55,308 nucleotides of DNA from Candidatus Poseidoniales archaeon (GTDB lineage Archaea > Thermoplasmatota > Poseidoniia > MGIII > CG-Epi1), in assembly GCA_045567955.1 (NCBI GenBank), contig JBJLBX010000033.1, positions 1 to 55,308 of the forward strand. The letters are read 5' to 3'. Both the position numbers and the translations under genes were made by a program. Below the pieces are notes generated by a model. The model was not told the origin of the DNA. It saw nothing but the letters and a program-made list of their open reading frames with translations, and did no database searches. How positions within the stretch are numbered: the first letter of the stretch is position 1; the number at the start of each line of letters is the position of its first letter. This document shows positions 1-55,308 of the stretch, piece by piece.

Positions 1-286
1 GGATCAAATGATCACAATGAACTGTAGAAGGAACTGCAACCTCAGAACGACCTGTTAGTGCAAATTGAAGAAGTGCCATTTGTGCTGTAGCATCTTGCAT
101 TGCTACTCTATCTGGTTGAAGTTCAACGTATGACTTACCACGTTTTGGCACTTTATCCAAATTTATTAAATGTCCAAAAAGAATTTTCTCAGATAAAGTT
201 AGCGATCTTCCTAGATTTTGTCTAGCTATATCGTGCTTCTTCGCCATCTCAGCATATAACTTTTCTATTTGGGTTAAATCTAACAT
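1..286 (-). CDS. acnA: aconitate hydratase, N-terminal part (runs off window edge; not in ORF track)
   Basis: Manual translation from ATG at 286: [11 protein letters not shown]...[11 protein letters not shown]...[20 protein letters not shown]...[11 protein letters not shown], which are hallmark aconitase motifs. Confidence 0.92.
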
Positions 287-311
287 TATTTTCTTAACCT
301 AGAACGATTAA

Positions 312-515
312 TTATAGTTTTTCTTCATCATCTTCAATTACTACTGCCATAGCCCAGAAAACAACTGCTAAAACCCAAAAAAGAAAGGAACATGGGAGCT
401 GTAATGAACGGCCTGAAGCTGGGACAATATACTCTTCATTACCCCATAAAATTACTCCACCTGCCACTACACAAGTTAATGCTAAAAAATAAGATAATAC
501 TTCACTAAAATCCAT
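312..515 (-). CDS. small membrane protein with two TM helices
   Basis: Two hydrophobic segments; probable ATG at 515 overlapping the upstream TAA (TAATG). Confidence 0.6.
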   Translation of the reverse strand: MDFSEVLSYFLALTCVVAGGVILWGNEEYIVPASGRSLQLPCSFLFWVLAVVFWAMAVVIEDDEEKL

Positions 516-1606
516 TACCAAGAATCCCAAACTGTCTTTTTTGCCATTTCCATTGAATAAAATGTATTATAGATAAGTGATTTTTTCCAACCACTTGGAT
601 TAATTTCCTCCCAATCTACTTCATCTCCTTCCTTAACCTTCCTCATACCATACTCAAAAGCTCGGTTTCCTAACATAGCAAAAATTCCTCTGCGAGCTAT
701 ATCTGCTTTTTTCCTTTCTCTAAATTGTTCTTTCCACAATTTATCATAATCTAAAGAATTTGAAAGTGCCCTCTGAGCCAAGACTCCGGATTCTATAGCA
801 TAATTCATTCCAAAACCTCTCCATGGATCCTGGAATCCTGCAGCTTCTCCTGTATAGTAAACACCATCTTTTACAGCTGTTTTAGGAAAGTGAACGCCAC
901 CCTGGCCACCTACAGTTCCCGTTGGTTTAGCTCCATCAATAATATTCTTCAGAACGGGTCTTTCTTCTACTGCTTTATACATCAATTTTTTTACTTGTTT
1001 AGCATAAGGCTTTGAACAACAATTCATAACTTTTATAGTATCTTTATCCATTGGAATTATATAGAGATACCAACCACGTGGAGAATATTTTTCATCGTGC
1101 ATATATAAAAATTGATCTCTAGGAAAATCTGAATTCTCATAATATGCTCCAAATGCAGCCATATCTGTTCGGTATGAACCTGAAGACATTATGTCGCCAG
1201 GACTTGATTTAGGTCTAGACTTAAAATTGAATTCGACTCCTAAATCTTTAGCTTCATCTGCTAAACCTCTCTCCAAAGAATTTTCACCACCTCTAAGTAT
1301 GAGGGGCAACGGTTCCTTGAGTGATATTGTAAAATCTCTTTTTTGAGTACAACATACGAATTTTTTAGCATCTTTGAATGTAAACTTAGGATTGAGTCCC
1401 CACCTTTTCAGATATGATGTTGCATCAGCTTCTGAAGAAGGAGTAGTAGGGCTTTCTTTCAATAAAACTTGATAATTGGGATGGAATTGCATCCCTATGT
1501 CTTCTCGAGCTTCGTGTATTTCTACCTTTTCATCATTCTTCGCAAAATTAATGGCTGCAGCTAATCCTGAAAGTCCACCACCTATTATTTTACGCTTATT
1601 TTTCAT
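515..1606 (-). CDS. FAD-dependent oxidoreductase, geranylgeranyl reductase-like family
   Basis: N-terminal IIGGGLSGLAAA Rossmann motif; GEAAGFQDPWRGFGMNYAIESG flavin motif. Confidence 0.8.
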   Translation of the reverse strand: MKNKRKIIGGGLSGLAAAINFAKNDEKVEIHEAREDIGMQFHPNYQVLLKESPTTPSSEADATSYLKRWGLNPKFTFKDAKKFVCCTQKRDFTISLKEPLPLILRGGENSLERGLADEAKDLGVEFNFKSRPKSSPGDIMSSGSYRTDMAAFGAYYENSDFPRDQFLYMHDEKYSPRGWYLYIIPMDKDTIKVMNCCSKPYAKQVKKLMYKAVEERPVLKNIIDGAKPTGTVGGQGGVHFPKTAVKDGVYYTGEAAGFQDPWRGFGMNYAIESGVLAQRALSNSLDYDKLWKEQFRERKKADIARRGIFAMLGNRAFEYGMRKVKEGDEVDWEEINPSGWKKSLIYNTFYSMEMAKKTVWDSW

Positions 1607-1680
1607 TGATTTTACTCGACTTATGTGTTATTACACCATTTCATTTAACTGCAAATAGAATAGGTCTTAAAGTTCTATTG

Positions 1681-2517
1681 TCAAAATAACCTTTGTTTTT
1701 TTGAAGCTGCTTCAACCACATTAGACATTAGCATAACTACAGTCATAGGTCCTACACCACCAGGAACTGGAGTCAATGCGCCAGCAACATCTCTAACATC
1801 AAAAGAGGTATCTCCTACTAATCCTTCGTCAGTGCGATTAACTCCAACATCAATTACTACGGCTCCTGGCTTAACCATGTCCTTTGTAACTGTATCTGGA
1901 TAACCTACGGCTACAATCAGAATATCAGCTTCCTTACAAAATTTATGAATGTCTGGTGTTCGGCTGTGACAAACTGTAACTGTTGCATCCATTCCTTTCT
2001 GGAGTAATAAAAGAGATATTGGCTTTCCAACAATCGTACTACGGCCAACAACCACTACATTCTTTCCACTTGGGTCATTTCCTGTACGAGATAATAGTTC
2101 AATAATTCCTGCTGGAGTACATGGTTTCATACCTGAACTTTCTTGTACTATTTTACCCAAATTAATAGGATGGAAGCCATCTACATCATTTTCAGGTTCT
2201 ATTAAATCCAAAACACTTTCATAATCTGTCGGTAAAGGAAGTTGAACAATTATTCCATCTTCTGTTTTATTCAATTTATTTACTAAATTTTCTAATTCTT
2301 TCTTAGATATATCTGAAGAAAGATGATGGTGAGTTAAAGTAATTCCAATACGCTCAGCTGCATTTGCTTTAGCACGAATATAAGATGTAGAAGCTGGATC
2401 TTCACCAACTTGAACAACTGATAATTTTGGAGGTATAGGCATTTGAGCTACCTTCTTTTGTAACTCATCCTCTATTTCTTTTGCAACTTTCTTCCCATCA
2501 ATTAATTTAGCAGTCAA
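1681..2517 (-). CDS. folD: bifunctional methylenetetrahydrofolate dehydrogenase/cyclohydrolase
   Basis: IDGKKVA, DGIIVQLPLP, DVDGFHP, PCTPAG, VGRSTIVGKP, TPVPGGVGPMT. Confidence 0.97.
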   Translation of the reverse strand: MTAKLIDGKKVAKEIEDELQKKVAQMPIPPKLSVVQVGEDPASTSYIRAKANAAERIGITLTHHHLSSDISKKELENLVNKLNKTEDGIIVQLPLPTDYESVLDLIEPENDVDGFHPINLGKIVQESSGMKPCTPAGIIELLSRTGNDPSGKNVVVVGRSTIVGKPISLLLLQKGMDATVTVCHSRTPDIHKFCKEADILIVAVGYPDTVTKDMVKPGAVVIDVGVNRTDEGLVGDTSFDVRDVAGALTPVPGGVGPMTVVMLMSNVVEAASKKQRLF

Positions 2518-2951
2518 TCTAAATCCTCCAATTGATAAAGTTCGACGTCAATGCGAGGACCATCTCCTTGTGCTGCAATTCTTTTTCGAACTATTAACTC
2601 AGAAATTTGCCCATCATCATGGTACAAGACTCCACTAAGGCCATCTTTGATTGATTTAGCTATATTATCGGCATCTGGTCTTTTCGAATGGTGCTCTTCT
2701 TTTCTTGGTACTTTAACCCGCCATTTGCTCTTAGGACAAGGAAAGTATGCAAATATTTCCATACCTAATGGCCCTTCGAATAGACCTTCAATACCTGCCT
2801 TAGTTCGTGCTTTTTGCCCAATATAAGCTATATCTGCCTTGTAAACTTTACTAGGTTTTGGATCTGTAGCAACAACAAAATTACCTTTCCGATAAAATCT
2901 AGGACGGCCTTGAGCAACGGGCTTTCCAGGTAATGTAAATTTGATACGCAC
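2514..2951 (-). CDS. rusA: RusA family Holliday junction endodeoxyribonuclease
   Basis: PGKPVAQGRPRF N-terminus; RPDADNIAKSIKDGL...DDGQI catalytic Asp/Lys motif. Confidence 0.9.
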   Translation of the reverse strand: MRIKFTLPGKPVAQGRPRFYRKGNFVVATDPKPSKVYKADIAYIGQKARTKAGIEGLFEGPLGMEIFAYFPCPKSKWRVKVPRKEEHHSKRPDADNIAKSIKDGLSGVLYHDDGQISELIVRKRIAAQGDGPRIDVELYQLEDLD

Positions 2952-3028
2952 AATAACCCATACGGGGGGGACAAAAAACGTGCTTGTCCAACATATTATT
3001 TTAATTAGGTGCTTACCGGCAGGATATT

Positions 3029-4789
3029 ATGCGTGTCGCTGTCCTCCATGAAGACAGATGCCAACCAAAAAAGTGTCAGAATGAATGTTATAATTTCTGC
3101 CCACCTGTTAGAAATGGGATTGAAGTTATAACTTGGAGAAAAGACAACAAACCTGTTGTTTCTGAACCTTTGTGTATTGGTTGTGGCATATGTGTGCACA
3201 AATGTCCACACGATGCATTAACTATAGTTAATTTGCCTGATGAACAGGAAAAAGATACAGTTCATAGATACGGAATGAATGAATTCCGCTTATTTGGACT
3301 CCCAGCTCCTGAACAAGGAAAAGTCATTGGAATACTAGGTGCAAATGGAACTGGGAAAACAACCGCAATTTCACTTTTAGCTGGAGAAATAATTCCTAAT
3401 CTTGGTGATTGGGAAGATGAAGGTTCCTGGGATGATGTAAAAGATTTTTATTCGGGAACTGATATTCAAAAGCACTTCACCAAATTATCTGATGGGAATA
3501 TTAGTATTGCTCTAAAGCCACAATATGTTGATAGAATACCTCAAATGTTTGATGGAACTTTAAGAGAACTGTTAGAAAGAGTCGCATCACCAGAAAAAGT
3601 TGAAAAATTTGCAACTAAGATTAATTTAACTAGTTTGGATAAAAAATTGACTAAAGTTTCAGGAGGGGAATTACAAAAAGGAGCAATTGCAGCTACAATT
3701 CTCAAAGAAGCAGATCTTTATTTCTTTGACGAACCCTCTTCATATCTTGATATCGAACAAAGAATTTTTATTGCTAGAATGATTTCTGAATTAGGAGAAA
3801 CAAAAAGTGTTATTGTAATTGAACATGACTTAGCTATTTTGGATTATGTAACTGACAATATACATATCATGTACGGAAGTCCAAATGCATATGGAATTGT
3901 TTCACAGAAACTAGCTGTAAGAAATGCAATTAACACTTATTTGGATGGATATATTCAAGAATCAAATGTAAGAATTAGAGATAATGCAATCAAATTTCTA
4001 AAACATCCTCCTAGAACTGGATGGGATGGTCAGGTATTAGTCAAATGGCCTGATCTTTCAAAACAATTAGGTGATTTCAAATTAGAGGCTTCGGCTGGTG
4101 AAATATTGGGTGGACAGGTGTTGGGAGTTGTTGGTGGAAATGCCACTGGAAAAACAACATTTGTAAAAATGCTAGCTAATGAATTAGAACCAGATGCAGG
4201 TGAAATTGAAAGTGATATTACTGTTTCCTATAAACCTCAATACATTAATGCAACTGAAGGTATTGTTGTAGGTGATTTATTACAATCTGTAAAGGGTTTT
4301 GACGAACACATGCTTGCTACGGAACTCAATGTACCTCTTAATCTAGAACCGTTAATGGATCGTGAATTACAGACACTATCAGGTGGAGAATTGCAACGCG
4401 TAGCTATTGCTGAGTGCTTATTGAAGGAAGCTGATCTTTATTTGCTAGATGAACCTTCAGCCTATCTTGATGCAAATCAAAGAATGATTACTGCAAAGAC
4501 AATCAGACGTTCAATGGAACAAAGAGGAAAATCAGCTCTAGTCGTTGATCATGATGTTTATTTTATTGATTATATCTCAGATGGATTATTATGTTTTGAT
4601 GGAATTCCAAGCAAAGAAGGAAAGGCAGAAGGCCCATACAATATGCGTCAAGGGATGAACACCTTCTTAGGTAAAGTAGGTATTACTTTTAGAAGAGACA
4701 AAAATACATACAGACCAAGAATAAATAAACCAGGTTCAAGACTTGATAGAGAACAAAAAAGTAAGAAAGAATTTTACTATTCTAGTTGA
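3029..4789 (+). CDS. rli: ribosome recycling ATPase ABCE1 (RLI)
   Basis: N-terminal two-FeS-cluster domain (CQPKKC..C..FCP; CIGCGICVHKCP), two ABC domains, C-terminal RPRINKPGSRLDREQK. Confidence 0.97.
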   Translation: MRVAVLHEDRCQPKKCQNECYNFCPPVRNGIEVITWRKDNKPVVSEPLCIGCGICVHKCPHDALTIVNLPDEQEKDTVHRYGMNEFRLFGLPAPEQGKVIGILGANGTGKTTAISLLAGEIIPNLGDWEDEGSWDDVKDFYSGTDIQKHFTKLSDGNISIALKPQYVDRIPQMFDGTLRELLERVASPEKVEKFATKINLTSLDKKLTKVSGGELQKGAIAATILKEADLYFFDEPSSYLDIEQRIFIARMISELGETKSVIVIEHDLAILDYVTDNIHIMYGSPNAYGIVSQKLAVRNAINTYLDGYIQESNVRIRDNAIKFLKHPPRTGWDGQVLVKWPDLSKQLGDFKLEASAGEILGGQVLGVVGGNATGKTTFVKMLANELEPDAGEIESDITVSYKPQYINATEGIVVGDLLQSVKGFDEHMLATELNVPLNLEPLMDRELQTLSGGELQRVAIAECLLKEADLYLLDEPSAYLDANQRMITAKTIRRSMEQRGKSALVVDHDVYFIDYISDGLLCFDGIPSKEGKAEGPYNMRQGMNTFLGKVGITFRRDKNTYRPRINKPGSRLDREQKSKKEFYYSS

Positions 4790-4824
4790 TGATTAAATTT
4801 ATTTCAGGGTCTCGATAGGCATCC

Positions 4825-7443
4825 GTGTTACAAAGGCCCTTAGAGTACCTTGTTCGAGGATATACGAACATAATCATGAAGTATGCTGTACTCACAATTA
4901 GTGTTCTAAGTCTGATTACAATATTACTGTTGCAATCTGCAATGACTTTTGAACAAAATATGACGAGAGATATTGAGGTTTATCTTCCTGAAGGTGAAGA
5001 ATCTACTAAGATATTAATTGAAGTTAGAGAAGATTGGGCTACAGATTTAATTATAGTCTATGTACAAACACCAAATGCTGAAAATCCAGAATTTTATAAA
5101 GAAGAAGAATATAATATAACTAATGTTGCAACATTAAAAGAAATCTCACTTTTAGAACAAAATATTGATCCTTATGGTCAAACTACAGATTTAGAGAAGT
5201 ATCAAGCAGACAGAGGTGAAAAAGATGATATAATTTTTACACTCAGTATTTCTACACTTATTAAGGAATTTAATTCTACTAATGCAAGGTTTATTGAAGC
5301 GTCGGAAGGGAAGATATTTGGTGGACTTAGCATAGAAGAAAATGATGATGATACTGTTAATCAAACAGGAACTTATGCTATACCTGATGATCAAGAAAGG
5401 GTAGACCAGATATTTGACAGTACAGCATCTACATTACAAAATTTTGCCATAGACACAAATAATGATGGAATTATTGATACAGCTGTAATACTTTTTGCAT
5501 TGAAAGCTTCAGAAGAAAATAATGATGATATTCAAAAGGCAAAAATTGAACAAATACAGGAATTTATTGATTTACGTACTAATCCAAAAACGAATATGAC
5601 ACAAACTGGACTAGTTGTAGTATTGCATGAAGTTACAGAACGCCTGTATGAAGATTTACTAACAATGTTACCTATGTCCTTAGGAATAGTATTATCACTA
5701 ATGATTCTATTTCATAGAAATTGGTTAGCAATACCTGTTGTATTGGTACCAATCTTTTGCTCTTTAATATGGACTTTAGGAATTGTAAACCTTTCAGGAA
5801 TTGTGCTAACGCCTATGATTGTAGCTGCAGGCCCGATTTTAGTTGGAATTGGCGTAGATTATGGACTCCATATTGCGAATCGAATTGTAGAATTTAAAGA
5901 CGAAGGAAAGAAAATGCCTAAAGCAACTTATTTGGCATTAATGAGTACTGGAAAAGCAACTCTTCTTTGTGCTTTAACTGATTCTATCGGTTTTTCAGCA
6001 TTATTTATTTCACCAATAGTACCAATGAGAACTGTTGGCTTCACTATGATTGTAGGTGTCATTTGCTCTTTTTTCTTGACTGTGAGCATGACTCCTGCAA
6101 TAATGAGATTAACCAACTATTCAAGGTATAAGAGTGATGGGTGGAAGAAAATTGCTATTTTTTCGACGAAACAGTGGAAAGCAATTTTGGTTGTAGTTTT
6201 ACTAACTACTGCATACTCTATTGCAAGAATTTCAGTAATGGATCAAGATATGAAAGGTAATGAATCAGCTCCAGATGATGTTGATTCTATTCAAAAATTA
6301 AAAGAATACTCTGAAGAATTTGAAGCTGGACAGACTGGAATTTTACTTATCAATAATCAAACTGAAAGAGAAAAACCAGCTGCTAAAGATTTAGATGTGC
6401 TTGATGTAATGAATTGGACGCAGGGAGAAATAAATAATCTGTCGGTTGAAAATAGAAATACTAATGAAATAATCAATGTATCTGCTTTTTCAATAGTTGA
6501 TTTCTTTAAATCCGCACACTTTACAATAGTAATAGAAGATCTAGATGGAGAAGCTCTATACGAATTTGATGGTAGCTTCTGGGATTTTCTTCACAGTGAT
6601 TTCTTTGGTGATGATTATGCCATAATTGATCTAAATCCATTGTATAATCGAGAACAATTACGTTCTGATATGATTGATGTATTCTATGAATCATTTACTG
6701 ATGAAATGCGTGCTATGCTTCTAACTGATGAGTATGATAAAGCTCTGATTTATGTTAGTATGCCATATATCAATATAGATGATACTACTATTTTAGTAAA
6801 CGAAATTGACCAGATCTCTGGAATAAGAAATAAGCAAATGTCATTCTATGATGCTCAAATGTCTACACTTACTGGAGGTCCGCCAGTAACAATTGCAATT
6901 AATGAAGGTATTCAGGAAACGCAATTTGATACCATCAAGTTAAGCTTACTTTTAGTTTTAATATGTATGATAATAATTTTCTGGTCTCCAAAGTATGGTT
7001 TTATAACCTTTTTACCTATTTTACTTGTAATATTGTGGTACCCTGCAACTGTAGATGCTGGGGGAACTAATCTAAATATTTTCACTGCAATGGTAGGAAC
7101 TATTATCATAGGGATAGGAATTGATAATTCTATTCAAATAACTGAAAGAGTAAGAGAAGAAGGCGCTACACCTGAAGGTATCGAAAAAGCAGTTGAAAAC
7201 ACAGGCCAATCTGTTGTAGAAGCTACATTTACTACTATGGGAGGTGTATTTTCAGGTGTTTTAATTTCATTTTATAGAACTCAATTTGTTGGTTTAAGAA
7301 ACTTCTTTGCATTAATTATCACACTAGTTCTTTTTTCTCTGTTAATGGCTGTTTTTGCATTGCCTAGCTTTTATCATGCATTACATTATATTCAAAATAA
7401 ATATGCTAAAAGTAATTGGAGAATTAAAACAAAATTCAATTAG
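4825..7443 (+). CDS. RND/MMPL family transporter
   Basis: Duplicated architecture with GIGVDYGLH and GIGIDNSIQ motifs, large extracytoplasmic loops and about 12 TM helices. Confidence 0.88.
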   Translation: MLQRPLEYLVRGYTNIIMKYAVLTISVLSLITILLLQSAMTFEQNMTRDIEVYLPEGEESTKILIEVREDWATDLIIVYVQTPNAENPEFYKEEEYNITNVATLKEISLLEQNIDPYGQTTDLEKYQADRGEKDDIIFTLSISTLIKEFNSTNARFIEASEGKIFGGLSIEENDDDTVNQTGTYAIPDDQERVDQIFDSTASTLQNFAIDTNNDGIIDTAVILFALKASEENNDDIQKAKIEQIQEFIDLRTNPKTNMTQTGLVVVLHEVTERLYEDLLTMLPMSLGIVLSLMILFHRNWLAIPVVLVPIFCSLIWTLGIVNLSGIVLTPMIVAAGPILVGIGVDYGLHIANRIVEFKDEGKKMPKATYLALMSTGKATLLCALTDSIGFSALFISPIVPMRTVGFTMIVGVICSFFLTVSMTPAIMRLTNYSRYKSDGWKKIAIFSTKQWKAILVVVLLTTAYSIARISVMDQDMKGNESAPDDVDSIQKLKEYSEEFEAGQTGILLINNQTEREKPAAKDLDVLDVMNWTQGEINNLSVENRNTNEIINVSAFSIVDFFKSAHFTIVIEDLDGEALYEFDGSFWDFLHSDFFGDDYAIIDLNPLYNREQLRSDMIDVFYESFTDEMRAMLLTDEYDKALIYVSMPYINIDDTTILVNEIDQISGIRNKQMSFYDAQMSTLTGGPPVTIAINEGIQETQFDTIKLSLLLVLICMIIIFWSPKYGFITFLPILLVILWYPATVDAGGTNLNIFTAMVGTIIIGIGIDNSIQITERVREEGATPEGIEKAVENTGQSVVEATFTTMGGVFSGVLISFYRTQFVGLRNFFALIITLVLFSLLMAVFALPSFYHALHYIQNKYAKSNWRIKTKFN

Positions 7444-7840
7444 ATAGCATCTCATTTACTGCTAAAACTGAATTCTTAGCATAAGGCAACAGTCTCTCTT
7501 CAATATTTTCAGGCTTAGCACCAGGCCCTATTATTCCAAAACCAATTGGTTTCATAGAAGCAAGTTGTAAATCAATTAATGAACGAATCACAGCTTGGCC
7601 CATAACCAGACCATGCTCTGTTTCTCCTTTTTCTATTATACCTAAAACAACAGCTCCATCTATTGATTCTCTAAGAAACAAGCGTTTAATCTGTAATGGC
7701 ATCTCCATAGAGCCTGGAACCCATTTAACTTCTTCAACAGTCAAACCATTATCTAAAGCTACACTACGAGCTTCTTCAACCATCTTTACAACATGATTCT
7801 TATGATAACTACCTGCAATAATTGCTATAGATTTAGCCAT
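7436..7840 (-). CDS. ribH: 6,7-dimethyl-8-ribityllumazine synthase
   Basis: VPGSMEMP, GAVVLGIIEKGETEH, KPIGFGIIGPG. Confidence 0.92.
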   Translation of the reverse strand: MAKSIAIIAGSYHKNHVVKMVEEARSVALDNGLTVEEVKWVPGSMEMPLQIKRLFLRESIDGAVVLGIIEKGETEHGLVMGQAVIRSLIDLQLASMKPIGFGIIGPGAKPENIEERLLPYAKNSVLAVNEMLSN

Positions 7841-8450
7841 TTATAGACTCCTTATCCATCTCAATAATTGTATCTACTGTATTTCGTGTTTGAGTTTCAA
7901 TCTCAATATTAATTGAATCGCCTACCAATTTATGCATTAAATTTGTTAATCTTAAAGTTTCAGGAATTAAATAAACGGTAAAAGTATTTTCATTTACTTC
8001 CCCTATTGTCAAACTGATTCCATTAAGTGAAATATAGCCTTTAGGAAAAATATATTTTTGTAAATCAGGATTAAAGCTTAATGTTAAAATATAATTATTT
8101 TCAGGTTCAGTTATCTCAATTATAGTTGCAGTATCAAAAACATGGCCTGAGATAATATGACCTCCAATTTCATCTCCCAACTTCAGTGATCTTTCAATAT
8201 TTACTATGGATTTCTCTTCAATTTTGCCAAAAGTCGTAACTTTCAAAGTTTCCATTATCAAATCGAATTCTAAACTATCTTGATTTATTTCAGTTACAGT
8301 CAAACAAACACCGTCAACACAAACACTGGCGCCTACTTGAATTCCTTTACTAAAATTAGAAGGAGTTTTAACTATTATTGTAGTTAAGTTTTCTTTTAGA
8401 GTGATTTTAGAAATAATCCCAGTACCTTCTACTATTCCTGTAAAAACCAT
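7833..8450 (-). CDS. ribE: riboflavin synthase, bacterial/eukaryotic (alpha-chain) type
   Basis: FTGIVEG N-terminal motif, GASVCVDGVCLTV, GGHIISGHV, GYISLNGISLT, LIPETL. Confidence 0.95.
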   Translation of the reverse strand: MVFTGIVEGTGIISKITLKENLTTIIVKTPSNFSKGIQVGASVCVDGVCLTVTEINQDSLEFDLIMETLKVTTFGKIEEKSIVNIERSLKLGDEIGGHIISGHVFDTATIIEITEPENNYILTLSFNPDLQKYIFPKGYISLNGISLTIGEVNENTFTVYLIPETLRLTNLMHKLVGDSINIEIETQTRNTVDTIIEMDKESING

Positions 8451-8456
8451 CTTACC

Positions 8457-8903
8457 TCATTCTTTAACATATTTATTCCTATGGATTTTTAGTATCTTTG
8501 AGATTATTTTGCGAGATCCTGCTAAATCCTGCTCCATTTCAGGTAATCTGACTACTTTTACTTTGATACCACGTTCAAGTAACTTCTCTTCTAATTCTAA
8601 TCGTGTAAATAATCTCTGATCATAACCAAGTGCAATCACATTTGGTTTAATTTCATCTACAATTATGTCCAACATATCTCCAGTTCGTCCAATTACAACG
8701 CCATCGACTGGTTTAATATGAGAAACTACTTCAGCACGCATTTCATCTGATAATATTGGTTCACCTTTCATTTTACGAACTGTATCATCATTGGCAACTA
8801 TTACTATCAATTCATCTCCATGTTCTTTAGCTGCATTCAAAAAATGTGCATGTCCAGAATGGATTATATCAAAAACACCTGTTGCTACGACTTTCATTGA
8901 CAC
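8457..8903 (-). CDS. ribL: archaeal FAD synthase
   Basis: ATGVFDIIHSGH (HxGH cytidylyltransferase), IALGYDQ; rib operon context. Confidence 0.88.
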   Translation of the reverse strand: MSMKVVATGVFDIIHSGHAHFLNAAKEHGDELIVIVANDDTVRKMKGEPILSDEMRAEVVSHIKPVDGVVIGRTGDMLDIIVDEIKPNVIALGYDQRLFTRLELEEKLLERGIKVKVVRLPEMEQDLAGSRKIISKILKIHRNKYVKE

Positions 8904-9589
8904 GCATCCACTATTTGTTGACCCTCTAAAAACAGATATCCCTCACTTTGAGCCCATCTTTTAGCTTCACTTGGTGATAAAGAAGTCCCATCATCTGAAA
9001 CCATCTCACACCCTAATGCTATTGGATTCATATCTATTAAATTGAATAAAGCAATAATTAATTCCGTATGCCCTTGCCGAGAATTAAGAAGATTGGAATC
9101 GGCTATACAAACTGGAACATGACCCGGAATACGGAAATTTTGAGAAAGGATATCTTGGCCATTTAATGTTTTAGAATTGGTCACGTCTTCAAATATTTGT
9201 GCAAAAGTTTTAGCAGTTAATGCTCTGTCATTATCGCTAATTCCTGTAAATGTATCTTTATGATTTAAGAAAACTGAAAAAGATGAACGTTTATCATATG
9301 GAAGTACATGACTAAGCATAGTTTTCAGTATCTCAAATTTAGTGCCATTTTTACTTGCTTCTTCATAAATATCTTGAGCAAAGGGCAATCCTAATTCAGT
9401 AGAAACTCTATTTTCAGCAGCTAAGAAAATCATACCACCTCCGTTTTTTCTAAGAAAACTAATACTAGAGTGTGTAACATATTTAGCTGAAAAGAAAATA
9501 TCCGTTTCTCCTTCTCTATTGGCTTCATCGAAGACTAAAATAGGTTTTCCTTCTCTCAAAATCTTAGTAACCTTCTTTACGTTTATCAT
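8894..9589 (-). CDS. ribB: 3,4-dihydroxy-2-butanone-4-phosphate synthase
   Basis: DEANREGETD, TFTGISDNDRALT, FRIPGHV, RQGHTE; archaeal-type PYDKRSSFS insertion. Confidence 0.93.
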   Translation of the reverse strand: MINVKKVTKILREGKPILVFDEANREGETDIFFSAKYVTHSSISFLRKNGGGMIFLAAENRVSTELGLPFAQDIYEEASKNGTKFEILKTMLSHVLPYDKRSSFSVFLNHKDTFTGISDNDRALTAKTFAQIFEDVTNSKTLNGQDILSQNFRIPGHVPVCIADSNLLNSRQGHTELIIALFNLIDMNPIALGCEMVSDDGTSLSPSEAKRWAQSEGYLFLEGQQIVDACQ

Positions 9590-9607
9590 ACTCTCTACCT
9601 CTATTTC

Positions 9608-9643
9608 TTAGTTCCTTGTTTTGTTTGATTTTAAGTCTACCAT
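9608..9643 (-). other. short upstream ORF (MVDLKSNKTRN) ahead of ribB
   Basis: ATG 9643 to TAA 9608, in frame with ribB, followed by SD GAGGT; TTTATG box about 21-26 nt upstream. Confidence 0.3.
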
Positions 9644-9676
9644 TAAATAATTGCGTAGATACTCATAAATGAGTAA

Positions 9677-10231
9677 TCAGTCTAAATCGTAAGCTATCCA
9701 ATCAATATGTGCGCTAGATTGGGCCTTTAAACTAACATATCTAGTACAGGATAAGTCACCAGAATTAAGCCTAACTATCATTAATGATCCAAAATCTCTA
9801 TTGCAAACTAAAGGATCTTGATCTGGTGATGTATATAGATCATAACCACCCCATTCATGTCTCCATTTTTTCGTAAGATCATATACTACCAATAATCGAT
9901 CAGACTCTGATTCATCCATATGCAATAATGAATAATCTCCCGGAGAATAAGAAATATGTTTGGAGTTTCTAAATTTTGGTTTGAGGCCAGTTGCCTTGCA
10001 TAAGAAATCATTAAAAACAGAAGATGTCCAAAAATCGTCTAGTAAAGCATCTCCGATTTTACGATTATAATAACCTATTTTTTCTTCTGAATTTAATTTA
10101 GGATTAATCTTTTTTGGCGCTTCATCGAGGAATTTAGATAACCGAATAAAAGGTATCTCTGCTGAATTGAAAATTCTATTCAAATTAGAAAGTGTTGCAT
10201 CCTCTAAATAATAAAAATTTATCTCAGCGAT
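9677..10231 (-). CDS. Tpa1/OGFOD1 C-terminal-domain-like double-stranded beta-helix protein (probable ATC start)
   Basis: PGDYSLLH, W..EWGGYDLY, RYVSLKA resemble the Ofd1/Tpa1 C-terminal domain; frame stays open upstream of TTG 10183 (INFYYLEDATL) to ATC 10231 with GGGGTG 5 nt upstream. Confidence 0.65.
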   Translation of the reverse strand: MAEINFYYLEDATLSNLNRIFNSAEIPFIRLSKFLDEAPKKINPKLNSEEKIGYYNRKIGDALLDDFWTSSVFNDFLCKATGLKPKFRNSKHISYSPGDYSLLHMDESESDRLLVVYDLTKKWRHEWGGYDLYTSPDQDPLVCNRDFGSLMIVRLNSGDLSCTRYVSLKAQSSAHIDWIAYDLD

Positions 10232-10799
10232 GATACCACCCCGTAACAGTCAATCTCTGGATATCTTGTAATATTTCACCAACCTGATGCCAAGAATGTT
10301 TAGATACTTCAAACATAATTAAAGAATTATATTCAGGAATAATACTATCTACTAATTTTGATTTGTTATTTTCATCAACATCAAAAATTTGTAAAGCACC
10401 GCCCATTTCTTCAGTTATTTCAGGAGTTAAATGTAAACTATATGCAATGATTCTTTCTTCGACTTGATCGTCATGCGGCAATAAAAAATCACCTAAACCA
10501 TAAACATATGCAGCCATATCTATACTAGAAAGTGGTTTAGAACTAAATGCCTCTGCAACCTTATTTCGCCACAGTTCATCACCTAAATCATCTCGAAGAA
10601 TATTAATTGCTGGATGATCTATATCGGTTAATTCAACACTCGCCCAATAACTGAATAAATCTGATTCTTTAAAGTCATATTCTAAGCCTGCTAAAGCATC
10701 AATTACTAAATCTAAAGTACTATCATCAAGAAAATTTTTAACAACGATATGAGGATATGGTGAATCTTTTACTGCAGATATTTTCTCAACCTTGCGCAT
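10224..10799 (-). CDS. 2OG-Fe(II) prolyl hydroxylase, Tpa1/OGFOD1-like catalytic domain
   Basis: PYPH..VKNFL, LLPHDD (HxD), GGALQIF, SWHQV (distal His), RLTVTGWYH (2OG-binding Arg). Confidence 0.85.
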   Translation of the reverse strand: MRKVEKISAVKDSPYPHIVVKNFLDDSTLDLVIDALAGLEYDFKESDLFSYWASVELTDIDHPAINILRDDLGDELWRNKVAEAFSSKPLSSIDMAAYVYGLGDFLLPHDDQVEERIIAYSLHLTPEITEEMGGALQIFDVDENNKSKLVDSIIPEYNSLIMFEVSKHSWHQVGEILQDIQRLTVTGWYHR

Positions 10800-11688
10800 T
10801 TTCCCTCCTAATCCAGTTCAACATACCTTCAACTGTGCCTAAATGGGTTTCTATCTGATGTGGGCCATGAGAAGAATGTGTGGTCTTAAGACCAGGCCTT
10901 AAATCAAATAATTCGTTTAGAATCATTTCAGATGATTTATCTTCTTTGTATCCCTTTTTAACTACTTCCATCCATAATTCAAATTCTTTTTTAGTCTCAG
11001 CAAAAACACCTTCTGCGATACGAGGGCCAAAGTGTGTATAGTGAATATATGCTAAATCTAATTTATTCATTTTTTCAATACTTTCTAAGGCTAAATCATG
11101 CCTATAATAGCCTGGAGTAACTGGAAATGAGCTACCTATATTTGGGTACCAAAGACCTGCTGAATCACCAACAAAGGCATTGGCGCCATAAATCCAAGTT
11201 ATATGGTGAGGAGCATGCCCTGGTGTGTGAATACCTCTAATCTTACGACTACCTAATGATAATTCAAAATTATCTTTAGCAGAAATTAAACGATCTTCCG
11301 ATATTGGTTTTGGTTTGCCATAAAGATTAGCTATACTGCCTAAAAAATCACAGCTACCAGACCACCAGCGGTCAATACTAGAAACGTGATTGTATGCGTT
11401 AGGATGAACTACTGATTTAGCATTTTTACATGCTTCCATTAAATGTCCACCACCTCCAAAATGATCTAAATGGATATGTGTTGGAATAATATAATCTATA
11501 TCTTCCAGACTCAAATCCATCTGCTTCAAACCTCTTAAAAGATTTTCATGTGAACTTGCTGGTCCAGTTTCAATTACCGAAATTTTATCATCTACAATTA
11601 CATAAACTGATATGAAATTAGATTCATTATTAGGACACAAATCAAACCAAAAGATATTGTTACTATGTTTGTTAATTATTGGAGCCAC
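10786..11688 (-). CDS. MBL-fold metallo-hydrolase
   Basis: THIHLDHFGG, TPGHAPHH, GDSAG, YTHFG. Confidence 0.9.
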   Translation of the reverse strand: MAPIINKHSNNIFWFDLCPNNESNFISVYVIVDDKISVIETGPASSHENLLRGLKQMDLSLEDIDYIIPTHIHLDHFGGGGHLMEACKNAKSVVHPNAYNHVSSIDRWWSGSCDFLGSIANLYGKPKPISEDRLISAKDNFELSLGSRKIRGIHTPGHAPHHITWIYGANAFVGDSAGLWYPNIGSSFPVTPGYYRHDLALESIEKMNKLDLAYIHYTHFGPRIAEGVFAETKKEFELWMEVVKKGYKEDKSSEMILNELFDLRPGLKTTHSSHGPHQIETHLGTVEGMLNWIRRENAQG

Positions 11689-11766
11689 ATTAAAGCATAA
11701 GATAGGGGTTTAAGTGAACCGACGGCCTTATAGCGGGTTGCTAACATGTATACGTCCGTTGAGTTA

Positions 11767-13365
11767 ATGAAATATATAATTGTGACTGGCGGCGTCCTTT
11801 CCGGATTAGGAAAAGGAATAACCTCATCTTCTGCAGGACTATTACTACAGTGCGCAGGCTACAATGTTACAGCTGTGAAAATGGATCCTTACTTGAATGT
11901 GGATGCAGGCACTATGAACCCGTATGAGCATGGTGAGGTTTTTGTTATGACTGATGGAGCTGAAGTAGATTTAGATCTTGGTAATTATGAACGGTTTTTA
12001 CGCTGTAATTTAACAAGTGAGCATAATATAACTACAGGAAAAGTTTACAAAAGAGTTATAGAAAAAGAGAGACACGGAGATTATCTTGGTCAAACTGTCC
12101 AGATTATCCCTCATGTAGTTAGAGAAATTGTTGATGGAATGAGAAAAGCTGCTGAAGATTCAAAAGCTGATATTTGTATGGTTGAATTTGGAGGAACTGT
12201 AGGAGACATTGAATCTATGCCTTTTATGGAAGCGGGACGTCTTTTGAGTAGAGAAGAAGGAAAGGAAAATGTAATGTATATTCATACTACTCTTGTCCCA
12301 GTTGTAGGTTCTGTCGGAGAACAAAAAACTAAACCAACACAACACTCAATTAAGGAATTGCAAGGATTGGGAATAAGGCCTGATATTATTGTTGGAAGAA
12401 GTAATGATGTTTTAGATGAAGATATTGCTGCAAAAATTGCTTTCTTTGCTGATATTCCTAGAAAGGCTGTGATTTCTGCACCTGATGCTAAATCTATCTA
12501 TGATGTCCCTTTAATGTTTTTAGAACAAGGCTTACATGAATTAATAGAAAAAAGGTTGGGACTTAAAACAAAAAAACCTGATGTTACAAAATGGAAAGAT
12601 TTTGCAAAAAGAGTTTCGAATGGGGGAGAAGAAGTTGAAATTGCTTTAATTGGGAAATATACGGCTCTAAAAGATTCATATATATCTCATAAAGAATCTC
12701 TTAGATATGCAGGTGCAGTCCTAGGCTGTAGAGTTAAAGTTAGATGGATTGAGGCACCTGACTTAGAAGATAGTGGGACTGTCAATGATCTTGAAGGAGT
12801 AAATGGTGTTCTTGTTCCAGGAGGATTTGGAAATAGAGGGGCCGAAGGTAAAATTATGAGTGCCAAATGGGCTCGAGAACAAAAAATACCCTATCTTGGT
12901 GTTTGTTTTGGTTTTCAATTAGCAACAATTGAATTTGCAAGAAATGTTTTAGGACTCAATGGAGCTAACTCTGCTGAACTCGATCCTGAAAGCCCACACC
13001 CTGTTGTGAATATACTCCCTGAACAGGAAGGTGTAAATGACATGGGAGCAACTATGAGATTAGGCGATCATGAAGTTAATGTTAGTAAGGGAAAAGCCAA
13101 AGAGCTATATGGTAAGGATAGAATATCTGAAAGACATAGACATCGTTATGAAATAAATCCTGAATATATCGAACAAATTGAAGCTAAAGGTATGAAATAT
13201 ACTGGAAGAGACCTCAGCGGTAGACGAATGGAAATATTAGAATTAGAAGGACATCCCTATTTTGTAGCATCTCAATTCCATCCTGAATTTAAATCTAGAC
13301 CTGATGAACCATCTCCTTTACACCTTGGCCTAGTGAAGGCTGCTTTGGTTCATAAAAATAGATAA
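11767..13365 (+). CDS. pyrG: CTP synthase
   Basis: [53 protein letters not shown]. Confidence 0.98.
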
Positions 13366-13409
13366 AAAAACAAGGACAAGCTTATTAAGCTGTAATTTCT
13401 GGCCATATT

Positions 13410-13724
13410 ATGTCAGACGATAATGATAATAATGATGAATTTACAGATTTCAAAGGCAGAGCGGACCCATCCGAAGATGGTTTCACAACTTCTGAAATGA
13501 TTACAGGATTTGGGATGCTTCTTATTTTTGTAGGATTTATATTCGGTTTAATTAGACTTCTAGGATTAAAAAATGGAGAAATACCTGCTGATTATGACAA
13601 CCATCTTGATCAATTATACTTAAGTTATATTATCATGTTTGTAGGAATGTTGGTAACTAGTTTTCTAGGATTCGGAGGAATGTTTAAAAGAACTATATCT
13701 TCCTTCCTTGGTTCTAACGATTAA
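13410..13724 (+). CDS. hypothetical membrane protein (2 TM)
   Basis: 104-aa ORF with an acidic N-terminus and two hydrophobic helices. Confidence 0.65.
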   Translation: MSDDNDNNDEFTDFKGRADPSEDGFTTSEMITGFGMLLIFVGFIFGLIRLLGLKNGEIPADYDNHLDQLYLSYIIMFVGMLVTSFLGFGGMFKRTISSFLGSND

Positions 13725-14110
13725 AAAGTTAAAGATTTATCTAAACTTACAGACATTGTGTTATCATTAAGTTCAAAAGTATAAACAAAAGTATAAATGT
13801 CATTATTTTCAGTTGCGGATGTTAGTGTATAAAGTAATGAATATCCTCGTGAAGCAAGAATTGATTCAAATTCTTCAGTAACTATCTCAAAAGAAGCTGA
13901 TAATTCAGTACCATCAGCTGCATTCAAAACTTCATGTTCTAAAGCTAAAGAAAAACTATTCTCTAAAGAAGTAATTACTGGAGTTATATCGTGTCTTTCA
14001 CCTTGATGGTTACCTAAATTTACCGAATGAGTAATCGTACTAGTAACTGCAATCAAAGTTATAGACATTAAAAGTCCAGAAACCAAAAGAAGTTGTGCTT
14101 GATCTCTCAT
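13721..14110 (-). CDS. minor pilin-like protein
   Basis: Class III-like signal (RDQAQ followed by hydrophobic helix); last gene of the pilus operon. Confidence 0.6.
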   Translation of the reverse strand: MRDQAQLLLVSGLLMSITLIAVTSTITHSVNLGNHQGERHDITPVITSLENSFSLALEHEVLNAADGTELSASFEIVTEEFESILASRGYSLLYTLTSATENNDIYTFVYTFELNDNTMSVSLDKSLTF

Positions 14111-14563
14111 TTAATCCTCTCTATACCCATACCATAATTGTAGCGTTATTTCCCAAAGTTCATCATCTGCCCAAATTAATCTGAAAGTTTGAGTAACAGG
14201 CCCTGAATCGACGGTTCGATCTACAAGAACTTCAGTTTGGCTACCGTGTGTTCCTTCTAATCTATATGATATTGAAGATGAAAGACCGTCATCCAAAAAT
14301 TGTTTTATTGCCGTATTATTATCTGTGGCTAACCACCAAGCCAATGTTGAATTATGATGGGTTGCAGCAATTGTTGAATCTGTAGGAACCCATTCATCCA
14401 TTAGTTCAAGAATTTCTAAACCAGTAAAATAAAGATCGTTTTCCTCAACATTATTGGCATCACTTGTAGGAAGAACACTAACTGCAACATTGATTGTGGA
14501 TGTAAATAAGGTTGCTACAAGCAAAACTTCCAACACATGCATTTGACCTTTAGTATTTTTCAT
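14111..14563 (-). CDS. minor pilin-like protein
   Basis: Class III signal KG|QMHVLE followed by hydrophobic helix. Confidence 0.7.
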   Translation of the reverse strand: MKNTKGQMHVLEVLLVATLFTSTINVAVSVLPTSDANNVEENDLYFTGLEILELMDEWVPTDSTIAATHHNSTLAWWLATDNNTAIKQFLDDGLSSSISYRLEGTHGSQTEVLVDRTVDSGPVTQTFRLIWADDELWEITLQLWYGYRED

Positions 14564-14579
14564 AATAATTGAACTCCAA

Positions 14580-15815
14580 TTAGATCTGTGGAGTGTTTAC
14601 TGAGGTTGCAATACCCATTAATTCGAAAATAAACCAACCCAAAAAGAGAAGGAATGATGCTCGACTAAATGCAGAATACAGCTTACCTGTTGACATGAAA
14701 CCTGCTGCAAGTCCGTTACCTATTCCTTGAACCATAAGGCTGTAAAGGAACATACTTGAAATCCAAACTTCATTCATCTCTCTAATGGTTAAGTTACCTA
14801 TAGACATACTACCTCCACCTGTAGCTGCTGATGAATCTACAATTGCAGGAATAAAAGTACTAGCAAGAACTAGAATTATACCCAAATAAACAAAGAATGA
14901 AGCATAAATAACAGTTACATAACTTCCTACTTCTTGTCTTCTTTCATTTTCTAAAGCCTTTATTTCTCTAGCATCAAAAGAGGCTGCCAAAAGAATATCC
15001 GAAATTCGACCTCCTGCCCTATTTGCTTCATCGACCATCCTAACTGCTCTTGTTACAATTGGAGAAGTCACTCTTTCAGTAAACATTTCTAAAACTTCAC
15101 CGAAAGAAACGCCCCAAGAAATTTGTGAAGCCATTTTGTTTACCTCGTCATTAAGGTTACCATATTCTCCTTTAGCTAAAGTTTGAATAGCTACAGTCAT
15201 GCTAAGTCCTCCTTTCCAGTATTCAGCAAGATCTCTTAAAAAATCAGGGAACTTTTCCTCAACACGTGCTCTAATTGCGTCTTGCCTTTTCCCATACCAT
15301 CCGTAAGGATACATCAGTGCAATCAAACCAAATACAATATAATCTATAGCTGAAATTTCAGGATAACTGCGATACCACTGATCTGCTGTCATTTCTTCAT
15401 CTATACCATTTGTGAAAGGATCCTTGTCTTTAGTCTCATTATTCATAATTGCAAAAGGTGAACCCAAACCAGTAATCAATTCATATTTCTCTCCATTCTG
15501 TGGTTCTGCATATGTATTTCCTAGAGTAAAAGTGAACCTACCATCATTCAAATTCCAAGGATTGTCAAATTGTTTATCATTATCTCTATCTTCCATTGGA
15601 GTTCTTGCATCACTCTTAATATCTTCATTAGCAATTGCAAAAAAGAATAAAGCCAATACTACTGAGAAAAATGCGACAAGGGCCGGACCCCAATCGGTAT
15701 CTTTATTTTTGACACTGAGCCAACGATTGACTTTCCAATACTCCATCCAACGTCTTTTGACGCCAGTACGACGATCTGCATAGACTTTATTCTGAAGGTT
15801 CCCTTTTATTGACAT
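14580..15815 (-). CDS. type IV pilus membrane platform protein (TadC/PilC/ArlJ family)
   Basis: FPDFLRDLAE..KGGLS, YGNLNDEV, WGVSF, AGGRISDIL T2SSF-type motifs. Confidence 0.88.
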   Translation of the reverse strand: MSIKGNLQNKVYADRRTGVKRRWMEYWKVNRWLSVKNKDTDWGPALVAFFSVVLALFFFAIANEDIKSDARTPMEDRDNDKQFDNPWNLNDGRFTFTLGNTYAEPQNGEKYELITGLGSPFAIMNNETKDKDPFTNGIDEEMTADQWYRSYPEISAIDYIVFGLIALMYPYGWYGKRQDAIRARVEEKFPDFLRDLAEYWKGGLSMTVAIQTLAKGEYGNLNDEVNKMASQISWGVSFGEVLEMFTERVTSPIVTRAVRMVDEANRAGGRISDILLAASFDAREIKALENERRQEVGSYVTVIYASFFVYLGIILVLASTFIPAIVDSSAATGGGSMSIGNLTIREMNEVWISSMFLYSLMVQGIGNGLAAGFMSTGKLYSAFSRASFLLFLGWFIFELMGIATSVNTPQI

Positions 15816-16774
15816 TAGTCAGTTGAAACCTCCTGACTTAGTGAATAAAATAAACCTGAGAAAACTATTTGAATAACTGGAAATCCTCCAAAAACTAAAA
15901 GATACATATGTATCTGTTCAAGCTGCATTCCGGCTCCAGAAACCCAGAACGTAATAACTGCAATAATCATTGCGAAAATAGGCAATGCTACAGCTACAAC
16001 AACATAAGCTTCGGAAAATAATGCCATCTGCTGTAAAACATCCTTAACGTGGCTTCTATTTTGTTGACCATAATATTCTGCTCTGTTTAAGAAATAAAGC
16101 TTTAGATTTCCTCCAGCCGTTACTGTCCCAATAATTCCCTGAATAAATTCAGCGAATCTTTCAGAAGGAGTTCTGTCTACAGCTTCCTTTAATGTTGTTA
16201 CTAAATCTCGACCCATAAACTCCATACTATGATAAATCCAAGCAGCATCATGTGAAATTTCTCCATATATGTCTTTATTTCGAGCAAGAGATTTGAAGGT
16301 CTTTGAAGGTGTTGCATTAGCTGCAGCCATTGCAGACACATAACTAGCTGCAAAAGGAATTTGTTTATCCATATTTGAAGCTCTACTACTTTCCAATAAT
16401 GCTGGAGTTAACCACTGAATTAACGCCACTAATCCTGGTAAAACTAGCAATAATACTGCAGCAATAATTATTTCAACGAAAATAGAAATTGAATAATGCT
16501 CTTTGACGCCCGTAAAAGGATCTGTTGCGCCATTTGGATCTTCCATAGATTCAATTTGAGGAATTACACCTACGAGAATTAACAATGTAACACCTAAACC
16601 AACTAAAAAAGTTAATACAACTTGCATTGCTGAAGTTGCAACATAATCTTCTGCGAGAAGTGGAATACGGGCTTTAACTAACTGATTTTTAAACCCTAAT
16701 GAATCTTTAGTCAGCATACGGCCTAACCAACCGAATAAAACTCTACTAAATGTTTCAAAACCCGTCAGAGCCAT
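15815..16774 (-). CDS. type IV pilus membrane platform protein (TadC/PilC/ArlJ family)
   Basis: IPFAASYVSAMA, YGEIS, GRDLVTTL..AVDRTPS..FAEF. Confidence 0.88.
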   Translation of the reverse strand: MALTGFETFSRVLFGWLGRMLTKDSLGFKNQLVKARIPLLAEDYVATSAMQVVLTFLVGLGVTLLILVGVIPQIESMEDPNGATDPFTGVKEHYSISIFVEIIIAAVLLLVLPGLVALIQWLTPALLESSRASNMDKQIPFAASYVSAMAAANATPSKTFKSLARNKDIYGEISHDAAWIYHSMEFMGRDLVTTLKEAVDRTPSERFAEFIQGIIGTVTAGGNLKLYFLNRAEYYGQQNRSHVKDVLQQMALFSEAYVVVAVALPIFAMIIAVITFWVSGAGMQLEQIHMYLLVFGGFPVIQIVFSGLFYSLSQEVSTD

Positions 16775-19017
16775 TTATGCCACCAACGTGGATTAGCGGA
16801 ACGTTGCACTCTATTGGCTAAATTGGTTTTCAAAGCTACCAATGCCTTAGATTGACGAGTTTCTTCAGCCTCAACAGCCGCCGACCTCTTACCTTCATCA
16901 CTCTTTTCAATGTTCATTGCTGCTTTAGATCGGGCATTCATTTCTGATAATACTGCTTTTAAAATTCTACGGCCTTCAATCTCATTAAGAGAAGAAACAT
17001 CTCCAATATCTACTTCTTTAGTCAATGGAGCTAATTGTTTCAAAGGCACATAATATGCTTGATCTTTAAGTAAATCATTTTGTAATTTTACTTCTGCTTT
17101 TTCACGTCTAGATTCTTCATTTGCAATTAATTTAGATCGCTTAGAAGGATCATCAGTTTGTGAAATCTTAGCATCGCTCTTTGCACGAGTAGCTTGTTCT
17201 TTGGCTTCACGCGTTTGATACTTCTGTCTTACCTTAGGTGGGAAATCTCCAACATCGACTTCATCATCATCTCGAGATAAATCCATATCTCTGTCTTCAA
17301 CTTTACGTCGACGTTTCTTGCCACCTACTTGCATATCCTCGTAAACTTGACGCATAACATCTTCTGGATGAACATAATACTCAGCAACGACACGTGCAAA
17401 ATCTTTGTAATCTCTAATTCCTTTCTTCAAACACCACTCGATAACCAATTGTCTCCTCTTGGTTTCATCCATAATCTCAACACGGTTAAGATTGGCTTTC
17501 ATCATAATTTTTTCGAAAATATATGATTTTCCTGTAAAAACATATTCATCGATAGTGTTATCCCATCTAAAAGCTTCATTTGTTAACAATTCATGTGAGT
17601 GAGGATCAATACCTATAATCTCAACAATTGCTTTATTTCTTCGAACACGTTTACCTCCAACACGAGTCTGAATCTGAATAGATATTCCATCTAATGCAGG
17701 AATCAATACTCTAGGAATTTCAATCGGTTTATTCTCAAGACGGTGTACTAAACTTTGAATCGAATCTGCGTGGAAAGTAGAATATGTAGTATGTCCTGTT
17801 GCCATAGCTTGGAAAAGAACATAAGCTTCAGCACCTCTAATTTCTCCTACAATTATGTATTCTGGACGTTCACGAAGTGCTGCCCTTAGCAAATCATACA
17901 TGTCAACCTCTCCTGCAGCTTTTTCACCAGAACCTCCTGATTCACCACCAAAACCTTGTCGTGTACAACCTGGAATCCAATTCGGATGAGGTAAATTCAA
18001 TTCTCTTGTCTCTTCAATACTTACAATTTTATGTTGCCACGGAAGGAAAAGTGAACAAGCATTCAAAGATGTTGTTTTTCCAGATGCAGTTCCACCTACA
18101 AAAAGCATCGACATACCATATTGCATTGCTAACCAAAAGAATGCAATTTGCATCGACGAGAACGTTTTGAATTCAAGTAAATCTACTGGAGTAAAAGGTT
18201 CATCTCTGAAACGCCGTATCGTAAAAGTAGATCCCTTCGTTGAAACTTCCCGACCAAGCGTCATAACTATACGTGAACCATCCATCAAAGTTGCATCCAA
18301 TAGTGGTTCAGCAATGGAAATATGTTTTCCACAACGTTGTGCCATACGAATAATGTATTGCTCTAATACATCTTCATCTTCCCACATCACATTCGTTCTT
18401 AAAGATTCAAATCTTCTATGATAAACAAATATTTCAACATTAGGTCCATCACAAGAAACATCCTCAATATTCGGATCTTTCATCATTGTATCTATTTTTC
18501 CGTAACCAATTAAATCTCTTTCAATATAATAATGTATTTTTTCTCGATTACTTTTACGTGATTTTAATCTATAACTATCTAAAATATCATCTACTGCTTG
18601 TTTCAAAAAGTCTTCTTGTGTTTCGTCAAGTGTATCACGGTCAATATTGAGAGCTCTCTGAAGAACTAATTTAATTGTATCTAAATCTTCTTTCTCTTGC
18701 TTTGTAGCTTTTGGTTCAACTACATAATAAAAACGAGAATAATCTCTTTTATCAAACAAAATTCTAACATAAGAATAAGGAGGATGAACTGGATAGGTAT
18801 CTAATTCTTCAAAATCTTCGCCAATCTCAATATCGTCCATTACTAAATCATGGATAACGCCTTCTTTTTCTGCTGCTTTTCGCTTTTTAGCTTCAGCCTT
18901 ACGTTGCTTGTTTAATTTGCGGCGCTGGAGCCAAGAAAGTTTCGACTCATCGATTTGCTCTTCTTGCTCGCCGAGTAAACTCGAAGCATTCTCCATTGTT
19001 TCTTTGGCTGCGCTCAT
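16765..19017 (-). CDS. pilB: type IV pilus assembly ATPase (PilB/ArlI family) with charged C-terminal extension
   Basis: Walker A GGTASGKTT, SIEETREL, ALRERPEYIIVGEIRG, MATGH, TFHA. Confidence 0.93.
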   Translation of the reverse strand: MSAAKETMENASSLLGEQEEQIDESKLSWLQRRKLNKQRKAEAKKRKAAEKEGVIHDLVMDDIEIGEDFEELDTYPVHPPYSYVRILFDKRDYSRFYYVVEPKATKQEKEDLDTIKLVLQRALNIDRDTLDETQEDFLKQAVDDILDSYRLKSRKSNREKIHYYIERDLIGYGKIDTMMKDPNIEDVSCDGPNVEIFVYHRRFESLRTNVMWEDEDVLEQYIIRMAQRCGKHISIAEPLLDATLMDGSRIVMTLGREVSTKGSTFTIRRFRDEPFTPVDLLEFKTFSSMQIAFFWLAMQYGMSMLFVGGTASGKTTSLNACSLFLPWQHKIVSIEETRELNLPHPNWIPGCTRQGFGGESGGSGEKAAGEVDMYDLLRAALRERPEYIIVGEIRGAEAYVLFQAMATGHTTYSTFHADSIQSLVHRLENKPIEIPRVLIPALDGISIQIQTRVGGKRVRRNKAIVEIIGIDPHSHELLTNEAFRWDNTIDEYVFTGKSYIFEKIMMKANLNRVEIMDETKRRQLVIEWCLKKGIRDYKDFARVVAEYYVHPEDVMRQVYEDMQVGGKKRRRKVEDRDMDLSRDDDEVDVGDFPPKVRQKYQTREAKEQATRAKSDAKISQTDDPSKRSKLIANEESRREKAEVKLQNDLLKDQAYYVPLKQLAPLTKEVDIGDVSSLNEIEGRRILKAVLSEMNARSKAAMNIEKSDEGKRSAAVEAEETRQSKALVALKTNLANRVQRSANPRWWHKWL

Positions 19018-19021
19018 TTTA

Positions 19022-19498
19022 TCATCCTGCGGTTAACTTGACAACCTTCAGGTTATCGTCATAGTATATGACTATATAAGAAGTCGTCGATATCAATGGT
19101 GAACCACTTGTAGTCTCTATTGCTGTAGCTGGAGATAGAGGGAAAGTTACCTCGAATTCTCCACCCCTAGGCTCCATTGTAGTGACTTTAAGACCTCCAT
19201 TTGTACCGTTTACCTTGTACTTAATTCCATGATTTATAGATTCAATACCTGTACTCAATTTAACAACAGGGGAAGAATCTGGATACTCTCGTACAGTAGT
19301 CAAAAGATCTTCAATAGATAATTGGAAATAAAGGGCTAATTGTTCAGCTTCTTCCTGTGCTGTATTTGCTATATTTCCATTAAGCATTGTAGTAGAAGTC
19401 AGCATTATAGATGATAAAATTAAAATTGAAACGGCTATTGTATAAACATAACCAATTAATTCTGAAGCTGCAGAATCATCGTAAGCTAAATTTGACAT
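19022..19498 (-). CDS. pilin-like protein
   Basis: DDSA|ASELIGY class III-like signal followed by hydrophobic helix. Confidence 0.7.
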   Translation of the reverse strand: MSNLAYDDSAASELIGYVYTIAVSILILSSIMLTSTTMLNGNIANTAQEEAEQLALYFQLSIEDLLTTVREYPDSSPVVKLSTGIESINHGIKYKVNGTNGGLKVTTMEPRGGEFEVTFPLSPATAIETTSGSPLISTTSYIVIYYDDNLKVVKLTAG

Positions 19499-20627
19499 GT
19501 ATTGTCCTCTCTAATAGTCTAAAGTCAAATGGCGTTGATTGTGAATATATGATGTCTTCTTCTAATGGAAATTCAGCATGCGCTACTACTGATTCGCTTC
19601 TGTCAAATTTGTAATCTGCTGCATCAAAATTATTGTAAGACATATAGTACCTTTGAAGGGCATCTGCACTTTCTCCATCAAAAGATATTCTTAAACTGTA
19701 AATATTCAAGGATATGTCATTCCCGCCTTGATTACGGATATCGAAAACATAATTGCCCGCCATCAAAGATTTTATAGAAGATGACATATTATAATCAGTT
19801 TGGTAAAATGTTAGTGAATCATAGGTATCTTCTTTTCCAACTTCTTCATTTATAACTGATCTAGTTAATGGTTGAGAACTAACATAAAATTGCCCACCAG
19901 GCTCCTTGGAAACAACTCCACCATTGAGCATTCGCATTTTGAAGACGCCTGAAACTGAGGCGTATTTGTAAGATAATGAATCTGTACCATATATGAAAAA
20001 TCCGCCAACTTGTGTAGTATTTGCAGTACTAGTGTATGTGGCTGAAGTGCCATAAGTCAAGGGGTATGGAAAACCTGAAAATATATTTTCTGAAGAAGTA
20101 CCTGTCCATTGCGTACCGTCTGGAACCCATGTAAATCCTGCATCTACACAATCTTCTTCGGTTGCGTCAAAGTCTACTTCATTATCGTCAGAGTCATAAC
20201 AAAAATTAGGATAAGTTAAAGTTATTCTGTAATTGTCTACTACTTCTAAATTATCTTTTATGGCAAAAGATTCAGAACCTGTTTTTATGCCAACTATTTT
20301 AGGATCTGACCAAGGAACGGCAGTATAATAATATCTAATTTCATCTAAATTGGGGCGTTGAACAAAAGTTCCGGAACTAAATGATATTGTTGAAGTGCGA
20401 GATGAACCTTCGCCCTGAGCAAGAACATGATCTAAGTCAACATCAAAATTTAAAAGATTATTTTGTGCTGAGGTGTATATTGCATAAGCCTCATTTTGCT
20501 GTATTTGTGGGATACCCCAAGCTAGCATTGTTCCAGTAACTGTAAGCATAATCGCTAAAATTAAAATTGTACCAATTACGGGACTCACTGCTTCATCGGA
20601 ATTAGTTAAGGATAGCTGACGCTGCAC
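19476..20627 (-). CDS. large pilin-like/adhesin protein
   Basis: DEA|VSPVIGTILILAI class III signal; WGIPQI motif. Confidence 0.78.
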   Translation of the reverse strand: MQRQLSLTNSDEAVSPVIGTILILAIMLTVTGTMLAWGIPQIQQNEAYAIYTSAQNNLLNFDVDLDHVLAQGEGSSRTSTISFSSGTFVQRPNLDEIRYYYTAVPWSDPKIVGIKTGSESFAIKDNLEVVDNYRITLTYPNFCYDSDDNEVDFDATEEDCVDAGFTWVPDGTQWTGTSSENIFSGFPYPLTYGTSATYTSTANTTQVGGFFIYGTDSLSYKYASVSGVFKMRMLNGGVVSKEPGGQFYVSSQPLTRSVINEEVGKEDTYDSLTFYQTDYNMSSSIKSLMAGNYVFDIRNQGGNDISLNIYSLRISFDGESADALQRYYMSYNNFDAADYKFDRSESVVAHAEFPLEEDIIYSQSTPFDFRLLERTIHVKFSLR

Positions 20628-20668
20628 ACGGGCTTATCTAGTAGGGGTTCAAAAAGTATTATGTTAAA

Positions 20669-21598
20669 CTAATGGCCATTATCTTCTAACCATTTCTCGA
20701 CATCTATAGCTGCCATACAACCCATACCTGCTGCAGTTATAGCTTGCCTATAACGCGTGTCCACTACATCTCCACCTGCAAATACACCAGGTACGCTCGT
20801 CATTGTATTTTCTTTCCAAAGAATATAGCCACTTTCATCTGTTTCAAGTTGATTATCTAAAAAAGAAGTCATTGGTTTATGCCCAATTGCAACAAATGCA
20901 CCATCACACGCCAACTTTTCTTCAACTCCAGTTTTTGTGTTCACCAAAAGAGCACCCTCAAAATTACCTTCTGAACCCAACCATTCTTTTATGCTAAAAT
21001 TAAGTTTCCAAGCTATTTTTGGGTTTTCTTTAGCCCTATCTGCCATTATTTGAGATGCGCGTAATCCTTCTCTTCTATGTACTATAGTTACTTTATTACA
21101 AAATCGTGTTAAGAATATTGCTTCTTCCATAGCTGAGTCTCCTCCCCCAATAACAATTACTTCTTTATCCCTAAAAAATGCACCATCGCAAGTTGCGCAT
21201 GTAGATATCCCACGGCCTTTATGTATTTCCTCATTTACAGCATTTAACCATATTGCTTCAGCGCCTGTCGTAATGATTATAGATTTTGTTAGATGTACTT
21301 CTTTTCCAACATTTATTTTAAAAGGTCTTTCTGAAAAATCTACTGAATCTACATTTTTATCTATTATCTCACAACCAAATCGAGATGCTTGTGATCTTAG
21401 TTCAAGCATCATCTCAGGGCCACCTATTCCCTTAGGATATCCTGGAAAATTCTCAATATCGCTTGTCAACATCAATTGACCTCCGCTTGCAAAACCTGCA
21501 AATAAGGTAGGATTGAGCATTGCGCGTCCTGCATACAAACCAGCTGTGTACCCTGCGGGGCCTGAACCGATTATAATCAAATCTTTAACTTCAGTCAT
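20669..21598 (-). CDS. trxB: thioredoxin-disulfide reductase
   Basis: GSGPAG, CATCDG active site, GGGDSAMEEA, YRQAITAAG. Confidence 0.97.
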   Translation of the reverse strand: MTEVKDLIIIGSGPAGYTAGLYAGRAMLNPTLFAGFASGGQLMLTSDIENFPGYPKGIGGPEMMLELRSQASRFGCEIIDKNVDSVDFSERPFKINVGKEVHLTKSIIITTGAEAIWLNAVNEEIHKGRGISTCATCDGAFFRDKEVIVIGGGDSAMEEAIFLTRFCNKVTIVHRREGLRASQIMADRAKENPKIAWKLNFSIKEWLGSEGNFEGALLVNTKTGVEEKLACDGAFVAIGHKPMTSFLDNQLETDESGYILWKENTMTSVPGVFAGGDVVDTRYRQAITAAGMGCMAAIDVEKWLEDNGH

Positions 21599-21639
21599 TA
21601 CCCTTCAATTAGGAAGGCTTCTAAATTATTGTGTCTAGA

Positions 21640-22380
21640 TTAACCATTCCATCTAGATGATATAATGAAACCTGTATGTCCAATTCCCTTATTATCTGGT
21701 CTTAAAGCACTTGAACGTGACTGCCAACCTCTTTGGATTATCTCTATTATCTCTATTTCTTTCCAACCATCTAATGAATCTACTAATGCTTTAATCTGAT
21801 TCACTGTTGGGAGATAACATATCAGAAATCCTCCAATATGAAGCGATTTCTTGGTCCACTCTATTAGTTCCCAAGGATTAGGGAGATCTAATATAATTGA
21901 AGAAGCGGAAATAGGAGGTGTGTTATTATTTAATTCTTTATTACGAAGATCTACTAAACTTTTCCAAGGACTCATTTGTATATTTTTCTGAGCTACTTTA
22001 AGATGCCTATTATTATTTTCAAAAGTAATTACATTGCCATTTGGAGCTACTGTTTGAGCGAGTGCAAGCGTTAAAGCTGCAGAACCGCTGCCTGCCTCTA
22101 CTACTGTTTTACCGGTCGAAAGTCCTGATTTATAGACAATCCAAGCAATATCTTTAGGAGATATTATTTGAGGCCCTCGTTTAAGATTTGATTGAAGATC
22201 TGATAAAACATAATCCACAAGTATACATTTTTCATCTAATAGTTCAAACTCTTTACCAAATCCATGATTTAGTAAAGCTTTACTTGGAAAACGTCCAAAT
22301 CCTTTTACTTCTAAAACTTCTAAATCTAAATCAACTAAATGAGCCGAACTGCCAATTATTAGAAGTTTCAAATTGCTCAT
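21640..22380 (-). CDS. trmI: tRNA (adenine-N1)-methyltransferase (TrmI/Gcd14)
   Basis: RGPQIISPKD, EAGSGSAALT, LDLPNPW, YLPTVNQ, IGHTGF. Confidence 0.92.
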   Translation of the reverse strand: MSNLKLLIIGSSAHLVDLDLEVLEVKGFGRFPSKALLNHGFGKEFELLDEKCILVDYVLSDLQSNLKRGPQIISPKDIAWIVYKSGLSTGKTVVEAGSGSAALTLALAQTVAPNGNVITFENNNRHLKVAQKNIQMSPWKSLVDLRNKELNNNTPPISASSIILDLPNPWELIEWTKKSLHIGGFLICYLPTVNQIKALVDSLDGWKEIEIIEIIQRGWQSRSSALRPDNKGIGHTGFIISSRWNG

Positions 22381-22397
22381 TTGAGCAAGCTATGAAA

Positions 22398-22850
22398 TTA
22401 GCCTACCAAAAGCTTAGCGTTGCTTAATGAATATTTCCAGTCTACTGGTATAACATTATTTGAACGATAATACTTTGCTAAACGAAGAATTTTAGCTTCA
22501 GTAAGGCGTAATGCTCTAGTATTATGAATGTCTTTTTTGTTAATTTTTAAATGCTCACCCAAACGAACTGCTTTACGCATAAGATTAGTTAAATCTTCAG
22601 GCAATGATGGAGACAACTCCTTATCTGCTAAAACTTTTGAAATTGATTTTCCCATGGCTAATTTTACACTTGGGACTGCATGAGAATCTCTTAGTGCAAT
22701 ACCAATTTGTGAAGTAGAATGTCCTTCGGATGCCAATTCAACTATTTTCTTTTCAACATCTTTAGATTTAGGCGCCCATTTAGGGTTATCTTGTCTAGTT
22801 TGTGGACTAGAGCCGGAGCTTCCCTTACGTCGTGCATGAATTCTTGCCAT
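22398..22850 (-). CDS. rps15: 30S ribosomal protein uS15 (archaeal S15/S13e)
   Basis: MARIHARRKGSSGS, IGIALRDSH, LPEDL, LAKYY. Confidence 0.97.
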   Translation of the reverse strand: MARIHARRKGSSGSSPQTRQDNPKWAPKSKDVEKKIVELASEGHSTSQIGIALRDSHAVPSVKLAMGKSISKVLADKELSPSLPEDLTNLMRKAVRLGEHLKINKKDIHNTRALRLTEAKILRLAKYYRSNNVIPVDWKYSLSNAKLLVG

Positions 22851-22915
22851 TATTGTTTATCTCCTATGGAGGTTATGGCGCCAGTCAGCCCGGTATAAAA
22901 ACATTAGCGCATTTA

Positions 22916-24511
22916 TTAATAATCTAAAGTCCAATACAATGCTAATTCACTATTAGAATAAATTCTATAAGTAAAATTAGGCATATATTCATAGTAGGGA
23001 CTAGATATTATAGAAACTGTAGACGAACTACCAACCGAATAAGGCATTCCTAGATTAACGGCTGACAATGATATGTTATTTTGAATGCTAGAAGAAAATA
23101 CTGAACTATTATTCCAAGTCCATAAATGGTCTTCACTTTTCCAATACATTTCATTGACCGATATGCGTTCAATTTCCATGTCTTTCAAAGAAATGAGTCC
23201 TGAAGACAACTCTCCTGCATCATCCATAGACAACATATTAGAATATGCAGCTAGTCTTCGTTCTCTTTTTTGATCATTAGATTCCAAGATAGAGCTCTCT
23301 AAATTATCGCCCATCCATTGAGATGCTGAAATGCTACTTTCACGAACATGATATGAATAATATACTTCTTCACGCTCATGTGCATTAACTCGATAATCTA
23401 AATCATAATATGAAAATGAAGTAACAAGAATTGTAAATACAGAAAATAAAACACCTAAACGATTTGGATGATCTTCTAAATTATCTATAAAGAAATCCAT
23501 ACCGGGCACAACTAATAACAAAATACCAAATGTTACTAAATAAGGAATGTAAATAATATCAGATATAACAAAAAAAGATAATCCCAAATAGGCCATTGAA
23601 AAGAAATATCCTTGGGAAACGCGGCCTTCTTGGAACCAAAATATAATTCCGAGGATAGATATAAAAAGAAACGGACCTACATTTATCATATAATATACTA
23701 TTAAATTAAGTATTGCTGAAAATATCCCATTACCGCTAAAAAAATAAATACCAATAAGTTCATCATCAGGACTATAAGGTGAAAAATCTAAATATTGAAG
23801 ATAGAAGAAATATATTGACAAAAATAATAAAAAACCCAAAACTTGTCTTCCTGCCCTTTCTCGATTTGTAGCGCCTTCTTGCCAATAATAGCCTAAAACA
23901 GACATCAGAAAAGCAAGTAAAATTCCTGGAAATAATAAAGCCATTCTATGCAACGAAGGTAAAATAAGGCCTAATAATAGTAGCAAGAAGAAAATACGAC
24001 CTGGGTATCGACCATATTTTGAATGAGATAATCTAAGAAGCAACCAAATAAAAAAGGGCAATAAAGCAATAAAACTAAATCTAAGAGAAATTTGCCATAA
24101 TGAAAATGTCAAAAATCTTGGAGCAAAGGAAAAACATAGTGTTGCAAACCACCTACTACGGAAATTCGACGTCAATTCGCCTGTTAACATAAAAAAACCA
24201 AAAACTGAAATTAATGATAAGAAAATACTATGGATCAAAATATATTCAAAAATTGAAAACCCAGTAAGTAAAGTAATTACAGATGCCAATATTGTTGTAC
24301 CTAAAGGAGTAGTTCCTGGAAATAAACCATAAAATGAAGTTAGATTTTCAGCCCACGTTATTTGTCCATTGAATAATACCGTCTTTGTCATTGATATATA
24401 ATAAAAATTATCAGTACCTACTGGAGTTGGAGTTATAGGATATCTAAGTAATATTGTGAGAAATCCAAGTAAAAATAGGCCACTTTTACTGCTTAACGTT
24501 GGACTTTTCAT
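22916..24511 (-). CDS. polytopic membrane protein, possible GT-C-fold glycosyltransferase
   Basis: About 12 TM helices, acidic GTDNFYY in the first loop, C-terminal soluble domain. Confidence 0.55.
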   Translation of the reverse strand: MKSPTLSSKSGLFLLGFLTILLRYPITPTPVGTDNFYYISMTKTVLFNGQITWAENLTSFYGLFPGTTPLGTTILASVITLLTGFSIFEYILIHSIFLSLISVFGFFMLTGELTSNFRSRWFATLCFSFAPRFLTFSLWQISLRFSFIALLPFFIWLLLRLSHSKYGRYPGRIFFLLLLLGLILPSLHRMALLFPGILLAFLMSVLGYYWQEGATNRERAGRQVLGFLLFLSIYFFYLQYLDFSPYSPDDELIGIYFFSGNGIFSAILNLIVYYMINVGPFLFISILGIIFWFQEGRVSQGYFFSMAYLGLSFFVISDIIYIPYLVTFGILLLVVPGMDFFIDNLEDHPNRLGVLFSVFTILVTSFSYYDLDYRVNAHEREEVYYSYHVRESSISASQWMGDNLESSILESNDQKRERRLAAYSNMLSMDDAGELSSGLISLKDMEIERISVNEMYWKSEDHLWTWNNSSVFSSSIQNNISLSAVNLGMPYSVGSSSTVSIISSPYYEYMPNFTYRIYSNSELALYWTLDY

Positions 24512-24578
24512 ATTGCATCAAATGGAGTAATGTATTAAGCAGATATGTTTGATAAAAAAAGAGTAGTATTATCGCATA

Positions 24579-24588
24579 TTTTTATATA
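24579..24588 (+). promoter_or_regulatory. putative TATA box of the Rieske/cytochrome b operon
   Basis: TTTTTATATA about 43 nt before ATG 24631. Confidence 0.45.
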
Positions 24589-24630
24589 GTGGAGACTTCC
24601 ATCACAAACCATCTATTCTAAAGGCGTAAT

Positions 24631-25326
24631 ATGAACATACGTAGCAACATGAATCACAGTCTGTTTGCATTGCTGATTCTAACAGCATTGATAGCTGGTA
24701 AAAGTGTTGATGGATATCCAGCAGGAGGTGCGCAAGAAGGTGCTGGTGAAGAGTGGGCTGCTGACGTGGTTGCACATGGATGCTCATGTCATGCCGACAC
24801 TCAATTGAATGAAGGGATGTACGGGCTAGAAGGGATTCCGCAAAAATATGTTCCTGAGCAAACGTATAATATTTCTCTACAAATAAATGATACTAATGTA
24901 ATTTCAGAAGAAGGTGTTCTTAGATATGGTGGTTTTCTAAGTGAAGTAAGTGAAGGAGCTTACCAAAACAGTGAAAATTATTGGGTTGGTGCTGATGGAG
25001 CATATATTTCTCATAATGCAAATAGCAATGATGTACGAAATTGGACATTTCAATGGACTGCTCCTGCTGAAGGGACTGGTGATGCTGTCTTCACTATGTA
25101 TTTTAATGTAGTCGATGGAGTTGGAGCTACTGGTGATCAATGGTCTTATTTTACAGCCATATCTTTAGGAACTCCTCAATTAGCCTCAGAAGAAATTTCA
25201 ATTCATGAACTTGGAGTAGAACTAATGCAGTATTGGATTGGACTTATAGGAATCGGTGTAGTTTTCTTAGCAATACTTGTTGCTTATCTAGTAATTAGAG
25301 GAGGGAGTTCACATTACCGAGGTTAA
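24631..25326 (+). CDS. secreted, membrane-anchored Reeler-like domain protein with CxCH motif
   Basis: Signal peptide, HGCSCH, GIPQKYVPEQTYNI, WTFQWTAP, C-terminal TM helix. Confidence 0.7.
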   Translation: MNIRSNMNHSLFALLILTALIAGKSVDGYPAGGAQEGAGEEWAADVVAHGCSCHADTQLNEGMYGLEGIPQKYVPEQTYNISLQINDTNVISEEGVLRYGGFLSEVSEGAYQNSENYWVGADGAYISHNANSNDVRNWTFQWTAPAEGTGDAVFTMYFNVVDGVGATGDQWSYFTAISLGTPQLASEEISIHELGVELMQYWIGLIGIGVVFLAILVAYLVIRGGSSHYRG

Positions 25327-25678
25327 CGAAATTCTAGAAAAAGTAGCAAAAGGTGAACTTACTACGGAAGATGCGCAAAAAATATTAGGCACTTACAAAG
25401 ATGAAGAACTTGGAAAAGAATTACGAAATATTCCAGGTAAAGAACAACTTGAAATTTTTGCAATAATAATCATATTACTGCTACTTGAGCTTATGTATGA
25501 TTCTTTGTTTATCTATGGAATCATAGAAGGATGGGATCAGCAATTCTTATCATTTACACTCGCCATGGCATTCTTAATTTTAGGACTTATGATTGACTTT
25601 TACAGGAGATCATTCATGCCGGACGTACTAGAGGCTAAAAAACGAAGGAGGAAAGTTATTACAAAACTTGAACGCTAA
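25313..25678 (+). CDS. 121-aa membrane protein, probable ATT start (ORF track reports only the last 61 aa)
   Basis: Open frame from ATT 25313 (TEVNEILEKVAKGELTTEDAQKIL...) with SD GGAGGGAG 5 nt upstream; in-frame TAA at 25292 and no ATG/GTG/TTG before 25493. Confidence 0.7.
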   Translation: MTEVNEILEKVAKGELTTEDAQKILGTYKDEELGKELRNIPGKEQLEIFAIIIILLLLELMYDSLFIYGIIEGWDQQFLSFTLAMAFLILGLMIDFYRRSFMPDVLEAKKRRRKVITKLER

Positions 25679-25680
25679 AT

Positions 25681-26355
25681 ATGAATATTACACGTAGAGG
25701 ATTTTTACAAGGAGCTATTGGTTTAGCTGGTGCAGGGATGGCTGGTGCATTGTCAGTTCCTGCTTTGAAAACACTGTTGCCACCTCCGATTACAAGATGT
25801 AATTCTGATGATGCTCATGAAACTCTTACTTACAAAAAAGAAGAAGGAAAATGGTATGAAGATAAAGGCGGAGATATTGCGAAAAAAGAGGATTTTAATC
25901 TCTGGGACGTAGCTATTGTTAATTGGGCTCCAAAAGAATTAGAAGAAGAACTGGGAAGTTGTGAAATACAACTAGCACTCGCAAAGGTACCCTCTGAGAG
26001 TGGTATGGAAGGATTGGGAATAAGTGTAGATAATGGAAATGCAATGATGATGGCATACCACACTTACAAATGCCCTCATTTATGTTGTAAACCTGTTTTT
26101 ACAGCTCAGGGAAAAAGTACTATCTCTGGAAATGATTATGAAAATATGTTCCTATGTCCTTGCCACTTGTCTTTGTTTGATCCATTGGATGTGATTAAGA
26201 ATGTTGATGAGCAAGGACGCGAAGTTATGGCTGCGAAACTCTTAGAAGGTCCAGCTCCTTACGGACTTCCAGTAGTTCCTATTGATGAAAAAAATGGAGG
26301 ATTAATCGGCCTAACCACTCATTTAGATTGGCTAAAATATTGCGGGCAAGGATAA
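25681..26355 (+). CDS. Rieske [2Fe-2S] subunit of a cytochrome bc-type complex
   Basis: Tat signal TRRGFL; Rieske boxes CPHLCC and CPCHLS; GPAPYGLP. Confidence 0.9.
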   Translation: MNITRRGFLQGAIGLAGAGMAGALSVPALKTLLPPPITRCNSDDAHETLTYKKEEGKWYEDKGGDIAKKEDFNLWDVAIVNWAPKELEEELGSCEIQLALAKVPSESGMEGLGISVDNGNAMMMAYHTYKCPHLCCKPVFTAQGKSTISGNDYENMFLCPCHLSLFDPLDVIKNVDEQGREVMAAKLLEGPAPYGLPVVPIDEKNGGLIGLTTHLDWLKYCGQG

Positions 26356-26357
26356 AT

Positions 26358-27305
26358 ATGAAAATCAATAAGATTATTACTCTGGTAATTGGATGTTTGG
26401 CTCTTTTTGCATTGCCAGTTAGTGCTGAAACTCCGATATTAGAAGAATTAATGAGAAAATATACATTCCCATTAATATTCTTGTCAATGGCTGGAGCTGT
26501 TTTTGGTATTGGTTATCTTTATTTTACTGGTTTACTTCATAAAGTAATATTTGAGACATGGGCATGGATTGATGAACGATTTGCATTACATAAATATATT
26601 TCTTTAGCAAAAAGAGAATACTACTCAGTAGTATACACTCTTTTACCGGCTACTGGACGGACTATCCCTCAATCACATACTGAAAGATATAATGTAAAAT
26701 CTGTATGGTATTGGTATCCTTTTTATTCTTTAGGAGGCTTATCTTTTTTCGCATACATTATTCTTACAATTACTGGGATTTATCTAGGGTTTTATTATGT
26801 ACCTGATGGAGAATTCATATTAGATGAAAACGGACACTCGACTTCTGGTGCATACAAATCTATGGAATTAATTATGACGCAGGTAACATTTGGATATATT
26901 ATTCGAGCAGTGCATCATTGGTCAGCTCACTTCATGGTAGCTTCTGTATTTCTTCATATGATGAGAGTTTACTTTGTTGGAGCTTATCGAAATCCACGTG
27001 AAATAAATTGGATGCTCGGAGCTATTCTTTTAATGGTTACTATTTTCTTTGGATATACAGGTTATCTACTACCTTGGGATTCTCTTGGTTATGCAGCGGG
27101 ATCTATTGGTTTAGAAATGGCTACATCTATACCTGCAATGGGACCTCTAATGGCTCAAATTGTTTTTGGTGGGACCCAATTAACAGGAGATACTGTAACT
27201 AGAATGTATTGGCTACATATTTTTGTTCTTCCTCTAGTCGGTACAGTTTTGATTATTATTCATATGGCACTTGTTTGGATACAAGGGGAGGCTGAGCCGC
27301 ACTGA
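26358..27305 (+). CDS. petB: cytochrome b6-type (short) cytochrome b with N-terminal extension
   Basis: RAVHHWSAHFMVASVFLHMMRV, YRNPREINW, GYTGYLLPWD, LHIFVLP...IHM (14 residues between the His ligands of helix D). Confidence 0.92.
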   Translation: MKINKIITLVIGCLALFALPVSAETPILEELMRKYTFPLIFLSMAGAVFGIGYLYFTGLLHKVIFETWAWIDERFALHKYISLAKREYYSVVYTLLPATGRTIPQSHTERYNVKSVWYWYPFYSLGGLSFFAYIILTITGIYLGFYYVPDGEFILDENGHSTSGAYKSMELIMTQVTFGYIIRAVHHWSAHFMVASVFLHMMRVYFVGAYRNPREINWMLGAILLMVTIFFGYTGYLLPWDSLGYAAGSIGLEMATSIPAMGPLMAQIVFGGTQLTGDTVTRMYWLHIFVLPLVGTVLIIIHMALVWIQGEAEPH

Positions 27306-28360
27306 TGAGTGAAGATGATGCCATTGAAATGATTTATGAACATCAAGAAGAAAAAATATCTCTTGATACAATTAAAAAATTAGAAGATAGAGAGGAGCAT
27401 TCTGTTCTTGAAGCTGAAATGGTAAAAGGTGAACCTCTTTATCCACATGAAGTGACCAGAGATTCTGTTTTAAGTTTGTATATAATGGCCTTATTTTTCT
27501 ATTTAGCTGCGTTTATTCCACCTCCATTACATGAAGCTGCAGATCCAACTGCAGGTACTGCTTTTCCACCTCCTTTACCAGATTGGTACCTATTATGGGC
27601 TTTTGGATGTTTGAAAGTAGCATGGGATATTCAGATTTTAATTCCTCTATCAAGTATACCTTTCTTAGGATTAGATGATATTCACCTTTTCCTAATGACT
27701 GCCAAAGTGTGGGGCACTTTAGTTCAAGGTATGATTATTGGACTTGTAGTTGCCGTTCCTTTCCTTGATAGAGCTATAGGGGCGTTAATTGATCCTCAAT
27801 ATGGAGACGTAATCAACCGAGGACACGAAAGACGACCTATTGAAGATCCTGTGAGAGCTGCAATTGGAGTTTATGGAATTGCAATGGTCATAATGCTATC
27901 TGTTTTCTCAGTTAATGCTAATATTGCAATATATTATCCGCAAGTTAATACTGACGTATTGTCTCAACTAACTCTTTGGGGACCTATTGGTTCAGCTCTA
28001 ATAACCTATATGTTCTTAGATAGGAGACGGTCTGAAGGTGCTAAACCATTAACTGATGAGGAACGATTTGATCTTTATGTAGATGGAATAAAAGATCGAA
28101 GAATGCAACGTATTTATGAATTTAAATTAAATCGTTGTTATCAATGTGGACTTTGTGATGACATCTGTCCAGTAAGAGATATGGAAGGTGAACACGAACT
28201 AAATATTATATTTAATACATTTCAAAATGAGCATGATGGGGTGGCTATGTGGTCATGTATTACTTGTGGCATGTGCACTGCTGTATGCCCGCAAAACATC
28301 GAATATGTTGATTATGTATTAGAACAAAGAGCATTAACTACAATGGGAGTAAGCTTATGA
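27305..28360 (+). CDS. cytochrome b6 subunit IV fused to an HdrC-like 2x[4Fe-4S] domain
   Basis: ADP...PDWYLLW Qo motif, VPFLDR, RRP; C-terminal CYQCGLCDDICP and CITCGMCTAVCP. Confidence 0.85.
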   Translation: MSEDDAIEMIYEHQEEKISLDTIKKLEDREEHSVLEAEMVKGEPLYPHEVTRDSVLSLYIMALFFYLAAFIPPPLHEAADPTAGTAFPPPLPDWYLLWAFGCLKVAWDIQILIPLSSIPFLGLDDIHLFLMTAKVWGTLVQGMIIGLVVAVPFLDRAIGALIDPQYGDVINRGHERRPIEDPVRAAIGVYGIAMVIMLSVFSVNANIAIYYPQVNTDVLSQLTLWGPIGSALITYMFLDRRRSEGAKPLTDEERFDLYVDGIKDRRMQRIYEFKLNRCYQCGLCDDICPVRDMEGEHELNIIFNTFQNEHDGVAMWSCITCGMCTAVCPQNIEYVDYVLEQRALTTMGVSL

Positions 28361-29244
28361 GTCGAAAAGAACCATATTCAAGAACTATTCCGCACCCTCT
28401 TTTTGAGAGACTTATCGTAGAAGACGCGATGAATAAAGAAAATGATTCTTGGAAGCCTGAACGACCTCACGAATATGGGTATTTTCCTGGATGTGTAGAC
28501 TTTATGGATGTTGAAGTTAAATTTACACATCTGAATAAAGGAGATGCAGACCATGCTTCAATTGCTGCCGCATCGATTAAATTATTGAACTATGCTGATA
28601 TTGATCCCCTAATACTAGACATGAACATATTCAAATGTTCAGGACATGACCAATTATGGCAAGGACAATTGGAAGTATTTGATGCACTCAAAGAACATAA
28701 TATGAAAAGATTGAAAGAATCTGGCATTAAAATTATAACTTGTTCATGTGCTGAATGTTATCGTACTTTTGCTGTAGATTATGATCTTCCAGGTACATTG
28801 GGTATTAAGGTAGAACATATTACACAAACATTACAAGGCCGGGGATTGAAATTCAAGGCTCCTGAAGGAGTAACTGTAGCATATCACGATCCTTGTCGTC
28901 TAGGTAGAATGATGGGAGAATATGATGCGCCTAGAGATTTAATTCAACTTGTTGACGGAGCTACAATGGTTGAATTAGAGAATAATAAAGAACGGGCTTT
29001 GTGTTGTGGAGTTTCTTCAATGATGTATTGTAATGACGCCACTAAAGCCGTTCGTCGAAAAAGATTAGACCAAGGTACTGATGCAGGTATTGATTTGATG
29101 TTAGGAGGGTGTCCTAAATGTTACATGCATATGCAATGTATGCTAAATGAAGAACGAATGAACCCTGAAGAAGGACATCATCATGACTATGAAATGATGG
29201 ATTTAATGCAATTCTTAGTTGCTTGTTTGGAGGAAAAGAATTAG
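28357..29244 (+). CDS. CCG-domain Fe-S protein (HdrB/HdrD/GlpC-like)
   Basis: YFPGC...CSG...CAEC and YHDPC...CCG...CPKC: two cysteine-rich CCG domains. Confidence 0.88.
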   Translation: MSRKEPYSRTIPHPLFERLIVEDAMNKENDSWKPERPHEYGYFPGCVDFMDVEVKFTHLNKGDADHASIAAASIKLLNYADIDPLILDMNIFKCSGHDQLWQGQLEVFDALKEHNMKRLKESGIKIITCSCAECYRTFAVDYDLPGTLGIKVEHITQTLQGRGLKFKAPEGVTVAYHDPCRLGRMMGEYDAPRDLIQLVDGATMVELENNKERALCCGVSSMMYCNDATKAVRRKRLDQGTDAGIDLMLGGCPKCYMHMQCMLNEERMNPEEGHHHDYEMMDLMQFLVACLEEKN

Positions 29245-30065
29245 TGGCTGAAATCGACAAAAATTTCATGACTACATATGCAAAAGTTGCAACCCATGAT
29301 GGAGATGATGAGCCAATTCAAATTTGGGCTAAAGATTCCGATTCATATGGTGGAGTTGGAACTGATAAACTAGGAATATGGGGAAGTGTTGTCGCTGTCG
29401 ATTTTGATATTTGTGTAGCTGATGGGGCTTGCGTTGATGCTTGCCCAGTAGATGTTTTTGATTGGATTGATACACCTAATCATCCTGCTTCTGACAAGAA
29501 AGCAGTCGGAGCTCGAGAACCAGATTGCATTGTTTGTAGAGCTTGTGAAGAAGTATGTCCTGTAGACGCGATCCTGATAACCGATCCTGCAGACATCGGA
29601 TCTACTGATTCTACTACTGAAACTGAAGAGAAAGAAGAAAAACCTGCTGAAGCTGTTGTTGAAACTCAAACTCCAGTTGTTTCAGAAACTACTTCTTTAT
29701 TCTTCAAGAAACCAAACAAATGGCTAACTGCTGCTAAAAACGTACTAGATAAAGAAGAATTACCAACAACTGGTATTGAAAAAGCCAAATCTATGTTTAA
29801 GGATTTAAGAAAAATGACTTTAGATTCATTACCGAGAGGGAAAAATTATATTGCATTAGTAGATAATGAAAAATGTATAGGTTGTACTCAATGCGTTTAT
29901 TTCTGTAATTTTGCTTCAATAGATATGATTTCATGGGATTTAAAAGCCCGAACTTCTCAATTCGAATCTAAAAAAGCACTTATTCTTGACGATACTTGTA
30001 CTGGTTGTACACTCTGTGCCTTTGCCTGCCCAGTTGAGGCAATTACTATGGAAGCTAGAGTCTAG
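29244..30065 (+). CDS. two-domain polyferredoxin (7Fe Zn-ferredoxin-like domain plus 2x[4Fe-4S] domain)
   Basis: CVADGAC..ACP and CIVCRAC..VCP; acidic linker; CIGCTQC..FC and CTGCTLC..ACP; GTG 29244 preceded by GGAGG. Confidence 0.88.
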   Translation: MAEIDKNFMTTYAKVATHDGDDEPIQIWAKDSDSYGGVGTDKLGIWGSVVAVDFDICVADGACVDACPVDVFDWIDTPNHPASDKKAVGAREPDCIVCRACEEVCPVDAILITDPADIGSTDSTTETEEKEEKPAEAVVETQTPVVSETTSLFFKKPNKWLTAAKNVLDKEELPTTGIEKAKSMFKDLRKMTLDSLPRGKNYIALVDNEKCIGCTQCVYFCNFASIDMISWDLKARTSQFESKKALILDDTCTGCTLCAFACPVEAITMEARV

Positions 30066-30078
30066 TCTTAATGATTAG

Positions 30079-30582
30079 ATGAATTTGTACTATTCTATTA
30101 TTGTAGCGATATGGTTAGCTGTTTTGTATGCTATTTGGGCAGCTACCAAAGCAGGAGACCCTGGATTTGGTCAAGTTGCATTCCTTGCAGGCGGGATATT
30201 TGCAACATTTTATCTAAGAAAAAGAAAATTAGAAAGACCTAGAATCAATTTAGATGATATCGAAATACCTGAAGCTGAATTTTCAGTAGAAATTGAATAT
30301 GAAACTGGAAAATACTTTTTTAGTGAAAAGGCATATAGAAGAATCATATGGTTTTCCAACATATTTGCCTTACTATCTATTAGCTTTTTCTTAGAAGCAT
30401 TTCTGACAAAAAAATATCTTTCATGGGGTGTTTTTTTACTAATTTTAGGAATGATTATATTTGTTATTCCTATTTTAATTCCTGTAAAAGATGATATTGA
30501 AACTCTAAAGAAAAGAGCTCAAAAAGAGAGATTGAAGGCTTGGAGTAAAGGTAAATCCAACCCTCTTGATGAAGAAGAGTGA
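30079..30582 (+). CDS. hypothetical membrane protein (4 TM)
   Basis: Four hydrophobic segments; co-oriented with the operon. Confidence 0.65.
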   Translation: MNLYYSIIVAIWLAVLYAIWAATKAGDPGFGQVAFLAGGIFATFYLRKRKLERPRINLDDIEIPEAEFSVEIEYETGKYFFSEKAYRRIIWFSNIFALLSISFFLEAFLTKKYLSWGVFLLILGMIIFVIPILIPVKDDIETLKKRAQKERLKAWSKGKSNPLDEEE

Positions 30583-31763
30583 ATCAATTACTTAAAAACG
30601 TCATTTCTCAAATCAAACCTGGTAAAGATGAGACGGAAAAAATAAAAAATTTAGCACAAGAATTAATTGATAAAAGTAATAATTTAGATAATCTAAATTT
30701 TGATTCATTGATAGTCGGATCTGTTGCAAAAAATACTTTTCTTAAAGGTGCAGACATCGACCTTTTTTTGAAATTTAATACCGATATAAATTTGAAAAAA
30801 GAGGGTTTAGATGTTGCCAAAAAGATTATTCCAAATGGAAGAGAACTTTATGCTCAGCATCCCTATCTAAGAGGTGAAATTGATGGAATAGGAATAGATG
30901 TTGTTCCTTGCTACTCTGTTGAAAATTCAACAAAACCGCTTTCAGCAGTAGATAGAACACCATTCCACACGGATTGGGTCAAAGAAAATATATCGGGAAT
31001 GGAAGATGATATTAGGTTAACTAAACAATTTCTAAAAGGATGTGGAGCCTATGGGGCTAATTCGGCAGTAGGTGGTTTTTCAGGTTATTTAGTTGAAATA
31101 TTATGTATCAAGTATGGTGGATTTGAAAATTTGGTAAATGAAATTGCTAATTGGAAACCGCCTATCCTTGTAGATAACATTGACAATGCACCAAATTCAC
31201 CAATTATGATTGCTGATCCTGTGGATTCTAAACGGAATGTGGCTGCTGGTGTAACACTAAGAGGGCTTGGATCTGCAGTCTTAGCATCTAAAGCGTTTCT
31301 TACTAAACCCACTTTAGATTTCTTTTTCCCAAAAAATAAGAAAAGACCATTTCAAGGATTTGTTACGACTGTGATAATACCTCATCCGGGAGGTAATGAA
31401 GAAACTGCATTGCCATGGCTCCAAAGACAAGGTCGTAAAATCTATAATGCTATTTCTGATTTTGAACCTATTGCTTGGAATGCAAATTTAGGAGAAGAAG
31501 GATATCTTGTATTTGAAACTGCATCAATTGAATTACCTGATATTATACCACATAAAGGTCCTGCACCATGGGATGATGGCGCTATGGATTTTCTAAAAAA
31601 ATATCCTGATTCTTCACTAAATGAAGATAGATTAGAAACTGGAAAGGCACCCCGTAATGCTACTATTGAACAAGTAGTACTGGAATTATTACCAAAAGCT
31701 AAAATTGAAAAGGGATTAACTAAAGGAGCTCAACCAATACAGAGAGTTCCCTGGTTAGATTAA
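30579..31763 (+). CDS. cca: archaeal (class I) CCA-adding enzyme
   Basis: VGSVAKNTFL..DIDLF, YAQHPY, DVVPCY, SAVDRTPFHT, GGFSGYLVE, DPVD..RNVAA. Confidence 0.93.
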   Translation: MNQLLKNVISQIKPGKDETEKIKNLAQELIDKSNNLDNLNFDSLIVGSVAKNTFLKGADIDLFLKFNTDINLKKEGLDVAKKIIPNGRELYAQHPYLRGEIDGIGIDVVPCYSVENSTKPLSAVDRTPFHTDWVKENISGMEDDIRLTKQFLKGCGAYGANSAVGGFSGYLVEILCIKYGGFENLVNEIANWKPPILVDNIDNAPNSPIMIADPVDSKRNVAAGVTLRGLGSAVLASKAFLTKPTLDFFFPKNKKRPFQGFVTTVIIPHPGGNEETALPWLQRQGRKIYNAISDFEPIAWNANLGEEGYLVFETASIELPDIIPHKGPAPWDDGAMDFLKKYPDSSLNEDRLETGKAPRNATIEQVVLELLPKAKIEKGLTKGAQPIQRVPWLD

Positions 31764-31779
31764 AAAAATAAAAAAGTTT

Positions 31780-31837
31780 GGTAACTTGGGAATCAAAATT
31801 CCCAAATTACCTTTGAGTGGAGACATAATCTCCACTC
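31780..31837 (-). terminator. tandem hairpins plus U-tract in the 3' UTR of the pilin gene
   Basis: GAGTGGAGA/TCTCCACTC 9-bp stem, and a 14-bp GGTAAYTTGGGAAT stem (U-G wobble on the minus strand) followed by a T-rich tract on the minus strand. Confidence 0.65.
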
Positions 31838-31855
31838 TGTTTTTGGTGACTAAAT

Positions 31856-32359
31856 CTATGCTTTTAGACTTATATCGTAACCGATTACATCACCATTAGG
31901 CTCGAACTTCATACGGAATGAGTAGTCAGTGACATCACTAACTCCTTCTAAATCCGAGTCTGGTTCAGCCGGGTGAACTTCGAACTTGTCACCTGGGCTC
32001 AACTTTCCATTGAAGTCGTTGTCCATGAATACTACAGCTTTACCCTGTCCAGAGTAATAACCATATACATCAGAGACTAAGCCATCAGTCTTTGTGTTTC
32101 CCTCTACATCTAGTAAGTACCAGTGTACAGAGTTTACGGAAACTTGTGGGTTAAGCTTGACAATAGATATTGTCCAGGTCCCCTGTCCGTCTGAGTTTGC
32201 GGTCATACTGCCGGTTGGTGCATTCTTGGTTGTACCACCAAGGAAACTGCTAGCCCAAACGTACAGTACTGCAGCCAGAACGACTGTAATAGCTACCATC
32301 AAAATGACAGCAATTACAGGTGAAACTGCCTGCTCATCGTTTACTATTCTTCGTTTCAT
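31856..32359 (-). CDS. archaeal type IV pilin (probable major pilin)
   Basis: EQA|VSPVIAVILMVAITVVLAAVLYVW class III signal; C-ending codon bias typical of highly expressed genes. Confidence 0.9.
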   Translation of the reverse strand: MKRRIVNDEQAVSPVIAVILMVAITVVLAAVLYVWASSFLGGTTKNAPTGSMTANSDGQGTWTISIVKLNPQVSVNSVHWYLLDVEGNTKTDGLVSDVYGYYSGQGKAVVFMDNDFNGKLSPGDKFEVHPAEPDSDLEGVSDVTDYSFRMKFEPNGDVIGYDISLKA

Positions 32360-32405
32360 TGTTGTGTCCTCTGACCTAAGTCAGAAATATAAGAATACTA
32401 GGACT

Positions 32406-32425
32406 GCATATATACCTTACGTTAA
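32406..32425 (-). promoter_or_regulatory. pilin promoter core (BRE-TATA), copy 1
   Basis: Minus-strand TTAACGTAAGGTATATATGC, identical to 33044-33063. Confidence 0.7.
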
Positions 32426-32493
32426 AAGAACTTGAATAGAAAAAATAGCATAAGCTAGAACGTTCTACTATTTTTCAAATTATTAAATCTATT

Positions 32494-33000
32494 CTAACTT
32501 GCAAACTGAGTATCGTAACCGATAGTATCACCGGTTGGATCGAATTTCATACGGAAAGAATAATCTGTAAGATCAGTAGCTGACTCTAATTGAGTTCCAG
32601 CTGCGCCAGGATAAATTACGAATTGGTCACCAGGGCTTACTTTAGCATCAAAGTCATTATCAATATAAATTACAGCTTTTCCTTCACCTTCTTTGTAACC
32701 ATAAACATCTGAAACCATACCTTCTACTTTTGTAACATCAGTATAATCCAAAAGATACCAATGCACTGAAGTGATTGAAACGGTAGGACTCATTTTTATG
32801 ACACTAACTTTCCAAACATCACTTCCATCGTTCTCAACCATCATACTGCCAGTTGGTGGACTTTTTGGAGAACCGCCAATAATTCCGCCTAACCATGCAT
32901 ACAATACTGCTGCCATTACTACAGTAATAGCGACCATTAAGATAACGGCAATTACTGGAGATACAGCTTCTTCATTCTTGTTAATAATTCTGCGATTCAT
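32494..33000 (-). CDS. archaeal type IV pilin paralog
   Basis: EEA|VSPVIAVILMVAITVVMAAVLY; clearly homologous to 31856-32359. Confidence 0.9.
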   Translation of the reverse strand: MNRRIINKNEEAVSPVIAVILMVAITVVMAAVLYAWLGGIIGGSPKSPPTGSMMVENDGSDVWKVSVIKMSPTVSITSVHWYLLDYTDVTKVEGMVSDVYGYKEGEGKAVIYIDNDFDAKVSPGDQFVIYPGAAGTQLESATDLTDYSFRMKFDPTGDTIGYDTQFAS

Positions 33001-33043
33001 TTTATAGCCTCTGACCTAAGTCTAACTCTAGACGGCTGGGATA

Positions 33044-33063
33044 GCATATATACCTTACGTTAA
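33044..33063 (-). promoter_or_regulatory. pilin promoter core (BRE-TATA), copy 2
   Basis: Identical 20-mer to 32406-32425 at a similar distance from the ATG. Confidence 0.7.
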
Positions 33064-33582
33064 TCTATCTCTTCTGAGAACTAAGGCACCGATAATTGTC
33101 AGGAGAACTGTTATACTTGCTCCAGTCCAAGCTAAAGAAAGTGCCCATTCTGGAACTCCTGTATTGCTTTCAGCTAAAATTTCAGGTGATCTTAAAACTG
33201 AATCATATGAAGCCCATGTTGTCCCATTTTGAGTCATGAAAACTATTCTTAATTCAGCGTTTCCCTCTCCTAAATTAAATGATTCTGTGGGTGCCTGCCA
33301 ATGAAAAACCCAACCTTCACTACTGTCTGTTAAATTAATTTCTAAATTAGAGTCTCCGAACTCTTCAGTTTCACTTAACGTCCCATTAGTTGTTGTAACA
33401 ATAATATAAGAAACTGATGTAGAATTACTTACTGTAAGATCTATCTGATAAGATTTGCCACTTTCATAATGTAAATTATCGGGAATTCCATCGACACGGT
33501 ACAAATTATCTTCAGCCTGAACCGAAGGTAAAAATAAACCAATGGCAAACACCAAAATTAGATAATTTCGTAGTCTATACAT
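33055..33582 (-). CDS. secreted membrane-anchored protein, degenerate Reeler-like
   Basis: Signal peptide, DGIPDNLHYESGKSYQI, WVFHWQAP, C-terminal TM helix; resembles the 24631 protein without the CxCH. Confidence 0.6.
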   Translation of the reverse strand: MYRLRNYLILVFAIGLFLPSVQAEDNLYRVDGIPDNLHYESGKSYQIDLTVSNSTSVSYIIVTTTNGTLSETEEFGDSNLEINLTDSSEGWVFHWQAPTESFNLGEGNAELRIVFMTQNGTTWASYDSVLRSPEILAESNTGVPEWALSLAWTGASITVLLTIIGALVLRRDRLT

Positions 33583-33629
33583 ATGAAGTTATTATGTGAT
33601 TTTGTTATTCTATTTAAGAATACGTGCCA

Positions 33630-34301
33630 CTATCTAGTTAATCCTCTACTTTGTAAACTTTCAAGCATTAATCGTAACTCTGCTTCACGAAGGCCTAAGG
33701 ATACTGCTGCACTCTCAATCGTATAATCTTTATTATGCAAAATATAATGAAGTAGACGTCTTTCTTGATAATTACATTCTGCTGCCTGAGCTGTAATTGT
33801 AATTTCATTATTCAATTCACCAATTAGCGCCATCAAACTCCGTCTTTCGTTTTCAACATCATCTACTGATTTTCGTAAATCTTCAGAAACACGAGATAAT
33901 AAATCCATTCGGGCTTTTGATTCCATATGGTGTGATTCCTCTATAGCATCAAGAACTCTTTGATGTTGAGATGAAATACTGTTAATATCAAAATCTGTTT
34001 CAGCCTTTTGTTTGTACGTGGAGGGGCCTACATCTATGTGTAAAGAAACTTCTCTTGATGCATGATAAACTCTGCGGTTTGGGCCTCGGTTACTAGGTTC
34101 ATCCTGAGATTCTACAAGTCCATGCTTTTCCAAAATTTTAAGATGTTTAACAACTGCCTGCTGAGTTACGTCAATATCACGTGATAGTTGTTTGTGCATT
34201 TTAAGAGGATATAATCGCTCAACTGACAGCAACTGAAGGATTCTACGACGCGTTGGGTTCTCCAATAAATAGAACAATTCATCAATTTCTTCAAACGACA
34301 T
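33630..34301 (-). CDS. ArsR-family winged-helix transcriptional regulator with coiled coil
   Basis: LENPTRRRILQLL, QQAVVKHLKILE..GLV, GPNRRVY; ATG 34301 preceded by GGAGGT. Confidence 0.85.
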   Translation of the reverse strand: MSFEEIDELFYLLENPTRRRILQLLSVERLYPLKMHKQLSRDIDVTQQAVVKHLKILEKHGLVESQDEPSNRGPNRRVYHASREVSLHIDVGPSTYKQKAETDFDINSISSQHQRVLDAIEESHHMESKARMDLLSRVSEDLRKSVDDVENERRSLMALIGELNNEITITAQAAECNYQERRLLHYILHNKDYTIESAAVSLGLREAELRLMLESLQSRGLTR

Positions 34302-34396
34302 ATCAACCTCCGGTTGTATACCTACTGTTGTAATGGGATAATAAAAATTACTATTCGGTCCCAACAACCTTTAACTGATGTGTTTATTAGGCTATT

Positions 34397-34921
34397 ATGG
34401 ACTACCGGAAGCCCACAAAAAAAGTAATTGTTGAGGTTGTAACGGATGTTCTTAAAGAAAGAGGTTCTGTTGATACGCAAACAAAACTTCATAAGAAAGT
34501 TTTACAAAAATTAAAGAAAAAAGACAAAACATATAGATTATCTGCAGAAAGGATGAGGATTGTATCAATTCTTTCTAAAAAAATTAAAGTTAGTATTAGG
34601 ACAAGATCGGTTGGGGCGGCACCTGAACCTGACGAGAAAGATTTCAAAAAACAGGGACTTGGATATGACCCTGTAGTTAAAAGATGGAGGAGAATAAAGC
34701 CTGGTGATGACTTAAGTGGACACCATCACCATCGTGGTGAATTTGCTTCTCCAGGACAACCATGTCCTGTTTGTACTTCTCCATTAAGAAAAGTACACAA
34801 TGCCACTCTTTATGGGGGAGTTGTAGCAATTGGTTTTCGATGTGCTATCTGTGCTTATCTAACAGGCCATCGATGGAGAGAACCGTCAAGATATACATTT
34901 AGATTAAAAGGTGGAAAATAA
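34397..34921 (+). CDS. basic hypothetical protein with C-terminal Zn ribbon
   Basis: CPVC...CAIC, GHHHH, Lys/Arg-rich. Confidence 0.7.
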   Translation: MDYRKPTKKVIVEVVTDVLKERGSVDTQTKLHKKVLQKLKKKDKTYRLSAERMRIVSILSKKIKVSIRTRSVGAAPEPDEKDFKKQGLGYDPVVKRWRRIKPGDDLSGHHHHRGEFASPGQPCPVCTSPLRKVHNATLYGGVVAIGFRCAICAYLTGHRWREPSRYTFRLKGGK

Positions 34922-35908
34922 TTGGATATTGTCAACTACAAAGGAATCTGTCTAAGAGAAGGTAAGAGAGCAGTTTATCTTGATCCATCTCAGGGCAGGC
35001 CCGATGGAGCTGTAACACATGCGCATTCTGACCATTTAAGGCCGAATACACACATGACTAAACCTACTGCAGATGTAATGAAAGTAAGAACTGGAGCTAC
35101 AAAAGCTACCGTTCATGATTTCCATGAAAAATTTAAGATAAATGATTTTGAACTAGAATTTATTTCAGCAGGCCATGTAGTTGGTTCAGCGATGATTGAA
35201 TGTCATGATGTTCTCTATACTGGCGACTATAATCCATACGGTACAGTAACTGCAGGTATAGCAAAACCAAGAGATTGTGACACTCTTATTGTTGAATCTA
35301 CATATGGTAAACCTGATCAGACTTTACCCGATCGTTCAGAAGTATTGGAAGACCTAAAAGCATGGATTAGTACAACTTCTTCAAAGGGTAATGCAATAAT
35401 CGGGGCTTATTCACTTGGAAAAGCCCAAGAAATAATTGCAACGGCAAACCAAACTGGAATTACTCCGGCTGTTTCTGAAGTTGTTGCTTCTGTAAGTGAT
35501 ATTTACAAAAAATATGATATTCCTTTAGAATATACTAGATATGATGAATTAGATGAATCTGAAAAGAAGAATCCTGGATTGCTAGTTACATCTACAACTT
35601 CTGCAAGTGGTAAAAATCCAGATTCAATAGTTAGAGATTTGAGAGAAAGAGGTGCAAAAGTGGCTAGAGTCTCAGGATGGTGTGCTTTTGCAAAATGGGC
35701 TTTGAAAGGGGTTGATGCTGGATTTCCAATAAGTGATCATGCTGATTTTAGCTCAACCATGAAATTTATTGAAGAATGCAATCCAAAACAAGTCTATACG
35801 GTTCATGGATCTACCAAAGAATTGGCAAAGCAAGTAGAAAAACAACTTGGGATAAACGCTCAACCGTTACCTAAATATGGAGAAGTTGCACTAGAAACAT
35901 TTAACTAA
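34922..35908 (+). CDS. MBL/beta-CASP family nuclease
   Basis: THAHSDH, AGHVVGS, YTGD, VESTYG, YSLGKAQE, SDHAD, VHG. Confidence 0.88.
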   Translation: MDIVNYKGICLREGKRAVYLDPSQGRPDGAVTHAHSDHLRPNTHMTKPTADVMKVRTGATKATVHDFHEKFKINDFELEFISAGHVVGSAMIECHDVLYTGDYNPYGTVTAGIAKPRDCDTLIVESTYGKPDQTLPDRSEVLEDLKAWISTTSSKGNAIIGAYSLGKAQEIIATANQTGITPAVSEVVASVSDIYKKYDIPLEYTRYDELDESEKKNPGLLVTSTTSASGKNPDSIVRDLRERGAKVARVSGWCAFAKWALKGVDAGFPISDHADFSSTMKFIEECNPKQVYTVHGSTKELAKQVEKQLGINAQPLPKYGEVALETFN

Positions 35909-35910
35909 AT

Positions 35911-36558
35911 ATGAATCGAGGAAAACTTGTTTTGGTGAGGCATGGTCTTTCAGTCTATAATGACCAAAATAGATTTACTGGTTGGAAAGATGTAGAACTA
36001 AATCAACAGGGCAATGAAGAAGCTGAACAAGCGGGTTTGATCCTCAGAGGTATTGACTTTGATTTAGCATTTACTTCAAACTTAATAAGAGCTCAGAATA
36101 CTTTGGATATTATCTTAAAGAAAATTGATAAATTAGATCTTCCTATTGAGAAAGATGTAGCACTTAATGAAAGAGATTATGGCGATTTAATTGGTCAGAA
36201 TAAAACTGAAGCTGCAGAAAAATTTGGTTCTGAACAAGTACATATTTGGAGAAGGAGCTACGACATTCCACCTCCAGGTGGTGAATCCTTAAAAGATACT
36301 GCAGAAAGAGTAATCCCCTACTTACAAAAATACATCTTGCCTCATATTTATGACGGAAAAAATATTATAATTAGTGCTCATGGAAATAGTATACGTGCTA
36401 TTGTAATGTCATTAAAAAATTACACTCCTGAACAAATTTTGAAAACTGAAATTGGATGGTGTGAACCTTGGATATTTGATTTTGAAGATAAAAAATTGGT
36501 GAATCTTGAGATTATTCCAAGACCCGATATCAAAAGTATGAGCAGATTACCAGACTAA
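35911..36558 (+). CDS. gpmA: 2,3-bisphosphoglycerate-dependent phosphoglycerate mutase
   Basis: LVRHG, NRFTGW.DV.L, LNERDYGDL, WRRSYDIPPPGGESLKDT, AHGNSIR. Confidence 0.95.
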   Translation: MNRGKLVLVRHGLSVYNDQNRFTGWKDVELNQQGNEEAEQAGLILRGIDFDLAFTSNLIRAQNTLDIILKKIDKLDLPIEKDVALNERDYGDLIGQNKTEAAEKFGSEQVHIWRRSYDIPPPGGESLKDTAERVIPYLQKYILPHIYDGKNIIISAHGNSIRAIVMSLKNYTPEQILKTEIGWCEPWIFDFEDKKLVNLEIIPRPDIKSMSRLPD

Positions 36559-36812
36559 CGCTCTTCAGACCAGGATTTGATTAGGTCTAAATTGCCTTTT
36601 GTAGCTTTAACAATATTTTCACGACCCCACTCATCTTTTATCACAATGTCATTTCCACGAGCCAGAAGTGTAGCAGTTACAAAATACCCTGATTCTGATT
36701 TGAATTGTATTTCTAATTGACGCTTAGAACCTTCTCCTTCCCACACTACAGGATAACCTAGTTCATCATAGAAGTCACTTATCTTTTTCATGAACCTATC
36801 TCCTGCCGTCAT
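36555..36812 (-). CDS. hypothetical protein
   Basis: 85-aa ORF filling the gap, stop overlaps the gpmA stop. Confidence 0.6.
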   Translation of the reverse strand: MTAGDRFMKKISDFYDELGYPVVWEGEGSKRQLEIQFKSESGYFVTATLLARGNDIVIKDEWGRENIVKATKGNLDLIKSWSEER

Positions 36813-36894
36813 ACGTGTAGATACATCAAGAGACCTTTATTAATTAATGCTTACAGAGGAATATTTCTAAAGGCAGCACTCTTTAGACGGTCGA

Positions 36895-36970
36895 AGCCCC
36901 CTAGTGTAGCGGTCCATCATTCAGGCCTTTGGAGCCTGAGACCTCGGTTCGAATCCGAGGGGGGCTACCA
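36895..36970 (+). tRNA. tRNA-Gln(UUG), CCA encoded
   Basis: AGCCCCC/GGGGGCT acceptor stem with A1-U72, anticodon arm CAGGC-CTTTGGA-GCCTG, GGTTCGAATCC T-arm, ACCA end. Confidence 0.97.
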
Positions 36971-36972
36971 TT

Positions 36973-38466
36973 CTAAAGATTGTAAATTTTTGTATACTTT
37001 GTCTTCAAATATTTAACAAAATCATCACTACTTGGATCCTTGCCTGTTGCCTCTCTAAGCAAGTCTGCTGGTGGTAACTTGGAACCATGAACATGGATAT
37101 GACTGCGCATCCAATCTAATAATACTGTAAACTCTCCTTTAGCAATTTTGTTAGGGATACTTGGATCATCTGCTAAAGCTGCAGCGTATAATTGAGCCGC
37201 ATAAAGATTTCCAAGGGTATATGTTGGGAAATAGCCTATAGCTCCCATAGACCAATGAATATCTTGGAGGACTCCTTTTGCATCATTAGGAGGTGTTACT
37301 CCTAAATATTCTTCCATTTTGCTATTCCAAAAATCAGGTAAATCTCCAACTGATATTTTTCCATTCACTAATTGCTTTTCTATTTCATAACGAACCATTA
37401 TGTGCAAATTATATGTTGCTTCATCGGATTCTACTCGAATTAATGATGGTTCAACTGTATTTACTGCTCGATGCAATGTATCAATATCAAGGTCTGCAGG
37501 AAGATGGTCAAAGCATTTTTTGAATTCATCAATATAAAATTGCCAAAATTCTTTACTACGCCCAACCATATTTTCCCACATTCTTGATTGTGATTCATGG
37601 ATTCCTAATGAAACAGCTTGGCCCATGGGTGTACCTTCATGTTCTTCCAAAAGTCCTTGTTCGTAAGTTCCATGCCCTGTTTCATGCATTACCCCATAAA
37701 GACAGCCAAATGGGAATTCTTCATCATAACGTGTTGTAAACCTTACATCATTAGGTCCTGCTCCTGAACAGAAAGGATGAGTTGAGGTATCCATACGTCC
37801 TGCGCTAAAATCAAAACCTATACTTTCAGCTACTTTTATTGAAAATTCCCTTTGTTTTTCTTCTGAAAACTTACCAATATCTAAGAAACTAGTATCGGGT
37901 TGATTTGGACTTTCACTGACTGCTTTAACCAAAGGAACAATCGCTTCTCGGAGTCCTGAAAATAATGGATCTAATTGGGAAACAGTCATGCCTGGTTCAA
38001 AAATATCTAAAAGTGCATCGTAAATATTGTCTTCATAACCATAATATTCTGCAGTTTTACAGGTCAATTCTACTGTTTTTTCTAAATAAGGTTGAAATTT
38101 TTTGAAATCATTCTCAGAGCGAGCTTCTTGCCACACTTGCAATGCCTGAGATTTGTGGCGTGCTTTCTCTTCTACTAACTCTACTGGAAGTTTAGTTGCT
38201 TTATCATAAGATTGACGAACCTCGCGTACATTAGCTGCTTGTTCGGCAGTTAATTCTTGAGAATCTAAAGAATCTAATAATTCACCCATTACAGGATCGG
38301 TCATTCTACCGTGGGCTTGACTGGAAAGAAAAGCCATTATCTCTGAACGTAATTTACCGCCCTTAGGAGGCATCATTGTCTCTTGATCCCATCCCATTAA
38401 ACCAGTTAAACTGCCTAACAAATTTAGCTCTTTGACTCTACCTATGAATTCATCATATTCGGACAT
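36973..38466 (-). CDS. carboxypeptidase, M32 family
   Basis: WDQETMMP, HPFC, DVRFTTRY, HETGH (HExxH), HESQSR, IRVESDE, QDIHW, YFPTY; probable ATG 38466. Confidence 0.95.
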   Translation of the reverse strand: MSEYDEFIGRVKELNLLGSLTGLMGWDQETMMPPKGGKLRSEIMAFLSSQAHGRMTDPVMGELLDSLDSQELTAEQAANVREVRQSYDKATKLPVELVEEKARHKSQALQVWQEARSENDFKKFQPYLEKTVELTCKTAEYYGYEDNIYDALLDIFEPGMTVSQLDPLFSGLREAIVPLVKAVSESPNQPDTSFLDIGKFSEEKQREFSIKVAESIGFDFSAGRMDTSTHPFCSGAGPNDVRFTTRYDEEFPFGCLYGVMHETGHGTYEQGLLEEHEGTPMGQAVSLGIHESQSRMWENMVGRSKEFWQFYIDEFKKCFDHLPADLDIDTLHRAVNTVEPSLIRVESDEATYNLHIMVRYEIEKQLVNGKISVGDLPDFWNSKMEEYLGVTPPNDAKGVLQDIHWSMGAIGYFPTYTLGNLYAAQLYAAALADDPSIPNKIAKGEFTVLLDWMRSHIHVHGSKLPPADLLREATGKDPSSDDFVKYLKTKYTKIYNL

Positions 38467-38503
38467 AGAATAGGGGAATGGTGGGACAATTAAAAAGTTG
38501 AGT

Positions 38504-39157
38504 TTATTCAATACCGTTATTTGTTAAAACAAAGTCTTCAACCGATTCTTCAGGAAGTGATCTATGTTTCTTAAGTCTAACATGCCGTAAGCCTGGAGTT
38601 TTTGTTTTTTCCAAGTGTATTATTGTCTTAGAAAGATGCATTAATGATTTACCAAAATAAGGTCCAATTTCGCCATCTTTTTCGTAAACCTGAGCTGTAA
38701 TTAAAACAGGATAATCTCCTTTTTCAGCTAATGGTTGAAGAATAGAAGTCATTTCCAAAAATTGACGTGATGAGAGCTGTTTATTCTTCATGTAAGATAA
38801 ACGAACATAAGCATTGACTGTATCTACTATAACTAAAGATATTTTGTCATGTTCTTCTAATTTGCTAGTTAATGTTTGGTGAAGATCACTAAGGCTTGAA
38901 GGTCTGATTAATAATAGCTTAGAAGCATCTGAATCTCCAAAAATCTGTGCCATTCTTTCAAGAGATAATCCTTCAGTATCTACAAACAATACGGCATGGT
39001 CTGGGTACGATTTAATTGCCTCTCGCGACAATTGTAACGCCATACTTGTCTTTCCCGTTCCAGCTTCCCCATAAACAAGTGAAACAGTTCCTTGTTCAAT
39101 TCCACCTGCAAGTAGTTTGTCAACTCCTTCGCAAGCTGTAGGAAGTCTGGGAATCAT
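38504..39157 (-). CDS. radB: DNA repair and recombination protein RadB
   Basis: RecA fold GEAGTGKT, DTEGLSLER, C-terminal KHRS motif diagnostic of RadB. Confidence 0.92.
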   Translation of the reverse strand: MIPRLPTACEGVDKLLAGGIEQGTVSLVYGEAGTGKTSMALQLSREAIKSYPDHAVLFVDTEGLSLERMAQIFGDSDASKLLLIRPSSLSDLHQTLTSKLEEHDKISLVIVDTVNAYVRLSYMKNKQLSSRQFLEMTSILQPLAEKGDYPVLITAQVYEKDGEIGPYFGKSLMHLSKTIIHLEKTKTPGLRHVRLKKHRSLPEESVEDFVLTNNGIE

Positions 39158-39189
39158 GTTCCCATCACTTCCATATGCCGTTAAACTAC

Positions 39190-42100
39190 TTAGTGTGTTC
39201 TACGTCTTAGTATACTTATTACACCAAGAGCAGAAATTACAGCTAATAGATTAAAGCCAGGCAATCCACCATCTTCTAATTGTTCAAGGATTGAGACTGG
39301 AAGTACTTGTTCTCTACAAGTTTCTCCACCATCTTCATCTGTTGCACAAATTTTTATTGTGAAAGTATCGCCTTCTGCAAACTTGTGAGTTATGTTACTG
39401 CCATCTTGTGTAGTTAATGGAGAAGTTCCATCACCAAAATCAACATTGTAAACAATTGTATCATCACCAGGATCTGAAGCACCAACACTGAAATCTAAAG
39501 CTTCTCCTTCCTGACCAGTTGAAGGCATTACCCATTCTGTGATAATTGGAGCTACATTTGCAACTGTAACCATTATTTGTTCTGTTGTCTCATCATCACC
39601 ATCGGATGCTGTAACCACTACCACGAATTCTCCATCATCTGTAAAGGTATATTGTGCGAATGATGAATCTACAATTGAACCATCTGGGAAAGTCCAAGTT
39701 ACTACGACATTATCTAAATTACCAACATCTGAAACTATAGCATTGAAAGATACTGTGTCTCCTTCATTACCAAGTTTATCAAACATAACGTCATCAATAG
39801 TTGGAGCTACATTGAATACTTCAACTTCAAATGTCTCTTCAGTTATGGTGTCTCCATCGTTTACAATTATTGTGATTTCATACCACCCATTATCCAGATA
39901 CATATGGAGTACATTTTCTCCGGCATTATCATAGAATTTTCCATCGCCCATATCCCAACTAATTACTAAATCAGAATAGTCGCCGTCATCCCATACTAAT
40001 GCTTCAATCTTGTACATGTTTCCTTCATAGAGGTCTTCCCATAGCACTAACTCATCAACTCTTGGAGCTTCATTGGTACTAAGCCAAGTTTCGTAATCAA
40101 CAATGCTTTCAATATTGCCATATTCATCAAACATGACTGCCATGAAACGATATTGACCACTTTCATTTGTAGTCCATTCAAAATGAATCTCTCCGCCATT
40201 CGATCCGCTAATCCATGCATCATCACTATAATATTCTAGCCATTCCCAGTAATCGTTTTCTTCATTATACATTTCAACGTAAAAGTCATAAGTTGTATAA
40301 ATCTCGCCATCATAAGCCGTTCCTGGATATAAATCAACCATAACTGTGGTGTCATCTTCAGACCAAACATCATCAAACCATTCGTCAGACATGATTAATG
40401 AGAATTCGAAAGAATCTTCATGATTTCCTTCATCATCATATAGGGTGAAATAGAAATTGTATTTTCCTGGGTCATCTACTGATAACTCAATCTCGAACCA
40501 ATCCCACTCATCTCCATTGATTGTATAATCAAAGTAAGAGTGGTCACTCCAACTTCCATCATCATTCTCTACATACATCTCTACCATAATATTCATTTCA
40601 CAATTACAGTCTGTATTTGGATCATATGCAACTACGAGGTCATGCCATATATTCTCATCATTTTCGTCATTTTTACCCCAGTAGTCCCATTCAGCGAACC
40701 ATTCGTCGTAGTCATCATCTCCACCGCCATTGTCATCACATCCGGCCCAGACTTCGTAGTATCCTTTTTCATCTATTCCGTCATTATAGACTTCCCATTC
40801 ATATTCACCACATGTCTCATTGTGGAGCGTGGCCTCACCAGTCTCGTTAGTTACCAAATAAGCATGGTCGTACCACGCCTCTTCGTCGTCGTTCCATACA
40901 TAAACTGCAATTTCGACACCTTCGACTCCGTTATCCATAATGCCTTGGTGGGCAATGAATCCTACATCATCATAGACTGTATCCTCGTCATCATCAAATA
41001 CCCCATTATCCACATTGACGACTTCGAATTCAGTTGAATTTCCATATGAGTAGAATGGGCCATTTTGAAGGTCAGGGCCATTTTCCTCATAATACACTAC
41101 GTGCTCATACCATCCCTCAGGTAGGTTATCGGAGACGAATATTTCATTAACTGCATGGCCACTATCTACTAGTTCTCCATCCTGGTAAATCTCGAAGTAG
41201 GCGTCTTCCTTGAAGTAATCATCTATCATTACAAATCCAATGTAGTCATTAACGTTTCCATCGTCTTCCCAGTCATAGATATAACCTGCATGTCCAACAC
41301 CGTTGTCATCATCTGTTTGATTGCCGCCACCATCAGAGCTTAGGTAGACATCATAAATCCAGAATTCGTCTTCGTCGTGCCCGTATTCCTGGTCGTACAT
41401 GTAAACATAGAAATCATAGGTTGCATCATAGTAAGAGGTCCAGTCCTGTTCGAACCAATCTTCTTCTCCATTGTAAATGGTATGCTCAGCGTAGATAGAA
41501 TCAATGTAGTCACCAGTATTATTATCGAAGACGTCAATATAGACCTCAATTTCGATATCACAATCACAATCTGTATCAGGATCGTAACCTATGGTAATGG
41601 TATCTGAAGGATCAATATAGTGATCCCAAGCATAGAAGTATTCATCATAGTCTTCATCGCCACCACCACCGCCACCAGTGCTGTCACATCCTGCCCAGAC
41701 TTGGTAGTATCCTTGTTCGTCATTATCTAAATTCGGACTCCAGATATACTCTCCGCAATCCTCGTTGTAGAGCCAAGCCTCACCAGTCTCATTAGTTTGT
41801 ACGGAATCGTGATATTGGTACTCATCTTCTTCTTCGTTATACTTGTAAATATCAATTTCGACACCTTCGACTCCGTTATCGAAATTACCTTCGTGGGCAT
41901 TGAATCCTACATCATCATAAACTGTATATTCATCATCATCAACTACAATATTATCTACATTGACAACTTCGAATTCGGTTGAATTTCCATATGAGTAGAA
42001 GTACCCTGACTGTAACTCTTTATCTCCATTCTCTTCATAATAAACAATTTCATAATACCATCCTTCAGTCAAATTAGAAGAGACAAAAAGCATGTCATAG

Positions 42101-44724
42101 AAATTTGGATTGCCACTGTCGACTAAATTCCAGTTATCATCATAAATTTCGAAGTAGGCATTTTCCTTATAGTCGCCATCTTCTAAAACTCCACCAATGT
42201 AATCATTGACATAGTCATCTTCATCCCAATTATCGATAATGCCTACATGTCCAACACCGTTGTCATCATCTGTTTGATTGCCGCCGCCACCATCATCAGA
42301 GCTTAGGTATACATCATAAATCCAGAATTCATCCTCGAAATTGTAGTCCTCATCATACATGTAAACATTAAAGTCGTAATAATCATCGTTCCAAGAGGTC
42401 CAATCCTGTGTGAACCAGTCACTGTATCCATTATTGATTGTATGATTAGCATACACATAATCTACGTAATCTCCTGTCGAATTCTCATAAACATCAATAT
42501 AGACATATATTTCCATTTCACAGTCACATTCAGTGTCTGGATCGTAACCTATGGTAATCTTGTCTGATGGATCAACATCGTAATCCCAATCATAGAAGTA
42601 TTCATCGTAGTCGTCATCTCCACCGCCGCCACTTGAACGGACGTGAAGTGAAATATTCATATATTCTTCTTCATCCTCTAAGTTTCCATCTTCGTCGTAT
42701 AATTCAACATAGAAATCAAAAGTTCCATTGTACTCTGGTGACCACTCTTGATACCAGTAATCATCATCATCACTGTAAATCGTATAATCTTCTTCAGTTC
42801 CATTTACCCAATAACCAGTTTCATTGTCATAAACGTCAATTACAAAAGTTATATTTATATCACATTCACAAGTTGTATCAGGATCATAATCTATCTCAGC
42901 AGTGTCATCATATCCATCACCATCATCATCGTAAGTATAAGCCTCAATCCAGTCAAAGTATTCATCTTCGTCACCTGGGCCACCAGCTCCACTTGTTTGG
43001 TATAAGTCAACATTGTATATCCAGAATGAGTCTTCCATATTCCAATCTTCATCATATAAATAAACATAAAAATCATAAGAATTGCTATCATGGGCAGTCC
43101 ATGAAAGCTCAAAGTATTCTTCTTCAGTGCCATTAATATTATGATAATTATATTCTCCATCTATCCAATCACCAGTTCCATTCTCATAAACTGAAACATC
43201 AACTTCGACTTCTAGTTCGCAATCACAGTCTGTATTTGGATCATAACTAATGTCTATAGTATCTTCTAAATTATCTCCATCAGTATCCTCGGTTTCGTAA
43301 TCCCAATCTTCAAACCATTCATCAGAATCACATTCGGTGAAATCTTCATCACATTCTAGATACAATTCAAAAGAGAAGGAATCATGATCGTACCAATCGT
43401 CATCATATAACCACACTTCAAAGGTATAATTTCCATCTTTTTCAACAGTGATTACATCAGTTTCAAAATCATCAGTCTCATTGCCTGTGATTTCGTACTC
43501 ATATGAATGATAATCGCCATTATAATCGTCATCATATACATTAATCTCAACCCTTATATCTTCCTCTTCTTGACTAGAAGTATCTGGATTATAAGATATT
43601 GTAACATTATTGATTACTCCGTCGTTATTACTATCTTCAGTTGTATAGTTATGAGTTTCAAACCAATAATAAACATGATCGGTTTCGCTTCCATATGAAT
43701 GCAGCCACCCACTTTGAAGTAAGTCACCATCCTCTTCATAATAAAAATCAAAAGTATAATTTCCTTCTGGAACGTCATAAAATATTATCTCTTCTTCATC
43801 ATTTCCATCATCAGCTGAATCTGATTTGTATAATGTGTTATTATCTTCATAAAATATTTCTACATAAGATAAAGCGTTAGTTTCATTATCTTCTTCTATG
43901 AAAAATGCAAAATCATCAAAATCATCATCATCATCTAAATCATAAAAGTAACCTACATGCCCTATATTGCTTGCTGAATTTGCTTGAAGAAGGAACCATC
44001 CATCATCAATCTCTTCATTTTCATAATATGCAGTCCATCTATATTCTCCATCTGTTAGATTATAAATTACTGCAAATCCCTCATCATCAGTAGTTGAATT
44101 ACCTGCATCAATCCAAAGACCTTGAACGTATCTTTCTAGTTCATAAGAAACATTTGCTACTTCGTAATCTAGAACAAGTGCACGAGCAACGGCATCATTG
44201 TGGAGACCATCATCATCCCATGCTAACGGCCCTCCGTCAATTTGAATTACATCGTTAGGCATTCCCACTTCAGAAAGAGTAATATTACTTATCGAAAAAT
44301 AATCTTCCTCATACCATTCATCATCATAAAGGGTAAAATCGAAAGTATAAGGTCCTGCATTACATGCATCGTCTTCGTAATAACAGTCCTCTAATCCCCA
44401 CTCAAAATCAAAATATTCAGTTTCATTGCCATTAATATCAAAAGAGTCTCCATCGCCATAAATATAATCTCCAGTGTTATTGTAAACGGACCAATCTATG
44501 TAAACTTCCACTTCGTTAGTAGAGTTTGTATCTGGATCAACATGAATTGTTATTAAATCTGAATTATTATCTTCGTCTCTATCTTCAAAATCATAATACC
44601 AATCTTCAAACCACTCTTCAGTTTCTCCGTCTGCAGATGAATATGGAACTACGCTCAAAGTAAGAGCAAAAACAAGGGCCCAAGCAAGGACCTGCTTACC
44701 AATTTTAGATTCTCGATTATACAT
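39190..44724 (-). CDS. giant acidic repetitive cell-surface protein with PKD domains and PGF-CTERM-like anchor
   Basis: Signal peptide, D/E/Y/W-rich repeats with DPDTxCxC, PKD-like WDMGDG/DFGDG, C-terminal LPGF + TM + RRR. Confidence 0.85.
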   Translation of the reverse strand: MYNRESKIGKQVLAWALVFALTLSVVPYSSADGETEEWFEDWYYDFEDRDEDNNSDLITIHVDPDTNSTNEVEVYIDWSVYNNTGDYIYGDGDSFDINGNETEYFDFEWGLEDCYYEDDACNAGPYTFDFTLYDDEWYEEDYFSISNITLSEVGMPNDVIQIDGGPLAWDDDGLHNDAVARALVLDYEVANVSYELERYVQGLWIDAGNSTTDDEGFAVIYNLTDGEYRWTAYYENEEIDDGWFLLQANSASNIGHVGYFYDLDDDDDFDDFAFFIEEDNETNALSYVEIFYEDNNTLYKSDSADDGNDEEEIIFYDVPEGNYTFDFYYEEDGDLLQSGWLHSYGSETDHVYYWFETHNYTTEDSNNDGVINNVTISYNPDTSSQEEEDIRVEINVYDDDYNGDYHSYEYEITGNETDDFETDVITVEKDGNYTFEVWLYDDDWYDHDSFSFELYLECDEDFTECDSDEWFEDWDYETEDTDGDNLEDTIDISYDPNTDCDCELEVEVDVSVYENGTGDWIDGEYNYHNINGTEEEYFELSWTAHDSNSYDFYVYLYDEDWNMEDSFWIYNVDLYQTSGAGGPGDEDEYFDWIEAYTYDDDGDGYDDTAEIDYDPDTTCECDINITFVIDVYDNETGYWVNGTEEDYTIYSDDDDYWYQEWSPEYNGTFDFYVELYDEDGNLEDEEEYMNISLHVRSSGGGGDDDYDEYFYDWDYDVDPSDKITIGYDPDTECDCEMEIYVYIDVYENSTGDYVDYVYANHTINNGYSDWFTQDWTSWNDDYYDFNVYMYDEDYNFEDEFWIYDVYLSSDDGGGGNQTDDDNGVGHVGIIDNWDEDDYVNDYIGGVLEDGDYKENAYFEIYDDNWNLVDSGNPNFYDMLFVSSNLTEGWYYEIVYYEENGDKELQSGYFYSYGNSTEFEVVNVDNIVVDDDEYTVYDDVGFNAHEGNFDNGVEGVEIDIYKYNEEEDEYQYHDSVQTNETGEAWLYNEDCGEYIWSPNLDNDEQGYYQVWAGCDSTGGGGGGDEDYDEYFYAWDHYIDPSDTITIGYDPDTDCDCDIEIEVYIDVFDNNTGDYIDSIYAEHTIYNGEEDWFEQDWTSYYDATYDFYVYMYDQEYGHDEDEFWIYDVYLSSDGGGNQTDDDNGVGHAGYIYDWEDDGNVNDYIGFVMIDDYFKEDAYFEIYQDGELVDSGHAVNEIFVSDNLPEGWYEHVVYYEENGPDLQNGPFYSYGNSTEFEVVNVDNGVFDDDEDTVYDDVGFIAHQGIMDNGVEGVEIAVYVWNDDEEAWYDHAYLVTNETGEATLHNETCGEYEWEVYNDGIDEKGYYEVWAGCDDNGGGDDDYDEWFAEWDYWGKNDENDENIWHDLVVAYDPNTDCNCEMNIMVEMYVENDDGSWSDHSYFDYTINGDEWDWFEIELSVDDPGKYNFYFTLYDDEGNHEDSFEFSLIMSDEWFDDVWSEDDTTVMVDLYPGTAYDGEIYTTYDFYVEMYNEENDYWEWLEYYSDDAWISGSNGGEIHFEWTTNESGQYRFMAVMFDEYGNIESIVDYETWLSTNEAPRVDELVLWEDLYEGNMYKIEALVWDDGDYSDLVISWDMGDGKFYDNAGENVLHMYLDNGWYEITIIVNDGDTITEETFEVEVFNVAPTIDDVMFDKLGNEGDTVSFNAIVSDVGNLDNVVVTWTFPDGSIVDSSFAQYTFTDDGEFVVVVTASDGDDETTEQIMVTVANVAPIITEWVMPSTGQEGEALDFSVGASDPGDDTIVYNVDFGDGTSPLTTQDGSNITHKFAEGDTFTIKICATDEDGGETCREQVLPVSILEQLEDGGLPGFNLLAVISALGVISILRRRTH
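40700..42610 (-). repeat. intragenic tandem duplication, period about 957 bp
   Basis: e.g. CATGTCCAACACCGTTGTCATCATCTGTTTGATTGCCGCC at 41289 and 42246; protein module repeats (GNQTDDDNGVGH; YSYGNSTEFEVVNVDN). Confidence 0.8.
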
Positions 44725-44791
44725 TCGATTCTCCTTAAGGAACACGTGAATAGATTTAGCACTATATAAAATTAGAGATATTCAAATTAGA

Positions 44792-45457
44792 CTATAGCAA
44801 ATTTCTAGAAATTATTGATAATGCATAAGATGTGAAATATGCTTCTTCCCAAGGTTTAAGGTACCCTACTTGAATCACATAATCTAAAAATTCTTCTTGC
44901 ATTTCTATACCTTTGGTTACCATTTCCATATCTTCTGCGTGCATTCCTTTAGCAACGAATTCAATCGGATATCCTTCACGGTGAGGCTGGTAAAGTAAAT
45001 AATCTGGAATAATAGAACGGCCATGTTCGGCTTCACTCATGCATATTTTCCATTCCTTTGCTAAGAATGCATTTTCCATCAGTCCACTGCGTGCCTGTCT
45101 AGCGTTTCTCAAAGGTTCTGTTGCAACATCAATAGCTAAATCTTCAGGTAAATCAGGTAACGCTTTTTCTAATTCAGTCTCAAATATTTCTTTAGCTCTC
45201 TTCAACAATTCATCTGCCGATTTATCCAATAATATTTTTCCAACTGCACGAGCTTGTAATTCTCTAGCTAACTGATTACCTAATAATTCAGGCTCTGGAG
45301 TTTCAAGGAATTTATTTATCGATTCATCTCTTTTATCAATATTATCTAATATTGCATAACCTAATGCAGATCCTCTGATTACTAAGCAATCTTCTGAAGT
45401 TTCCTGATCTTCCAACTGCTCGAGTAGAGGCTTAGCTAAGTGCTCTGGAACCTTCAT
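44792..45457 (-). CDS. hypothetical acidic helical protein
   Basis: ORF with probable ATG 45457 overlapping the pduO TGA (ATGA). Confidence 0.65.
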   Translation of the reverse strand: MKVPEHLAKPLLEQLEDQETSEDCLVIRGSALGYAILDNIDKRDESINKFLETPEPELLGNQLARELQARAVGKILLDKSADELLKRAKEIFETELEKALPDLPEDLAIDVATEPLRNARQARSGLMENAFLAKEWKICMSEAEHGRSIIPDYLLYQPHREGYPIEFVAKGMHAEDMEMVTKGIEMQEEFLDYVIQVGYLKPWEEAYFTSYALSIISRNLL

Positions 45458-45993
45458 TTTACTGAGCGAGAAGTAATTGATTCTCCTTCTTGCCAACGCG
45501 CCATAGCCCAAAGAAGATCGGAAAGACGATTAAGATAAGGTACTGCTAACGAATTTTTAACTCCACAAGATACGGTTCGGCGCTCAGCCCTTCTAACTAC
45601 TGTTCTTGCAATATCAATCAATGCTGAAATCCTATTTTGACCAGGAATTACAAATTCTTTAGGTAGTTCGAATCTTGAAGAAATCTCGTCTATAAATTCT
45701 TCTAAGAAATTAATCATTTCTTCATTAACTTTATTTTTTCCTGATTCTAATTTGTCATGATTAGAAGGATCTGTGGCTAATTCAGCCATTAAAACATATA
45801 AATCTCTCTCAATATGAATAACTTTATTCTCTAAGTCACTACCTTTTTCACATTCAGTTCTAACTAAACCAAGAATTGCTTGAGCTTCATCAACTGAGCC
45901 ATAAGCTTCGGGCAATGATGAGGACTTGGATACTTTCCCTCCATAAAGAAGGCCAGTTTCGCCTTCATCTCCATCACGGGTGTATATCTTCAT
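45454..45993 (-). CDS. pduO: ATP:cob(I)alamin adenosyltransferase, PduO type
   Basis: MKIYTRDGDEGET, AYGSVDE, FVIPG, ARTVVRRAER, YLNRLSD. Confidence 0.95.
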   Translation of the reverse strand: MKIYTRDGDEGETGLLYGGKVSKSSSLPEAYGSVDEAQAILGLVRTECEKGSDLENKVIHIERDLYVLMAELATDPSNHDKLESGKNKVNEEMINFLEEFIDEISSRFELPKEFVIPGQNRISALIDIARTVVRRAERRTVSCGVKNSLAVPYLNRLSDLLWAMARWQEGESITSRSVK

Positions 45994-46031
45994 TATTCTC
46001 TAATTAGCCTATCAATTAATAAAGTTTGTAA

Positions 46032-46433
46032 TCAAGGTTTAGTATTGATTAATAACTCTATTTTTTTATTTTTGTAAATGGCACGGGCAACAAAATAATC
46101 TGAATTATTATTCATCATATTAGTTGTCCATTTTCTTATTTCGTCCATATTAGATTCTCCAACATGCTCTTCTTTAGTTTTTACTTGTATTGCGAAATCT
46201 AAGAGTGTTTCAAAAGGAATACGCCCATAGCCTCCAACATGTCCAGTATAATCACTCCATGATCTATCGACTAGTGAGGAAAACTTACTTTCAAAACCTT
46301 TTGCGGGAACTTCATCAGGTATGCCATTCCCTTTGATTATATCTATATCAGTTCCTGACGAGGCGCGCGATTTAGCAGCCTTGGAAAAACCCCAATATGC
46401 AAGTGCGATTTTTCTTGCAACTTGAATAGACAT
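46032..46433 (-). CDS. hypothetical protein
   Basis: ORF of about 133 aa from probable ATG (MSIQVA); no recognised motif. Confidence 0.6.
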   Translation of the reverse strand: MSIQVARKIALAYWGFSKAAKSRASSGTDIDIIKGNGIPDEVPAKGFESKFSSLVDRSWSDYTGHVGGYGRIPFETLLDFAIQVKTKEEHVGESNMDEIRKWTTNMMNNNSDYFVARAIYKNKKIELLINTKP

Positions 46434-46511
46434 AATTTCTAAAGTAAAAGCCTCTAAATATGCAATTTGATGCATACGAAAGTTTATTTCTGTGCCTATT
46501 ATCCAAATTTT

Positions 46512-49154
46512 ATGAACTCTCCAAAATTGCTTTCTGTACTGATGGTTTTTTTATTTTTGAGTTCACTCTTTGCGACGAGCGGTTGCCTTGAAGAAACAAC
46601 TATTGATGACAGCCTGGATCAAAGTGATACTACTGATTATACTGATAATAACAATAATGACAACCAAAATAATAATGGTGGGATAAAAGAGAATGATTCA
46701 GATAATGATGGATATCCTGACGATATGGATGCTTTTCCATATGATAAAGATGAATGGAAAGATTCTGATAATGACTCAATAGGTGATAATGCCGATAAAT
46801 TCCCTAATGATAGTTGTGCAACCGATGATATGGATGATGATGGAAAGCCTGATGAAATAAAGGAAAATTGTAATACTTCCTTAACGGAAGATGAAGATAT
46901 TGATGGTGATGGATTTAGTAATGAAATGGAAATAATGCTAGGAACTAATCCAAAAAGCTCAGCATCAAAACCATTGGATTACGATGGTGATGAAATACCT
47001 GATGGATTAGATGATGATATGGATAATGATGGAATGAATAATTCCGTTGATCAATGCCCGCGTGGAAGCATGAATTGGGAAGCTGGTTCCTCTGCAGATT
47101 GGGATAAAGATGGGTGTAAAGACAATGATGAAGATAAGGATGATGATAATGATGGAATTATTGATGATTCAGATCTTTGTGAAGAAACTCCATTGGGCGA
47201 AATTCCAAACCAAGAAGGATGCTCAGCCTCTCAAAGAGATAGTGACAAAGATGGAATTGTAGATTCTCTTGATCTTTGCTGGGGAGATGACTCAACTGGA
47301 GATAGTGATGGTGATGGACTTTGTAGTGATAATGATGAATGCTCAGATGGGCCCTTTCTATATGGTGAAGAAGTAGATGTTGAAGGATGCTCTTTCTTTG
47401 AAAAATCTATTCCTTGGAATGGTGGTTCCTATTCTACCAACTACATGGGAACTGTTGGTGATTTTACCATTCCTGAACCTATTGATGAAAATCTAAATTT
47501 TACAAATAATTGGGTTTTTAGCGAAGAATGGAGTGGAAAAGACACCTATGTTTTTGTCATATATAATCCTACTAATCCCGATAGTGTCATAACTTGGAAT
47601 TCAGCAAATCCTGTGGGTCAAGCTACGGAATTGACTCAAATGTTTGAAAAATCTCCAGATAATGTTCACTACTTCTTCGGATCTTATCGAGATGGAGGTT
47701 GGATGGGTGATGTTAGCTACATGTCTGGTCGAGTAAACTTTGCCTTAGCTGGAATGAATGAAGATGACCGAAATCACTGGTCTGATAGAGTACATTATAT
47801 TGCAATGGATGCAAATTTTCTGGATGGTCATATTGCTGAATTTATAGAAGTTAAGGAATCGCCCGCATGGTTTTGCATAGATCAATTGCAAAGATGGCAG
47901 GAAGTTGGAAGCTTTTGGGACTTGAATTTTAACCAAAATTTTAGTTGGTATCGTTTTCACTTTATTGCTAATGAACCCATTTATCTTAATTTTGAGTTTG
48001 GATTAGAACGTGAATTAGCTGCAATGGAATATCATACTAGTACTCCTTGCCATGAACGAATTTATTCTCCTAAAAAATGTATCAAAGGTGAATCTGTAAC
48101 TATATTTGAATGGGATGAAGGCGAATCTAACACGCACGGTGGAGGATGGGGAGGAGGTACAAACGTTAGAAACGTAGTAATGCCCGATAATCTAGACCAA
48201 TTCGATTCTTTTGCAGTTTATACTTATGAAGCCTGCCAGGATCACAAAGGATGTAATGAATGGGATTTTATTGGATATCTAAATGCTTACAGTGCTCAAT
48301 GTTCATTAACCGAATTTACTATCTATGAAGAATGTATTGGTGAAATTCTAACTCAATATGGAACTCAAAATGAATGTGAAAATGCAGGACATCGATGGGA
48401 TGCAGGCAGCGAGGATTCATCAGCTAGATGTGAAGGTAAATGGAATCGCGTCTGGAAGGCTGAGATTGGAAGATATATTACAGCCTACAACCGAGAAGGA
48501 CGATACATCTCTGATGCAAGTCCTATGCTCGGTGTTCTGAAAAATGAAGATATTAATGAATTTAATTATTGGCAACCTAATGCATATGGCCTCACTGTAA
48601 AATTATTCTTCTGGAATGAAAATAAGGATTATACTCCAGTTGGTGCTGAATATTTAGCTGGAGCAACAAGGAAATTTAACTTAGAATACAATGATGTCTT
48701 TGGTAGTGAAAATCCATTTGAGTACAATGTTACTAGCAATACAGAAAGAGTAGAGATTGTAACCTTCTTTACAGGTCATGGTCATAGCAGTACTGATGAG
48801 AATTGTGCTGAATTTTGTAACCATCAACATGAATTTACTATTAATGGAAATACATTAGAATTACTTGAACATCCTAACGGTGGAACTCCATATGGTTGCT
48901 ATAACCGAGTCGATGAAGGTGTTTCAGCTAATCAATACGGAACATGGGTATACGGAAGGGCTGGTTGGTGCCCTGGACAAGATGTAGAGTATAATCGAAT
49001 AGATATTACTGGCGAATCAAGTATTGGTGTAAATGAACTAAGCTATCGTGGATTATACCAAGGCGAAGAATATGATCCAAGTGTAAATGACCCTGATGGA
49101 TATTTGCCTGAAATCAAGCTACGTATGTGGATTATTACTTATGAAGCTCAATAA
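46512..49154 (+). CDS. lipoprotein with thrombospondin type 3-like Ca-binding repeats and C-terminal peptide-N-glycosidase F-like domains
   Basis: Lipobox-like TSGC; DSDNDG/DxDxDG repeats; CNEWD, EIGRYITAY, TGHG...CAEFC..H, GTWVYGRAGWCPG. Confidence 0.82.
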   Translation: MNSPKLLSVLMVFLFLSSLFATSGCLEETTIDDSLDQSDTTDYTDNNNNDNQNNNGGIKENDSDNDGYPDDMDAFPYDKDEWKDSDNDSIGDNADKFPNDSCATDDMDDDGKPDEIKENCNTSLTEDEDIDGDGFSNEMEIMLGTNPKSSASKPLDYDGDEIPDGLDDDMDNDGMNNSVDQCPRGSMNWEAGSSADWDKDGCKDNDEDKDDDNDGIIDDSDLCEETPLGEIPNQEGCSASQRDSDKDGIVDSLDLCWGDDSTGDSDGDGLCSDNDECSDGPFLYGEEVDVEGCSFFEKSIPWNGGSYSTNYMGTVGDFTIPEPIDENLNFTNNWVFSEEWSGKDTYVFVIYNPTNPDSVITWNSANPVGQATELTQMFEKSPDNVHYFFGSYRDGGWMGDVSYMSGRVNFALAGMNEDDRNHWSDRVHYIAMDANFLDGHIAEFIEVKESPAWFCIDQLQRWQEVGSFWDLNFNQNFSWYRFHFIANEPIYLNFEFGLERELAAMEYHTSTPCHERIYSPKKCIKGESVTIFEWDEGESNTHGGGWGGGTNVRNVVMPDNLDQFDSFAVYTYEACQDHKGCNEWDFIGYLNAYSAQCSLTEFTIYEECIGEILTQYGTQNECENAGHRWDAGSEDSSARCEGKWNRVWKAEIGRYITAYNREGRYISDASPMLGVLKNEDINEFNYWQPNAYGLTVKLFFWNENKDYTPVGAEYLAGATRKFNLEYNDVFGSENPFEYNVTSNTERVEIVTFFTGHGHSSTDENCAEFCNHQHEFTINGNTLELLEHPNGGTPYGCYNRVDEGVSANQYGTWVYGRAGWCPGQDVEYNRIDITGESSIGVNELSYRGLYQGEEYDPSVNDPDGYLPEIKLRMWIITYEAQ

Positions 49155-50098
49155 GTGTCTACTTCAGTTCTAAAATACTTGTAGAAACACCACATTGAAA
49201 CCGCTCCAAGAATGTGCCATAATGCATGCCCTTGAACGAGTGAATCGGGATTACATAAAACTCCATCCGTTTTACTTGGTTGCCAAATAATTGTAGCCAA
49301 GAAATAAGAAGCAAAACCTAACCAAAAATAAGGAGTATGTGTTCTTTCTAATTTAATATCTTCAATTTTGTATAAGAAAAAAGCTAATGCAGCCCAAAGT
49401 AATACTGCTTCAAACTCATTTAAAATAAAATCTATAGGTGTAGAACCTGGAGAAGTATACAAGAATAAAACCAAAATAATAGAAGTAGGAATTAAGAATA
49501 TGATGTAAGGTTTTTTCTGATATTTTAGAGCTAACTCTTGAGATATCCAGATTCCGATTAATGCACCCCACAAAAATGTAAGAAGACTAAACTGCCACAA
49601 TAACAATGCAAAAATTACATTTGTTCCCAAATAATACATGATAAATTCTTTTTCGGTCCATCTAAGGAATCTTGAAAAATTATAGAATACTGGCATTGAA
49701 ATATACATCATCATCCCAGTAACATCTAACCAACCTCCCCAGCCAGTATTGAAACCGTGCATAGCAAAACTACCCATTCCAACTGCTACACAGGAAATTC
49801 CGTATAGTGTGACAAACCAACTTCTTGTAGAAAGAGAAGGCTTTCCTTCGATTGGATCGTACTGTGCTAACCAAAGAATATACATTCCAACAAATACAAA
49901 TGCTAAATTGGAAATTGTGTTTGTAGGTTCACGAATCCAGCTCTCTCTAATTTTTTCGCAATACCCTGAGGGACTTGTATTTGTCCAGCTTGAATCATTC
50001 AAAATATACATTAATCCGTATACTAAAAATATGAATGTTATTCCTGAAAGAACTGCAAAGAATTCTTTTCTTTCCTTAATAAATTTAGAGTCGATCAA
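49148..50098 (-). CDS. CREST-superfamily (alkaline ceramidase-like) membrane hydrolase
   Basis: YCE...REPTNTISN, SFAMH (SxxxH), HALWH (HxxxH), multiple TM helices. Confidence 0.8.
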   Translation of the reverse strand: MIDSKFIKERKEFFAVLSGITFIFLVYGLMYILNDSSWTNTSPSGYCEKIRESWIREPTNTISNLAFVFVGMYILWLAQYDPIEGKPSLSTRSWFVTLYGISCVAVGMGSFAMHGFNTGWGGWLDVTGMMMYISMPVFYNFSRFLRWTEKEFIMYYLGTNVIFALLLWQFSLLTFLWGALIGIWISQELALKYQKKPYIIFLIPTSIILVLFLYTSPGSTPIDFILNEFEAVLLWAALAFFLYKIEDIKLERTHTPYFWLGFASYFLATIIWQPSKTDGVLCNPDSLVQGHALWHILGAVSMWCFYKYFRTEVDTY

Positions 50099-50104
50099 GA
50101 TATC

Positions 50105-50725
50105 TTAATTTTCCCTGACAAAACCACACTCTTTACATTCATAATCTGGATATAAATCAGGATTGTTCGGTGATGCACCATGCCAATGGAAAGTATATTT
50201 TCCACACTTAACACAATATGAATTCTGTTTGTATCCAGTATATGCATGAGGTCGTTGTTGCATTACTGGTGTAACTGGTATTTGAGACGCTGAAGATGCT
50301 ATTGGTTGAGAATTGGCAACTGGTTCTTCAATTTTTTCTTCTTCTGTAACTGCCTCAGTAGGAGATCCTGAGTCTATATCTCCTGGGTCAGTTATCAATA
50401 CAGCTACAACCGGACATACTTCTTCGCAAGCTCTGCAAATAATACAATCTGGCTCTCTGGCCATTATTGCTTTCTTATCAGAAGCAGGATGGTTTGGAGT
50501 ATCAATCCAATCGTAAACATCTACAGGACAAGCTTCAATACAAGCTCCATCGGCTACACAAATATCAAAATCGACAGCGACAACACTTCCCCATATTCCT
50601 AGTTTATCAGTTCCAACTCCACCATATGAATCGGAATCTTTAGCCCAAATTTGAATTGGTTCATCGTCTCCATCGTGGGTTGCAACTTTTGCATATGTAG
50701 TCAGGAAATTCTTGGCAATGCTCAT
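50105..50725 (-). CDS. 7Fe Zn-ferredoxin-like protein fused to a C-terminal Zn ribbon
   Basis: CVADGAC..ACP and CIICRAC..VCP; Pro/Ser/Glu linker; CVKC...CKEC. Confidence 0.82.
   Translation of the reverse strand: MSIAKNFLTTYAKVATHDGDDEPIQIWAKDSDSYGGVGTDKLGIWGSVVAVDFDICVADGACIEACPVDVYDWIDTPNHPASDKKAIMAREPDCIICRACEEVCPVVAVLITDPGDIDSGSPTEAVTEEEKIEEPVANSQPIASSASQIPVTPVMQQRPHAYTGYKQNSYCVKCGKYTFHWHGASPNNPDLYPDYECKECGFVREN
50553..50659 (-). repeat. 107-bp perfect inverted copy of 29313-29419 (ferredoxin paralogs)
   Basis: Reverse complement matches base for base on manual alignment. Confidence 0.9.
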
Positions 50726-50764
50726 TTAACAGTACTCCTCACAGATGTCATTTAGGAGGGGGTT

Positions 50765-50787
50765 TATTTCTTTTATAGAAAGAAATA
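50765..50787. promoter_or_regulatory. palindrome overlapping the TATA box of the ferredoxin paralog
   Basis: TATTTCTTT-N5-AAAGAAATA, enclosing minus-strand TATAAAAG. Confidence 0.45.
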
Positions 50788-50864
50788 TATTGTTAATCGT
50801 CTTAAGAAACGTTCGTCCGGTCGATATAAATAGAGTATAATAGAGTCACTAACGCCCAAAATTA

Positions 50865-51235
50865 AAGTGGGCACAGTTCTGTCGACCTTCTCACGTCAGT
50901 TGACATTGCTGTACCCGGGGTGGAATTGGGTCCTGATCCTAAGATCAGGTTCCTCTTCCGGCGTACAAGTTTCGTTTTCCCACGACATCTCGCCTGTTTT
51001 CCTGGCTTGCGTGCTTAGATCGTTTCCCCTTGGTTTTTAACTTGTTTCCCTCTTTTCCCGCTCAAATTGTTTCCCCCAGTGTCCCGGTTGTTTCCTTTTT
51101 TGCATTCAAAGATCGTTTCCCCTTAGTTTCCCAAGTTGTTTCCTTCTAGGCTTTTTCCCTTACTCCTTGAGTTGGCTTCATAACCCGAAGGTCATGTTTC
51201 CCAGAGTGCGGGAACTTTACATGGACAGGGGGAGT
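50865..51235 (-). ncRNA. putative structured non-coding RNA with repeated GGAAAC motifs
   Basis: No credible ORF; elevated GC; CAUGACC-UUCG-GGUUAUG hairpin, CCUGAUC-UUAG-GAUCAGG hairpin, long 3' hairpin followed by U-rich tract; 8 exact GGAAAC. Confidence 0.7.
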
Positions 51236-51318
51236 ATATACTACCTTTCGGATACACTTAAATATGATGAGCGCAAGAATGTTATTTTACGTATCTTTTT
51301 TACACTTTTTAATGATAA

Positions 51319-51615
51319 TTACTTTTTCCAGATGTGGCCAGTGTCATCCAAATCAAAAATAGATCTAAGTAATTCATCTGAAAACTTCTTACCAATGTCA
51401 TCTGCTGCATCAAAATAAGATCTTAACGCAACCATATCTACATCAGACTTTTCAATATCAAACCCAACATTTACTTCAAAGTTAAAAATAACTTCACTAG
51501 CTTCTTCATCTAAAATGAATGATTGAAGATAACCTGCCTCAACCATTATTTCTGCTAAATCTATGAGTTTCCTGCCTCTATCTGTGCTATAAATTTGAAA
51601 CCTTACCTTAGGCAT
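51319..51615 (-). CDS. small acidic hypothetical protein
   Basis: 98-aa ORF from probable ATG 51615 (MPKVRFQIY). Confidence 0.65.
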   Translation of the reverse strand: MPKVRFQIYSTDRGRKLIDLAEIMVEAGYLQSFILDEEASEVIFNFEVNVGFDIEKSDVDMVALRSYFDAADDIGKKFSDELLRSIFDLDDTGHIWKK

Positions 51616-51635
51616 ATTATTGAAAGTAGGCAATA

Positions 51636-52103
51636 CTATAAGTGTATATTTGCCATCTTGCAAACTTCATCAAAATGTTTCTTTTCAACAGGCTGTACTG
51701 ATAATCTTTGGCCGCGCTTGATTACAAGCATCTCTTCTAAGCTATCATTCTCTTTTAATTGATTCAGTGACACCATTTCATCGAACTTAGTTACTGGTTC
51801 CATATCTACCAAAAACCATCTAGGTACTTCTTCTGTCGCTTTAGGGTCATAATATTTTGATTTCTTATCAAACTGTGTAATATCAGGATATGATTCTTTA
51901 CAAATTTTGGAAATTCCTGCAATATGTGGAGGTTTGGTATTGGAATGATAATAGAGAACCATATCTCCAATACGCATTTTGTCTCTCATGAAATTTCTAG
52001 CCTGATAATTACGAACACCATCCCAATGAGTACTGCCATCCTTAATTAAATCATCAAAGGAGTAAACATGGGGTTCACTTTTCATCAACCAATAATTTGT
52101 CAT
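51636..52103 (-). CDS. EVE domain-containing protein
   Basis: YWLMKSEP, WDGVRNYQARN, GDMVLYYHS, YYDPK, RLSVQPV. Confidence 0.95.
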   Translation of the reverse strand: MTNYWLMKSEPHVYSFDDLIKDGSTHWDGVRNYQARNFMRDKMRIGDMVLYYHSNTKPPHIAGISKICKESYPDITQFDKKSKYYDPKATEEVPRWFLVDMEPVTKFDEMVSLNQLKENDSLEEMLVIKRGQRLSVQPVEKKHFDEVCKMANIHL

Positions 52104-55100
52104 TATTTAGTTAATTCCTTAGCCTGTTTAACCCATTCGTCACGCTTAACTCTTCCTGGGAAGAATTCAATTGCAACATTTACTTCCTCTTCTAAATCGG
52201 GAGTCATTCGAGCAATCTGCACAAACATATAGATGCCTAATGCATTGAGCTTTTCTTCAATGAAAGGCCCTATTCCTTTAATCACTTGGAGATCATCTTT
52301 AGCAACAACAATAGATGCTGCAACAAAAGCTCTAGTTAATCCTGCAATACCAAACAATGCATTTCCTTTCTTACTTGTCCAAGTAATAATTTCACTTCCA
52401 TCTGCATCAGTGATAGTTGCTGTTCCTTCCTTTTCAAAATCTGAAGCATCTTCCAAATCAATTTCACTTGCATCTTTCTCTACTGGTTTTGATAATGTGC
52501 TACTGGTTGCCTCACCTAATACTTCAAAATCAATTTTTTCTGAACGTGCTTTAACTCTTTCAAGTTCTTTCTCCTTCTTTTCTTCTTTAGTTAATGGCTC
52601 TTTTTCAGATTCTTCCTTAGCCACATCAACTGCCCAGCTGAGATAAACGGAAGCAGTACCTAACTTGATTAGACCCTCATATTCAGCACCATCTGTACTT
52701 GGCTTATCATCCTTGAAATTAACTCTGAATTTGATTTTTCCATCGTCGTTAGCCACAAGTGCTGATTGGCGTCCAACTTCATCCGGATCTGCGATTATTG
52801 CAAATCGCTTACCATTATCTTTGATGTCTAAATCTTGCATATTTACAGTGCTGCCTGATTTCAAACCAGAGATTGTAATAACTTGCTTTGAAGAGATTGT
52901 TTCACCAGGATCTAGGCCTTTAGCTGGTGTAATCACAAACGGATCCATCTTAGTTCCTGTACCGCCATTAAATTTAGGTTTGGAAGTTGTATTTTCAGGT
53001 TCAGGATTTGAACTTAAAACTGGAGTAGGTGCTTCTGGTTCTTCTGGTTCCTCAATTTTCTCATCTTTGCTAGTAACATTGACAATTAATTCACCCGTAT
53101 ATTTTCCTTTAGAATGTTTCATTACAATTTCATAAATATATTTTCCAGCCTCTCCCGGATGCCCTGAAATTATTCCTGTTTTGGAATCTATCTCTAACTC
53201 ATTTAAGTCTCCAGAAATGCCATATGTTACATTTTTCAGACCCTCTTTGTTTACAAGGTTAATATATTTCTTTGTATATTCATGTAAAGAAGGAACTGCT
53301 CGTATCTTAGATTCATTATCTCCAATTACATAGTTTATCTCATTTGGTTGATAGATTAATGAATTATCATATCGCTTCTTTCCTAATGGATATAATAGAA
53401 GTAAGAGAAGTAAAAGCGCCCAACAACATAATTCAGTAGGACTTCTCTCAGAGTTATTAGTGCTTCCTGAAGCTAAGGCTTGGAGCATGTCATTCTGACC
53501 ATCTCCGTCTGCATCTGCAGGGTTTCCGTCTCCATCTGGTTTGTATTCATCTCTGTCAAGAATTCCATCACCATCGAAGTCGCCGTTAGGATCGGTTGGT
53601 GAAGGGTCAAAATTATCAGGAATACCATCAGCATCAGTATCTACAATTAGTGGTTCTGTGCCTTTTTCAACTTCTTCAGCATCTGATAGAGTGTCGCCAT
53701 CATCATCGGTATCTGCATTATTTCCAATACCATCTTCGTCCGTATCCAACCATTCATCTGAATTTATTGGGAATGCATCATCCCCATCATTAAATCCATC
53801 ATTATCATCATCTGTATCTGTACTATCTGGTATCTTGTCTCCATCTGTATCTAAAGGAATACTTTCTGAATCTAATGGATCTGAACCTTCGGAAAGCTCC
53901 ATCGTATCATTGTAACCATCTCCATCATCATCAAAGTCTGCATTGTTACCAGTACCATCATTATCAGTATCGAGCCATTCAGTTACATTTGTTGGGAATG
54001 CATCGACTGTGTCGTTGTAGCCATCATTATCATCATCTGTATCTGTACTATCTGGTATCTTATCGCCATCAGTATCTAAAGGAATACTTTCTGAATCTAA
54101 TGGATCTGAACCTTCGGAAAGCTCCATCGTATCATTGTAACCATCTCCATCATCATCAAAGTCTGCATTGTTTCCAATCTCGTCACCGTCAGTATCGAAC
54201 CATTCATTTTCGTCTAATGGAAATACATCGCCTGCAATGCAAGATCCGACCGTTACTGAGCCGTCACAATAGCCATCACCGTCAGTATCGGGATTCAATG
54301 ATTCTGTTCCGTTAGCAATCTCATCCAAATCAAGTAAACCATCATTATCATCATCCAAATCTTCAATTAATACAGGTTCGGAAGTCGATGTACCATTAAT
54401 AGTATCTGGCATTCCATCACCATCTGTATCAAGATGGGCTGCTGGATCTAATGGGAAATCATCAGGGCCTGCTACACAAATTCCTTCGACACCCCTATCA
54501 CCGTCACAGAATCCATCATCATCTGTATCTGGATTTGTAAAGTTAGTTCCAAGAGTAATTTCTTCACCATTGTTTAAACCATCATTATCTTGGTCACAGG
54601 TTGAGGAATTAAGGTTAGGGTCACAACCATCTAGAGGATCGTAACCATTATCATTCTCAAAAATATCAGTATAACTATCACCATCATCATCAGGATCTAC
54701 GTTGTTTCCAATACCATCGCCATCTGTATCTAACCATTCACTATCATCAAGTGGAAATGCATCATCGCTACCAGCACAGCCAGTAACTACAATTGGACCA
54801 TCACAATAGAAATCACCATCAGTGTCTGGATCTAAAGGATCAGTTCCAATTTCATTTTCTTCATCATCTGAGAGGCCATCATTATCGTCATCAGTATCTC
54901 CGTTGTTTCCAATACCATCACCATCAGTATCAATCGTTTCGTCAGGATCTGTTGGCAATTCATCAGGACCACCAATACAAATTTGCGCATCATTTATCGT
55001 TACATTAACCGAACCATCACAAACTCCATCACCGTCTGTATCAGGATTAGTTGAATTAGTGACTGGATCTGATGAAGCTTCTGTAGTATCATCGAGACCA

Positions 55101-55308
55101 TCATTATCATCGTCTGTATCGGCATTATTGCCAGTGCCATCACCATCAGTATCAAACCATTCATTTTCATCTAGTGGAAATACATCGCCTGCAATGCAAG
55201 AACCGACAGTTACTGAGCCATCGCAATAGCCATCACCATCAGTATCAGGATCTAATGGTTCAGTTCCATTAGCAATCTCATCTAAATCAAGCAAACCATC
55301 ATTATCGT
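52103..55308 (-). CDS. large TSP3-like repeat surface protein with TM helix, Ig-like domain and C-terminal HhH-like domain (5' end beyond window)
   Basis: Many DTDGDG / DAFPLD..EW repeats; CCWALLLLLLLLYPLGKKR TM helix; IDSKTGIISGHP Ig-like motif; DDLQVIKGIGPFIEEKLNALGI. Confidence 0.85.
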   Translation of the reverse strand, partial: DNDGLLDLDEIANGTEPLDPDTDGDGYCDGSVTVGSCIAGDVFPLDENEWFDTDGDGTGNNADTDDDNDGLDDTTEASSDPVTNSTNPDTDGDGVCDGSVNVTINDAQICIGGPDELPTDPDETIDTDGDGIGNNGDTDDDNDGLSDDEENEIGTDPLDPDTDGDFYCDGPIVVTGCAGSDDAFPLDDSEWLDTDGDGIGNNVDPDDDGDSYTDIFENDNGYDPLDGCDPNLNSSTCDQDNDGLNNGEEITLGTNFTNPDTDDDGFCDGDRGVEGICVAGPDDFPLDPAAHLDTDGDGMPDTINGTSTSEPVLIEDLDDDNDGLLDLDEIANGTESLNPDTDGDGYCDGSVTVGSCIAGDVFPLDENEWFDTDGDEIGNNADFDDDGDGYNDTMELSEGSDPLDSESIPLDTDGDKIPDSTDTDDDNDGYNDTVDAFPTNVTEWLDTDNDGTGNNADFDDDGDGYNDTMELSEGSDPLDSESIPLDTDGDKIPDSTDTDDDNDGFNDGDDAFPINSDEWLDTDEDGIGNNADTDDDGDTLSDAEEVEKGTEPLIVDTDADGIPDNFDPSPTDPNGDFDGDGILDRDEYKPDGDGNPADADGDGQNDMLQALASGSTNNSERSPTELCCWALLLLLLLLYPLGKKRYDNSLIYQPNEINYVIGDNESKIRAVPSLHEYTKKYINLVNKEGLKNVTYGISGDLNELEIDSKTGIISGHPGEAGKYIYEIVMKHSKGKYTGELIVNVTSKDEKIEEPEEPEAPTPVLSSNPEPENTTSKPKFNGGTGTKMDPFVITPAKGLDPGETISSKQVITISGLKSGSTVNMQDLDIKDNGKRFAIIADPDEVGRQSALVANDDGKIKFRVNFKDDKPSTDGAEYEGLIKLGTASVYLSWAVDVAKEESEKEPLTKEEKKEKELERVKARSEKIDFEVLGEATSSTLSKPVEKDASEIDLEDASDFEKEGTATITDADGSEIITWTSKKGNALFGIAGLTRAFVAASIVVAKDDLQVIKGIGPFIEEKLNALGIYMFVQIARMTPDLEEEVNVAIEFFPGRVKRDEWVKQAKELTK
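53796..54172. repeat. 225-bp-period direct repeat inside the TSP3 gene
   Basis: 53847-53947 is identical to 54072-54172; a second near-identical module pair lies around 54180-54350 and 55140-55308. Confidence 0.85.

Follow-up and report, generated by a model that had tools for sequence, protein, structure and literature searches.

A Rieske/cytochrome b operon of a Marine Group III archaeon with a conserved iron-sulfur extension, a candidate n-side electron port

In the window analysed here, a stretch of 55,308 nucleotides from a Marine Group III archaeon, positions 24631-30582 of the + strand form a single eight-gene operon. Its products would build one membrane complex, a Rieske/cytochrome b quinol oxidase ('complex III'). 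The best reading of its inner face, to which we would assign roughly equal weight for and against, is an n-side electron port through which ferredoxin or flavodoxin electrons would reach haem bH and the quinone at the Qi site. Judged from the sequences, this conserved design probably lets cytoplasmic electron carriers plug straight into the quinone cycle. The evidence consists of gene content, gene fusions, their conservation, a predicted topology and a swap between ferredoxin and flavodoxin.

Results

All eight ORFs were confirmed on the + strand, and their domains were called by Pfam and NCBIfam profile searches, each with the family cut-offs:

g1, 24631..25326, + strand: exported Reeler-like/choice-of-anchor V beta-sandwich protein with a (C)xCH motif and a C-terminal TM anchor
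g2, 25493..25678, + strand: small one-TM protein, DUF7318 (Pfam PF24002, 41.5 bits)
g3, 25681..26355, + strand: Rieske iron-sulfur protein with a twin-arginine signal/anchor
g4, 26358..27305, + strand: four-helix cytochrome b6-type cytochrome b (residues ~119-315) behind an N-terminal extension
g5, whole ORF, 27305-28360, + strand: PDWY, four TM helices and two CxxCxxCxxxCP motifs
g5, membrane part, 27305..28039, + strand: subunit IV/C-terminal half of cytochrome b, with PDWY and TM helices E, F, G and H
g5, predicted cytoplasmic part, 28097..28360, + strand: HdrC/NuoI-like 2x[4Fe-4S] domain fused to helix H (CYQCGLCDDICP, CITCGMCTAVCP)
g6, 28357..29244, + strand: two CCG domains (Pfam CCG, 66 bits), HdrB/HdrD/EtfD-type partner of the g5 FeS domain
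g7, 29223..30065, + strand: zinc-ferredoxin-like dicluster domain (~1-125), acidic linker and C-terminal dicluster domain (~190-280)
g8, 30079..30582, + strand: membrane protein with 3-4 hydrophobic segments

The genes are tightly packed, with overlaps of 1 nt (g4/g5), 4 nt (g5/g6) and 22 nt (g6/g7) and a sole gap of 167 nt between g1 and g2. The same order is repeated in the surveyed Marine Group III loci, and the arrangement is far beyond chance. Contigs from the RNA libraries of four marine studies span g1-g7 and bridge each junction from g1/g2 through g6/g7, although DNA may be present in such contigs and they are no proof of one continuous transcript. The motif CxxCH is absent from every ORF of at least 80 aa on the contig. 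A reading made from the sequence only was right to see a coupled eight-gene operon and a Rieske/split cytochrome b complex that lacks a c1/f gene. Its 'short' cytochrome b6 holds for the b6 core of g4 only, since an N-terminal stretch of some 110 residues, with two hydrophobic segments, lies ahead of this domain. Likewise, its 4-cluster polyferredoxin g7 does possess four Fer4 motifs in the profile searches, but these belong to two different dicluster domains on either side of the acidic linker and not to a uniform array.

The g4 protein scores 124 bits against Pfam Cytochrome_B and aligns to solved cytochrome b6 chains with an E value of 4.5e-39. All four haem-ligand His residues are retained and a Ser occupies the position of the haem ci Cys (FYSLGG for FYCIGG; furthermore, HMALVWIQG for HFLMIRKQG). 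In g3 a TAT signal is found (TIGR01409, 22.7 bits, cut-off 16.7) and both Rieske boxes, CPHLCC and CPCHLS, can be read in the translation; there is no Pfam hit, and Rieske HMMs match below cut-off only. Homologues of g2 number 67 ORFs across the surveyed loci, and g2 is a conserved companion of the archaeal-type Rieske/cytochrome b cluster. No known family was found for g8 in the Pfam and NCBIfam searches. It has homologues in 25 loci, each directly after g7, and its matches are limited to the window's near relatives (L023-L059, 61-96% identity to g5).

On the outer (p) face, g1 matches the NCBIfam choice-of-anchor V model NF041895 with 62.7 bits (cut-off 42) and Pfam Reeler only weakly (E 0.005, under cut-off). 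It has a signal peptide, an HGCSCH motif and a C-terminal TM helix. The (C)xCH residues are C51, C53 and H54; C53, H54 and also H128 are invariant in 14 homologues. The AF2 model (pLDDT 72.5) resembles the F-spondin reeler domain (E 1.8e-6), cytochrome f (E 2.6e-4) and YcnI. Other lineages have a cupredoxin or a CxxCH cytochrome c with the same anchor in the slot of g1. Sitting in the place of cytochrome c1/f, g1 is a candidate acceptor for electrons of the Rieske cluster; it may itself be an atypical c-type cytochrome. A haem-copper oxidase is encoded in 16 out of 18 genomes of the same genus, in keeping with the aerobic host that had been presumed.

In g5, AF2 places helices at residues 48-70, 133-162, 182-210 and 216-245. 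The fourth helix is followed by the basic stretch DRRR, and signal peptides are absent from g5, g6 and g7. Therefore, the FeS domain is predicted to lie on the cytoplasmic (n) side, where the fourth helix had led the sequence-only reading to put it. Foldseek relates the membrane part to actinobacterial QcrB (E 8e-4) and to b6f subunit IV. Across an alignment of 34 sequences PDWY (P92, D93, W94, Y95) is invariant, and E49, R52 and D53 are nearly so. Residues 43-104 align weakly (E 0.13) with residues 218-282 of mammalian cytochrome b; this weak alignment would place R52-D53 on Lys227-Asp228, which we take to be the Qi-site pair of bc1. From these residues, a Qi-type site seems to be kept in g5. 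The FeS domain reaches 40.8 bits against Pfam Fer4_8 and matches HdrC (7bkb_C, E 4e-6) and FwdF in the PDB. Its eight cluster Cys residues are all invariant in the same 34 sequences.

The g6 protein has two CCG domains, as had been read before, but the first motif is incomplete (KCSGHD, not CC; TCSCAEC), whereas CCG2 is complete (C180, C216, C217, C252, C255). At the CS of the window's CCG1, other members of the family have CV or CT, and Marine Group II and most of the family beyond the window's genus have CC; several members have CAEG for CAEC. The best solved relative is the mycobacterial EtfD (9ojn_A, E 3e-14), followed at a distance by HdrB (E 3e-5), and the NCBIfam models TfrB, DsrK and HdrB match weakly, all under cut-off. 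By sequence, g6 is thus closer to EtfD than to HdrB. The genome also holds a separate true EtfD-like gene (CN...CPHC), located beside ETF genes on another contig. In Marine Group II and eight other loci, the FeS domain and the CCG domains form a single polypeptide. This supports one HdrD-type unit of g5 FeS domain plus g6, the HdrC/HdrB architecture recognized earlier.

Residues 10-87 of g7 match the NCBIfam model ZFX_Thplmales (63.5 bits), and the N-domain is 79% identical to a free-standing ferredoxin within the same window. In three sister loci (L028, L035, L044) a Flavodoxin_1 domain (94-101 bits) takes its place. Altogether, the N-domain is a flavodoxin in 15 loci (12 complete, 3 truncated) and a ferredoxin in 17 (14 complete, 3 truncated). 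This swap, which had escaped the sequence-only reading, points to a tethered low-potential carrier. The C-domain is the conserved, complex-associated part of g7: it is retained in Marine Group II and other Thermoplasmata adjoining the CCG gene, and on its own it is a ferredoxin of about 110 aa next to the Marine Group II fusion gene.

Subunit IV and the FeS domain share one ORF in 48 of 79 related loci, and in 8 of the 79 the CCG domains are included as well; in 22 surveyed loci subunit IV stands alone. Marine Group II has the triple fusion as a protein of about 940 aa (942 aa), and PF00032, Fer4 and CCG occur together in 5 out of 10 distant cluster representatives. A survey of the class gave a match in 197 of 201 genomes; it spans the full length in family f1 and is part of frames of ~940 aa in f3 and f4. 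Metagenomes add over 120 near-identical proteins. An assembly artefact, considered earlier in case relatives should lack the fusion, is therefore excluded. HdrC/B/A-like genes directly downstream at L096 and an MvhD-fused ferredoxin at L068 hint at other partners in other lineages. Among 23 family genomes that are at least 80% complete, POR_N (2-oxoacid:ferredoxin oxidoreductases) was found in only 6; it was not found in the other 17, nor in genome G000 (75.6% complete). Thus, the obvious source of reduced ferredoxin is often not seen.

Proposed electron flow

We infer that all products assemble in one complex, that a wire reaches bH and Qi, and in which direction electrons pass. On the outer face, the Tat-exported Rieske protein would hand electrons to the anchored g1 or a cupredoxin and on to the haem-copper oxidase. 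On the inner face, helix H of subunit IV would bear the 2x[4Fe-4S] domain on which g6 docks, giving the HdrD/EtfD-type unit. The C-terminal dicluster domain of g7 most likely docks on the same unit, and its acidic flexible linker would hold the ferredoxin or, in sister species, the flavodoxin. Up to eight Fe-S clusters could so line up as a wire between the tethered carrier and haem bH with the Qi site. Flow would most likely be inward: a soluble oxidoreductase reduces the tethered carrier, electrons travel along the wire to Qi, where quinone is reduced with protons from the cytoplasm, and the quinol is then oxidised at Qo. It speaks for this port that the membrane helix is fused to the cubane domain, as the EtfD cubanes adjoin the membrane; the Glu at the position of the EtfD ligand His583, the full Hdr-type Cys set of CCG2, the CC of CCG1 in Marine Group II and most others, and the scarcity of POR_N speak against it.

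The same wire could run outward, in a quinol-based bifurcation that sends one electron from Qo to the Rieske protein and oxidase and the other via bL, bH and the Fe-S clusters to the tethered carrier or a cytoplasmic acceptor; aerobic cells would then gain low-potential reductant from respiration. HdrDE and DsrMK run the same kind of module this way (HdrDE comparison in the accessible part of PMC13083937), so that analogy leaves the direction unfixed. Another source of reduced ferredoxin or flavodoxin would be useful to the genomes in which POR_N was not found, and a comparable, NAD(P)H-generating role is proposed for anammox Rieske/cytochrome b complexes in the accessible part of PMC12954380. 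However, transfer from the p-side to the n-side opposes the membrane potential, and the conserved R-D pair of the Qi-type site suggests normal quinone reduction. Furthermore, the potential of bH in known complexes lies far above that of ferredoxin or the sq/hq couples of flavodoxin, and a membrane tether would limit the use of a general reductant, for which free ferredoxin paralogues are present. We regard outward flow as unlikely.

Still less probable is the main idea of the sequence-only reading, catalytic HdrD/DsrK-like chemistry in which noncubane cluster(s) of g6 would act on a cytoplasmic disulfide by reduction or on a dithiol by oxidation, with cytochrome b as the link to the quinone pool. 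The architecture of 2x[4Fe-4S] and two CCG domains, the complete C...CC...CxxC of CCG2, the CC of CCG1 in most members outside the window's genus and the weak NCBIfam matches would fit. But the CS, CV, CT and CAEG variants mean that a two-cluster Hdr-type active site is not conserved, the nearest solved relative is the non-catalytic EtfD, and no candidate thiol substrate was identified. A dedicated dicluster protein with tethered ferredoxin or flavodoxin in the operon also suits a through-wire rather than an end-point site. Topology, HdrD-type unit and conserved fusion stand from the earlier interpretation; its thiol/disulfide part is not supported, and the bifurcating flow that it also raised is an unlikely option. 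Finally, the Fe-S proteins might be no port at all: they could act as a redox sensor, serve assembly or regulation, or form a ferredoxin system that works separately and only shares the operon. Gene neighbourhood is weak evidence for binding, and electron transfer between wire and bH is our own deduction. Yet FeS, in Marine Group II together with CCG, is covalently fused to a core catalytic subunit in f1, f3, f4 and distant Thermoplasmatota, and the eight cluster Cys residues of g5 are invariant; we rate this as marginally less probable again than the thiol chemistry.

Comparison with known systems

A literature check found no paper that describes a Rieske/cytochrome b complex with this cytoplasmic FeS/CCG/ferredoxin arrangement. 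HdrDE of methanogens and DsrMK of sulfate reducers both pair a dihaem membrane cytochrome b with a cytoplasmic 2x[4Fe-4S]+CCG subunit, as proposed here; they oxidise quinol or phenazine on the outside, and two b haems take the electrons across. Their cytochrome b is NarI-like and there is no Rieske protein, hence no Qo bifurcation, and their CCG site is catalytic on a disulfide or trisulfide. The NCBIfam models HdrB, DsrK and HdrC match the operon proteins far below cut-offs only.

The four-helix subunit IV, as the sequence-only reading had missed, was already known from the haloarchaeal halocyanin-Rieske/cytochrome b cluster (Baymann et al. 2012, PMC3509893). According to the accessible part of that paper, the cluster shares with ours a cytochrome b split at b6/subunit IV, the extra (eighth) helix in the second subunit, the lack of a cytochrome c1/f gene and flanking small 'hypothetical' membrane proteins. 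Among the surveyed loci, the core g1-g2-g3-g4-subunit IV is common to those labelled halo and to those of Thermoplasmatota. In the haloarchaea, as far as the accessible text tells, subunit IV ends after helix 8, whereas here this helix runs on into 2x[4Fe-4S], and the genes for the CCG protein and the ferredoxin come next. The place of the Reeler-like protein is taken by a cupredoxin in some relatives.

Mycobacterial EtfD (PDB 9OJN; EMBO J 2026; PMC13083937, accessible part) is a non-catalytic wire of CCG and two cubane clusters, the latter adjoining the membrane, from ETF to haem b and menaquinone. Both systems have two cubane and two CCG-bound clusters on the cytoplasmic side of a membrane domain with haem b, and a single-Cys first CCG motif (CS in g6, CT in EtfD). 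By analogy with EtfD and related ETF:menaquinone oxidoreductases, the wire here would start at a carrier protein in the cytoplasm and end at haem b and the quinone. EtfD brings a five-helix mono-haem domain of its own and is reduced by ETF (same source), whereas the module here sits on subunit IV of a Rieske/cytochrome b complex, and the next gene encodes a ferredoxin/flavodoxin protein. The EtfD ligand His583 (CPHC) is a Glu (CAEC) in g6.

Anammox Rieske/cytochrome b complexes have extra cytoplasmic redox subunits with a proposed exchange with a cytoplasmic low-potential couple (PMC12954380, accessible part). They are likened here by description, not by sequence, and differ in being NAD(P)H-linked, with multihaem subunits, in another phylum and anaerobic. 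With cytochrome b6f the operon shares the b6-type four-helix cytochrome b and subunit IV, and it lacks haem ci/cn (Cys35 is Ser, Arg207 is Trp) and cytochrome f. For b6f, too, the quinone site on the n side has been proposed to receive electrons from low-potential carriers of the cytoplasm or stroma (Dibrova 2017, PMC5600118, accessible part). There the ferredoxin contact is transient and disputed, whereas the wire here is covalently built in. If the n-side port is real, it would be a hard-wired counterpart of two routes: the one from ferredoxin to Qn that has been proposed for cyclic flow in b6f, and the one in EtfD from ETF through Fe-S clusters and haem b to menaquinone.

Organization and expression of the operon

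Eight open reading frames (ORFs) follow each other nearly without spacers on the + strand of window 24631-30582. The pairs g4/g5, g5/g6 and g6/g7 overlap by 1, 4 and 22 nt, respectively, and the sole gap, between g1 and g2, has 167 nt. These genes and further features of the window are:

24631-25326, + strand: g1, signal peptide, HGCSCH motif, choice-of-anchor V domain (62.7 bits, cut-off 42), C-terminal transmembrane (TM) helix
g2, + strand: 61 aa, DUF7318
g3, + strand: Rieske protein
g4, + strand: cytochrome b6 domain at residues ~119-315, after a 110-aa extension with two hydrophobic segments
g5, + strand: subunit IV with a 2x[4Fe-4S] domain
g6, + strand: protein with two CCG domains
g7, + strand: ferredoxin-type protein with two dicluster domains
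g8, + strand: membrane protein, no family match in Pfam or NCBIfam
31856-33000, - strand: two tandem paralogues of ~167 aa with archaeal class III (pilin/archaellin-like) signal peptides, just downstream of the gene for a CCA-adding enzyme
33055-33582, - strand: exported, anchored g1 paralogue of 175 aa without the Cys-His motif, no Pfam family
50105-50725, - strand: 206-aa protein, ferredoxin domain 79% identical to the N-domain of g7, followed by a Cys-rich zinc-ribbon-like tail

The sequence-only reading had described an eight-gene operon of this content lacking a CxxCH cytochrome c1/f. The ORFs, the domain calls and the absence of CxxCH from every ORF of at least 80 aa on the window's contig therefore confirm this observation, with small corrections. 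Contigs from RNA libraries of four marine studies cover g1 to g7 at 90-100% identity (for example X5 record 29, 28179-28479, with zero differences); such libraries can also hold DNA. All junctions from g1/g2 through g6/g7 are spanned, which in the case of contigs cannot show a single transcript. The g8 region (30004-30582) had no RNA contig in the four runs, from which nothing is concluded. The genome of the window (G000) comprises 0.99 Mb on 43 contigs. At its completeness of 75.6% no COX1 was found in it; 16 out of 18 genomes of the same genus have this gene. For family f2, which has no g5-type gene, one of two genomes gave a sub-threshold COX1 match and the other none.

A subunit IV carrying an Fe-S domain

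Protein g5 starts like a subunit IV, with the PDWY motif (the PEWY-type Qo motif of the ef loop), and has two CxxCxxCxxxCP motifs at its end. In a set of 34 sequences, neither PDWY nor any of the eight Cys of the Fe-S motifs varies; these motifs matched HdrC chains at E 4e-6 to 9e-5. The AF2 model (34 aligned sequences, pLDDT 67.7) shows helices at 48-70, 133-162, 182-210 and 216-245, followed by short helices and the Fe-S domain. Helix H is overlooked by a hydropathy scan alone and becomes visible through the model together with the alignment. By Foldseek, the membrane part lies on actinobacterial QcrB (E 8e-4) and on subunit IV of b6f, the tail on HdrC.

In solved complexes the N-terminus of subunit IV is on the n side, and with four helices the Fe-S domain of g5 is then predicted to be cytoplasmic, as had been proposed from the sequence. 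The basic stretch after helix 4, the absence of export signals from g5, g6 and g7 and the assembly of Fe-S clusters in the cytoplasm are consistent with this. A conserved pair, R52-D53, precedes helix E; in a weak alignment (E 0.13) it falls on residues 227-228 of mammalian cytochrome b, which we take to be the Lys-Asp pair of the Qi site. Four helices in the second subunit have a precedent, described by Baymann et al. (2012, PMC3509893) for the haloarchaeal halocyanin-Rieske/cytochrome b cluster.

The fusion is not confined to one assembly. Full-length matches to g5 were found in more than 120 metagenome proteins, two of them from sources named 'uncultured marine group II/III euryarchaeote', and a match was found in 197 of 201 genomes of the class Poseidoniia. 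Within family f1, 39 of 42 genomes have a full-length match (two of these weak). In f3 (65/66) and f4 (90/90) residues ~264-348 of g5 are found inside open frames of ~920-990 aa, and both genomes of f2 match at the level of the Fe-S domain only (E 3e-7). One such long protein (942 aa, genome G006) combines subunit IV, an insert of ~300 aa, an extra TM helix, 2x[4Fe-4S] and two CCG domains, in an operon including homologues of g1, g2, g3 and g4. In MGII, the ~300-aa insert of subunit IV is flanked by two extra helices. HMMER, run exhaustively against 1.84 billion representatives, yielded 309 matches at E ≤0.001, 14 of them at ≤1e-30. Among ten inspected matches, five had PF00032+Fer4+CCG, three Fer4+CCG plus an alignable PDWY region, and two PF00032+Fer4. 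A survey of 79 loci from species-representative genomes found subunit IV and the Fe-S domain in a single ORF in 48, all three parts (with CCG) in a single ORF in eight, subunit IV alone in 22 (one cut by a contig end) and an unsplit cytochrome b in one. The core of g1-g2-g3-g4-subunit IV recurs across Thermoplasmatota and halo-labelled MAGs, with the Fe-S extension in a subset. Metagenome proteins, the search of 201 genomes and the related loci together rule out an assembly artefact, one of the conditions under which the sequence-only reading would have fallen. Furthermore, the triple fusions are Rosetta-stone evidence that the Fe-S domain of g5 and g6 belong to one unit.

The Rieske/cytochrome b core

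Protein g3 has the Rieske boxes CPHLCC and CPCHLS and a TAT signal above the cut-off, as expected for an exported Rieske [2Fe-2S] protein. Whole-protein Rieske HMMs remained below their cut-offs and the Pfam search gave no match; the motifs together with the sub-threshold NCBIfam matches point to its identity as a Rieske protein. For g4, solved cytochrome b6 chains matched at E 4.5e-39. All four haem His are present, the pairs for haems bL and bH on helices B and D being kept in HHWSAHFMVASVFLH and LHIFVLPLVGTVLIIIH. In the alignment to 1q90_B, 6rqf_I and 2zt9_A, g4 reads FYSLGG, with Ser at the Cys of FYCxGG, which is presumably the covalent ligand of haem ci/cn, and the Arg of cytochrome b6 HFLMIRKQG is Trp. 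The N-terminal extension of cytochrome b6 takes other forms in other Thermoplasmata: it holds a cupredoxin domain at locus L062 (2349-4319) and four Big_5 Ig-like domains at L065 (3571-6840).

The outer face

Where the operon recurs, the g1 slot keeps the same C-terminal anchor and changes its domain with the lineage: Reeler-like in MGII, MGIII and several Thermoplasmata, cupredoxin-like in L084, L088, L090 and L097, and a CxxCH cytochrome c domain in L061. This exchange, together with the cupredoxin of L062, makes g1 the likely acceptor of the Rieske cluster. The Pfam Reeler match of g1 is weak (E 0.005). Its AF2 model (pLDDT 72.5) is a beta-sandwich; it matches the reeler domain of F-spondin (E 1.8e-6) and, at E 2.6e-4 and below, cytochrome f, as well as YcnI, a copper-binding protein. 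C53, H54 and H128 are invariant and the first Cys of CxCH is variable; CxCH is found in MGII/III.

Cytochrome c maturation (system I) is near-universal in the MGIII family (PF01578 in 22 and CcmE in 18 of 23 genomes), and class I cytochrome c domains above cut-off were found in none of the 23. No credible exported CxxCH protein was found in the genome of the window, 75.6% complete. These observations cover g1 (window 24631-25326), G000:C32:6333-6917 and the family genomes. In view of a maturation system without class I cytochrome c, and of an invariant Cys-His in a layout like that of cytochrome f, g1 becomes a candidate haem c protein. As a lead, it may be an atypical c-type cytochrome, functionally analogous to cytochrome f; a copper site instead of haem is equally possible. 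Should g1 bind haem through CxCH or a single Cys, it would represent a new class of haem c proteins.

One CxxCH protein of the genome was rejected as a cytochrome c:

G000:C37:14360-14908, - strand: membrane-anchored Redoxin/thioredoxin-like protein with GCGTCH, possibly a thiol-reducing helper of cytochrome c maturation

Several MGIII loci have a weakly g1-like ORF downstream of the operon, at the site equivalent to that of the g1 paralogue at 33055-33582.

The CCG module

The best solved relative of g6 is 9ojn_A (E 3e-14, against E 3e-5 for HdrB). 9OJN is EtfD of Mycobacterium smegmatis (EMBO J 2026, PMC13083937). According to that paper, CCG1 of EtfD has CT instead of CC and binds a linear [3Fe-4S] cluster. 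The cluster in CCG2 is of the noncubane [4Fe-4S] type; His583 completes it and, in the authors' description, makes it non-catalytic. Two cubane clusters are placed between these and a b haem in contact with menaquinone, the whole being a wire from ETF to quinone. Of the sequence-only reading of an HdrD-like module, the architecture stands, and the kinship shifts from HdrB to EtfD. NCBIfam scores stayed far from the curated thresholds (HdrB 20.9 bits, cut-off 450; HdrC 30-33 bits, cut-offs 160-350). CCG2 of g6 is complete. Across the family, most members, MGII among them, have CC in CCG1, others having CS, CV or CT; in MGII and in many other members both CCG domains have CC. Several members have CAEG, not CAEC. 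With CCG1 variable and CAEG present in some members, the two-cluster active site of Hdr is therefore not conserved.

A second gene of this kind lies elsewhere in the genome:

G000:C14:2052-4801 (locus L102, 217-2966): 663-aa HdrD-like protein comprising a membrane part at the N-terminus, 2x[4Fe-4S] and two CCG domains with EtfD-type motifs (CN, CPHC)

An ETF subunit gene follows directly 3', and the protein probably serves this archaeon as ETF:quinone oxidoreductase. The complex III module is therefore its paralogue, with another partner. At locus L096 (8566-13009, uncultured archaeon), genes for HdrC-like and HdrB-like proteins and a 1014-aa HdrA-like flavoprotein stand directly after a subunit IV-FeS-CCG fusion.

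Exchange of ferredoxin and flavodoxin in g7

The sequence-only reading had called g7 a polyferredoxin. It is not a uniform one, its four Fe-S motifs being divided between a ferredoxin domain (residues 10-87, 63.5 bits against the zinc-containing ferredoxin of Thermoplasmatales) and, after an acidic linker, a distinct dicluster domain. The genome encodes two free-standing ferredoxins with 79% and 67% identity to this N-domain. The former is the 206-aa protein at 50105-50725; a third copy is on contig C26. We thus see one ferredoxin domain with differing C-terminal adaptors.

Judged from the homologues, the conserved part of g7 is its C-terminal domain. In other Thermoplasmata a homologue of 136-174 aa stands 3' of the CCG gene. 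In MGII it is a ferredoxin of ~110 aa directly after the fusion gene (G002, G012) or 14 kb away (G006). In sister MGIII genomes the same C-domain is preceded by Flavodoxin_1 (94-101 bits) instead of the ferredoxin. The surveyed loci comprise 14 complete genes of the ferredoxin type and 12 of the flavodoxin type, plus three of each cut by contig ends; in 19 same-genus loci, a sample that overlaps with the first, the numbers were eight and nine, with two too short to type. As low-potential carriers, ferredoxin and flavodoxin are a classic case of interchangeability, and their exchange here is the strongest sign that the N-domain would serve as a tethered electron shuttle, joined to the complex by the Fe-S chain. 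A complex prediction for the Fe-S domain of g5, g6 and the C-domain of g7 (score 0.18, mark 0.32) speaks neither for nor against binding. Another lineage (L068) has an MvhD-fused ferredoxin downstream of the operon.

Direction of electron flow

The complex would be a quinol oxidase with an additional electron port on the n side. We favour inward flow, in which electrons would pass from the tethered carrier to the C-domain of g7, through the clusters of g6 and g5, and on to haem bH and the Qi quinone. We do so because of the analogy to EtfD, because of the conserved R52-D53 pair before helix E (Qi-type by weak alignment), and because tethering would be of more use to a docking antenna than to a general reductant. 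The reverse would be bifurcation at Qo, with one electron going to the oxidase branch and the other reaching the tethered carrier by way of bL, bH and the eight clusters of the wire. The step bL to bH to ferredoxin would then run uphill and against the membrane potential, which favours the inward route and makes the outward one improbable, even though a POR_N-type 2-oxoacid:ferredoxin oxidoreductase was not found in 17 of 23 genomes. Were outward flow true, respiration itself would make low-potential reductant in aerobic ocean archaea.

Several points count against the inward reading. POR_N was found in only 6 of 23 family genomes (at least 80% complete) and not in that of the window, and no donor was identified; by type of g7, it is present in two of three ferredoxin and one of four flavodoxin genomes, too few for inference. 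The same kind of module runs outward in HdrDE and DsrMK. Furthermore, the HdrC/B/A-like genes of L096 and the MvhD-fused ferredoxin of L068 follow the operon. Therefore the direction of flow is one that we infer, inward flow being favoured.

Few heterotrophs of the ocean are as abundant as the MGII and MGIII archaea. A covalent n-side Fe-S wire on a Rieske/cytochrome b complex would amount to an experiment of nature on two long-standing questions: the direct feeding of the Qi/Qn site by cytoplasmic carriers at the level of ferredoxin, debated for cyclic flow through b6f, and the tapping of the low-potential bc chain for cytoplasmic reductions, proposed for anammox. The swap of ferredoxin and flavodoxin ties the complex to the iron economy of surface waters.

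Comparison with known complexes

A published description of a subunit IV-FeS fusion was not found in the literature; the supplementary tables of Tully (2019, PMC6336850) may list the genes. The available text of that study names only cytochrome b, Rieske protein and RnfB for MGII, and refers to this complex as the 'MGII specific' complex III without detail.

With a four-His cytochrome b, a Rieske protein and a PEWY-type motif, the complex belongs to the bc1/b6f superfamily. The place of the c-type cytochrome with CxxCH (c1, f or dihaem c) is taken by g1 with its (C)xCH. In contrast to cytochrome b6f and the Firmicute b6c complex, the Cys for haem ci is replaced by Ser. Two CxxCxxCxxxCP [4Fe-4S] motifs, here in g5, are shared with HdrD and HdrBC. 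However, these have two complete CCG motifs, whereas CCG1 in the genus of the window is KCSGHD, one Cys short. This single Cys (CS) resembles the CT/CN of EtfD, and so does the order of the parts, with the cubane domain joined to a membrane helix and the CCG domains distal. Unlike EtfD, g6 has Glu (CAEC) at the His of CPHC and an extra Cys in TCSCAEC. EtfD, furthermore, brings a haem b membrane domain of its own at the N-terminus and is encoded next to ETF genes, whereas here the module sits on subunit IV. We read the whole as a Rieske/cytochrome b complex with a captured wire of the EtfD/HdrD type.

Follow-up and report, generated by a model that had tools for sequence, protein, structure and literature searches.

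A GGAAAC-rich intergenic stretch of a Poseidoniales archaeon encodes a conserved, modular RNA that may serve as a multivalent scaffold or sponge

The window analyzed here, a 55,308-nucleotide contig from a Candidatus Poseidoniales archaeon, contains a stretch in which the hexamer GGAAAC recurs along the minus strand, and this raises the question of what kind of element carries these repeats and what they might be for. A first-pass annotation had read the locus as a stand-alone RNA presenting many binding sites to a protein, and its description is accurate in detail: all eight exact copies of GGAAAC lie where it placed them (51022, 51044, 51069, 51090, 51115, 51126, 51138, and 51196), and the cUUCGg hairpin (51196–51179), the cUUAGg hairpin (50949–50932), the terminal hairpin (50916–50909 with 50876–50869), the U-rich tract ACUUUAAUUUU that follows it, the TTTAAG box (51262–51257), and the longer repeat units (51017/51110 and 51087/51135) can each be read directly on the minus strand. 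The interval taken to be the largest gene-free stretch, 50726–51318, is indeed the longest part of the window (593 nt) without open reading frames (ORFs) of at least 100 aa, and the RNA block inside it is, as claimed, richer in GC (0.45–0.49) than its surroundings (0.30–0.40), with no minus-strand ORF of at least 40 aa across it.

What stands out is the clustering of GGAAAC and not its number. The eight copies are among 30 matches in the window, an unremarkable total in view of an expectation of 23.5 ± 4.3 and of the 10 out of 100 shuffles that contain at least 30, and the 993,492-base genome holds 361 on both strands; the densest 200-nt stretch of that genome is this locus, with eight copies, while the runner-up has two. 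Furthermore, the minus strand folds at −112 kcal mol–1, compared to −97.0 ± 5.5 kcal mol–1 for shuffled sequences (z = −2.71), and none of the 100 shuffles is as stable.

The locus is the minus-strand gene of a stand-alone, structured non-coding RNA, about 340–380 nt long, that has a promoter of its own and ends in a U-tract (Table 1). The idea of a stable, independent minus-strand transcript is thus backed by a promoter-like box, by the U-tract, and by covariation, as discussed below. The gene extends over about 51237–50858, with a contig-supported core at about 51206–50868 (roughly 340 nt). The TTTAAG box predicts a start near 51237–51235, and it matches the cTTTAA box that lies 29–32 nt before the mature 5′ end in at least 7 of the 28 tRNA genes of this genome, while TATATAC, if it is a TATA box, would predict a start near 51215–51208. 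RNAalifold pairs AAGU with ACUU as a closing helix, in which there are no compensatory changes, and the RNA contigs appear to stop at about 51202–51206, so that the AAGUUCCCG segment may be removed from the mature RNA. At the other end, one contig of run X19 and one adaptor-bearing contig of run X2 end at 50868, a weak hint that this is the mature 3′ end. With assembled contigs as the RNA data, the 5′ end would lie between 51237 and 51202 and the 3′ end between 50868 and 50858, and no joints suggestive of circular RNA or splicing-type processing were reported in the RNA contigs.

Table 1. Features of the RNA gene and its surroundings, ordered along the minus strand (positions are those of the window).
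Feature	Positions	Strand	Conservation or support
EVE-domain gene, 155 aa, directly upstream of the RNA, same strand	51636–52103	−	Pfam EVE, E = 6.9e-57
Accessory ORF, 114 aa, no known family, between EVE gene and RNA	51319–51663	−	8/15 genome loci, 19/32 metagenome loci
TTTAAG TATA-like box within invariant block CTCATCATATTTAAGT	51257–51262	−	invariant in 15/15 genome copies
TATATAC, second TATA box or initiator region	51234–51240	−	invariant except last base, 15/15 copies
Conserved AAGUUCCCG segment: 5′ leader, or 5′ strand of closing helix with ACUU 50868–50865	51209–51217	−	nearly invariant, 59 sequences
Module M0: GGGAAAC-[6–7 bp stem, UUCG loop]-GAAGCC	51174–51202	−	compensatory changes in 3/7 stem pairs; 5′ GGAAAC invariant 59/59
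Module M1: AGA-AG-GAAAC-AA-[CUUGG GAAA CUAAG]-GG-GAAAC-GA-UCU	51110–51147	−	both GAAAC strands invariant 59/59
Module M2: GAAAC-AA-[CCGG GACA CUGG]-GG-GAAAC plus outer helix	51059–51104	−	GACA loop invariant 59/59
Module M3: AGA-GG-GAAAC-AA-[variable 3–4 bp stem-loop]-GG-GAAAC-GA-UCU	51017–51053	−	5′ GAAAC invariant 59/59
Module M4: GG-A(A)AAC-AG-[4 bp stem, GAUG loop]-GG-GA(A)AAC	50974–51001	−	compensatory changes in 4/4 inner pairs; 100% paired
Hairpin M5: GGAAGAGGAAC-[7 bp stem, UUAG loop]-GACCCAAUUCC	50922–50959	−	compensatory changes in 4/13 pairs; 98–99% of cells paired
Terminal hairpin: 8-bp base GGGUACAG/CUGUGCCC plus inner GUC/GAC helix	50869–50916	−	100% of cells paired
U-rich termination tract ACUUUAAUUUU	50858–50868	−	conserved
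TTTATATC, likely separate promoter of the downstream ferredoxin-like gene	50823–50830	−	in conserved block CTATTTATATCGAACGG after non-conserved spacer

In the fold of Table 1, the GGAAAC copies face each other in pairs and line an invariant internal loop with pseudo-two-fold symmetry (G-C, then AAA/AAA with three A/A oppositions, then C-G). This loop recurs in four tandem hairpin modules of about 46–48 nt, M1–M4, sharing the plan G-GAAAC-AA-[stem of 4–5 bp and tetraloop]-GG-GAAAC-R. On either side of these modules lie further hairpins, namely the related M0 and M5 and a terminal one, so that seven stand in a row. The repeat array described in the first-pass annotation is real, but it does not look like a set of free single-stranded or hairpin-loop motifs as in CsrB/RsmZ, as the copies in this fold face each other across internal loops. 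GAAAC is invariant on most loop strands (in 59 of 59 sequences), most tetraloops vary, and the modules have diverged from one another, with only 77% identity over 57 nt. The inner stem of M1 is paired in 100% of cells, with one compensatory pair, and M2 has five compensatory pairs over its inner and outer helices, together with a C to G change in its 5′ GAAAC in 12 of the 59 sequences. M3 is the weakest module (84–89% of cells paired, two compensatory pairs). M4 carries one extra A on both strands in 15 of 59 sequences, the window among them, and the terminal hairpin shows compensatory change in one outer and one inner pair.

Conservation in relatives and covariation, both to be expected if the earlier reading of the locus was sound, were found. 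RNAalifold, applied to 10 sequences, gave 81 pairs, with compensatory changes in 19. When 59 distinct sequences are aligned independently with MAFFT, the 70 pairs of the modular structure are formed in 96.1% of cells, compared to only 24–42% when the partners are slid by 1–3 columns, and 21 of the 70 show compensatory changes, compared to 2–4 for the slid partners. For four of five covariation measures, the observed value was reached by none of 500 shuffles; the fifth, which counts further pair types, was not above the shuffles (182 of 500 reached it). An alignment of 15 sequences gives the same picture. We note that the register of the internal loop is defined by the invariant G-C and C-G pairs, and so covariation cannot confirm it. 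A K-turn reading of the loop was considered, by inspection only, and rejected: the GA before the outer helix fits M1 and M3, but the bulge would measure 2 nt, and the next pairs do not form.

That compensatory changes keep RNA hairpins intact also bears on the extremely improbable reading that the repeats act as DNA, be it as origin boxes, iterons, or an array of regulator sites. While the spacings of 11, 12, and 21–25 nt lie near multiples of the DNA helical turn, and GGAAAC resembles part of the archaeal origin-box consensus, the copies share a single orientation, the block is GC-richer than its surroundings and not AT-rich, the single Orc1/Cdc6 gene found is on a different contig (C31), and the stretch is represented in RNA libraries at very high depth. 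The features of an archaeal replication origin (an AT-rich unwinding region, inverted origin boxes, and an adjoining orc1/cdc6) are absent at the locus.

Twenty-four listed sequencing runs, belonging to 13 studies, contain part of a 2-kb stretch around the RNA, and 21 of them are recorded as RNA. The RNA data are assembled contigs, whose depth can neither rank genes nor show ends, strand, or level; taking this limitation into account, the summed contig depth over 50984–51187 is 686,000–859,000 in X2, 227,000–615,000 in X6, 2,281–3,766 in X5, and 234–435 in X19, while flanking-gene bins in the same contig sets are nearly all at 0–11.5. Across these four marine RNA studies, the summed contig depth over the RNA is thus 100 to 100,000 times that over the flanking genes, and the massive representation in marine RNA libraries is in agreement with the first-pass expectation of strong transcription. 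One flanking bin, 50508–50575, is exceptional (977 in X6 and 39 in X5), and this depth probably comes from ferredoxin genes of other organisms. All adaptor-bearing contig ends are oriented as on the neighboring minus-strand gene. As the RNA seems to dominate the signal of this organism in the RNA libraries of several ocean studies, it probably matters to the cell.

The RNA lies on the same strand as both neighbors, and a ferredoxin-like gene (50105–50725) follows it in 23 of the 28 contigs with at least 2500 nt downstream, as would fit a cis-acting leader or a processed piece of a neighboring mRNA, such as the 5′ UTR of the ferredoxin-like gene. We nevertheless consider this reading very improbable, since contig depth drops 100- to 100,000-fold at both borders, the conserved U-tract and then a separate conserved TATA-like block stand before the downstream gene, and the gap before that gene differs by more than 1 kb from one relative to another.

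With a covariance model of the RNA (R1), 15 of the 32 genomes searched in the genus yield a copy. The model matches all 65 loci searched (64 marine metagenome contigs and L085, a sequence titled uncultured Thermoplasmata archaeon, which scores 415.5 bits), 57 of them at full length and eight cut by contig ends. The RNA is absent from 17 of the 32 genomes, whereas SRP RNA is absent from four; in G006 and G043, the contig stops beside the ferredoxin gene. On a tree of the 3.3-kb SRP locus, RNA-bearing genomes span most major branches, and restriction to one clade inside the genus is unsupported, as genomes lacking the RNA nest among those bearing it. Beyond the genus, neither BLAST in 40 relatives nor R1 across the order gave a match, the one match of R1 in 151 class genomes is spurious (38 nt, 16.7 bits), and nothing real appeared in the 132 searched genomes outside the window’s family, although the first-look filter of R1 scored only 9–45 candidates per genome, and diverged relatives may be missed. 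Viral contigs gave no match to the RNA. A triple-GGAAAC pattern, searched in 301 class genomes, matches all 15 RNA-bearing genomes and elsewhere mostly coding tandem repeats. The same pattern also matches one unrelated large non-coding element in genus g9, which shows no likeness to the RNA profile in nhmmer at E up to 100.

Scans of the whole window and, with permissive settings, of the locus against Rfam 15 (4227 models) placed no family at or near its gathering threshold, and the best matches are at chance level (15.7 bits with a threshold of 35, and 12.6 bits with a threshold of 85). The 15.7-bit match, a eukaryotic frameshift signal, was rejected, as it rests only on the heptamer GGGAAAC, and no minus-strand ORF reaches 40 aa. 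RNase P RNA (RF00373) has no match at the locus even at E up to 10, nor does archaeal SRP RNA (RF01857) match there; the genome’s own copies lie on other contigs, at C3:182–472 (207.3 bits) and C32:4936–5246 (174.5 bits), respectively. These scans bear out the first-pass view that the RNA is not an RNase P RNA, SRP RNA, or tRNA, and that it would match no Rfam family. That this is a real, conserved, structured, and highly represented RNA is, in our judgment, practically certain.

Turning to the neighbors, the EVE-domain gene adjoins the RNA in 15 of 15 genome loci and in all 32 metagenome contigs with at least 1000 nt upstream, while the downstream side varies between loci. The protein is a typical THYN1-like EVE, with PDB relatives that include 2eve and THYN1 and, as the closest, a Leishmania protein and Pseudomonas EVE proteins. 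This constant adjacency could mean that the RNA is a dedicated partner of EVE, in which one base per GGAAAC (for example, A or C) would be modified and each loop would be read by the protein. Such an arrangement would parallel the EVE–6S RNA pairing proposed for beta- and gammaproteobacteria: in the accessible part of Bell, Wolf and Koonin (2020, PMC7641849), EVE genes stand beside ssrS and EVE is proposed to read a modified base in 6S RNA, by genomic inference only. Related genomes offer a further parallel, as the EVE gene lies within 1.2 kb of SRP RNA in two of eight examined, both of genus g10. However, EVE orthologues with 56–68% identity occur in 262 of 301 class genomes without this RNA, and an aminotransferase-like gene follows EVE in six of eight related loci examined; EVE is therefore independent of the RNA, and the two may be neighbors simply because the RNA gene happened to arise there. 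The co-presence of the two in the same 15 of 32 genomes is not independent evidence, because the genes are adjacent. In the sister genera g13 and g14, distant EVE genes stand in dense coding context with no adjoining RNA, no modification enzyme is seen at the locus, and the 6S idea is itself a proposal only. We thus regard a dedicated EVE partnership as quite unlikely.

The 114-aa ORF has no match in Pfam, NCBIfam, or PADLOC, and an Atlas search gave only a match of 0.82 to a hypothetical archaeal cluster. It was rejected as an obligatory partner, since 7 of the 15 genome loci and 13 of the 32 metagenome loci lack it, and in five such genomes it was not found elsewhere either.

What, then, might the RNA do? 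Its stems covary while its loop strands are invariant, and from the repeated symmetric loops we infer docking sites: each GAAAC/GAAAC loop would act as such a site, so that one RNA could gather multiple copies of a single candidate partner, the simplest type of which would be a dimeric RNA-binding protein. On this reading, which we take to be the likeliest, the RNA would be a multivalent scaffold or sponge. The EVE protein is the only partner candidate suggested by the locus itself. Taken as a whole, the proposal of an abundant modular RNA with a scaffold or sponge role for multiple partner copies has, in our estimation, about an even chance of being correct. If a sponge competes with sites on mRNAs, comparable sites should exist elsewhere, but in this genome (76% complete) all four matches to the paired module fall at the RNA locus; the search covers the paired module, and single-motif targets may exist.

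The lack of further module copies that could serve as competing targets would also suit an RNA-only function, in which the loops and GNRA-type tetraloops (GAAA, GACA) make tertiary or intermolecular RNA–RNA contacts, or bind an ion or small ligand. The RNA would then form a particle, architectural or self-assembling, or buffer a ligand instead of sponging up protein. The invariance of the purine-rich loop strands and of the M2 tetraloop is consistent with this, as is the very high abundance, which other orphan structured RNAs share, and multimers made of RNA alone have been reported for large orphan RNAs of bacteria. We consider it an unlikely, if reasonable, alternative, as no receptor-like motif was identified and the loops of M1, M3, and M4 vary, which argues against conserved loop–receptor contacts.

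Returning to the scaffold or sponge, a bolder version would have four to six GAAAC/GAAAC loops assemble several copies of a dimeric reader, possibly EVE on modified bases, into a defined particle, making this the first member of a new archaeal RNA class; we think this rather doubtful. If this bolder version is true, the RNA would rank among the most abundant transcripts of a genus widespread in the marine plankton, and it would be to archaea what global-regulator RNAs such as CsrB or 6S are to bacteria. It would also offer the first chance to test, on a simple repeated site, the long-suspected link between EVE and abundant non-coding RNAs. Should the EVE link hold, there would be a first way to find out by experiment what stand-alone EVE proteins recognize in RNA. 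The simple plan, with the same invariant loop four times over and covarying stems, makes in vitro tests feasible even though the host is uncultured.

To our knowledge, archaea have few known orphan RNAs that are structured and highly expressed, and we know of none built as a multivalent array, nor did our literature searches find one. Marine small-RNA groups were reportedly described by Shi et al. in 2009, and IMES RNAs by Weinberg et al. in the same year. The literature searches returned no description of the present RNA, with the Tan1 sequence and the transcript tables of PMC5069720 outside the comparison, and it thus looks previously undescribed. Tan1 (Thalassoarchaea ncRNA 1) is, in the accessible text of Hou et al. 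(2016, PMC5069720), likewise an orphan non-coding RNA, structured and highly abundant, which metatranscriptomes revealed in uncultured planktonic Euryarchaeota of the sea; it is set apart by that text’s description (229 nt, group II archaea) and not by sequence.

As far as the accessible part of PMC7641849 describes it, the 6S RNA–EVE arrangement resembles this locus in placing a very abundant non-coding RNA gene beside a slow-evolving stand-alone EVE gene, and differs from it in gene order, which here is EVE and then the RNA. In structure, 6S RNA forms one long, irregular hairpin that opens into a central bubble resembling an open promoter, whereas the present RNA is a row of seven hairpins, and the Rfam scan of the locus gave no match to 6S RNA.

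In type III toxin–antitoxin systems, ToxI-type antitoxin RNAs are built of tandem repeats, each of which binds one protein copy. Those repeats are near-identical and stand directly upstream of a gene for an endoribonuclease toxin, whereas the units of this RNA have diverged; unlike them, it has its own promoter downstream of protein genes, with no toxin-like gene present. PADLOC gave no significant match to such a system at the locus, where the neighbors are EVE, the 114-aa ORF, and the ferredoxin-like gene.

The comparison drawn by the first-pass annotation was with CsrB/RsmZ, in which arrays of short GGA motifs titrate an RNA-binding protein, CsrA, which is bacterial. CsrB/RsmZ and the CrcZ sponge RNAs are bacterial, whereas the present RNA is archaeal and without Rfam match, and CsrA (PF02599) was not found in its own genome (76% complete), while control genomes gave matches. 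The GGA motifs of CsrB/RsmZ are exposed in hairpin loops or single strands; here, GGA is part of every GGAAAC, but only one copy (in M1) is in a hairpin loop, and the others would be facing strands of internal loops. In overall design, these RNAs and ours are alike: they are stand-alone, abundant, and a few hundred nt long, they repeat a short purine-rich GGA motif along a series of hairpins, and they would share multivalency, possibly toward a dimeric partner.

The GGAAAC repeats at the minus-strand RNA locus (approximately 51237–50858) are unusual in their clustering rather than in their number across the window, where the total of 30 copies is ordinary (23.5 ± 4.3 expected; 30 or more in 10 of 100 shuffles). 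Eight of these copies lie within 51022–51201, every one on the minus strand, and among the 361 copies in the 993,492 bases of the window's genome (G000, 76% complete) this locus is the densest 200-nt window, with 8 copies, the runner-up holding 2. The features on which the first-pass annotation based its reading of a GGAAAC-repeat RNA, a candidate archaeal protein sponge, were all found at their coordinates: the window has no longer stretch free of ORFs of ≥100 aa than 50726–51318, and the RNA block has a higher GC content than the neighboring DNA. The block also folds better than 100 of 100 shuffles (z = −2.71). We note that other genomes of the genus carry long arrays of the 18-nt unit GGAAACGGATTAACTAAC and its variants; because their period is a multiple of three, these are probably coding tandem repeats with no relation to the RNA.

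RNAalifold gave 81 base pairs for ten sequences, 19 of them with compensatory changes, and the RNA is composed of hairpin modules (M0–M5) followed by a terminal hairpin. M1–M4 share the plan G-GAAAC-AA-[4–5 bp stem, tetraloop]-GG-GAAAC-R, with a short outer helix beyond the loop in M1–M3. Thus, the repeated motif of the first-pass annotation stands, but its copies are not loose: in the alignment they pair up as facing strands of an internal loop, with oppositions, from the stem outwards, of A/G, A/G, C-G, A/A, A/A, A/A and G-C, which makes the loop nearly two-fold symmetric. The module period of 46–48 nt explains both the GGAAAC spacings noted earlier and a 94-nt self-similarity.

Table. Coordinates of the RNA and of related features (index = 51235 minus window coordinate)
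Feature	Location	Strand	Remark
TTTAAG	51262–51257	minus	invariant; fits cTTTAA box; start predicted near 51237–51235
TATATAC	51240–51234	minus	invariant; alternative second box; start predicted near 51215–51208
M0	index 33–61		hairpin related to modules
M1	index 88–125		module of common plan
M2	index 131–176		module of common plan
M3	index 182–218		module of common plan
M4	index 234–261		module of common plan
M5	index 276–313		hairpin related to modules
Terminal hairpin	index 319–366		then U-tract at RNA's end
RNase P RNA of genome	C3:182–472		207.3 bits
SRP RNA of genome	C32:4936–5246		174.5 bits
SRP RNA beside EVE, g10	L271:801–1112	minus	130.1 bits
SRP RNA beside EVE, g10	L270:590–902	plus	125.8 bits
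g9 element	L205 ~2720–3715 = G093:C18 ~55219–56214	minus	also L198–L204
18-nt arrays	G011:C29:1930–2223; G020:C40:23474–23533; G005:C164:17–58

This modular structure was checked on MAFFT alignments that had not been fitted to it. With 15 sequences, 95.1% of cells were paired over 67 pairs (22–43% in slid controls), with 17 compensatory pairs (slid, 2–3); with 59 distinct sequences, the values were 96.1% over 70 pairs (24–42%) and 21 compensatory pairs (2–4). For the latter set, the observed value was reached by 0 of 500 shuffles on four measures, and by 182 of 500 on a fifth, which counts further pair types. GAAAC is invariant in 59/59 sequences in the 5′ strand of M0, both strands of M1, the 3′ strand of M2, the 5′ strand of M3 and both strands of M4, with the 5′ strand of M2 altered in 12/59, and the tetraloops vary, except for the GACA of M2. 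Covarying stems around unchanging loop strands typically signal a functional internal loop. The register of this loop is a putative one, since it depends on invariant pairs.

The first-pass annotation had made its reading depend on conservation and covariation in relatives, and both were found, with compensatory pairs above controls. BLAST detects the element in 10 of the 24 genomes sampled from the window's genus (77–97% identity) and in none of 16 others; R1, a covariance model built on the entire element, recovers it in 15/32 genomes of the genus. R1 gave no matches in 13 genomes from three other genera of the order and nothing real in 132 genomes of the class outside the window's family. 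A 3′-domain-specific pattern matched 64 contigs from marine metagenomes and none of the viral contigs, and a public record of an uncultured Thermoplasmata archaeon (L085) also carries the element. All 65 loci searched with R1 were positive (57 full length, 8 truncated at contig ends); by its limits, all copies are 374–385 nt long, and module number is therefore fixed. As a control for incompleteness, SRP RNA was recovered in 28/32 genomes of the genus, so that 15/32 falls below what incompleteness alone predicts. In a tree built on the SRP locus (3.3 kb), RNA-lacking genomes are nested among RNA-bearing ones, and in two of the former the contig stops directly beside the neighboring gene. We take the RNA to be ancestral within the genus, with many copies missed through assembly and true losses possible too. 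Many relatives' assemblies break inside or next to one of three genes here, those for EVE, the RNA and ferredoxin; the locus seems difficult to assemble, which may account for part of the apparent absences. The upstream 1063-aa TSP3-repeat protein (52103–55294, minus) shows 52–95% identity among relatives.

Read in the direction of transcription, the large TSP3-repeat protein is followed by the 155-aa EVE, at some loci by a 114-aa ORF, then by the RNA and by ferredoxin-like and ceramidase-like genes, the last two at variable distance from the RNA. The ORF (51319–51663, minus; no known family), which shares ~25 nt with the end of the EVE gene, is present at 8/15 genome loci and 19/32 metagenome loci, and was not found elsewhere in genomes lacking it there. 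EVE, a typical THYN1-like protein, lies directly upstream of the RNA at 15/15 genome loci and on all 32 metagenome contigs with at least 1000 nt upstream. In proteobacteria, Bell et al. (2020; PMC7641849) describe EVE genes adjoining those for 6S RNA, and they propose EVE as reader of a modified base in this RNA. A dedicated EVE partnership is one main rival explanation, against which stand EVE orthologues (56–68% identity) in 262/301 genomes of the class, unaccompanied by this RNA. Of eight loci of this type, 6 have an aminotransferase-like gene after EVE, and 2, both in genus g10, have SRP RNA within 1.2 kb, either directly beside the EVE gene or within ~1.1 kb downstream; this is another EVE next to an abundant noncoding RNA, and may be chance. 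The two sister genera of the window's family have only ~30%-identity EVE copies, which could reflect gene replacement or transfer.

Part of the 2-kb stretch was present in 24 sequencing runs from 13 studies, 21 on record as RNA. Contigs of four studies were placed on 50100–52110, with the flanking genes as internal control. Summed depth over 50984–51187, which includes other organisms, cannot rank genes and is only suggestive, was 686,000–859,000 in X2, 227,000–615,000 in X6, 2,281–3,766 in X5 and 234–435 in X19 (a 6.4-million-letter run), compared to 0–11.5 in flanking bins, except at 50508–50575 (977 in X6, 39 in X5). Still, unless the RNA is very abundant, a 100–100,000-fold contrast across four studies would be difficult to account for. 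Cover is restricted to ~50848–51255; all adaptor-bearing ends among those listed have a single orientation, as at 51469 in the neighboring minus-strand gene, which fits the minus strand. As to the sharp ends that the first-pass annotation predicted, contig ends at 50868 (X2, with adaptor, and X19) and adaptor-bearing ends near 51202–51206 (X2 and X6) are weak hints of the mature termini. In at least 7 of the 28 tRNA genes of G000 (e.g., 36895–36967), the first T of a cTTTAA box stands 29–32 nt upstream of the mature 5′ end, which gives this organism a usable promoter consensus; TATATAC could act as a second box instead of TTTAAG. A DNA-level role of the repeats, such as Orc1/Cdc6 binding, which would have undercut the first-pass reading, is rejected on their single orientation, the GC-rich block, RNA covariation and expression, and the location of orc1/cdc6 on another contig.

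The RNA is therefore real, conserved and structured, with a repeated invariant loop, and appears highly expressed. Each loop would be a putative docking site, such that the RNA may gather several copies of one partner, and the symmetry of the loop suggests a dimeric protein. Our preferred reading is thus a multivalent scaffold or sponge with a putative partner; the other main rival is RNA-only assembly or ligand binding. A classical mRNA-competing sponge is weakened because neither the paired module elsewhere nor a CsrA gene was found in the 76%-complete genome.

In terms of known families, the sole Rfam 15 match in the whole window is a tRNA elsewhere, and the RNA locus at E up to 10 gave only two chance-level matches. 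The RNA is distinct from RNase P and SRP RNAs, of which the genome has its own copies on other contigs; the matches to these two also identify the organism as an archaeon. Genus g9, from another family of the class, keeps in 7 genomes a ~1-kb gene-free stretch between fumarase-like and beta-propeller-like genes (GC 0.50–0.54 vs 0.40–0.45 around), with many UUCG-type hairpins that show compensatory changes, and with several copies of GGAAAC. Rfam gave no match for it and nhmmer no likeness to the profile of the window's RNA; it has the look of a large structured RNA, so far undescribed. Our literature search found no paper describing the RNA at the window's locus. Among published RNAs, the closest in kind is Tan1, from group II marine archaea (PMC5069720), a comparison that extends to description only. 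We class the RNA as a new family, of the proposed multivalent sponge or scaffold type.
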